A stretch of DNA of 32,000 bases from Acaryochloris marina S15 (GCF_018336915.1 NZ_CP064923.1:2970001-3002000), one strand, 5' to 3'; shown: positions 1 through 32,000, counted from the first letter of the stretch. The notes: a model not told the origin generated them from the letters alone. Translations and numbers: made by a program.

Positions 1-1831
1 GCTTCTCTTCATGGGACATCAGCATACTTTCTGTAAGTTCGAGCTTTAGATATTGTCCGTCTAACTCTGACTGAGATAAAACCTGATCAACAATTTGGAT
101 AAAGTTGGGATCTTGTAGTTGTTCGCTGGATAAATTAACGCTAAATTTCAACTCCGTTGCAGAGGCAAACTTTTGTTGGTAAGCCCGCAGGGTCTGGCAA
201 GCTTCCTGGAGAACCCATTGACCAATCTCCACGATCAACCCCGTCTCTTCTGCCAAGGGGATGAAATCCGATGGCATCACTAACCCCCGCTCAGGATGTT
301 GCCACCTGACTAATACCTCAACATCGCTGAGGTCTCCCGTCGTCAGGTCAATAATCGGTTGATAATACAGCACCAATTCTTGCCGATCGACCGCAGAGCG
401 TAGATCTCGCTCCAGTTTGAGCAGGCTCAGGGTCTGGGCATGCATTTCCGGGCTAAACACCACAAAGCAGCCTTTACCTAAGGATTTAGCGCGATACATG
501 GCAATATCTGCATCCCGCAAGAGTAAAGTTGCATCGTCATACTGCACGGAGTTGTAGGCGATACCGATGCTGGACCCGGTAAAGACACTATGATCTCCCA
601 CCTGAAATGGTGTTTTTAAGGTTTCTAGAATACGTTCTGCCACATGAATCGCATCATCAATGCCCTGAATGCCATCCAGGAGAATGGTAAATTCGTCTCC
701 CCCTAAGCGAGCCACGGTATCAGAGGTGCGCAAGCAGTTTTCTAACAGATGTGCGATCGCAACCAGTAATTGGTCACCGACAAGATGTCCCAAACTATCG
801 TTGATAATCTTAAATCGGTCCAGATCGATAAACAGCAATGCAAACTGATAATCGGGAATGCGATGTTGGCGCTTTAAGGACTGAGAGATCCGCTCCATCA
901 TCAAATTACGGTTCGGCAGCCCCGTTAACTCATCATGAAAGGCATCATGGAGCAATTGAGCCTGAGCCCGTTTTTGCTCCGTAATATCGTAAATAATTCC
1001 ATCTAGGCGGCTGGGGCGTCCTTGATCATCCGTAATCACATGGCCCCGGTTTTTCAGCCACCTGATTTCTCCATCGGGCCGCAAAATTCGGTATTCAATG
1101 TTCAGAGAACCGGCTGCTAGCAATTGATCAAAGAAATGGACCATTTGATGGCGATCTGCAGGATGGATCACATCAAGCCATAAATCAGGACTACTGAGAA
1201 ACGACGATACAGGATAGCCATGAACCGCCTCTGCCGCCGGATTCAAATACAACAACTGAAACTCTTCAACTGCTGCTGACCACACCACATCATCTAATGA
1301 ATTGAGAATGCTTTCTAACCGGATTTCGCTCTCCTGCAATTTCTGCTGTACGAGCTGACGCTCATCAATTTCTCCTTTTAATTGAGAATTCACAGCTCGG
1401 AGAGTTCTATTCTGCTCAATTAACTGCTCATCTTGCAGATGGCTCTTTAATGCCGCCTTTACCGTTAGTTTTAAGTCAGTTTCGTCCCAGGGTTTAGCGA
1501 TGTAACGATATAAATTAGCAGAATTAACGGCATGAATCACAGCATCTAGATTAGCCTCACCCGTCAACAGAATTTTTCGGGTTTTCGGATATTGAATCTG
1601 TAAATAGCTGAGGAGAGAATCCCCCCCCATATCCGGCAAATTTTGGTCACAAATGACCAAGGGAATTGCAATTTGGTCTACCTCTAATTCAGAAAATAGC
1701 TCTAGGGCCTCTCCGCCACTTTCTGCCACCTCAATGTCGTAGGTATCGTCGATGATTCGCTGCAATTGATCTCGAAGACTATTCAGAATCAATCGGTCAT
1801 CATCAATGCAAATGATCGTGCCTTTGCTCAC
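1..1831 (-). CDS. Receiver (REC) + PAS + GGDEF + EAL c-di-GMP turnover protein; C-terminal end runs off the window
   Basis: Missing from the ORF track because there is no stop in the window. Hand translation of the minus strand starts at GTG 1831, with GGAG 5 nt upstream and an in-frame TGA at 1877-1879. It gives VSKGTIICIDDD...VICDQNLPDMGG...YIAKPWDETDL (REC), a coiled coil, a PAS-like stretch (ILNSLDDVVW...EYRILRPDGEIRWL), RLGGDEFTILL (GGDEF), and LYYQPII..EVLVRWQHP..LELTES (EAL). The frame is still open at position 1. Confidence 0.85.
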   Translation of the reverse strand, partial: MSKGTIICIDDDRLILNSLRDQLQRIIDDTYDIEVAESGGEALELFSELEVDQIAIPLVICDQNLPDMGGDSLLSYLQIQYPKTRKILLTGEANLDAVIHAVNSANLYRYIAKPWDETDLKLTVKAALKSHLQDEQLIEQNRTLRAVNSQLKGEIDERQLVQQKLQESEIRLESILNSLDDVVWSAAVEEFQLLYLNPAAEAVHGYPVSSFLSSPDLWLDVIHPADRHQMVHFFDQLLAAGSLNIEYRILRPDGEIRWLKNRGHVITDDQGRPSRLDGIIYDITEQKRAQAQLLHDAFHDELTGLPNRNLMMERISQSLKRQHRIPDYQFALLFIDLDRFKIINDSLGHLVGDQLLVAIAHLLENCLRTSDTVARLGGDEFTILLDGIQGIDDAIHVAERILETLKTPFQVGDHSVFTGSSIGIAYNSVQYDDATLLLRDADIAMYRAKSLGKGCFVVFSPEMHAQTLSLLKLERDLRSAVDRQELVLYYQPIIDLTTGDLSDVEVLVRWQHPERGLVMPSDFIPLAEETGLIVEIGQWVLQEACQTLRAYQQKFASATELKFSVNLSSEQLQDPNFIQIVDQVLSQSELDGQYLKLELTESMLMSHEEK

Positions 1832-1924
1832 CGTTGCTCCACCATCGTCGCTGCTGTCACTTTGGGCACATTCCGTTCAAATACAATGAGGATTAACCTA
1901 AAAATAAAGCGAATTCTCAACTCA

Positions 1925-4249
1925 TTAGCTCACTTCAAGCGGTAACCAAACCTCAAACCTAGTATGCCCTGGCTGGCTTTGACATTCGACCTTTCCTTGG
2001 TGTTTATCAACAATTTTACGGACAATATCCAGCCCTAAACCACTCCCTTCACCCGCAGGTTTTGTCGTGAAAAAGGGATCAAATATCTTAGCTTGCACCT
2101 CCTCAGGGATGCCACCTCCTGAATCCGTAATGCTGACCAGAATTCCCTGTTGATCCAGACCAATCGCTAATTCAATCTGTCCTTTATAATCCATAGCCTG
2201 CATGGCATTATGCAGCAAATTCGTCCATACCTGAGCCAGTTCTTCTGGGTAGCAAAGAATGTCTGGCACATCATCAAAGGCTTTGGTCAAATCGATGCCA
2301 TGTTTAATCTGGTTATGGTACAAGGTCAGCACCGTTTCTACGGTAGCGGGAACAGACGCTTTGACTTTCTCATTACTCAGATCTTGGCGAGCATAGCTCT
2401 TCAAGGCAAACACAATTTTGGCTGCCCGTCCCACGGCCAAGCGGATATTTTGAGTGTTGTTATGAATGACCGTCAAATCATAGGCAACATTCATAACCTC
2501 GGTATTGTTCGGCAGCTCTAGGATGGGCATAAACGGTGACAGATCAGCAGACACCCCCATCTTACTGAGGGTGCTGGCCAGGTCAGCAGCAGGCTCTAAG
2601 CTTTTCTCTACCAGGATTTTCTTCAAGCTTCGTTTGAGCTTACGCTCCTCGCGAGAGGTCAACAACTCCTGTTGCTGGGCCACCGCCAGTAACTCAAAAA
2701 ACGCGTCGGTTTGTTCTGGCTGTAATTGATCCAGAATTTGGGGGAGCCGCTGCATTGACTTCTCTAGGGAAGAGGCAATATTTTCGCCAGCTGCTTGAAT
2801 GGCTCCCAAGGGCGTATTGATTTCATGGGCCACCCCTGCTGTCAGTTGGCCTAAAGCCACCATTTTTTCAGATTGAACCAACTCCTGGGTTCGCTGTTGA
2901 ACTTCCTGTTCCAGAGACCGATTATATTCTGCTAACTGTTGCTCACTCTTTTTCAGGGCTTCGACCACCACGTTTCGCTCTTCCAAAGAGAGGCGTAGAT
3001 CATGGACCATTTGATTAAATGATCGAGCTAACTCACCCAACTCGTCAGAGCGGTTGAGGGCAACATTTTGCTGTAAGTCTCCTGAAGAAATCGCGGTGGC
3101 AGCTTCGTTAATTTTTAAGATCGGGCTGGTCACCCATCGGGCGGTCGCAACCCCAATTAGGATCGCAAACAGCAGAGCAGCAACCGATAGACCAACAGTT
3201 GAGCGGTTATTAGCATAGATTTGTTCCATGAAGTCTGCTTCTGGAACCACAACCACACTGAGCCAATCTAAGCCATGCTGATCCTTAAGGGGATTAACTT
3301 GAAGGAAATAACGCTGACCCTCAATATCGATCGCCAGCTGTTGGCGCACTGAAATCTCCTGCAGGGTCCCAAACCGTTTCAATAATTTCTCAGTGGTTGC
3401 CCTAACGACAGGGTCTTGGCTTTCTAGGGCAGGTAAACGCTGAGGTCCTTTCTCGGACGGAGTAAAGGGCTGTTCGGAAGTGGACGTCGCCACCAATAAT
3501 CCTGAGCGCTCCAGAATAAAACTTTTGCCGGATTTACCAATTTTGAGGGTTCGCAGAAAATCGCTAAACTGAGCAATCGATAGGTCCGTTGCTAAGACCC
3601 CTTGAAAGGTTCCAGACTGATCGTAATAGGGTTGTCCTAGGGTAATTGCTAAGGTCGGTGGATTCACCCAAGCATAAATATCGGTCCAAGTCGGCTTATC
3701 TTTTTTCTCGGGAATTAGGTACCAAGGGCGTTTTTGAGGCGCAAAGTTAGGGGATGTTTCTAATTTTGTCCCCCGTTGCCCATTTTGTTTGATGGAGTAA
3801 GTTTGTAAGTCTCCAGAATACTCCGTTACTTGATAGGTAAAACTGCCATCATCATTCGCAGCCAGCCCCACAAATTCACCTTGAGGCGTTCCAAACTGGA
3901 TGTAGCTAATCCGATCAAACACCTGGATCTGCCGCCAAAAATGACGTTCCATGCTGTTTAGGGTATTGGCTTTGAGCTGCCCTAAATCTAAAGCATGCTG
4001 ATTGAGTTGGTTGACGGCATGGGGAGCAGCCAAATAGGTTTGGGTTCGCTCAGCGATATGGACTTCCACTTCATCCGTCAACTGTTGGGCCAAGGATTCA
4101 ATGGACCGTTGACCATTCTGAAATGATAAATAGCCCACCAAGCCAACAGCACCGCAAACCTGCAATACAAAGGGCACCACCAGGACCGTTCTGAGCTTCT
4201 GGCGACGAGCAAGTTTTCCTGGAAAGGATCGCAAAGTTTGGATAAACAT
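1925..4249 (-). CDS. Sensor histidine kinase: TM, ~300-aa Cache-like periplasmic domain, TM, HAMP, coiled coil, H-box, HATPase_c
   Basis: 775-aa ORF. Two hydrophobic helices (res ~22-45 and ~353-372) flank a large extracytoplasmic region. HAMP-like SPILKINEAATAISSGDL...ELARSFNQMV. H-box GVAHEINTPLG. N-box WTNLLHNAMQAM, G1 DSGGGIP, G2 GSGLGL. The track start is TTG 4252; ATG at 4249 is more likely. Confidence 0.85.
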   Translation of the reverse strand: MFIQTLRSFPGKLARRQKLRTVLVVPFVLQVCGAVGLVGYLSFQNGQRSIESLAQQLTDEVEVHIAERTQTYLAAPHAVNQLNQHALDLGQLKANTLNSMERHFWRQIQVFDRISYIQFGTPQGEFVGLAANDDGSFTYQVTEYSGDLQTYSIKQNGQRGTKLETSPNFAPQKRPWYLIPEKKDKPTWTDIYAWVNPPTLAITLGQPYYDQSGTFQGVLATDLSIAQFSDFLRTLKIGKSGKSFILERSGLLVATSTSEQPFTPSEKGPQRLPALESQDPVVRATTEKLLKRFGTLQEISVRQQLAIDIEGQRYFLQVNPLKDQHGLDWLSVVVVPEADFMEQIYANNRSTVGLSVAALLFAILIGVATARWVTSPILKINEAATAISSGDLQQNVALNRSDELGELARSFNQMVHDLRLSLEERNVVVEALKKSEQQLAEYNRSLEQEVQQRTQELVQSEKMVALGQLTAGVAHEINTPLGAIQAAGENIASSLEKSMQRLPQILDQLQPEQTDAFFELLAVAQQQELLTSREERKLKRSLKKILVEKSLEPAADLASTLSKMGVSADLSPFMPILELPNNTEVMNVAYDLTVIHNNTQNIRLAVGRAAKIVFALKSYARQDLSNEKVKASVPATVETVLTLYHNQIKHGIDLTKAFDDVPDILCYPEELAQVWTNLLHNAMQAMDYKGQIELAIGLDQQGILVSITDSGGGIPEEVQAKIFDPFFTTKPAGEGSGLGLDIVRKIVDKHQGKVECQSQPGHTRFEVWLPLEVS

Positions 4250-4261
4250 CAACCCCTATCT

Positions 4262-4663
4262 CTATTCTTGAAATGCCGACAAGCCGGTTTTTATCACATC
4301 CATTAAATCTTCTTCATTCCAAGGCTTTGAAACATAAGCATGGAGTTTCATATTCTGATGAATTCGATCGACAGCAGATTGGTCTGCTTGCCCGGACAAC
4401 AACACCGTCACAATTTCTGGAAATTTTTGATTTAACTCGATCAGGAATTCATCCCCCTTGGTTCCGGGCATTAACCAATCTGAAATAATGATCAGAATTT
4501 CAACATCATCTTCTTTCAGTTCATCGATGACTTCCCAGGCTTCTTCAACACTCTCAGCGATTTCACAGGTATGCTGATCACCAAAATATTTACTAATTTG
4601 GTCACGCAGGCTTCTTAGCACTACAGATTCATCATCAACACAAATAATTGCTGAATTTGCCAT
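4262..4663 (-). CDS. Stand-alone response-regulator receiver domain protein
   Basis: ICVDDE...IIISDWLMPG (phospho-acceptor Asp context)...YVSKPWNEEDL. The ATG at 4663 (MANSAII) is preferred over TTG 4690. The stop lies 12 nt upstream of the kinase ATG, so co-transcription is likely. Confidence 0.85.
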   Translation of the reverse strand: MANSAIICVDDESVVLRSLRDQISKYFGDQHTCEIAESVEEAWEVIDELKEDDVEILIIISDWLMPGTKGDEFLIELNQKFPEIVTVLLSGQADQSAVDRIHQNMKLHAYVSKPWNEEDLMDVIKTGLSAFQE

Positions 4664-4877
4664 TTCTATTTTTATTAAGCCTCTAGACAATTACCTCAAT
4701 AATCCTTATTCATAAACAGAGCAATAGATTATTGTCTTTTGAAAATTATTTATTCTAAACAGTTCAAAAGAGCCAGTATAGGAAGCTGGGCATTGTGATC
4801 CCACAAACAACAGGACCATACCCAGTTTGCCCAGTTATTCTTCTGACTTGAAACTTTAGGAACAGGAGTTTACTTTT

Positions 4878-6203
4878 CTACAGTAAAGCGGCCGCCCGTT
4901 CAGCCAAATCAGACCGCTCACCTTGATACAAAGTAATATGGCCCGCTATGGACTCAGACTTAAATCGCTCCACTACGTAAGTCAACCCATTACTGGCCGC
5001 ATCTACATAGGGATTATCGATTTGCTCAGGGTCCCCGGTGAGAACCACTTTGGTATCTTCCCCGGCCCGAGTCAAAATCGTCTTAACTTCATGGGGAGTT
5101 AAGTTTTGAGCTTCATCCACAATCAAAAATTGTTTGGGAATGGTCCGTCCACGGATATAGGTAAGGGGTTCAATTTGGAGTAGCCCTTGGTCCATTAACT
5201 CCTCATGGCCCCGTCGCCAATGTTGAGGTTGCCCTGCCGCTTCTTGAGTCCCAAAAATCAGATCAAAATTGTCATAGAGGGGTTGCATCCAAGGGGTTAG
5301 TTTTTCGTCAATATCTCCGGGTAAATATCCCAAATCTCGTCCCATGGGCACGACGGGACGGGCAATTAACAGACGGCTATAGTTCTTCTCATCCGCTACT
5401 TTATGTAACCCTGCTGCGATCGCAATCAAGGTTTTGCCCGTTCCTGCTTTCCCCACCAAAGTCACTAAGGAAATATCGTCTCGCATCAACAATTCAAAGG
5501 CGAATTTTTGTTCGCGATTCCGCGCTCGAATTCTAGAAATGCCGTTATGGGGAAATTTGGGCAGGGGAATCACTTCCCCCGTGTGATCCCCCGCTAGGGC
5601 CAAGGCCGTGTGGGAAGGCTTTAGACTATCCACTAAAGTGACCGCCTGATTAGGCCATGTTTTTTCGGGTAGAGACGTCTGTCCTGCTTGAAATAGCTGA
5701 CTGATCGTGTCGCTCCCTACCATGACTTCAGTCATACCGGTATAAAGCCCTTCAAAATCAACCTTATCCGTGGAGTAGTCTTCTGCAGCTAGTCCTAAGA
5801 CATCGGCTTTGATGCGGAGATTGGTATCTTTACTCACCAAGGCCACGGGACATTGGCACTGATTTTTCAGTTCCAGGGCCACGGCCAAGATCGCGTTATC
5901 GGCTTGGTCCCCTTCTAATTCAGGTGGAAGTTCTTTGAGGGTGATGCGATCGCACAAGGCAACCCGTATCGTTCCTCCCTTCGGCAGGTCAATCCCATTT
6001 GTGAGTTGGCCCTGAGCCCTTAAATCATCTAAGGTTCGCGATACCTGACGAGCATTCCGCCCCGTTTCTTGGGGTTGCTTTTTGAACCGATCAAGTTCTT
6101 CGATAATCGTAATCGGCAAGACTACGTCGTTGTCCTCAAAGCGAAAGATGGCATTCGGATCATGCAGCAGTACATTCGTATCGAGGACAAACGCTTTTTT
6201 CAT
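4878..6203 (-). CDS. PhoH2-type protein: N-terminal PIN nuclease domain fused to a PhoH-like P-loop ATPase
   Basis: PIN motifs VLDTNVLLHDP, ITIIEELD, DNAILAVA. Walker A GKAGTGKT, Walker B FLIVDEAQN, and a PhoH-type C-terminus (VVLTGDPEQIDNPY). Confidence 0.85.
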   Translation of the reverse strand: MKKAFVLDTNVLLHDPNAIFRFEDNDVVLPITIIEELDRFKKQPQETGRNARQVSRTLDDLRAQGQLTNGIDLPKGGTIRVALCDRITLKELPPELEGDQADNAILAVALELKNQCQCPVALVSKDTNLRIKADVLGLAAEDYSTDKVDFEGLYTGMTEVMVGSDTISQLFQAGQTSLPEKTWPNQAVTLVDSLKPSHTALALAGDHTGEVIPLPKFPHNGISRIRARNREQKFAFELLMRDDISLVTLVGKAGTGKTLIAIAAGLHKVADEKNYSRLLIARPVVPMGRDLGYLPGDIDEKLTPWMQPLYDNFDLIFGTQEAAGQPQHWRRGHEELMDQGLLQIEPLTYIRGRTIPKQFLIVDEAQNLTPHEVKTILTRAGEDTKVVLTGDPEQIDNPYVDAASNGLTYVVERFKSESIAGHITLYQGERSDLAERAAALL

Positions 6204-6353
6204 AGGAGAGATAATAACCTAGCAAGAAAATGGGCAGCCGAAAGTTGATACTTCATTACAGCACATTGATCTAAAACCTAGCGTCCCGATTGAAGCCATA
6301 CCGCTGCAGATTTTATAGCGTACACACAAAATTTCTCCATAAAAAAGTAGCAG

Positions 6354-6382
6354 AAAGCCCACCTTTATATAAGGTGGGCTTT
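6354..6382 (-). terminator. Hairpin (12-bp stem, 5-nt loop) downstream of the 6503 gene
   Basis: AAAGCCCACCTT-tatat-AAGGTGGGCTTT. On the minus strand a T6 run follows 7 nt after the stem (plus-strand A-run 6341-6346). Confidence 0.5.
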
Positions 6383-6502
6383 ACAGGACTCATTTCTCTT
6401 CAACCAAAAGAATCGGCAGACATTGGAAGCTTCTATTGCAAGGGAAATTACCAAAGATAGCCTGTCACCCAGCAATATCTCTTTCTATGTCCCGCACAAC
6501 GC

Positions 6503-6973
6503 TTACGACTTGATAGCACGGAGTTTGCGAGATAGCACAGCCGCCGATCCCATGCCACCAGAGAGAACAATCGCCACCAGGGGAATTTGAGGCGACTGGT
6601 GCTGAGGGACTTCGCTAATCTCATTCAGATTAATTCCCTTGGGCGTCACCGGCACCGTCAAGATATCTTGATGCCCCGACTCGCCAATGCTGACTTCCCA
6701 TTCTCCCGGCATTCTTTCGCTGGTATCAAAGGTAAACTGACCCTTTTCATCCGTCTCGGTCTCCATCACTGGCTCAGTCAGATTGTCAGGGGAGTAAATT
6801 TTGACCTTGGCCTTCTTATGGGGCTCACCCGTACTAAATACCGCCGTAAACTGAACCTTATTCGCTTCTTCTAATACATAGTTCGTCTGCAGGGCATGGG
6901 CCATAGCGCGAACAGGAACTCCCAGTACAGCCAACAGCAGGAGCGGCATTAATACTTTAGATTTCATCTGCAT
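6503..6973 (-). CDS. Small exported protein with a beta-rich (transthyretin/Ig-like?) domain and a C-terminal membrane anchor; function unknown
   Basis: Signal peptide MQMKSKVLMPLLLLAVLGVPVRAMA|HAL. Beta-strand-like alternation (KVKIYSPDN..GQFTFDTS..GEWEVSIGESGH). C-terminal hydrophobic helix IPLVAIVLSGGMGSAAVL followed by RKLRAIKS. The ATG at 6973 is preceded by AGGAAT; an alternative ATG is at 6967. Confidence 0.6.
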   Translation of the reverse strand: MQMKSKVLMPLLLLAVLGVPVRAMAHALQTNYVLEEANKVQFTAVFSTGEPHKKAKVKIYSPDNLTEPVMETETDEKGQFTFDTSERMPGEWEVSIGESGHQDILTVPVTPKGINLNEISEVPQHQSPQIPLVAIVLSGGMGSAAVLSRKLRAIKS

Positions 6974-7110
6974 TATTCCTAAGGTTTCGTTTTCAACTAA
7001 GGTGTCAGGACCAAACACTTTGAGATTGGCTCTATCCTACCGATTAATTCCCAATCTTTCACCCCATTCCAACCCAATTATTCCCCTAACCCCAAAAATT
7101 AGCGCACAGG

Positions 7111-10100
7111 CTAATCTCGACTCCAGACTTTTATGGCACTATTTTTGCTGCTACTGACCAAAGACTGACCATCGGCGGCAAAAGCCAAGGAATAAATATC
7201 ACCTTGATAGCCTGTAAGCGTATGACGCAAAGCCCCCGTAGAAAGGTTCCAGAGCTTTACGGTGCGATCTAGGCTGCCCGTTGCCAAGGTATTGCCATCG
7301 GGACTGAAAGTTACCGCCGTCACCGGCTTGGCATGCTCCTGAATGGTTTGATTCAATTTTCCAGACTTCAGATCCCAGAGCTTCACCGTCTTATCCTGGC
7401 TGGCGCTAGCTAACTGCTGACTAGAAGGTCCAAAGGCAATGGAAATCACCCGACCCGTATGTCCTTGGAAGGTCCGCATAAGCTTGCCCGTCTTCAAATC
7501 CCAGAGCTTCACCGTCTTATCGCTGCTAGCACTGGCTATCATCTGGCCATTGGCACTAATGGTCACAGACCGGACTTGTCCCGAATGCCCCTTGAGGGTG
7601 CGGACTAACTTGCCCGTTTTGATATTCCAAACTTTCAAGGTCTGATCTTCACTGCCACTGACCAGTAGAGTACCGTCGGGACTGATGGCTACAGACCATA
7701 CGGTCTTCGGGTGAGCCGCAAAGGTTCTCAGGAGCTTCCCGGTGGGTACATCCCACAATTTAATCGTGCAATCACCACTGGCACTAGCCAAAATCTTACC
7801 TTTGGGGCCTAGGGCAATCGTCCAAACCTGATCTTTGTGATCCGACAGGGTCCGAATCAGCTGGCCTTTACCTAAGTTCCACAGCTTAATATCGTTTTGG
7901 TCACCACTGCCGATCAGGGTCTTACCATCCGGACTGAGGGCAACGGACCAAATCGCCTGTTTCGGGGCATTTGACAAGGTTTTTAATTGAGCATTCTTCC
8001 AATTGATACCCGCTTGGCATTGGGAAAAGAGTTTCTGGGCAGAGGGATAAAGTCGAGAATCTTTGGGAATATTTTGGGTCTGGGCAATGCAGTTGTCATA
8101 GCGTTTCTGTTGGGCTAGGGACTGCCAAAATTCCATCTGCTGGGCTTCTTTCTGACGCTGTTGCCCCTCTTGTTGTTGACGCAGAATAGACATGAGTAAC
8201 AGCAGTGCGATCGCACCAGCCCCCGCAAACCACCATACCCGTTTGGGTACTGTTTGCAATTGACGCCAAGAGAGGGAAGACAGATTCCCTCGCAATCGAG
8301 CGTTTCGTACATACTGACTCACAGTCGTGGACAGGTTTTGCCCCATGGAACTGAGGTGCTGAGCAGAAGTCTGCAGGGTCTGTTGTCCCACCCCCAGAGC
8401 TTGGTGTAACGGCTGAATCACCGTTTGATTCGACCAGGTGGAACTGGGCGCTACTCGTCTAGGCACTTCCGGGGCTTGTCCAGGAAATTGAATCACCTGA
8501 ACCTGGCGAATAATTGCGGATTCAACCGGAATCGTATCCGCATCCGTTAAGCCCAAAGTCGCTTGAAACTGTCGAAACTGATCCTGCAAATAATCACTAA
8601 CCGGGTATTCTTGTCGCACGGCCTCCACAAAAGCCATGGCATATTCTTGCAGTTTCGTTTGATACGCCTTTCCAGGTTTACTCACCTCCGCTTCAATCGT
8701 CTTGGCCATCTCTAAATCAAGATCAAGGCTGGACTGAAGATTATCCAAAATCACCCGATTGACCGGCGATATTTCACCGCGGCCCGCATAGAATTCGAAC
8801 TGGCGGCGATAGGCAAATTGGGGCTGATCGATGGGAGCTTGGGCCAAGGCTAAATTTTGCACCGCCTTGACATTGTAAATTTGAGGTTCAATCGCCGGAA
8901 TCTCTTGTTTGACCTTGCGCTTCGCATAGGCATACCATTCTTCCACCGAAATACTGCCATCACAATTTTGATCCGCAGCCCCCGTTCTGAGCCCTTCCAC
9001 TAAATAAAACGTGTAGAGAGATAGATCAGCCCCCTTATGGACAAACGCATGGCGGGCTTGGGTCGCTGATGTCATGATCGTCCGCCCCAATCCTCCTAAA
9101 TATTGAGGGAGGTTTACCCCCCCTAGATGGGGATTTGAGGCAGAGGTAGAGGGTTGCCGATAGCAGCAATCCAACAGAACAACCTGTCGTTCTGCTTTAC
9201 TGTCATTCAGAATATCTTGCAGCAGATCAGCCGAAACCAGGGTTGAACGCACCACTTTATCTTTCGAGTTGGTGCGACTCATACTGGTGGTTAAACCAAA
9301 CCGGCCATGATCATCTAGTACCACCCCATGTCCCGAAAAATAGATGACGAGTAAATCATCAACATCCCGATCTTGGCAAAAACTTTCTAGGGATTCTGCC
9401 AAAATTTGGGGATTGGGGTTGAGTAGGGTTTGGACCTCATCAAAGGCCGCTATTTTGGGATTTTCCAGGACTTGCTTCATAACAGCAATATCCTGCTGTA
9501 CCCCTGGCAAGGGTTCAAATCCATGTTCACAATGACTGACCCCAATCAACAGGGCATTCTTAGTCGTGGGCACCCGAGCCATCGAGTCTAAGGTAATTCT
9601 CGGAGACTCTAGCAAGCGTTCAAGAGAACTCAGTAGGGGCTGATTGTCCACTTCTGGTGAGAGGGGGACAGCTGTTGTTTCTGGAGATATTTCTGGGTCA
9701 TTCCCTTTGCCATTCGCCAACTCTGACTCACCAGGAATTGCCACTGAGAAACTCAGAAGCTTACCTTTATTGAGCAACAACCGACATCGAGCCCGAGAAC
9801 CCGAAGGAATCGTCACCCCCGGTAATGTCGGTGGTAAATCTTCTATTTGATCAATGACTACCTTTTGCAGATCTGGAGAAACACTATGCCGTTCTATCAA
9901 CGTGACGGGGCCCCGTTCTAAGCAGGCATAGATTTTATCCAAGAGGGGATTATCCAGAGGCCCCGCTAAACAATAGGCAATAAAGTAGGGGATGTGACTT
10001 CGGCCTAAGTCATCATCCCCTTGGTTATACATCCAGCCAAATAAAGTGAGCTCAGAAGAGATTTGGGCAAGGTATGCTGCTCGATACCCCGGCTGAGGCG

Positions 10101-10245
10101 GCGCATAAGAATTCCAATACTTATAAACCACCTGAGTTAAAAAAACCTGTTTCACTTCCTCCGGGACATCAGCACTACTGAGAGTCTGAAAGCCCTGATC
10201 AGGGAAGCTAGTGTAAACCAGTTGACCAAGATCTAGCGTTAGCAT
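7111..10245 (-). CDS. Multidomain membrane protein: unknown N-domain (~125 aa), caspase-fold (C14/CHAT-like His-Cys) protease, EF-hand loop, helical linker, one TM helix, 7 WD40 repeats
   Basis: 1044-aa ORF. Caspase dyad contexts LLVIYFSGHG (His306, codon 9328-9330) and VVLLDCCY (Cys360/361, 9163-9168). EF-hand loop DQNCDGSISVEE (8938-8973). TM RVWWFAGAGAIALLLLMSIL (about 8179-8238). Seven repeats end in KLW/KVW. AGGAAG lies 8 nt upstream of ATG 10245. Confidence 0.85.
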   Translation of the reverse strand: MLTLDLGQLVYTSFPDQGFQTLSSADVPEEVKQVFLTQVVYKYWNSYAPPQPGYRAAYLAQISSELTLFGWMYNQGDDDLGRSHIPYFIAYCLAGPLDNPLLDKIYACLERGPVTLIERHSVSPDLQKVVIDQIEDLPPTLPGVTIPSGSRARCRLLLNKGKLLSFSVAIPGESELANGKGNDPEISPETTAVPLSPEVDNQPLLSSLERLLESPRITLDSMARVPTTKNALLIGVSHCEHGFEPLPGVQQDIAVMKQVLENPKIAAFDEVQTLLNPNPQILAESLESFCQDRDVDDLLVIYFSGHGVVLDDHGRFGLTTSMSRTNSKDKVVRSTLVSADLLQDILNDSKAERQVVLLDCCYRQPSTSASNPHLGGVNLPQYLGGLGRTIMTSATQARHAFVHKGADLSLYTFYLVEGLRTGAADQNCDGSISVEEWYAYAKRKVKQEIPAIEPQIYNVKAVQNLALAQAPIDQPQFAYRRQFEFYAGRGEISPVNRVILDNLQSSLDLDLEMAKTIEAEVSKPGKAYQTKLQEYAMAFVEAVRQEYPVSDYLQDQFRQFQATLGLTDADTIPVESAIIRQVQVIQFPGQAPEVPRRVAPSSTWSNQTVIQPLHQALGVGQQTLQTSAQHLSSMGQNLSTTVSQYVRNARLRGNLSSLSWRQLQTVPKRVWWFAGAGAIALLLLMSILRQQQEGQQRQKEAQQMEFWQSLAQQKRYDNCIAQTQNIPKDSRLYPSAQKLFSQCQAGINWKNAQLKTLSNAPKQAIWSVALSPDGKTLIGSGDQNDIKLWNLGKGQLIRTLSDHKDQVWTIALGPKGKILASASGDCTIKLWDVPTGKLLRTFAAHPKTVWSVAISPDGTLLVSGSEDQTLKVWNIKTGKLVRTLKGHSGQVRSVTISANGQMIASASSDKTVKLWDLKTGKLMRTFQGHTGRVISIAFGPSSQQLASASQDKTVKLWDLKSGKLNQTIQEHAKPVTAVTFSPDGNTLATGSLDRTVKLWNLSTGALRHTLTGYQGDIYSLAFAADGQSLVSSSKNSAIKVWSRD
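7114..7956 (-). repeat. Seven tandem 126-bp (42-codon) WD40-encoding units inside the 7111-10245 CDS
   Basis: Protein repeats have the form xVWSVAxSPDGxxLxSxSxDxTxKLWxLxTGKLxRTLxGH. An identical 24-mer ATCCCAGAGCTTCACCGTCTTATC occurs at 7372-7395 and 7498-7521, exactly 126 bp apart. Confidence 0.9.
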
Positions 10246-10268
10246 CAGAGGGTCTTCCTAAAGTGAGG

Positions 10269-11651
10269 TTACGGGTTAGGTTTGGACTGGGCCTTATCAG
10301 CCATCTTCCGGATTTCCTTCTTTAACGAATCCGTTGGCGCAGCAACCTCAGCCTTAGAAAATAGGGTTTTAGCAGCTGCATTATCCCCCTGTTCAACGCG
10401 CAATGTAGCTTTGCTGGTGAGAGCTAGAATGCTGTTTGGATCTATCTTCAGGATTTTGTCGTAGACCGTTTCTTCCTTCTGCTTGTTCCCATTCAGGGCG
10501 TATAGCCCCGCTAGTTCAAATAGAAAATCAGCCTTCTCCGGCTGTTGGTCCACCAACTTTTCCATAAGGGGTAGAGCCTTATCAAATTCTGTCAAATCCG
10601 AATAGAGCCGAGAGAGCTGCAGCAATGCTTCTGGATCAGTCGGGGACTGCTCCAAAATCTCCTGGTATTGTTGAACCTTTTCATTAGGAGTCAAGTTCGC
10701 TTGTTCAGTAGGGGAATTGCCGAGCAAGCCCGTTCCAAATCCAACCGCTACCGCCACGCCAACGGCGAGAAGGCCAGCGATGGCTGCCACTCCCCAAAGC
10801 TGTTTATTAGAGGTAGCTCTCCCCCCTCCTCTGGGACGAGAGAGAGATAAAGGCTGGGCACTATTGTCTAATAAACGGTTAAATCCACTAGCCAAAGACT
10901 GAGGTCGGCCTTTGCGATGAATTTTACTTAACTCTGTCGCCAACCAGAGCAATGGCGCAGAGGCTCCTTTTGCCTGCAATACCGACATTTTTCCATTTTT
11001 AACGATGGGAATCGTAGAGTAAAATCTGCGATATTGAATTTGATTGGCATCCAAACGGGCCATTAAGGGTCGAATATTTTCTTCTATTTTTAGTAATTTC
11101 TGGGGATTTTCTGCCAAAAGATCACATTTGGTCAGCACAATAGCAAAGACATAGGTCAAACCACTTTGCCGAGCGAGAGAAGCGATGGTTTCGACCTGTT
11201 TAACAATGCCTTGAAGCGTCTGGCTGTAAGCAGAATTATTAAACAGCGTATAGGTATCAATAAAGACACAACAACCATGGGAGTCCATCACCATTTTCTG
11301 AAAATTGGGGTTGTCGTTATTGCAAATTTCTCCAGGGATATCCCACCAGCGAAACTGACAGAGATCCTTCTCACCAAAAAGGTTTTGAGTTTTCGCGGAA
11401 AACTCAAAATTAGTCATTTTCATGGTTGCTGGCGGGTATTGACCCGTTTGGGCAATATATTCCAGCAATGTGTTCAAATTATGTTGAACCTGGGTATCCT
11501 GACAGTCAAACCAGGTAGATGATTTTCGCGACCCACTATTAGCTTTTTGTTCGGCATAGCTACCCACTAAAAAGACGGTTTTACCTACACCCCGATGACC
11601 AATGCTGAGTAAGTTAAACGTCTGCGTTTTTGTTTTTGACGGAGCATTCAT
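10269..11651 (-). CDS. Membrane-anchored small Ras-like GTPase with C-terminal TPR repeats
   Basis: G1 GHRGVGKT (res 18-25), G3 WDIPGE (103-108), G4 TKCD (174-177). A basic stretch RPRGGGRATSNK precedes TM LWGVAAIAGLLAVGVAVAVGFGTGLLG (res ~285-311). An acidic region follows, then about 3 TPR-like repeats (ALLQLSRLYSDLTEFDKALPLMEKLV..., FLFELAGLYALNGNKQKEETVYDKILKIDP..., ALTSKATLRVEQGDNAAAKTLFSKA). The stop lies 23 nt upstream of the caspase-WD40 ATG. Confidence 0.8.
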   Translation of the reverse strand: MNAPSKTKTQTFNLLSIGHRGVGKTVFLVGSYAEQKANSGSRKSSTWFDCQDTQVQHNLNTLLEYIAQTGQYPPATMKMTNFEFSAKTQNLFGEKDLCQFRWWDIPGEICNNDNPNFQKMVMDSHGCCVFIDTYTLFNNSAYSQTLQGIVKQVETIASLARQSGLTYVFAIVLTKCDLLAENPQKLLKIEENIRPLMARLDANQIQYRRFYSTIPIVKNGKMSVLQAKGASAPLLWLATELSKIHRKGRPQSLASGFNRLLDNSAQPLSLSRPRGGGRATSNKQLWGVAAIAGLLAVGVAVAVGFGTGLLGNSPTEQANLTPNEKVQQYQEILEQSPTDPEALLQLSRLYSDLTEFDKALPLMEKLVDQQPEKADFLFELAGLYALNGNKQKEETVYDKILKIDPNSILALTSKATLRVEQGDNAAAKTLFSKAEVAAPTDSLKKEIRKMADKAQSKPNP

Positions 11652-11964
11652 AAGTTAGTACTAGCGAAAAAGTGGGGGCAAGTAAAAATATCAATATCAA
11701 GATTTAGGTTATTGCCTCTAATTTACATAGAGCAATATCTATTAGGGAAGCTTTGTTAATCATTGTTGCATAGGCTTGATACCCAAAAGCTCAGGATTGT
11801 CTCTAGTCCACCTCTCACAACTTATTGACAGTATCATCTTGCTAGTCACGTCCCTGGCCACCTTGGCAACCTAGCGGAGTCAAGGAATAGGTAATGGACA
11901 GATTTAGAGGATTAATTGTTGCATTGCGATCGCAAACCTCTCCCCAAATCCACAGGTACACTCT

Positions 11965-12951
11965 CTATTCAGAAGACCAACGAGCGTTCTCATCTAACCA
12001 CGCATCCAAGGGTTGAGGCATTATCGCCTCTGTCTCTTGAGTCCTGCGAAATAACATTGTGAAAGCACCCGCCCCCAGACCAGACTGGGGCCATATCCGG
12101 TAACAAGGCATATCCGTTAAGTGAGACTGAAAGGCCAACAAAGCGTCAACTGGTTGAGGTGCAAAGTGCGGGAAGCGGCGAGTAAACCAACGACAGACCC
12201 GCTCGTTCTCTGCTTCAGAAAAAGCACAGGTCATATAGGCTAAATATCCTCCTGGAACAACTAAACGAGAGGCATTAGCTAGGATTCGTCTTTGTCGTTT
12301 CGCATTGTGTTTGATAGAAACGGGATGAAAACAACCTGGTGCAGACTCTCCTTTCGCCAGTAAAGATTGCCCCGTACAAGGGGCATCGACTAACACCACA
12401 TCAGCACTGGCAGGGATAGCATCTGCCAAAACGGATGGATCCGCACTCAACACCCGCACAGGATTGATTTGACATCGTTTCAAATTACTAATGAGCAGCC
12501 CCACGCGCTTACCAATCACTTCGTTACTAATGAGTAAGTGGGGCTGCAGCAATCGCCAAGCTAAAAGACTTTTGCCTCCTGGGGCTGCACACAAATCGAG
12601 GACGACGTTGGGTTGTTCCTTAATGGCAGTGAGGGACGTTGCAGCAAAGGCAGAGGAAAAATCTAGGCAATAATAGGCTCCCTGGTTGTGTAGATCATGC
12701 TTGCCTGGACGCTCCCCAATCACCAGTCGATCTACAAATGGGAGCTGCCAGGGGAGGGCATCAACTCGCTGAAACGAGTCTTCATCCAGTCGCTCTGTGG
12801 CCCAGGCAATACAAGGACCATAAGGTTTAGGGTCCGTCAAAGCTTGAATAAAGGCTTGTTGTTGCTGAGGGTCTGACCATAGCTTCAGACTTAATTTTGT
12901 CAACAACTTAGACACGGCAAACCTTTGAAGATAAGGGCAAGGGTCTTGCAA
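11965..12951 (-). CDS. SAM-dependent RNA cytosine-C5 methyltransferase (NOL1/NOP2/Sun, RsmB/RsmF-like)
   Basis: SAM-binding motif VLDLCAAPGGKS and catalytic-Cys motifs VLVDAPCTGQSL and YMTCAFS. There is no ATG near the 5' end, so the start is TTG 12951 or GTG 12915 and is uncertain. Confidence 0.75.
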   Translation of the reverse strand: MQDPCPYLQRFAVSKLLTKLSLKLWSDPQQQQAFIQALTDPKPYGPCIAWATERLDEDSFQRVDALPWQLPFVDRLVIGERPGKHDLHNQGAYYCLDFSSAFAATSLTAIKEQPNVVLDLCAAPGGKSLLAWRLLQPHLLISNEVIGKRVGLLISNLKRCQINPVRVLSADPSVLADAIPASADVVLVDAPCTGQSLLAKGESAPGCFHPVSIKHNAKRQRRILANASRLVVPGGYLAYMTCAFSEAENERVCRWFTRRFPHFAPQPVDALLAFQSHLTDMPCYRIWPQSGLGAGAFTMLFRRTQETEAIMPQPLDAWLDENARWSSE

Positions 12952-13072
12952 GTCCCCTGTAAACTGCTCCTTAGTATAAGACTACAGTTTATGATTTGTG
13001 TGACTAAGATTTACTATTCTCGTGTCGGGTCAATAACGGGTTTTATCAACACCATCACTAGGGCCATTTGAA

Positions 13073-13705
13073 ATGTCTGGAGTAACAGAAAAGCAACTTC
13101 CTACCCTGGATCAGGAATGTATTCAAGCAGCCCATGCTGCATTGATGGGATCTGCCCCCAAAATCCCTACCCAGTCATTACTAGAGTCGCTGTTGCAACG
13201 GGAGAAAATAGCTCAGCCCAAGTCCGATCATACATTCGAACAATTTGCGGGCACCTGGCGACTCTGTTTTGTTACCGGGAAGAAACCCCATCAACATCAG
13301 AATCAAAGGGTTGGCAACGGATTCTACATCCCCCGCTGGGTCAAGATGACAATCGTCTATTCCCCCGGCAACCCAACTAATTACGGGCCACAAACGTCAG
13401 ACACCGTCGGTCAAATTGCTAACCAGGTGAAATGGGCAGGCCTGAGCTTGTCCTTGACTGGCCCTGCTCGTTGTTGGGCTAAAAAAAATATTATGGCCTT
13501 TGACTTTACGAGAATGGAATTTAAAGCTTTTGGTCGAACGATCTATCAAGGTTTTATTCGCGGCGGCCAGGAAAGCGAACAGACTTTTTGGGATGGCCAT
13601 GTCCGTACCCAAGCCTTTTTTGTTTATTTTCTCATCCATGAAAAGGTTCTGGCCGCTCGGGGCCGGGGCGGAGGGATTGCATTATGGGCAAAAACTAAGC
13701 CCTAG
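13073..13705 (+). CDS. PAP/fibrillin-like (plastid lipid-associated protein family) protein
   Basis: 210 aa. FAGTWRLCFVTG and the C-terminal FFVYFLIHEKVLAARGRGGGIALWAK resemble the G.W.L and DedlRI.RG..G...vl signatures of fibrillins. This is recognition from memory only. Confidence 0.5.
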   Translation: MSGVTEKQLPTLDQECIQAAHAALMGSAPKIPTQSLLESLLQREKIAQPKSDHTFEQFAGTWRLCFVTGKKPHQHQNQRVGNGFYIPRWVKMTIVYSPGNPTNYGPQTSDTVGQIANQVKWAGLSLSLTGPARCWAKKNIMAFDFTRMEFKAFGRTIYQGFIRGGQESEQTFWDGHVRTQAFFVYFLIHEKVLAARGRGGGIALWAKTKP

Positions 13706-13794
13706 GACCTCTATTTCACTCCCTATTACCGAAAGAGTGGGCAAATTAGCATCGACAAAGTTAGATAGTTAGCATAGTCTAGTTAGAGTTATAA

Positions 13795-13867
13795 GCGCTC
13801 GTAGCTCAGCGGATAGAGCAGTTGCCTTCTAAGCAATTGGTCGCAGGTTCAAGTCCTGCCGAGCGCG
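13795..13867 (+). tRNA. tRNA-Arg (anticodon UCU)
   Basis: A 73-nt cloverleaf folded by hand. Acceptor GCGCTCG/CGAGCGC, D arm GCTC-AGCGGATA-GAGC, anticodon arm GTTGC-CTTCTAA-GCAAT, variable TGGTC, T arm GCAGG-TTCAAGT-CCTGC, discriminator G. CCA is not encoded. Confidence 0.93.
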
Positions 13868-13992
13868 TTTTTTATCCCAAAGTAATGGGTTCGCCCATTT
13901 CCCAACCCTTTGGATTCTCTAATCCTTGCAAATGCATTACAGTGTTCATGATCCGCTGAAGAATCAGCGATTTGATGAGTACAGGATGACAG

Positions 13993-15000
13993 ATGGCAAA
14001 ATACGACGTTTACGGTCTCGGCAACGCCCTCGTAGATATTGAATGCGAAGTTTCTGTAGAGGTATTGCAGAACCTTGGGGTCGATAAGGGCGTGATGACC
14101 CTATTAGAAGAAGCTGATCAACAGCGAATTATTGACCATCTCAGCAACTATTCTCTGAAGCGAGGATGTGGTGGATCGGCGGCCAACACCCTGATTGCCG
14201 TTAGCCAGTTTGGCGGTAAATCTTGCTACTCTTGCAAGGTTGCCAATGACGAACCCGGTCAGTTTTATCTAGATGATTTAATCCGTTGTGGCGTGGCTAC
14301 CAACCTGCAGCAGCATCAGCCAGAGGCTGGCGTCACCGGCAAGTGCTTGGTGTTCGTTACCCCGGATGCGGATCGGACCATGAATACCTTTTTGGGGATC
14401 TCAGGACGCTTTTCTGAAGCTGAACTGTTGCCGGATGCGATCGCAAACTCCGCCTACACCTATATCGAAGGCTATCTGGTCACCTCACCCGACGCAAAAG
14501 CGGCCGCGATTAAGGCGAGAGATATGGCTAAAGCGGCAGGTCAAAAAGTGTCCCTGACCCTCTCTGACTTCAACATGGTCAGCTTTTTCAAAGACGGTCT
14601 TTTGGAGATGATTGGCTCCGGCTTAGATTTAATCTTTGCCAACGAAAGCGAAGCCCTCAAAATGGCCGAGACGGAAGATATGTCTGCAGCCATTGAACAT
14701 ATGAAGACCCTGGCAACTTGTTTTGCCATCACTCGGGGGCCTCAAGGCTCATTGATTTACGATGGCCAGCAGGTCTTAGAGATTGCACCGACACCGGTAC
14801 AAGCTATCGATACCGTCGGAGCAGGAGATATGTATGCCGGAGCCGTTCTCTATGGCATTACCAATGGCATGAGCTACACCGAAGCTGGACAGCTCGGATC
14901 AGTCGCTGCAGCCAAACTCGTTGCGAGTCTTGGTCCCCGGATGCCAACGGATGTGACTCGTAGTCTCTTAACTGCAGTAAAAACGGATTCCAAAGGTTAG
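13993..15000 (+). CDS. PfkB-family kinase, adenosine kinase-like
   Basis: N-terminal YDVYGLGNALVDIE, GGSAANT, and the PfkB C-terminal signature DTVGAGDMYAGAVLYG. Confidence 0.7.
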   Translation: MAKYDVYGLGNALVDIECEVSVEVLQNLGVDKGVMTLLEEADQQRIIDHLSNYSLKRGCGGSAANTLIAVSQFGGKSCYSCKVANDEPGQFYLDDLIRCGVATNLQQHQPEAGVTGKCLVFVTPDADRTMNTFLGISGRFSEAELLPDAIANSAYTYIEGYLVTSPDAKAAAIKARDMAKAAGQKVSLTLSDFNMVSFFKDGLLEMIGSGLDLIFANESEALKMAETEDMSAAIEHMKTLATCFAITRGPQGSLIYDGQQVLEIAPTPVQAIDTVGAGDMYAGAVLYGITNGMSYTEAGQLGSVAAAKLVASLGPRMPTDVTRSLLTAVKTDSKG

Positions 15001-15575
15001 ACAAGCAATAGAACCGACCCCATACACCAGCAAAGTCAAAAAGAAACCTATGGCCCTCCCTGGGGAGGGACCATAGATAACAATCACACCATAGGCATGG
15101 GCCATTCGGCCCACACTGTAGGTCATCCCCAATCCCCAAATAAGAGGGGATGGAGCCTGCATAAGTTCTAATACCAATTTGAGCCTAAAAGCGTAATCAT
15201 AAAATTCGTAAAACCCTTTGTTGGCAAAGTTTCATAGCAAATCAAAATTACACTTTTTGATGCTTATTGGTATAAAGCAATCAGAAATAGCAACGCCAGC
15301 GGCGTATATTCAACGAAGTTGCCAAACGCTCGCACCTTTCGTTGTAAACGTCCCTGGTCAGGTTTGGGAGTCAAAAACCATCCCTTCAAGATTTTCTCAA
15401 CCCAAGCTGCCCATAGATTTGGATCATCCAGGTAGTCACGCTGATAGACGATATCTTCTGGACTCATACCATGCCAAAGTCTAGCTTCAGCTCGCTCCCA
15501 AACAACCATTAGGGATAAGACCACTGCTAGCAAGCCGTTGAGACTCAAAAAAATGCTGGAAATTGGGAGAAACAT
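14968..15575 (-). pseudogene. MAPEG-family membrane protein gene interrupted by a 101-bp inverted-repeat element
   Basis: The track shows two ORFs in different frames, 15264-15575 and 14968-15177. The first carries the MAPEG-like motif RAFGNFVEYTPLALLFL and the second carries SVGRMAHAYG. Removing 15169-15272 in silico (element plus one TAA) fuses them in frame as ...LLFLIAL|ELMQAPSPLIWGLG..., about 167 aa with 4 hydrophobic helices. Confidence 0.7.
15172..15272. mobile_element. 101-bp MITE-like non-autonomous element (7-bp terminal inverted repeats, 3-bp TAA target duplication)
   Basis: TACCAAT (15172-15178) and ATTGGTA (15266-15272) are flanked by direct TAA (15169-15171 and 15273-15275). 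Subterminal arms also pair: AAAAGCGTAAT versus ATTACACTTTT, 10 of 11. A central hairpin is CTTTG-ttgg-CAAAG. The element has no coding capacity and brings in an immediate TAA stop. Confidence 0.65.
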
Positions 15576-15639
15576 AGGATTGAGATAGATTTGAATGGGT
15601 CCACCTTATCCAGATCTACACTGACTTTCGAGTCCCCAA

Positions 15640-16335
15640 ATGGGTACAAATATGCGATTAACGCCCTTAATCCATGGCATTGTTTCTGCCAAAACAGAAT
15701 CTGAGTTGCGATCGCAGTTTATGGATAAAGCCGGGCATTGTGCAAGAGCCCAAGCCTGGGGCTTAGATCTTCTCGATCAGCGCCAACAAATCATGACTTC
15801 AGACTTGGTCGGGCTCCCCGTATCTTTTTGCGATCGCTATCAAAGGATTGGTCGAGATCAAGATCTCACCAGCCAAAAAATGATTCGCCAACAAATCCCA
15901 GTGCAGATGTGCTCCCTTTCTACTCAAAAGCAGTCCCCCAATAGGATTCAAGATCTTTGCAGGATCTACCAGATAGAACATGGAGTCGTAGCTCCAATTT
16001 TGGGCGGAGGACGATTATTGGGTGGCATCTACTTCCTGCGTCACCCAGGCTATCCTTCCTTTCAAGCCCGCGATTTATTGTATATCAGCACTTTTTGCCA
16101 GCATTTAGCCGTCCAATTGACGACCCTTCGCTTTATTCATCACACTTCGACGAAACCTTTTGCACTCACCCACCGAGAATCAGAAATTGTCGATCTTGTG
16201 GCCCAAGGGTTCACCAATCGGGAGATTAGCCGTTGCTTATTCATCAGTACAGATGGGGTCAAGCAAGCGCTGAAGCGACTATACAAAAAAGTCGGTGTTT
16301 CCAATCGAGCTGCCCTAGTTGCCAAGCTGAAATAG
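15640..16335 (+). CDS. LuxR-family transcriptional regulator with an N-terminal GAF-like sensory domain
   Basis: C-terminal HTH LTHRESEIVDLVAQGFTNREISRCLFISTDGVKQALKRLYKKVGVSNRAALVAKL. The N-terminal ~160 aa form an alpha/beta sensory-type region. Confidence 0.8.
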   Translation: MGTNMRLTPLIHGIVSAKTESELRSQFMDKAGHCARAQAWGLDLLDQRQQIMTSDLVGLPVSFCDRYQRIGRDQDLTSQKMIRQQIPVQMCSLSTQKQSPNRIQDLCRIYQIEHGVVAPILGGGRLLGGIYFLRHPGYPSFQARDLLYISTFCQHLAVQLTTLRFIHHTSTKPFALTHRESEIVDLVAQGFTNREISRCLFISTDGVKQALKRLYKKVGVSNRAALVAKLK

Positions 16336-16449
16336 AACCTCTCGATTTCAAGCCAACCGATTTACCCTAGTCAAAGGTGGCAAATATTATGCGAAAAAGG
16401 AATATATTTCAAGAAATAGTGAGCATTTTGGCTATCAGACCTTATATAA

Positions 16450-16477
16450 TTGACAAATTTGGATTTCACAGTAAATT
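16450..16477 (+). promoter_or_regulatory. Candidate sigma70-type promoter upstream of the pentapeptide/beta-barrel gene
   Basis: TTGACA (16450-16455), a 16-nt spacer, then TAAATT (16472-16477), about 67 nt upstream of ATG 16544. This is a motif match only. Confidence 0.25.
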
Positions 16478-16543
16478 TTAGAATCAATTGGTCAATACTT
16501 CTAAATACTACGTTTAAATCATTGGTGACGGGGGGTCAACAGA

Positions 16544-17995
16544 ATGAAGCGTTTGTTGGAGTGGGGAAGCATCCCCTTGCTGGCACTTACTATCGGTAGC
16601 TGGCAAGCACCAGCCCAAGCACTAGACTCAGTACAATTTTTACTCAATGAGGGATTTTGCCAAGCCTGTACCCTCAGTAACTCCGATCTATCTGGATTGG
16701 ATCTGTCGGATGTCAAGCTGAATCACGCCATTCTTATCAATGCCAATCTATCCGGCACTAATCTATCAGGTGCTGATCTCTCAGGTGCCAACTTATCCGG
16801 CGCTAACCTAAGTGGTGCCGACCTCACAAATGCCAATCTAACGAATGCCAACTTAGATCAAGTTAATTTAACGGGTGCTCGCCTCAACAACACCAACTTA
16901 GCGGGAGCAAATGTACAAATTACCGCAAACGCTCAAGCACCTGCTGAAGCACAATCCTCTTTGGCCAGTCAATACAATCCGCCAGCAGAGTCCACCGACA
17001 TTAGCCCTATTTCTCCCATCGCCCAAGCCCCGCCTCCAACCTATGGGCGTGTATTAAATCCACCTAAATCCGGCTATCAACCACCGACTGAAGTCGCAAC
17101 TCGTTCCCCATCATTACCCACTCCATCCGCAACACCGATTCCCACAGAACTACCCGCAGTGGCAGATAACAGCATTGGAGGAGCGGATGATCCGAGCCAA
17201 GCAGCAACCCTCACCACAGATGGTATTGGCATTATTGATGGAGGAACTGTGCCCAAAGGCAGAGTCCTAGTGAGTCTTAATGGTGGACCCCAAGGTATTC
17301 AAAGCACGGTAAGGTATGGCATTTTGGGAGATCTCGAAGCGATAGGCTATCTAGACTACTCCTTCGGTGTGGTTGACGAGTCCGAGCAGGGTTTTGGTCT
17401 AAAGTACCGATTCCTAGACCAAGCAAAAGGCAAGCCCTTAACCATTAGCGCAGCCGTAAACGTGGGTCTCACCGGTGAAACCTTTATCAACTATGCCACC
17501 AATAACCGAAACGAGTTCCGGCAACGGGGCCTGGATAAAGCAGTTCCCACGATCTTCCAAGGAACAGATAACAATGCCGGCAATAATCTGATCTATAGCG
17601 TCTCGTTGCCCGTTCATTATCAAGCAAGTGACCGCTTAAATTTATGGGTGACCCCTACTTTTAGTTACGTCCAGGATAGAGACATTGCGGTCGGCGGCTT
17701 TAATTTTGGCGGTTCCTACGAAGTCGTTGACAATCTAAAGTTCATTGCCGAAGTCGGGGCTAGTTTTGCCGGCCGAGGCAACGCCTTCCTCAATAACACC
17801 TTGGGGGATGCTATTCCTTGGAACGTCGGGTTCCGGTATGATTCCTCAACCCTGTTTGGATTTACACCCGGCAGCAAACAACTCATTTTTGATTTGTACG
17901 CCACCAACAGAGTAGGTACATCACCCTGGAACCAGCTTAGGGTCCGTGACCAAGACGAACCGACCGTTGGCGTGGGTGTACACCTATTGTGGTAG
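16544..17995 (+). CDS. Secreted pentapeptide-repeat protein with a Pro-rich linker and a C-terminal putative outer-membrane beta-barrel domain
   Basis: Signal peptide [26 protein letters not shown]. About 16 pentapeptide repeats ([15 protein letters not shown]). Linker [23 protein letters not shown]...[13 protein letters not shown]. The last ~260 aa alternate hydrophobic and polar residues and end in the OMP-type beta-signal VGVGVHLLW. Confidence 0.75.
16664..16912 (+). repeat. 15-bp periodic pentapeptide-repeat coding region
   Basis: Repeated A(N/D)L(S/T)(G/N) units are visible at both DNA and protein level, inside the 16544-17995 CDS. Confidence 0.85.
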
Positions 17996-18029
17996 TCGAT
18001 GCCAACCTCGCCTTCTCGATGCTAAAACC

Positions 18030-19496
18030 CTAACGACCTTTTTTTTCTGGGTGGTTTCGAGGGGGGATAGACCGACCTTTGTAAAATCTTTTTTCCAACT
18101 GTCCTAAACTCAACCACGCAACAGCCGAAGAGAAAATCAGCGCTGTCACTGCAATGGATAGCTTAATCGAGAATATACCAAAGCCAAAGACAAGAAGTGG
18201 GGTAAGGGTCCAAGCAATGAGGGCTAGCCCCACCATCGCCTTCCGCAGTCGTTTGACATTTTTCAAGGCTTGAGAACAGCTGGCACAGTTAACCGTATGG
18301 GAATAGTACCGATCGAGCAGCTGATCGCGAGTCTGCTCCGGTGGCAGACTTTGGCCTGGGAAAGGATTGGCATGGAATCGTTCTTGCCATTGATGCAAAG
18401 CCAGCACAAACCGATCCGCTCGCGTTGGCAGATAAAAGGCTTGAGCAATCGACTTACTGTCTCTAGTACGCTCTAAATATCGCTCTTGAAAGTGCAAAAA
18501 GATTTGGTCATCTTCTAAGATGGCATTCTGCCCCAGATGAGAAAACCAAGTCGGGGTATGACTAATCATCCAAGCAGGCACCTTAGATGAGAATTGAAAC
18601 GGGAATCGAGCAAAAATACGACACTCACCTTTACGCACTGGTGTGGCATAAACAACTGTCAACGTGCGACCAAACTGACTAGACGTCAAGTCATGCCACA
18701 TCAAACCAGGAGCCACAAACGTTGTAGTTTGAGTTCCCAATTTTCCTTGGCGAGGACCTTCTTCCCACACTCCTGAAAATCCTTGTTTCCCTGATTCCAT
18801 GACTTCCAGCTCAACCGGCCCCGCATTGCTGCGGTTTCCGACTGAGCGGTGGTGAGTGTAGGGCAAGTGGCTAGGATCTAAAACATTTTCGAGCAGCGTG
18901 AGGACATCGTAGGGCAGATCGCGAAATCCATTGAGAATAATCCAGTCTTCAGGGGACTCGTCAAGTGCATCCACAATGGGGACAGGCGTTGAAGCAGCTC
19001 GTTCTGGCTGCCCAGCGTAGGTGAATAACAAACCTTGTTGAATACTAATCGGAAAAGAGTCCACACAGGCTCTGGGAGAACTTTCTGCAGAGCGTCCACT
19101 TACCTGTTGAGGTATCCGTTCACAATCACCCGTACCCGAAAAAGCCCAGCCGTGATAGGGACATTCAATCAACCCATCTTCATCGATCCGGCCTTCAGAC
19201 AATCGAGCCAATCGGTGTGGGCATTGATCTGCAAAAACGCGCCAAGTATCGGCATTATGATCCCACCAAATCACCAAATCTCGTTCTAACAAGGTGAAGG
19301 TAGTGAGTTTGTCCTTATCTAGGTCACTAACGTAGGCAATGGGATACCAAACTTCTTGCCAATCAAAGCGGTTGGGATCATCGCCACCCGCAGGCAATGT
19401 TTGACCCTTGCTAGCAATGTCAGCAGTCGTCAATGGTGTATCTGACAAATGTGGAGGGGTTTGCTCAACATCAACCAAAGTCAGAGAAGATTTCAT
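18030..19496 (-). CDS. Rieske [2Fe-2S] non-haem iron oxygenase of the PAO/Tic55/PTC52-like family, C-terminally membrane anchored
   Basis: Rieske motif CPHRLARLSEG...CPYHGWAF. Mononuclear iron motif ENVLDPSHLPYTHH. Family-typical C-terminal CxxC (CASC). Two terminal hydrophobic helices follow. Confidence 0.8.
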   Translation of the reverse strand: MKSSLTLVDVEQTPPHLSDTPLTTADIASKGQTLPAGGDDPNRFDWQEVWYPIAYVSDLDKDKLTTFTLLERDLVIWWDHNADTWRVFADQCPHRLARLSEGRIDEDGLIECPYHGWAFSGTGDCERIPQQVSGRSAESSPRACVDSFPISIQQGLLFTYAGQPERAASTPVPIVDALDESPEDWIILNGFRDLPYDVLTLLENVLDPSHLPYTHHRSVGNRSNAGPVELEVMESGKQGFSGVWEEGPRQGKLGTQTTTFVAPGLMWHDLTSSQFGRTLTVVYATPVRKGECRIFARFPFQFSSKVPAWMISHTPTWFSHLGQNAILEDDQIFLHFQERYLERTRDSKSIAQAFYLPTRADRFVLALHQWQERFHANPFPGQSLPPEQTRDQLLDRYYSHTVNCASCSQALKNVKRLRKAMVGLALIAWTLTPLLVFGFGIFSIKLSIAVTALIFSSAVAWLSLGQLEKRFYKGRSIPPRNHPEKKGR

Positions 19497-19854
19497 GGGA
19501 TTAATGGGGGTAGGAGTCTGAAAAAAAAGTGAGGATTGTCAAATCAGGTACTCAATGTGCCCGACTAGTCATAACGCAACTCACTCTTGAGTGCATAACT
19601 GCAATGTAACAAAATTTCAAGCATTTATGTTTTTTTATTTCAATTCATGCCATAACTATTGCCCATAAAAGCATATTGTGCTTATAAGCTTGCAGTATAC
19701 ATAGCACCTTATCTTCACATCGTTCCCTAAAGTTGTTAGGGCTAAACTTTTATGCCAAAAACTTCATCCAAATCTGCCTAGGATAAGTCACCTCTTCAAC
19801 CTACAGTGCGTCCACACCATCTAGTTCAGCATTTCTAGGTCCAAGGTTAAACAA

Positions 19855-19895
19855 AGCAAATGGCGGTCTTCTGTTTCAGAAGACCGCCATTTGCT
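19855..19895 (-). terminator. Perfect 19-bp stem / 3-nt loop hairpin; likely terminator of the GNAT-ruvX-mltG-HAD operon
   Basis: AGCAAATGGCGGTCTTCTG-ttt-CAGAAGACCGCCATTTGCT. On the minus strand TTGTTT follows immediately. It lies 160 nt downstream of the stop at 20056. Confidence 0.6.
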
Positions 19896-20055
19896 AAGGT
19901 ATTTAAAAGTTATTTTTAGAGCCTTTATTCAGCTGGCTCCAATAATTTATGTTTATATATTGACAAATATTTCCTTATTTCTCGATTTCTATAATATTTA
20001 TTTTATATTCTTACTTTCCATAACTTTTTCGTAATCATCCTTAAAAAATGGATGT

Positions 20056-20562
20056 TTAATCCAATATCCGTTTCAAATTTTGGTAGATCCACAGTTCAAT
20101 TTTGCGCAGTGTACTTCCGTGCCCTACTGGCTCTACCAAAATTGTAAAAACACCCAGACGATTTCCAGCAAGAACATCGGTAAATAGCCGGTCCCCAACC
20201 ATTGCCACGTTCTCATAGGGTAAATCCATTGCGGTCACTGCCTGACGCAATTTTCGACGAGATGGTTTACCAGCCCCATAGATATAGGGCAAGTCAAGCC
20301 CCACTGCAATTCTTTCAATGCGCGAACGTTTCAAGTTGTTGCTGACCAACCAAATGGGAACCTCTGCTTTTATTTCAGCTAACCATGTCAATATTTCAGG
20401 AGATACATCGGCAGCTCTAGAAGACACAACGGTATCATCAACATCCAATACCAACCCTTTAAGCTGATGTTGGTCCAATAGAGAAGGAGTCAATTGGAGA
20501 ATAGAATCTTGAAGCAGTAGATCTGGTTGTAAAAGAGAAATCCAGGAAGAAGCTGGAGACAT
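20056..20562 (-). CDS. HAD-superfamily (subfamily IIIA, YqeG-like) phosphatase
   Basis: HAD motif I LVLDVDDTVV, motif II WLVSNN, motif III/IV KP...MVGDRLFTDV. Confidence 0.75.
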   Translation of the reverse strand: MSPASSWISLLQPDLLLQDSILQLTPSLLDQHQLKGLVLDVDDTVVSSRAADVSPEILTWLAEIKAEVPIWLVSNNLKRSRIERIAVGLDLPYIYGAGKPSRRKLRQAVTAMDLPYENVAMVGDRLFTDVLAGNRLGVFTILVEPVGHGSTLRKIELWIYQNLKRILD

Positions 20563-20584
20563 CGGGCTATATCAGTAAGACGAA

Positions 20585-21685
20585 CTAAAGATTAGTGGAG
20601 TTTTGCTTGGCATCTTGTTGATCACGGATTCTGGCTTGGGCTCGTAAGTGCTCTGTCAAAGTCCGGCTAAACACATGGGTCCCATCATACCGAGCAACAA
20701 AATAGAGAAACTCTGTTTCTTCTGGAGAAACAGTGGCTTTAAGACTGGCAAGTCCCGGACTCGCAATAGGCGTTGGGGTTAATCCAGCATTGATGTATGT
20801 GTTGTAAGGAGAGGGGGTTTCGACTTGAGCATAAGTGAGGGGTTGATCAGGGGTTTGAGTAATACCTAAACCATACTCAACCGTCGGATCAGAACCCAGG
20901 GTGATATTGTCTCGCAATCGATTCCAAAAAACGCCAGCAATTCGAGCTCTCTCTTCAGCAACCACTGACTCCTTTTCCACAATACTGGCCAAAGTGACCC
21001 AATCCTCTAAGCTTAAATCGGTATAGCCAGTGCGGTTCTGATAGACCGGTAAGGCAGACCCTTCGAAATGATTCAACATCACACCAATGACGGCATCAGG
21101 GGTGCGTTGATCAATTGAGATTTGGTAGGTATCGGGAAAGAGATATCCCTCCAGAAAGGGAATGTCTTCCGGTAACCAAGGGTAGCGTTCGCGCGGGATA
21201 TTGTTGGTTGCATCTAAAAACTCTTGAGCCGAAAACCAGCCTAACTCTTCAAAATAGTTAGCCATCTGCTTTTGGGACCAGCCTTCTGGCACCGTAAAGC
21301 TAATCTGCTGGACCTTTCCAGACCAAATCGTTTGGGCAATATCTGCCATAGAAGCTTGGGGGGAAAGCTGGTAGGTTCCCGCATGGAATCCACCGGAAGA
21401 TTCCCACACCCCTTGCCACCGAGTCCAGACCTTCCAGGCGGTAATAGAGCGAATGAGCCCTGCCTCTTCTAAAATCTGACCAATTTCGTTAGCAGATGCA
21501 CCTTCTGGAATTTGGACCTGAAGTATATCCTCAGGGGTTTGGGTACTGATCTCAACTGGTGCGATCGCAGATTGCCACCAATACCAGCCTCCCCCTCCAA
21601 CTCCACCTGCTATAGCAACAAGAGCAACGACCGAGGTTATAGCCAATTTGCGGAAAGGAAATGATTTCTTTTTGTTCACAGTCAA
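20585..21685 (-). CDS. mltG: Endolytic peptidoglycan transglycosylase MltG (YceG-like)
   Basis: N-terminal TM, a LysM-like region (ILEEAGLI), and YceG signatures LASIVEKE, VFWNRL, DPTVEYG, YNTY. There is no ATG at the 5' end, so the start is TTG 21685 or GTG 21679. Confidence 0.85.
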   Translation of the reverse strand: MTVNKKKSFPFRKLAITSVVALVAIAGGVGGGGWYWWQSAIAPVEISTQTPEDILQVQIPEGASANEIGQILEEAGLIRSITAWKVWTRWQGVWESSGGFHAGTYQLSPQASMADIAQTIWSGKVQQISFTVPEGWSQKQMANYFEELGWFSAQEFLDATNNIPRERYPWLPEDIPFLEGYLFPDTYQISIDQRTPDAVIGVMLNHFEGSALPVYQNRTGYTDLSLEDWVTLASIVEKESVVAEERARIAGVFWNRLRDNITLGSDPTVEYGLGITQTPDQPLTYAQVETPSPYNTYINAGLTPTPIASPGLASLKATVSPEETEFLYFVARYDGTHVFSRTLTEHLRAQARIRDQQDAKQNSTNL

Positions 21686-21713
21686 AAACAGACGTCGTCT
21701 ATCAAGTCAGCAG

Positions 21714-22268
21714 TTAGTCTAAATCGTCCATTAGACGTTCCTCCAACAGAGGTTGAAGCTTAGGTTGTAAAGCTTGAAACTCTTTGGGAGAAAGCAGCTC
21801 CGGCTGCATGTTCTCACGCAGTCTAACAACAAACAGCACTGGATCGATAGGAGTATAGATCGAATACTCTTGTTCCTTCTCAAAAAAAGTCGCTAATAGC
21901 TGATACTCTTCTTGCTCAGAAACCTCATCTCCCTCTTCCATTTCCAATACTAGAATTTCTTCTTCATCAATATCAGGCAGATCACCTTCTACAGTTAAAG
22001 ACAGAGCACTTCGCTTTAATTTTAAATTCTGTTCTGCCAACACAGCTTGGGCAGTGGGGAATATGTTAGCAAGCTCTTGCTCTTCTACAGGCTGAATAAT
22101 CTCATCATCTTCATCGCTAACGACCCAACCAAAAATATCTACTGGGTAATCGACGGGGTTTAAAAGAGCATATTCTTCCTGATCAATTGGAACAGACACC
22201 TCGACATAGCAGGTCAAGGAACGTCCTGATTCATCCATCAACGTTACCGTGGAACGGTCCATTTCCAT
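21714..22268 (-). CDS. Acidic DUF1292/DUF3727-like protein
   Basis: 184 aa and very acidic. Its position between ruvX and mltG matches the widely conserved ruvX-DUF1292-mltG neighbourhood. The family assignment is from memory. Confidence 0.5.
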   Translation of the reverse strand: MEMDRSTVTLMDESGRSLTCYVEVSVPIDQEEYALLNPVDYPVDIFGWVVSDEDDEIIQPVEEQELANIFPTAQAVLAEQNLKLKRSALSLTVEGDLPDIDEEEILVLEMEEGDEVSEQEEYQLLATFFEKEQEYSIYTPIDPVLFVVRLRENMQPELLSPKEFQALQPKLQPLLEERLMDDLD

Positions 22269-22392
22269 GGGTATTTTACCTCTACTCCCCAGATTACTGG
22301 CCCACCATCGGGACCCATAGGCTTCAGTTTAGGGGGTAATGGACTTAATGGGCGAGAAAATTAAACGAAAAAACGAAATAATGGAACCTAGG

Positions 22393-22827
22393 CTAGGTCG
22401 AAGATATCCATGGTTTTTGATCCAGCCAGCGTTGCAGAATCAAAGCGGCTGCCTTACGGTCAATCATGCCCCTTTGCTCTGCTGGATTGATACGCTGTTC
22501 TCGCATCATGGACTCAGCCTCATGGGACGTTAAACGCTCATCTATAAAATCCAAAGGCAAATCGAGGGCTTTAGCTATCCGCTTAGCTAATTTCTGTGTT
22601 CTTTGGGCTTGAGTCCCTACGTCACCATTCATCGTATAAGGCAAACCAACCACCAATGTTTTGACCTGGCGTTCTGTCACAATTTGCCGCAGCAATTCAA
22701 TATCCTTGGCAAAAGAAGTGCGTCGAATCGTGGTTAATCCAGTGGCAATTAAACCCGTACCATCGCAACCGGCAACGCCAATCCGGCGATGCCCTAGATC
22801 TAGCCCTAATGCGGATATTCGCTGCAT
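22393..22827 (-). CDS. ruvX: RuvX/YqgF Holliday-junction-resolvase-like pre-16S rRNA nuclease
   Basis: ALGLDLGHRRIGVAGCD...LVVGLPYTMNGDVG...ERLTSHEAE...IDRKAAALILQRWL. Confidence 0.9.
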   Translation of the reverse strand: MQRISALGLDLGHRRIGVAGCDGTGLIATGLTTIRRTSFAKDIELLRQIVTERQVKTLVVGLPYTMNGDVGTQAQRTQKLAKRIAKALDLPLDFIDERLTSHEAESMMREQRINPAEQRGMIDRKAAALILQRWLDQKPWISST

Positions 22828-22832
22828 ACAGC

Positions 22833-24047
22833 TTAAAATTCTGACGGCCAGGCGCGATGGTTTCGCTTGGAGGAGGACTGACTTTTCTGACTCTTTTTAG
22901 CCCCTGGGCGAAGATGCTTCTTTACAGAAGGCGTCCGAGTCAACCAATAGGTCATGCGTCCAGGAACTGGATTATGGTTAGGCTGCAATCCTTGCAACAT
23001 ATCTGAAAGCTGCAGGGTTTCAAAAGAAATAGAGCGAGATTCTCGTAATTTATGCCAAACCGAACGAGACATCATCAATGTTTGCTCCAAATCTTCAGCC
23101 CCAATTTGCTTTAGATATTCTTCGCGCTCGGGTTGATAATCCGTTGAGTCTAAGCACAATGGGGCTGAAGGATAGGCCTGTGTAAGCTGGGCCATATGGG
23201 CTAGCAGCTCTGGATATAGCCAAGTATAGGCAGGGTGCACCGTGAGTCGAGCTTCATGGGGGTGGCATGCATTACGGCACAGCTTCATTTCAAAATAGCC
23301 AATGGCAGCCTTGCGTTGGGGCTCAAAGACATAGGCTTGCACTAATTCTTTGGTATCTCCCCAAAGCTGAATCCCAGACAACAAAGAGTCCACCAAACTC
23401 GATTTGAAGTCTTGAATATGCCGATCAAAGACTTGGCGGACCAGCGGAGGCATGGATGCCGTATCTAGCTGATACAGCAAAGAAGCATCAGCATTATTGA
23501 CGGGTAAAAGATTGGGCAGTACGGGTTCCCGCTCAGCGAGGCGACTCAACTGCTCTGGCGCTAGGGACCAATAAGTAATGTGCGCTAAGGGCTGAAAACC
23601 ATTATGACGATATAGGGCTAGGGCTGCCGATTGGCTGACATCAATCTCGGTCAACCAGGTGCGAGCCTCCCATATATTTTCTAGGCAGTAGCGTAATAAT
23701 TGCGTCCCCACATCTTGCTGACCAACAGCAGGGGTTACACTAACTTGATCAAACCGCCAGGTGCTCCGGGAATGGTTAAAGGGCGAAACCTGAACCACCC
23801 CAGCCAACTTATGAGTTTGTTCCCAGACATAGGTTCGTTGTTGATCAGATAGTCGATTGGGAAACAGCCTCAACAACTTCAATAATTCAGACCAGCGCTG
23901 GAGCTGCAGTAACTGCCGCTCATGTCCGTAGAAGGTGCCAATGCTGGACTGATCATAATCATCCACCAATAACCGCTTGATCGCTTCAAGATCGCGGTAC
24001 TGGACGGGACGAATGATGGGTTCTAACTTTGGAGCTACTGTCGTCAT
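22833..24047 (-). CDS. GNAT-family N-acetyltransferase (large, probably two-lobed)
   Basis: GNAT-like core VQVSP...QQDVGTQLLRYCLE...ALALYRHNGFQPL. The stop lies 5 nt upstream of the ruvX start. Confidence 0.55.
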   Translation of the reverse strand: MTTVAPKLEPIIRPVQYRDLEAIKRLLVDDYDQSSIGTFYGHERQLLQLQRWSELLKLLRLFPNRLSDQQRTYVWEQTHKLAGVVQVSPFNHSRSTWRFDQVSVTPAVGQQDVGTQLLRYCLENIWEARTWLTEIDVSQSAALALYRHNGFQPLAHITYWSLAPEQLSRLAEREPVLPNLLPVNNADASLLYQLDTASMPPLVRQVFDRHIQDFKSSLVDSLLSGIQLWGDTKELVQAYVFEPQRKAAIGYFEMKLCRNACHPHEARLTVHPAYTWLYPELLAHMAQLTQAYPSAPLCLDSTDYQPEREEYLKQIGAEDLEQTLMMSRSVWHKLRESRSISFETLQLSDMLQGLQPNHNPVPGRMTYWLTRTPSVKKHLRPGAKKSQKSQSSSKRNHRAWPSEF

Positions 24048-24285
24048 ACGAGTTGCTAAGCTTGCCGAACTAATAGTCCTGAGAGAGTGTATGGATGTAT
24101 CAACCGAAACCAGCTTGCTAATTTACTCCTTAGGAGACATAACAAGGTATAAAAATTAGCTCGAAGAAGGAAATTTGAAGTATTTATCTCACTCTATGGT
24201 ATCGGATCTCTCTCCAAAACGGGGATAGAGACAACAAATTGTCAGACTTTTGTCAAGGGAAAATCTCTGAGCAAAAAGTAATTCC

Positions 24286-25452
24286 CTAAGACTGATTGGG
24301 ACGAATCAAGACAACCGGAGTTTGTTCATCCGCATTACCCGCAGGATTACTCCTCAGTGCCTCTTCAATCAGAGATAAGGGAGCCCCTTTGGTTGCTGAC
24401 AGGATTTTCACCCGCTTCAGGTCATTTACATCAACAATGGCTGCAGCTAACCCTGTTTCTGCTTGGATTTGGTTGACCACTTTCTGAGGATCGTCTGGAC
24501 CTAAAACAATGAATTGATCAAAGGGCGGGAGGGTCCCAGTCACATCATCAATCAGTCGGGCTTGTTCCCCTGCCAGGCGATAAAAGACCCCTGCTTGACC
24601 AAATACCTTTGCGATCGCACCCACAAAAAACGCTAAAAAGACTCGCACTGGCCCTTCAATATTGACCAGAGTTTGCAAGCCACAGGCGGTCGCTAAACTG
24701 GAAGTCGGTAAGAAGAAGTAAGCCAATCGTGTCGCCACCCATCCAGGCTTAATGGTGCTGGGATGGAAGATACGGCCTTGCATAATCGCTACGGGAGTCT
24801 CGCCAATGGTGACGATATCACCGGGCTGGGCATGGGGACTGACATAGCGACGGACAATATCGGGACAGGTATCCAGTTGAGTTAACAAGTGAGTGGGGAC
24901 CGGTAAGACTTGACCATCCGCAACAGAACGCCACTGCAATGGTTCCTGGGGGTCAGGAAAGCGAAGGGGAACCACTTCATGGTGGGTATTATGGATACGG
25001 CCTCTGGGACCATAGGAAATATAGTTGACTCGCACCCAAACTGCTTTGAGTTGAGTTAAGTCAGGACCCATAATATCCAGGGTGATTTCTGCAGAGGTCT
25101 CGTATCGAGATTTGACGATATAAGCAAACCAATAACCATCTTCTCGAGGCTCAGCATCTGGATGCTGCGGTAAAACCTTAATCTTATGGTGAATCTCATC
25201 TAGACTGCCCTTCGAAAGCAGGGTCACATCCACTGATAACTCAGGGATCATGACTTCCAGCTTATGGGTGGGATTAAAAAAGGTTTGCTTTCCGACTAAT
25301 CGATAATGCTGGGGCTCACGACTTTCAAACTGCCAATTTCCTGGTAAGGCTTGTAAGGCATTCCCCTGGCGACGACGATGAGTCCACTCTAAGCCCCCCC
25401 ATGCGATGAGAAGGACTGCAACAATACCAATTCCAATGCTTTCGATGATCAT
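24286..25452 (-). CDS. Membrane-anchored protein with a C-terminal CofE-like (F420-0:gamma-glutamyl ligase fold) domain
   Basis: N-terminal TM IIESIGIGIVAVLLIAWGG, then a ~190-aa beta-rich unknown domain. The C-terminal half carries GDIVTIGETPVAIMQGR...LIDDVTG...IVLGPDDP...AAIVDVND, which resembles CofE. ATG 25452 is preferred over TTG 25488. Confidence 0.5.
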   Translation of the reverse strand: MIIESIGIGIVAVLLIAWGGLEWTHRRRQGNALQALPGNWQFESREPQHYRLVGKQTFFNPTHKLEVMIPELSVDVTLLSKGSLDEIHHKIKVLPQHPDAEPREDGYWFAYIVKSRYETSAEITLDIMGPDLTQLKAVWVRVNYISYGPRGRIHNTHHEVVPLRFPDPQEPLQWRSVADGQVLPVPTHLLTQLDTCPDIVRRYVSPHAQPGDIVTIGETPVAIMQGRIFHPSTIKPGWVATRLAYFFLPTSSLATACGLQTLVNIEGPVRVFLAFFVGAIAKVFGQAGVFYRLAGEQARLIDDVTGTLPPFDQFIVLGPDDPQKVVNQIQAETGLAAAIVDVNDLKRVKILSATKGAPLSLIEEALRSNPAGNADEQTPVVLIRPNQS

Positions 25453-26054
25453 TCCGTGTTTTGAATCCTTACCTTGAGACTCCTGCAAGACCTGGCTATA
25501 GACTTAATTACTTTATTTTCACGAGGAAAAAAGTATCAAACCGAGATGATCATGCCATAAGGCTGACAGTTCGGCACTTATTTCAGCCAACTAGAATTTT
25601 GCCAGACCTCTTAATTGAGTGAGTGCAACCTTTATATTCGATAGTCCGCACTATTTTTCACTGAAGTTAATACTCGTTATAGTGGATGCTTCGCGGAAAT
25701 AAATTTACCTTGCAAAAGCCCCGCCACTAATACATAAACACCTATACTCTGAGGTGAAGCAGATATGCTTTCCTGGCAGATCAAACAGCCAAATTCAAAT
25801 CCATAAAAGAGGTTAATGAGCTGTTGATACAAACATCTGTCTCGTCAAATAAGAATGACACCCAATTCTATCGCTAAGCATCCTTAAATGTAGAAATGGG
25901 AGATGGGATTCAGGGATTAATTTCCTGGAGTGCCCCAGTCTCCAAATGCCCTTTATTGATGCAAGGAAGTCTTTAGGCGAAAGATTCTGGGTGTTATTCG
26001 CATTTTAAAGATATACGTTTGCTCTTATTCCAATTCTTCACGAATATAACGTCT

Positions 26055-26088
26055 AAGCCCCAAGTTCTGAACAAAGAACTTGGGGCTT
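26055..26088 (-). terminator. Hairpin 22 nt downstream of the porin stop
   Basis: AAGCCCCAAGTTCT-gaacaa-AGAACTTGGGGCTT, a 14-bp perfect stem with no clear U-tract. Confidence 0.45.
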
Positions 26089-26110
26089 AAGGTTGACCTA
26101 AGTTCCTAAG

Positions 26111-27907
26111 TTAGAACTTGAATGTGGTTCGAATAACTGGAATAAAGATGGGGTCATTCGAAGAGGTGTTGTTTGCATTGAAAACGACAATCAATCCAGG
26201 AGAGATCTTGATGTTGTCATTAACCTTGAACTGGTACTGTGCCTCAGCAGTGAAGTTGGAAGAAGTTCCATCATCAATCCCCAATGTACCTCCATCAATA
26301 ATGTAAGGCTGCTGACCAAACGAGAGTGATCCTCTGCTACCTTCTAGGAGCAAGTCAGGGAAGACGAGGTTAGCGGCCCAGTTGAGCAACGTAATTCGAG
26401 AATTTGCAATGTCAGGAGTACGGGCTAAAGTGAGACCACCCCAACCGGCTACATGGAACCCATCTACGACTCTGGCATTAAATGAAAGGCCAAAGTTATC
26501 AGTAATAGTTTCCAGTCCATTAAAAGGATCCGAAGTATCACCAAAACCTCCATTTATAGGTGCCAGTGATGTAGTCGGTGCATCTCCAGTATCGGAGGTG
26601 ATGTCAACATTACCCGCTGTGTACTCGTTACGAGAATATTGGACACCAATACCAATATCATCGGTTGGATTAAAGCCAATCTGGGCAAATACCCCATAGG
26701 TGCCATTTTCAAAATCAAATAAACCATTGTTAGCACCATTACCAGCTGTAGTGGCAAACTGGGCATCATCAGCTGCATAGACAACAGAGAGATTGACCTT
26801 TTCGCTGACATCATAGACGGCACTTAGGGTCGTTCCTCCTGGCCCCCGCTGTGTTAATGGATTAAAGCGGAAGAAGCGAGATAATGCACCACTACCACTA
26901 CTCTTCAAGAAGGGGTTAAAGGTTTCGACGTCGTCCTTGTAGTCACCACCCAAAATTGCAACTTTAAGCGTTAAATCTTCGACTGGCTTAAATCGATAGT
27001 TCAGCTCGTCTAGGATGACCGTATTTCCAGCAGGATCATTCTCATCAAAACCGAATCTGGCCAAGCTTGTACCTGCAGAACCAAATTCATCCAACTCAGG
27101 AATATCAGCTGCTTCTAGACGAACACGAAGCCGATCTGTACCACTGAAACTGGTATCAAAGTTCAGTCGAGTTCGATGACCGAAGAAGAAACGGTCTGCA
27201 ACATCCACACCACCACTTTGGGTGTTACCTAAATCAGTATCAACACCATTGATGCTGTCTAATGGATCATTATTTCCATCAAATACGAAGGCAGAACCAA
27301 ATACGACTTCACCCTTCAGTTTGGTAGTGGTGGAAAACTGCTGGGATTCGACGGTGGCCACACGAGCTTCTAAACCATCCACTCGTCCACGTAGGGTCGC
27401 AAGTTCAGCAGCAAACTCATCTTGCAATGCTTTGAGAGCGTCTAGATCCTCTTTAGTAGCAAATCTATTGCTGAGGTTATCTAAACAGGCATTGACTAGA
27501 GCAGCCGCTTCTCGGCGGGACATGGCTCGACTTGGGCGGAAGGTTCCATTGGGATAACCGGCGACGCAACCATACCGCTCAACTAAGGATTGAATGGCTT
27601 GGAAAGCCCAATCATCAGGCTGGACATCAGACAATTGAGAAACAGAAGTGACCTGAGCTAGGTCGTCGTCTTGAGTCTCGTTCATCAGCTCTGAAACTGA
27701 TGTTGTAGGCACATCAGCATCAGCTAATACTAGGGGCTCAGTCTCTTCTAGAGCATCAGTCTCAATTGTCTCAACTGCAGAAATTTCAGGAACGACTTCT
27801 TCCGTGAGTTCTAAAGACTCGGTTGCAATCGCAGTAGTGGGAACTAACAAAGCTAATCCAACTAAAGCAGGGTTAAAAAACCCGAGTTTACGCCAAATAG
27901 TCGACAT
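26111..27907 (-). CDS. Cyanobacterial outer-membrane porin: signal peptide, SLH domain, coiled coil, OprB-type beta-barrel
   Basis: Signal peptide MSTIWRKLGFFNPALVGLALLVPTTAIA. SLH motif DVQPDDWAFQAIQSLVERYGCVAGYPNGTFRP. Coiled coil LQDEFAAELATLRGRVDGLEARVA. Barrel ends in VIRTTFKF. ATG 27907 has GAGGAG 9 nt upstream and is preferred over the track start at 28006. Confidence 0.9.
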   Translation of the reverse strand: MSTIWRKLGFFNPALVGLALLVPTTAIATESLELTEEVVPEISAVETIETDALEETEPLVLADADVPTTSVSELMNETQDDDLAQVTSVSQLSDVQPDDWAFQAIQSLVERYGCVAGYPNGTFRPSRAMSRREAAALVNACLDNLSNRFATKEDLDALKALQDEFAAELATLRGRVDGLEARVATVESQQFSTTTKLKGEVVFGSAFVFDGNNDPLDSINGVDTDLGNTQSGGVDVADRFFFGHRTRLNFDTSFSGTDRLRVRLEAADIPELDEFGSAGTSLARFGFDENDPAGNTVILDELNYRFKPVEDLTLKVAILGGDYKDDVETFNPFLKSSGSGALSRFFRFNPLTQRGPGGTTLSAVYDVSEKVNLSVVYAADDAQFATTAGNGANNGLFDFENGTYGVFAQIGFNPTDDIGIGVQYSRNEYTAGNVDITSDTGDAPTTSLAPINGGFGDTSDPFNGLETITDNFGLSFNARVVDGFHVAGWGGLTLARTPDIANSRITLLNWAANLVFPDLLLEGSRGSLSFGQQPYIIDGGTLGIDDGTSSNFTAEAQYQFKVNDNIKISPGLIVVFNANNTSSNDPIFIPVIRTTFKF

Positions 27908-28046
27908 AAAAGAATTCTCCTCACACATAATATTAAGAACCAACAAAATCGCTAATTCTGAGGCAATCTTGGTTACACCTCTAATGATTGCAACCAGGAC
28001 AACCACCCCATATGATACGTATCTTTTCGAAATCTTGGGAGATTTT

Positions 28047-28074
28047 ATTTTAGATAATTATTATCAATAAACAA
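28047..28074 (-). promoter_or_regulatory. Candidate porin promoter with a Fur-box-like palindrome filling the spacer
   Basis: On the minus strand: TTGTTT (28074-28069), a 16-nt spacer ATTGATAATAATTATC, then TAAAAT (28052-28047). The 19-mer TTTATTGATAATAATTATC matches the E. coli Fur consensus GATAATGATAATCATTATC at 15 of 19 positions by hand alignment. Confidence 0.3.
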
Positions 28075-28297
28075 CTATTCATCAGATATTCCGATATCAC
28101 ATCCCTGAGGGTGGACCAAGATCTTCTCCAGCAATCAATACCATCCGAAAAAAGCCTGACACAACAAAGGTTAGGTTAAGAAACGTAGATCCAGATTGCA
28201 GAGTCTAAAATATTTCGACTGGCCTTGAGGGTGAAAGAGTTCACCAGCAAACTTGACCACGGGTTGCTGGTGACAGAACTATGGTGTTCAATCTCAA

Positions 28298-28387
28298 CTA
28301 GAACTTAAAGGTAGCCCGCACCAGAAGCACACTCACATCGTTATATCGTTCAGGATTCAAGATCCAGATAACATAATGTGAATATTC
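28298..28387 (-). pseudogene. 3'-terminal remnant of a second OprB-type porin gene
   Basis: The minus-strand frame reads EYSHYVIWILNPERYNDVSVLLVRATFKF*. The intact porin downstream ends ...SPGLIVVFNANNTSSNDPIFIPVIRTTFKF*. An in-frame stop at 28388-28390 cuts the remnant. A possible frameshifted continuation (MDDAHPGTFII, 28416-28451) lies upstream, and a 10-bp-stem hairpin (28241-28273) sits 24 nt downstream of the stop. Confidence 0.5.
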
Positions 28388-28624
28388 TCATCTACTCAAA
28401 ACTTGTAGCCGGACTCTAGATGATAAAAGTGCCAGGATGAGCATCATCCATATGGGCTAACACACCTAGTACATATCATCATGAGCATCTTTTGTTGATC
28501 CTGACTGGAACAGTAAAATCAAATTTTGTGTTCCATTTTCCAGTTCTAGCCCCATCGCCATACTCTACTGAGGGCATCTAATTGCCCTTTTCCTCTAAAA
28601 TTTGTGTAGCTACGGACAAGGCCT

Positions 28625-29290
28625 ATGGCTCACCCTCGACTGCAAGAGCTAACTTCAAAACTCAAGAGTGATGATAACTGCGATCGCCTTTTGGCATTGG
28701 TTGCCTTGCGGAACCTCCCCACGACCGAAGCCTTCCCTCTGATTAAACTAATGCTGTTTGACGACTCCTTACCGGTCCGCTCAATGGCAATTCGCTCTCT
28801 GGCCAGTCATCCCTCAGCTGAATCGGTCTCTTTATTGATACAGCTCTTGGACGATCCGAATTATGAAATTAGAGCTGGAGCAGCCGGAGCTTTGGGATAT
28901 GTGGGTGATCAAAATATTGTCCAAGCTCTTTCCAGAGTCTTCCTTGAAGATACGGAATGGTTAGTGTGCTTTAGTGCCGCTGTTTCCTTAGGAAACCTAA
29001 AGGATCCAAGTGCTTATGCAGTTCTATTACATGCCCTTGAGCATTCGGAAGTGATTGTGCAACAAGCTGCGATCGCAGCCCTCGGAGAAATTAAAGCCTT
29101 CGATGCCCTTGAGCCCCTTCTTCCCTTTGTACAGTCTGAAGACTGGATGGTCCGGCAGTATCTCGCCACCGCCTTGGGAAACCTTCCCAGCCCCCAAAGT
29201 ATCTCGGCTCTTAAATACTTAGCTAAAGACGATCATCCTCATGTTGCTTCTGCGGCCACTATCGCCTTAGAACTGATTCATGAATCATAA
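28625..29290 (+). CDS. HEAT-repeat (PBS-lyase HEAT-like) protein
   Basis: Repeated units of the form D..VR..A..ALG..(G/K)...A...L...L.D....VR, for example DSLPVRSMAIRSLAS, DPNYEIRAGAAGALGYVGD and SEDWMVRQYLATALGNL. Confidence 0.75.
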   Translation: MAHPRLQELTSKLKSDDNCDRLLALVALRNLPTTEAFPLIKLMLFDDSLPVRSMAIRSLASHPSAESVSLLIQLLDDPNYEIRAGAAGALGYVGDQNIVQALSRVFLEDTEWLVCFSAAVSLGNLKDPSAYAVLLHALEHSEVIVQQAAIAALGEIKAFDALEPLLPFVQSEDWMVRQYLATALGNLPSPQSISALKYLAKDDHPHVASAATIALELIHES

Positions 29291-29960
29291 GATTGTGATT
29301 ACCGGGGTCACCCAGGGGCTAGGCGAGGCCTTGGCCTTAGGGTTTATTCAAGCAGGGCAGACCGTATGGGGCTGCGGTCGGACATCAACCGCTATCGATC
29401 ACCTAACTCAGCTATATGCGGCTCCTCACACGTTTACGGTGGTAGATATCGCTCAATCTCAACAAGTCCAGGCTTGGGCAGACCAGATCATTGAGGCCTG
29501 GGAAGCACCAGATATTATCATCAACAATGCAGGGTTAATCAATGAAGTGGCCCCTTTATGGGAAGTACCTGAACAAGAAATTAGCGATGTATTGGATGTC
29601 AATGTCAAAGGCACCATCAACGTCATTCGTAGTTTTCTCCCCAGCATGAAAACAAACGGTCAAGGAATAATCGTGAATTTCAGTTCTGGCTGGGGACGTT
29701 CAACCTCCCCTGGGGTGGCCCCCTATTGCGCTTCTAAATGGGCTATTGAAGGTCTTAACCAGGCTTTAGCCCAAGAGGTTCCCCCCGGTATCGCCACAAT
29801 TGCCTTGAACCCTGGCATCATTCATACTGAAATGCTGGAAACTTGTTTTGGTCAACAAGCTCACAGTTATCCCTCTCCTACTGCATGGGCACAAAAAGCA
29901 GTCCCATTTATCCTTGGACTTTCTGAAAACGACAACGGTCAAGCCTTAACTGTTTATTAG
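29280..29960 (+). CDS. Short-chain dehydrogenase/reductase (SDR)
   Basis: Cofactor motif ITGVTQGLGEALA, plus NNAG and catalytic YCASK. Its ATG overlaps the HEAT gene's end by 11 nt. Confidence 0.85.
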   Translation: MNHKIVITGVTQGLGEALALGFIQAGQTVWGCGRTSTAIDHLTQLYAAPHTFTVVDIAQSQQVQAWADQIIEAWEAPDIIINNAGLINEVAPLWEVPEQEISDVLDVNVKGTINVIRSFLPSMKTNGQGIIVNFSSGWGRSTSPGVAPYCASKWAIEGLNQALAQEVPPGIATIALNPGIIHTEMLETCFGQQAHSYPSPTAWAQKAVPFILGLSENDNGQALTVY

Positions 29961-29983
29961 CAAACCTGATTGCTATCCCCCTC

Positions 29984-30472
29984 GTGACTGAAATCGCTCT
30001 ATTCCTAGAAAACCTAGAAATGACCCAACGATTAGGGAAAGTCTTGGGCCAAATATTACCTGCGGGAAATATCTTATTGCTAGAAGGTGATTTGGGAACT
30101 GGTAAGACATCCCTGATTCAGGGTTTGGGGAAGGGAATCGGTATCTCTGATGCGATCGTCAGTCCTACTTTCACATTAATTAATGAGTACCATGACGGAC
30201 GAGTCCCCCTTTACCATCTAGACCTTTACCGCCTTACCCCGCAACAAGTGGATGAACTCTATCTGGAAACCTACTGGCAAGGGGTTGAAGTACCACCTGG
30301 AATTGTTGCCATTGAATGGTCTGAGCGACTTCTTCATCGACCTTCTAGCTACCTATTTATCAAGTTAAACCACAAAAAAGGGGCAAGACAGGCAACCTTG
30401 CAAACGGTCGGTTCTGTCCACAACTTAGGCCTAGAGCAAGTGCCATTAGCATTGAGATCTACTTCAGCCTAG
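29984..30472 (+). CDS. tsaE: tRNA t6A37 biosynthesis ATPase TsaE (YjeE)
   Basis: GDLGTGKTSLIQGL, VSPTFTLINEY, LYHLDLYRL, IEW. The start is GTG at 29984. Confidence 0.88.
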   Translation: MTEIALFLENLEMTQRLGKVLGQILPAGNILLLEGDLGTGKTSLIQGLGKGIGISDAIVSPTFTLINEYHDGRVPLYHLDLYRLTPQQVDELYLETYWQGVEVPPGIVAIEWSERLLHRPSSYLFIKLNHKKGARQATLQTVGSVHNLGLEQVPLALRSTSA

Positions 30473-30554
30473 TACTCAAAGCTTCATGGGTTGGTTATAT
30501 TGGGCTGAGAGAGAATAGCCCTTGATCAATATTTTTGTGCGGCCACAATACCGT

Positions 30555-31088
30555 ATGCATCAGCCCCATCAACGCCTTAATCCAAAACGCTTCTTCCGGG
30601 GCACAACATCTCATCGCAAGAGAATAACTTGGAAACGGCGAGGGCGTTATATCTATTTGCGGTTTATACGGTTACAGGGAAGCCCAAATGCGATCGCACG
30701 GGGACTCTCCGTTGGTGCTTTTGCTGGCATGTTCCCCATTTTTGGGTTCCAAATCTTATTTGGCATCTTTTTAGCTGCCTGTGTCCGAGGCAATAAGTTA
30801 ACTGCCGCCGCCGCAACTTGGATTAGTAATCCCTTTACCTATCTGCCTCTATTTGCCTTTAATTTTCAGGTAGGGCAATGGCTTCTACAAGCCAAGAGAT
30901 TTGAGTTCAATCAGCTCCAAAAGCTGAACTGGCAAGAACTCCTGGCCTTAGGACCCGGTTTTATCGCAACTTGGTTTACGGGCTGTTTTGTCATGGGATG
31001 TTTAGCCGCAATTCTGGGCTATGGTCTCGGCTTATGGTTAGTTCTACGATTGAGGCACAAATACGCTGCCCAACGTCAAAAGACCTGA
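30555..31088 (+). CDS. DUF2062-family membrane protein
   Basis: SPNAIARGLSVGAFAGMFPIFGFQILFGIFLAACVRGNKLTAAAATWISNPFTYLPLF. ATG 30555 is preferred over TTG 30522. Confidence 0.7.
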   Translation: MHQPHQRLNPKRFFRGTTSHRKRITWKRRGRYIYLRFIRLQGSPNAIARGLSVGAFAGMFPIFGFQILFGIFLAACVRGNKLTAAAATWISNPFTYLPLFAFNFQVGQWLLQAKRFEFNQLQKLNWQELLALGPGFIATWFTGCFVMGCLAAILGYGLGLWLVLRLRHKYAAQRQKT

Positions 31089-31272
31089 TATAAAGCATCT
31101 TCAACAGACCCTGGGAATTTTTGATCAACTCCCATGAACATCTTTAGCTCTACACAAACCACCCAAAATAAGTGAAGAGAAACCGGAGTAATTTCGTTTG
31201 ACTTTCTGAGAGTCTGCTACCAAAAACTTCTCAAGCATAAGATAACCGCCTCTCAGAAGGCACAAGCTCTCA

Positions 31273-31422
31273 TTAACGTCCTACGACGACTAGAAACCCC
31301 AATAACCCCAGCAACGATAGTATCAATACAAAATCAAAAGGATTAAAGTGTCCCAAACCAACGTTTGTAGAAGATAAAAGGACAAGAAAATTCTTTAAAC
31401 CAAAATCAAGACAATATGCCAT
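31273..31422 (-). CDS. Candidate 49-aa hydrophobic small protein (below the ORF-track size cutoff)
   Basis: Hand translation gives MAYCLDFGLKNFLVLLSSTNVGLGHFNPFDFVLILSLLGLLGFLVVVGR*. AGGAG (31434-31430) lies 7 nt upstream of the ATG. The C-terminus is TM-like. Confidence 0.35.
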   Translation of the reverse strand: MAYCLDFGLKNFLVLLSSTNVGLGHFNPFDFVLILSLLGLLGFLVVVGR

Positions 31423-31639
31423 GAATAATCTCCTAGAACGGGTTCAAGTCTTTGGGTGCTAGAGTAGCATTTCTATGGCATCAAAGCTCCCCAAGGTCCT
31501 TGCATAGAAGTATTTCAAGCTTGTTTGCTTAAGAATAGAGGCTTTCCTAATGGGTACAGCACAGATCATCTACCTTCTACCTGGAAAGCCGGGAACTTGA
31601 CTCCACAAATCGACCCAACTCAATCAGTACGCAAGATCC

Positions 31640-31677
31640 AAAAAAGCTCTCCACCCAAGGTGCATCTTAGGTGGAGA
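31640..31677 (-). terminator. Rho-independent terminator of the partial NAD(P)-binding gene
   Basis: Stem TCTCCACC (31648-31655) pairs with GGTGGAGA (31670-31677), with inner AAGG/TCTT pairs. On the minus strand the stem is followed by GC then T6 (plus-strand A-run 31640-31645). It lies 23 nt downstream of the stop. Confidence 0.6.
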
Positions 31678-31699
31678 TACAAGCTAGAGAAATTTCAGC

Positions 31700-32000
31700 C
31701 TATAAACCCGGTGTGGTTTGGGCAAAAAGAGCTGCAAAATCTGAGGTGGGGGGTGCTTCACCTTCCTCTCGGGTGACGACATCAAAGGCTTTATTCTGGG
31801 CGTTGGGCTCTAGCAAAGCCTTAACCACCACTTCAGCTACATCTGCTCGGGGAAGCTTATGGGGCATATTGCAATCTGGGATAAAGAATGAATCGTCTTT
31901 ACCGACAATAATTTCGCGGTGGCTTCCCCGCTCATCAATGAGTCCACCGGCTCGAACAATGGTGTAAGTGATGCCTGAATCAATCAGATATTGTTCAGTC
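31700..32000 (-). CDS. NAD(P)H-binding (NmrA/atypical-SDR-like) protein, C-terminal 99 codons only
   Basis: Missing from the track because the start lies beyond the window. Hand translation gives ..TEQYLIDSGITYTIVRAGGLIDERGSHREIIVGKDDSFF...LPRADVAEVVVKALLEPNAQNKAFDVV...FAALFAQTTPGL*. The stop is TAG at 31700-31702. Confidence 0.7.
   Translation of the reverse strand, partial: TEQYLIDSGITYTIVRAGGLIDERGSHREIIVGKDDSFFIPDCNMPHKLPRADVAEVVVKALLEPNAQNKAFDVVTREEGEAPPTSDFAALFAQTTPGL

Follow-up and report, generated by a model that had tools for sequence, protein, structure and literature searches.

Two adjacent genes of Acaryochloris marina S15 raise the question of why a small GTPase should be encoded beside a caspase-like protein, and of what the two products could do together. 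The genes lie in a window of 32,000 nucleotides (NZ_CP064923.1:2970001-3002000), the whole stretch of DNA that was analyzed. A sequence-only reading had described them as a membrane module, a Ras-like GTPase-TM-TPR protein followed by an unknown-domain/caspase/EF-hand-TM-WD40 protein, and had likened its logic to that of STAND/CHAT-type conflict systems. What is new here is that the conserved core of the system is the domain then called unknown, the N-terminal domain (NTD) of gene 2. Judging from sequence, the two genes are probably a cognate pair of an undescribed module, a transmembrane GTPase/longin switch with a caspase output in this lineage. The features to which the following text refers are these:

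10269..11651, minus strand: gene 1, membrane-anchored small GTPase with a C-terminal TPR domain, 460 aa
10902..11624, minus strand: G domain of gene 1, aa ~10-250
10725..10799, minus strand: single TM helix of gene 1, aa 285-309, Gly/Ala-rich, with a basic patch before it
10329..10688, minus strand: about three TPR repeats of gene 1, aa 322-441, putatively extracytoplasmic
10246..10268, minus strand: intergenic gap of 23 nt, with AGGAAG at 10259..10254, 8 nt 5' of the gene 2 ATG
7111..10245, minus strand: gene 2, NTD(longin-like)-caspase-helical middle region-TM-WD40 protein, 1,044 aa
9712..10245, minus strand: NTD of gene 2, aa 1-178, family-defining, predicted longin-like fold
8890..9564, minus strand: caspase (Peptidase C14) domain, aa 228-452, His306 in YFSGHG and Cys360/361 in LDCCY
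8938..8973, minus strand: EF-hand-like loop DQNCDGSISVEE, aa 425-436, at the end of the caspase domain
8251..8835, minus strand: middle region, aa 471-665, helical and repeat-like
8176..8241, minus strand: single TM helix of gene 2, aa 669-690, with a basic patch before it
7999..8175, minus strand: post-TM linker, aa 691-749, with two conserved cysteines, C718 and C742
7114..7998, minus strand: seven-bladed WD40 propeller, aa 750-1044, putatively extracytoplasmic

ORF calling places both genes on the minus strand, a correction to the sequence-only reading, of which the co-directional arrangement, the 23-nt gap, the AGGAAG motif, and all other sequence-level statements hold. The gap contains no promoter-like or terminator-like site, which makes cotranscription likely. 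Both genes are real and conserved and not chance ORFs: orthologs of the same architecture are found at six Acaryochloris genome loci (L002 to L007), including that of A. marina MBIC11017, whose G domain is 98% identical to that of gene 1. Two distinct pairs are retained in A. marina (L002 and L024).

Gene 1 encodes a small TRAFAC-class GTPase that is held in the membrane by one TM helix. The G1 (G18-HRGVGK24T), G3 (W-D104-IPG-E108), and G4 (T174-KCD) motifs, all recognized earlier, are invariant or nearly so in homologs, and the full TRAFAC series of GxxxxGKT, Thr76 (putative switch I), DxxG, TKxD, and S-A/T-I (G5, YST(A)I) is conserved. Within these motifs, Arg20 in the P-loop, which occupies the Ras-G12 position, and Glu108, the Walker-B glutamate after DxxG, are invariant or nearly so; conserved cysteines lie at positions 98, 110, 127, 128, and 176. 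The AF2 model of this domain (pLDDT 84.3) has a G-domain fold with generic TRAFAC matches to EF-Tu, Ran, Rab, Ras, and RagD, the similarity being spread across EF-Tu, Ran, Rab, and Ras (TM 0.5 to 0.65 normalized to target). The label "Ras-like" had to be dropped, and Ras-family identity was rejected: no Ras, Rab, or Arf profile matched, the Ras, Arf, and Roc models of Pfam gave nothing at E ≤ 1, TIGR00231 small_GTP scored 15.7 bits (cutoff, 42.5), and the best Pfam match was DO-GTPase2, at a borderline score (15.8 to 17.7 bits, the latter with E = 0.003, versus a cutoff of 27). Homologs score 21 to 28 bits with DO-GTPase2, and one reaches the cutoff. A profile search found no NACHT or NB-ARC match in the window protein, and NACHT matches in homologs are at P-loop level only and below the cutoff (E from 3e-4 to 0.08). 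The C-terminal half is as first described, with one strong hydrophobic segment (Kyte-Doolittle mean, 2.4) and matches above threshold to TPR_17, TPR_16, TPR_19, and TPR_14 that span residues 329 to 441. Family GTPases of ~320 aa have no TPR domain.

The NTD of gene 2 has no sequence match in Pfam, NCBIfam, or PDB. Its AF2 model (pLDDT 89.3, pTM 0.86) has the topology b-b-a-b-b-b-a (E4-14, E18-24, H29-43, E55-63, E66-74, E86-94, and H99-111), which agrees, as a predicted structure, with the longin order b1-b2-a1-b3-b4-b5-a2(-a3). All Foldseek matches with a probability of >0.6 are longin/DENN GTPase regulators, except for one sensor kinase. The regulators are TagF (9t0n), FLCN-FNIP2 (6ulg_N), GATOR1 (9v0j_A and 7t3a_B), SEAC (8adl_S), and DENND10 (8p0v_M), and these matches, the only coherent ones, are all weak: the best has E = 3e-3 and a TM of about 0.33, over some 110 of the 180 residues. 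Comparison of the NTD with the family's own Roadblock domain by hhalign found nothing (probability below 1%). Invariant or nearly invariant residues are S13, G18, W44, F69-G-W71, D78, R82, P86-Y87, and G112-P113. In eukaryotes and in Myxococcus, domains of the longin-like fold class serve as platforms, GAPs, or GEFs for small GTPases. The NTD is predicted to be a longin-like domain of the GTPase-regulator type and the conserved partner of the GTPase; since the Ras-G12 position of the GTPase is already taken by an arginine, a classical GAP that supplies an arginine finger in trans is less likely.

The distribution of the two genes supports this partnership. All named sources of the 463 gene 1 homologs are cyanobacteria, ranging from Gloeobacteraceae to Nostocales. 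An NTD gene is near the GTPase gene at 51 of 80 cyanobacterial genome loci, and in most of the 51 it is directly flanking and on the same strand. GTPase and NTD distances are correlated (Mantel r = 0.86, a value reached by 0 of 999 permutations), and the paralog clusters are congruent. No NTD gene is nearby at 29 of 81 loci (window copy counted), and at 21 loci, mostly among these, the GTPase gene adjoins genes for a C39-type ABC exporter (C39-ABC/HlyD), which suggests a second setting in which the GTPase can act. In other proteins the NTD is joined to Roadblock/LC7, TM-WD40, TM-PBP, V4R, or GAF modules, Roadblock/LC7 of the MglB type being fused directly to it in 56 of 250 family proteins. 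The extracytoplasmic domains are complementary: GTPases without TPRs accompany NTD-TM-WD40 proteins, and those with TPRs mostly accompany soluble NTD-Roadblock proteins. Tandem duplication of the GTPase gene is occasional (L083). The literature searched contained no description of this GTPase/NTD pair, a probable membrane-signaling module that was seen here in cyanobacteria only.

The sequence-only reading was right to treat gene 1 and gene 2 as a functional pair, since the GTPase and caspase genes are adjacent at all six Acaryochloris loci and also on an unrelated metagenome contig (L082; GTPase homolog 56% identical, gap of 40 nt). The caspase-bearing architecture with a GTPase directly upstream recurs outside Acaryochloris, and at 40 to 50% caspase identity the architecture of gene 2 is represented by about 20 clusters. 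The partner conserved across the family is the NTD and not the caspase; the caspase version is a minority subfamily.

Peptidase_C14 (PF00656) matches gene 2 over profile positions 2 to 222 of 233 (E = 3.2e-14, 53.6 bits versus a cutoff of 21.4) and overlaps a weaker CHAT match (25.5 bits). The NCBIfam model NF047832, "caspase, EACC1-associated type," scores 132.5 bits (E = 1.4e-38), just under its cutoff of 140. Both catalytic contexts reported earlier are present (YFSGH306G and LD-C360-C361-Y), and the former agrees with the published (Y/F)SGHG (PMC2853523). The search found no residue-level alignment to a solved caspase; the dyad assignment follows from sequence context. The DCC motif is invariant in the seven orthologs. 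The EF-like loop (D425-Q-N-C-D-G-S-I-S-V-E-E436) follows the canonical pattern, as had been claimed, and is likewise invariant in the seven, but the Pfam EF-hand match is below threshold (E of 0.05 to 0.2). Residues 1 to 226 and 468 to 759 have no Pfam match; the middle region within the latter accompanies the caspase in all caspase-bearing members, and weaker copies of it are found in the noncaspase partners L057 and L083. The single TM helix (Kyte-Doolittle mean, 2.14) is conserved in orthologs, and the WD40 propeller gives seven stretches (Pfam WD40, E = 2e-78), both as first described.

The proposal that the enzymatic domains face the cytoplasm and the repeats the outside agrees with the following observations. 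A TM segment follows the G domain in 80 of 81 family GTPases, and partners of the WD40 and PBP types have one before the WD40 or PBP domain. K+R content is higher on the N-terminal side of the TM segment both in GTPases (2.72 versus 1.05, P = 8e-10) and in partner proteins (2.55 versus 1.68, P = 0.002). In some NTD proteins a periplasmic-binding-protein domain is fused at the position equivalent to WD40, and C718 and C742, just after the TM helix, are kept in all seven orthologs and in L057; both observations fit an extracytoplasmic C terminus. The G domain and the caspase would thus lie in the cytoplasm, the TPRs in the periplasm or lumen, and the WD40 propeller outside.

Together, the two proteins may form a protease under GTPase control. 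What the TPR and WD40 domains sense outside would alter how the tethered GTPase engages the longin-like domain, whether the latter acts as GAP, GEF, or effector, and the nucleotide state of the GTPase would determine how close the partner comes or which conformation it adopts. GTP-dependent dimerization is one way in which the GTPase may act, as suggested by the nearly invariant Arg20 and Glu108 and by the distant DO-GTPase kinship. The caspase would be switched on by induced proximity, possibly with Ca2+ acting through the EF-like loop. The NTD would be the constant partner to which varying modules are attached, here a caspase, then a TM helix, and then a WD40 propeller; in relatives without a caspase, the same GTPase/NTD switch would drive other outputs.

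A different role would be that of an anti-phage or conflict system of the abortive-infection or programmed-death kind, in which an invader is recognized through the repeat sensors and the NTPase switch and a caspase is then set free to kill or arrest the cell. This we consider rather unlikely. The nearest caspase type is the EACC1-associated one, which conflict systems use (PMC7159879), the same study defined DO-GTPase2, with which the G domain has the Walker-B glutamate in common, a constant GTPase and NTD with variable C-terminal modules resembles a constant-plus-variable organization, and the generic PADLOC caspase model matches gene 2 (E = 3e-10). However, PADLOC models match neither the GTPase domain nor the NTD, no GAP1 or EACC1 component is present, and most family members have no effector enzyme. 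The family was found only on cyanobacterial chromosomes, with no plasmid copies, and is well conserved (40 to 58% identity across the phylum), not patchy or hypervariable; the flanking genes are of housekeeping type (an RsmB-like methyltransferase, PIN-PhoH, and a two-component pair) and do not form a defense island. The STAND/CHAT logic first proposed therefore finds little direct support.

Less probable again is that the caspase-like domain is a noncatalytic scaffold or pseudo-protease in a GTPase module that organizes the envelope or periplasm; its task might be peptide export, cell-surface assembly, or cell-cell interaction, to name examples. In one ortholog (L005), Tyr replaces the catalytic His, so proteolysis may not be essential, and such His-to-Tyr variants are common in cyanobacterial metacaspases (PMC2853523). 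Most family members function without a caspase, TPR, WD40, and PBP are binding and not catalytic domains, and the GTPase subgroup beside exporter genes would also fit. In contrast, the window protein, five of the six other orthologs, and L082 all retain the His-Cys dyad within intact sequence contexts, and no part of gene 2 is better conserved among orthologs than the caspase (78 to 96% identity). That the genes are mere neighbors with unrelated functions would accommodate the loci where the GTPase has no NTD beside it, but is very unlikely given the ribosome-binding site and lack of a terminator-like site in the short gap, the phylum-wide adjacency and codivergence, and the complementary extracytoplasmic domains.

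The GTPase/longin switch with a caspase output can be set against several known systems. STAND/CHAT systems have a STAND (NACHT/NB-ARC) ATPase module, for which the window protein gave no profile match. The EACC1-caspase system (PMC7159879; PMC12642450) is likewise two-gene and membrane-associated, with the same caspase subtype in the 3' gene and, in some members, a TM helix and an extracellular PBP after the caspase. Here, however, the 5' gene encodes GTPase-TM-TPR with no EACC1 match, the caspase is internal, starting at residue 228 after the NTD and not at the N terminus, and NF047832 narrowly misses its cutoff. Gene 2 also resembles cyanobacterial WD40 orthocaspases/metacaspases (Jiang 2010, PMC2853523; Asplund-Samuelsson 2012, PMC3501461) in its C14 p20 domain, its intact (Y/F)SGHG His and catalytic Cys, and its C-terminal WD40, and its A. 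marina ortholog is probably the catalog entry "cbMC-beta, WD40(7)." These catalogs put the caspase at the N terminus and mention neither the 225 residues that precede it, nor the TM helix that separates it from WD40, nor the GTPase encoded upstream; a typical WD40 orthocaspase has some 14 repeats and lacks a TM helix.

The DO-GTPase/GAP1 "GTPase-centric" conflict systems (Kaur, Burroughs, Iyer, and Aravind 2020, PMC7159879) resemble the pair, beyond the best Pfam match and the Walker-B glutamate, in having a partner gene just downstream, membrane association, a constant core with variable modules, and occasional tandem GTPase duplicates. They differ in that the gene 1 family scores at or below the Pfam cutoff, its TM helix is C-terminal and not N-terminal, and there is no N-terminal zinc ribbon and no GAP1-N (N1 or N2), GAP1-M, or GAP1-C domain; GAP1 families were absent even among the weak matches of 45 NTD sequences. 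DO-GTPase/GAP1 is sporadic, whereas the gene 1 family, met in cyanobacteria only, looks vertically conserved.

Pairs such as MglA/MglB or Rag-FLCN, in which a longin/roadblock regulator accompanies a small GTPase, would be a closer analogy than STAND/CHAT. As in MglA/MglB, Rag-FLCN/FNIP, Rag-GATOR1, and Rab-DENN, a small G protein adjoins and coevolves with a protein of longin-type fold (predicted here), and the logic would be that of a nucleotide switch with a platform, GAP, or GEF; many NTD paralogs add a true Roadblock/LC7 domain directly after the NTD. Unlike the GTPases of those pairs, gene 1 is not of the MglA, Rag, Arf, or Rab family by sequence; its product has an arginine where Ras has G12 and a glutamate following G3, and a single TM helix makes it an integral membrane protein. 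In sequence, the NTD shows no detectable resemblance to known longin/roadblock families, and the partner, unlike those of MglA, Rag, and Rab, is a membrane-spanning protein that carries WD40, PBP, or caspase modules.

Gene 1, which encodes a GTPase-TM-TPR protein, and gene 2, which encodes an N-terminal domain (NTD), a caspase, a middle region, a TM helix, and WD40 repeats, lie side by side on the minus strand with the following features and neighbors.

10269..11651, minus strand: gene 1, 460 aa
10902-11624, minus strand: G domain of gene 1, with five cysteines invariant or nearly invariant across the GTPase family
10725-10799, minus strand: TM helix of gene 1, rich in small residues
7111..10245, minus strand: gene 2, 1044 aa
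Residues 228-452 of gene 2, minus strand: Peptidase_C14 caspase domain (E=3e-14)
8251-8835, minus strand: middle region of gene 2 (aa 471-665), helical and repeat-like, no family match
8176-8241, minus strand: TM helix of gene 2 (residues 669-690), rich in small residues
Residues 691-749 of gene 2, minus strand: linker with two conserved cysteines
Residues 750-1044 of gene 2, minus strand: seven WD40 repeats
6503-7018, minus strand: 171-aa ORF for a secreted or TM protein, directly downstream of gene 2
1925-6203, minus strand: dCache-HAMP histidine kinase (775 aa), response regulator (142 aa), and PIN-PhoH protein (441 aa), downstream of the pair

The formerly "unknown" NTD of gene 2 is the conserved partner of the GTPase. 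A GTPase profile scan of one genome per species gave 80 loci spanning Gloeobacteraceae to Nostocales, all of them cyanobacterial except one in a MAG labeled Gracilibacteria, which is probably mislabeled. With each gene 2 domain as a query against the ORFs at the 80 loci, matches to the caspase and middle region came from the Acaryochloris orthologues alone, and 51 of the 80 had a match to the NTD (residues 1 to ~175). The NTD gene is mostly immediately downstream of the GTPase gene on the same strand and is sometimes upstream or divergent; Nostocales strains carry a simpler pair that lacks the caspase. Pairwise distances among GTPases and among NTDs were strongly correlated (Mantel r=0.86, reached by 0 of 999 permutations), and clustering gave near-identical groups, among them old pairs of paralogues that share a genome (A. 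marina loci L002 and L024). The agreement of distances and clusters indicates that GTPase/NTD pairs were duplicated and retained as cognate pairs. The pair is an uncharacterized family found across cyanobacteria.

One of these pairs is at L024 (L024:6477-9341), the second, old paralogous pair of A. marina MBIC11017 at ~1.75 Mb of the chromosome. There the gene order is reversed, with an NTD-Roadblock gene (446 aa) upstream of a GTPase-TM-TPR gene (455 aa), and each protein is 46-48% identical to its pair-1 counterpart. At 21 of 81 loci (the window copy included), the GTPase-TM-TPR gene adjoins genes for a C39-peptidase-type ABC exporter (~720 aa), an HlyD-like protein (~437 aa), and an unknown protein (~500 aa). 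These loci (L010-L017 and others, e.g., L012:4545-6698) mostly have no NTD gene nearby; they seem to be a subgroup of their own, perhaps connected with peptide export.

Gene 1 encodes a protein that shares 93% overall identity, and 98% within the G domain, with its counterpart in the nearest genome, A. marina MBIC11017, placing the window in an Acaryochloris relative. A word-limited search gave 463 homologues of the GTPase. The G1, G3, and G4 motifs picked out by the sequence-only reading are invariant or nearly invariant in 20-49 homologues, and conservation extends to Thr76 of YPPxT, a candidate switch-I residue, and to a G5-like S-A/T-I. An AF2 model of the G domain (pLDDT 84.3) has the G-domain fold plus insertions and resembles EF-Tu, Ran, Rab, Ras, Arf, and RagD to much the same degree. 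The protein had been called Ras-like, a label that its sequence does not bear out: no Ras, Arf, or Roc profile matches gene 1, placing it by sequence outside the Ras superfamily. TPR matches dominated a PDB sequence search that used the whole GTPase alignment. The top Pfam match of gene 1 protein and homologues is DO-GTPase2, at 15.8-17.7 bits for the window protein and 21-28 bits for the homologues against a cut-off of 27. DO-GTPases are defined by a Walker-B glutamate (PMC7159879), which the gene 1 protein shares as the invariant Glu108.

The position of Ras Gly12 is occupied by Arg20, which is nearly invariant. A P-loop arginine is used by hGBP1, a dimerization-activated GTPase, and by likeness to such enzymes Arg20 hints at cis or dimer-dependent catalysis. 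The five conserved cysteines are C98, C110, C127-C128 (SHGCCVF), and C176 (TKCD); C110 is two residues past the G3 motif, and C176 is at the position of Ras Cys118. Taken with Arg20, these residues could reflect sensitivity to redox state or metals, and catalysis of an unusual kind.

Homologues of the NTD were collected with a profile built from locus translations and with a complete phmmer search against 1.84 billion representative proteins, which gave 180 clusters at 50% identity. Among the 150 of these that were listed, the domain nearly always begins within the first few residues. The NTD had no sequence match in Pfam, NCBIfam, or the PDB; its profile returned nothing from PDB sequences even at E<=10, and 45 NTD sequences gave only scattered noise against Pfam at E<=1. 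A confident AF2 model from 51 sequences (pLDDT 89.3, pTM 0.86) has the order b-b-a-b-b-b-a plus a small extension, which is the longin topology. Foldseek matches in the PDB were weak, the best having E=3e-3 and a TM near 0.33 across some 110 residues, but they were coherent. Those above 0.6 probability were all longin/DENN-type GTPase regulators (T6SS TagF, FLCN-FNIP2, the Nprl subunits of GATOR1 and SEAC, and DENND10) except the Vibrio sensor kinase CqsR; the others were low-probability GFP-like barrels and further unrelated folds.

Independent support for the longin assignment comes from domain fusions, as a Roadblock/LC7 (MglB-type) domain directly follows the NTD in 56 of 250 distinct family proteins. 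Further fusions join the NTD to TM plus WD40, TM plus periplasmic-binding-protein (PBP), V4R, and GAF domains. Alignment of the NTD family with the family's own Roadblock domain by hhalign gave a probability below 1%, ruling out a sequence-recognizable Roadblock duplicate. The predicted longin identity is drawn from modeled structure and context. Asp78 is invariant and Arg82 nearly invariant in the b4-b5 loop, making both candidates for a catalytic or interface role, and the domain itself is a candidate GAP, GEF, or effector platform.

Both catalytic contexts of the caspase that had been read by eye are present, His306 in YFSGHG and Cys360/361 in LDCC, and the former is of the published cyanobacterial type (PMC2853523). 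The nearest NCBIfam model is "caspase, EACC1-associated type" (132.5 bits against a cut-off of 140); a PDB sequence search with the caspase domain alone returned only spurious ABC-transporter matches. Among seven gene 2 orthologues, DCC and the EF-like loop DQNCDGxIS(V/I)EE are invariant, and His306 is replaced by Tyr in one. This orthologue, from Acaryochloris sp. CRU_2_0 (L005:9410-12544), reads YSGYG yet retains DCC and the EF-like loop; the change is typical of cyanobacterial pseudo-orthocaspases. The middle region, which has no Pfam match, holds two similar ~50-aa segments, the first reading "...Y..F..Y...G.IS...R..L..L...L.L....A..IE.EV". Within the family it is found wherever the caspase is, and partners that lack the caspase can have shorter copies.

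The caspase version is a subfamily and not a one-off. The NTD-caspase-middle-TM architecture, with or without WD40, makes up about 20 of 150 representative clusters, with caspases 40-50% identical to that of gene 2. One member, WP_166281176.1, carries a Lyngbya confervoides annotation. On a JGI metagenome contig (L082), a GTPase-TM-TPR gene (56% identical) is separated by 40 nt from a downstream gene for a 957-aa protein of gene 2 architecture, with SGHG and DCC intact. The notion of an Acaryochloris-specific caspase fusion is refuted by these clusters, the L. confervoides member, and L082. Another JGI metagenome contig (L083) has two tandem GTPase genes and then a caspase-free NTD-WD40 gene; the tandem GTPase-TM-TPR paralogues (L083:4306-8889) are 59% identical and recall the "double GTPase" arrangement of DO-GTPase systems.

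The sequence-only reading had placed the TPR and WD40 repeats outside the cytoplasm, each beyond a single TM helix. The order proposed for the gene 1 C-terminus stands, namely a basic patch, one strong TM helix (residues 285-309), and then ~3 TPRs, as does the 7-bladed WD40 of gene 2, in which seven repeats were found. A TM segment follows the G domain in 80 of 81 family GTPases, and the exception ends at a contig end. In partners that bear WD40 or PBP, a TM helix precedes that domain, and Roadblock partners have none. Given one span and an N-terminal domain that depends on GTP, TPR and WD40 would lie outside the cytoplasm. Lys plus Arg residues were more frequent on the N-side of the TM than on the other side in both GTPases (2.72 versus 1.05, p=8e-10) and partners (2.55 versus 1.68, p=0.002), and this bias, the PBP fusions, and the conserved cysteine pair agree with the predicted topology, as do the Pro/Thr-rich linkers of Nostocales partners. 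The family is represented in a Gloeobacteraceae MAG. Gloeobacteraceae are known to have no thylakoids, and the outside compartment there would be the periplasm.

GTPases without TPRs pair with NTD-TM-WD40 partners (16 loci), and GTPases with TPRs pair mostly with soluble NTD-Roadblock partners (13 loci). This pattern indicates that, as a rule, at least one protein per pair has an external domain; in the caspase subfamily both proteins have one. The TM helices of both proteins contain small-residue-rich stretches (AIAGLLAVGVAVAVGFGTG and FAGAGAIA), and we speculate that they may be suited to intramembrane packing between the two proteins.

The 23-nt spacing between the genes and the AGGAAG motif, 8 nt 5' of the gene 2 ATG, are present as first described. 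A promoter/terminator scan found no promoter-like or terminator-like site in this gap, and matches elsewhere in the region were background. The upstream neighbor of the pair is an RsmB-like methyltransferase gene. Downstream, the 171-aa ORF has a signal-peptide-like N-terminus, a hydrophobic C-terminal tail, and no Pfam match; its annotated GTG start is probably too far upstream, and its position next to gene 2 is kept in seven Acaryochloris loci only. The response regulator is single-domain, and the PIN-PhoH gene clusters with Acaryochloris-type loci only (6 loci). The kinase, regulator, and PIN-PhoH genes are probably unrelated to the module, since none was seen beside the pair elsewhere in the family, the first two being beyond the range compared across loci.

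The best-supported reading of these sequences is that the cognate membrane GTPase and longin-like partner would form a transmembrane switch, with the caspase as cytoplasmic output in this subfamily; the functional roles of the pair are predictions. Engagement of the external TPR/WD40 domains, together with the GTPase's nucleotide state, would set the partner's clustering or conformation, possibly through GTP-dependent dimerization. Induced proximity would then activate the caspase, and Ca2+ might act via the EF-like loop. A role in defense is possible, but three observations count against it: among PADLOC models only generic caspase, WD40, and TPR ones gave matches, none of which fell on the GTPase domain or NTD; tblastn of the NTD against plasmids found nothing; and the GTPase/NTD family is well conserved and found only in cyanobacteria.

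The transmembrane switch carries several implications. A layout with binding domains beyond the membrane and the G domain and protease on its cytoplasmic side suggests cyanobacterial outside-in signaling without histidine kinases. More broadly, we put forward tentatively, as a doubtful proposition, that cyanobacteria own a transmembrane G-protein signaling in which a tethered dimerization-type small GTPase and a bona fide bacterial longin partner couple periplasmic TPR/WD40/PBP sensing to cytoplasmic outputs, including a GTPase-gated caspase in the Acaryochloris/Lyngbya subfamily. If true, this would be the first prokaryotic case of a caspase under small-GTPase control, a new mode of bacterial caspase regulation in place of a STAND ATPase, CRISPR signal, or EACC1 partner. 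It would also extend the longin-GTPase pair beyond eukaryotes, Asgard archaea, and T6SS TagF. Eukaryotic longin/DENN regulators are currently derived from prokaryotic Roadblock proteins (PMC3521125), and a bacterial longin-type GTPase partner bears on their origin. The analysis newly defines a two-protein module across cyanobacteria whose defining domain, the NTD, is absent from Pfam and NCBIfam.

In the literature searched on cyanobacteria together with small GTPase, Roadblock, WD40, longin, MglB, or DO-GTPase2, no account of the pair was found. A 2010 catalogue lists a metacaspase with WD40(7) for A. marina, with no mention of the N-terminal domain, TM helix, or GTPase (PMC2853523); this is probably the A. 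marina gene 2 orthologue. What had been observed of the pair by the sequence-only reading held, and its interpretation is supported in part only: the pair was likened to STAND/CHAT systems but is not a member, as it has no STAND module. Membership in the EACC1 or DO-GTPase/GAP1 systems is ruled out by the absence of their defining partner genes and domains. Unlike EACC1-caspase systems, the pair has no EACC1 gene and its caspase is internal; unlike DO-GTPase/GAP1 systems, it has no GAP1 domains and its GTPase score is borderline. It differs from MglA/MglB in its GTPase family and in that the window partner has no Roadblock domain. The gene 2 product is a true member of Peptidase C14, and the pair is best filed as a variation on the "small GTPase plus longin/roadblock partner" theme, membrane-spanning and, in this lineage, with a caspase output.
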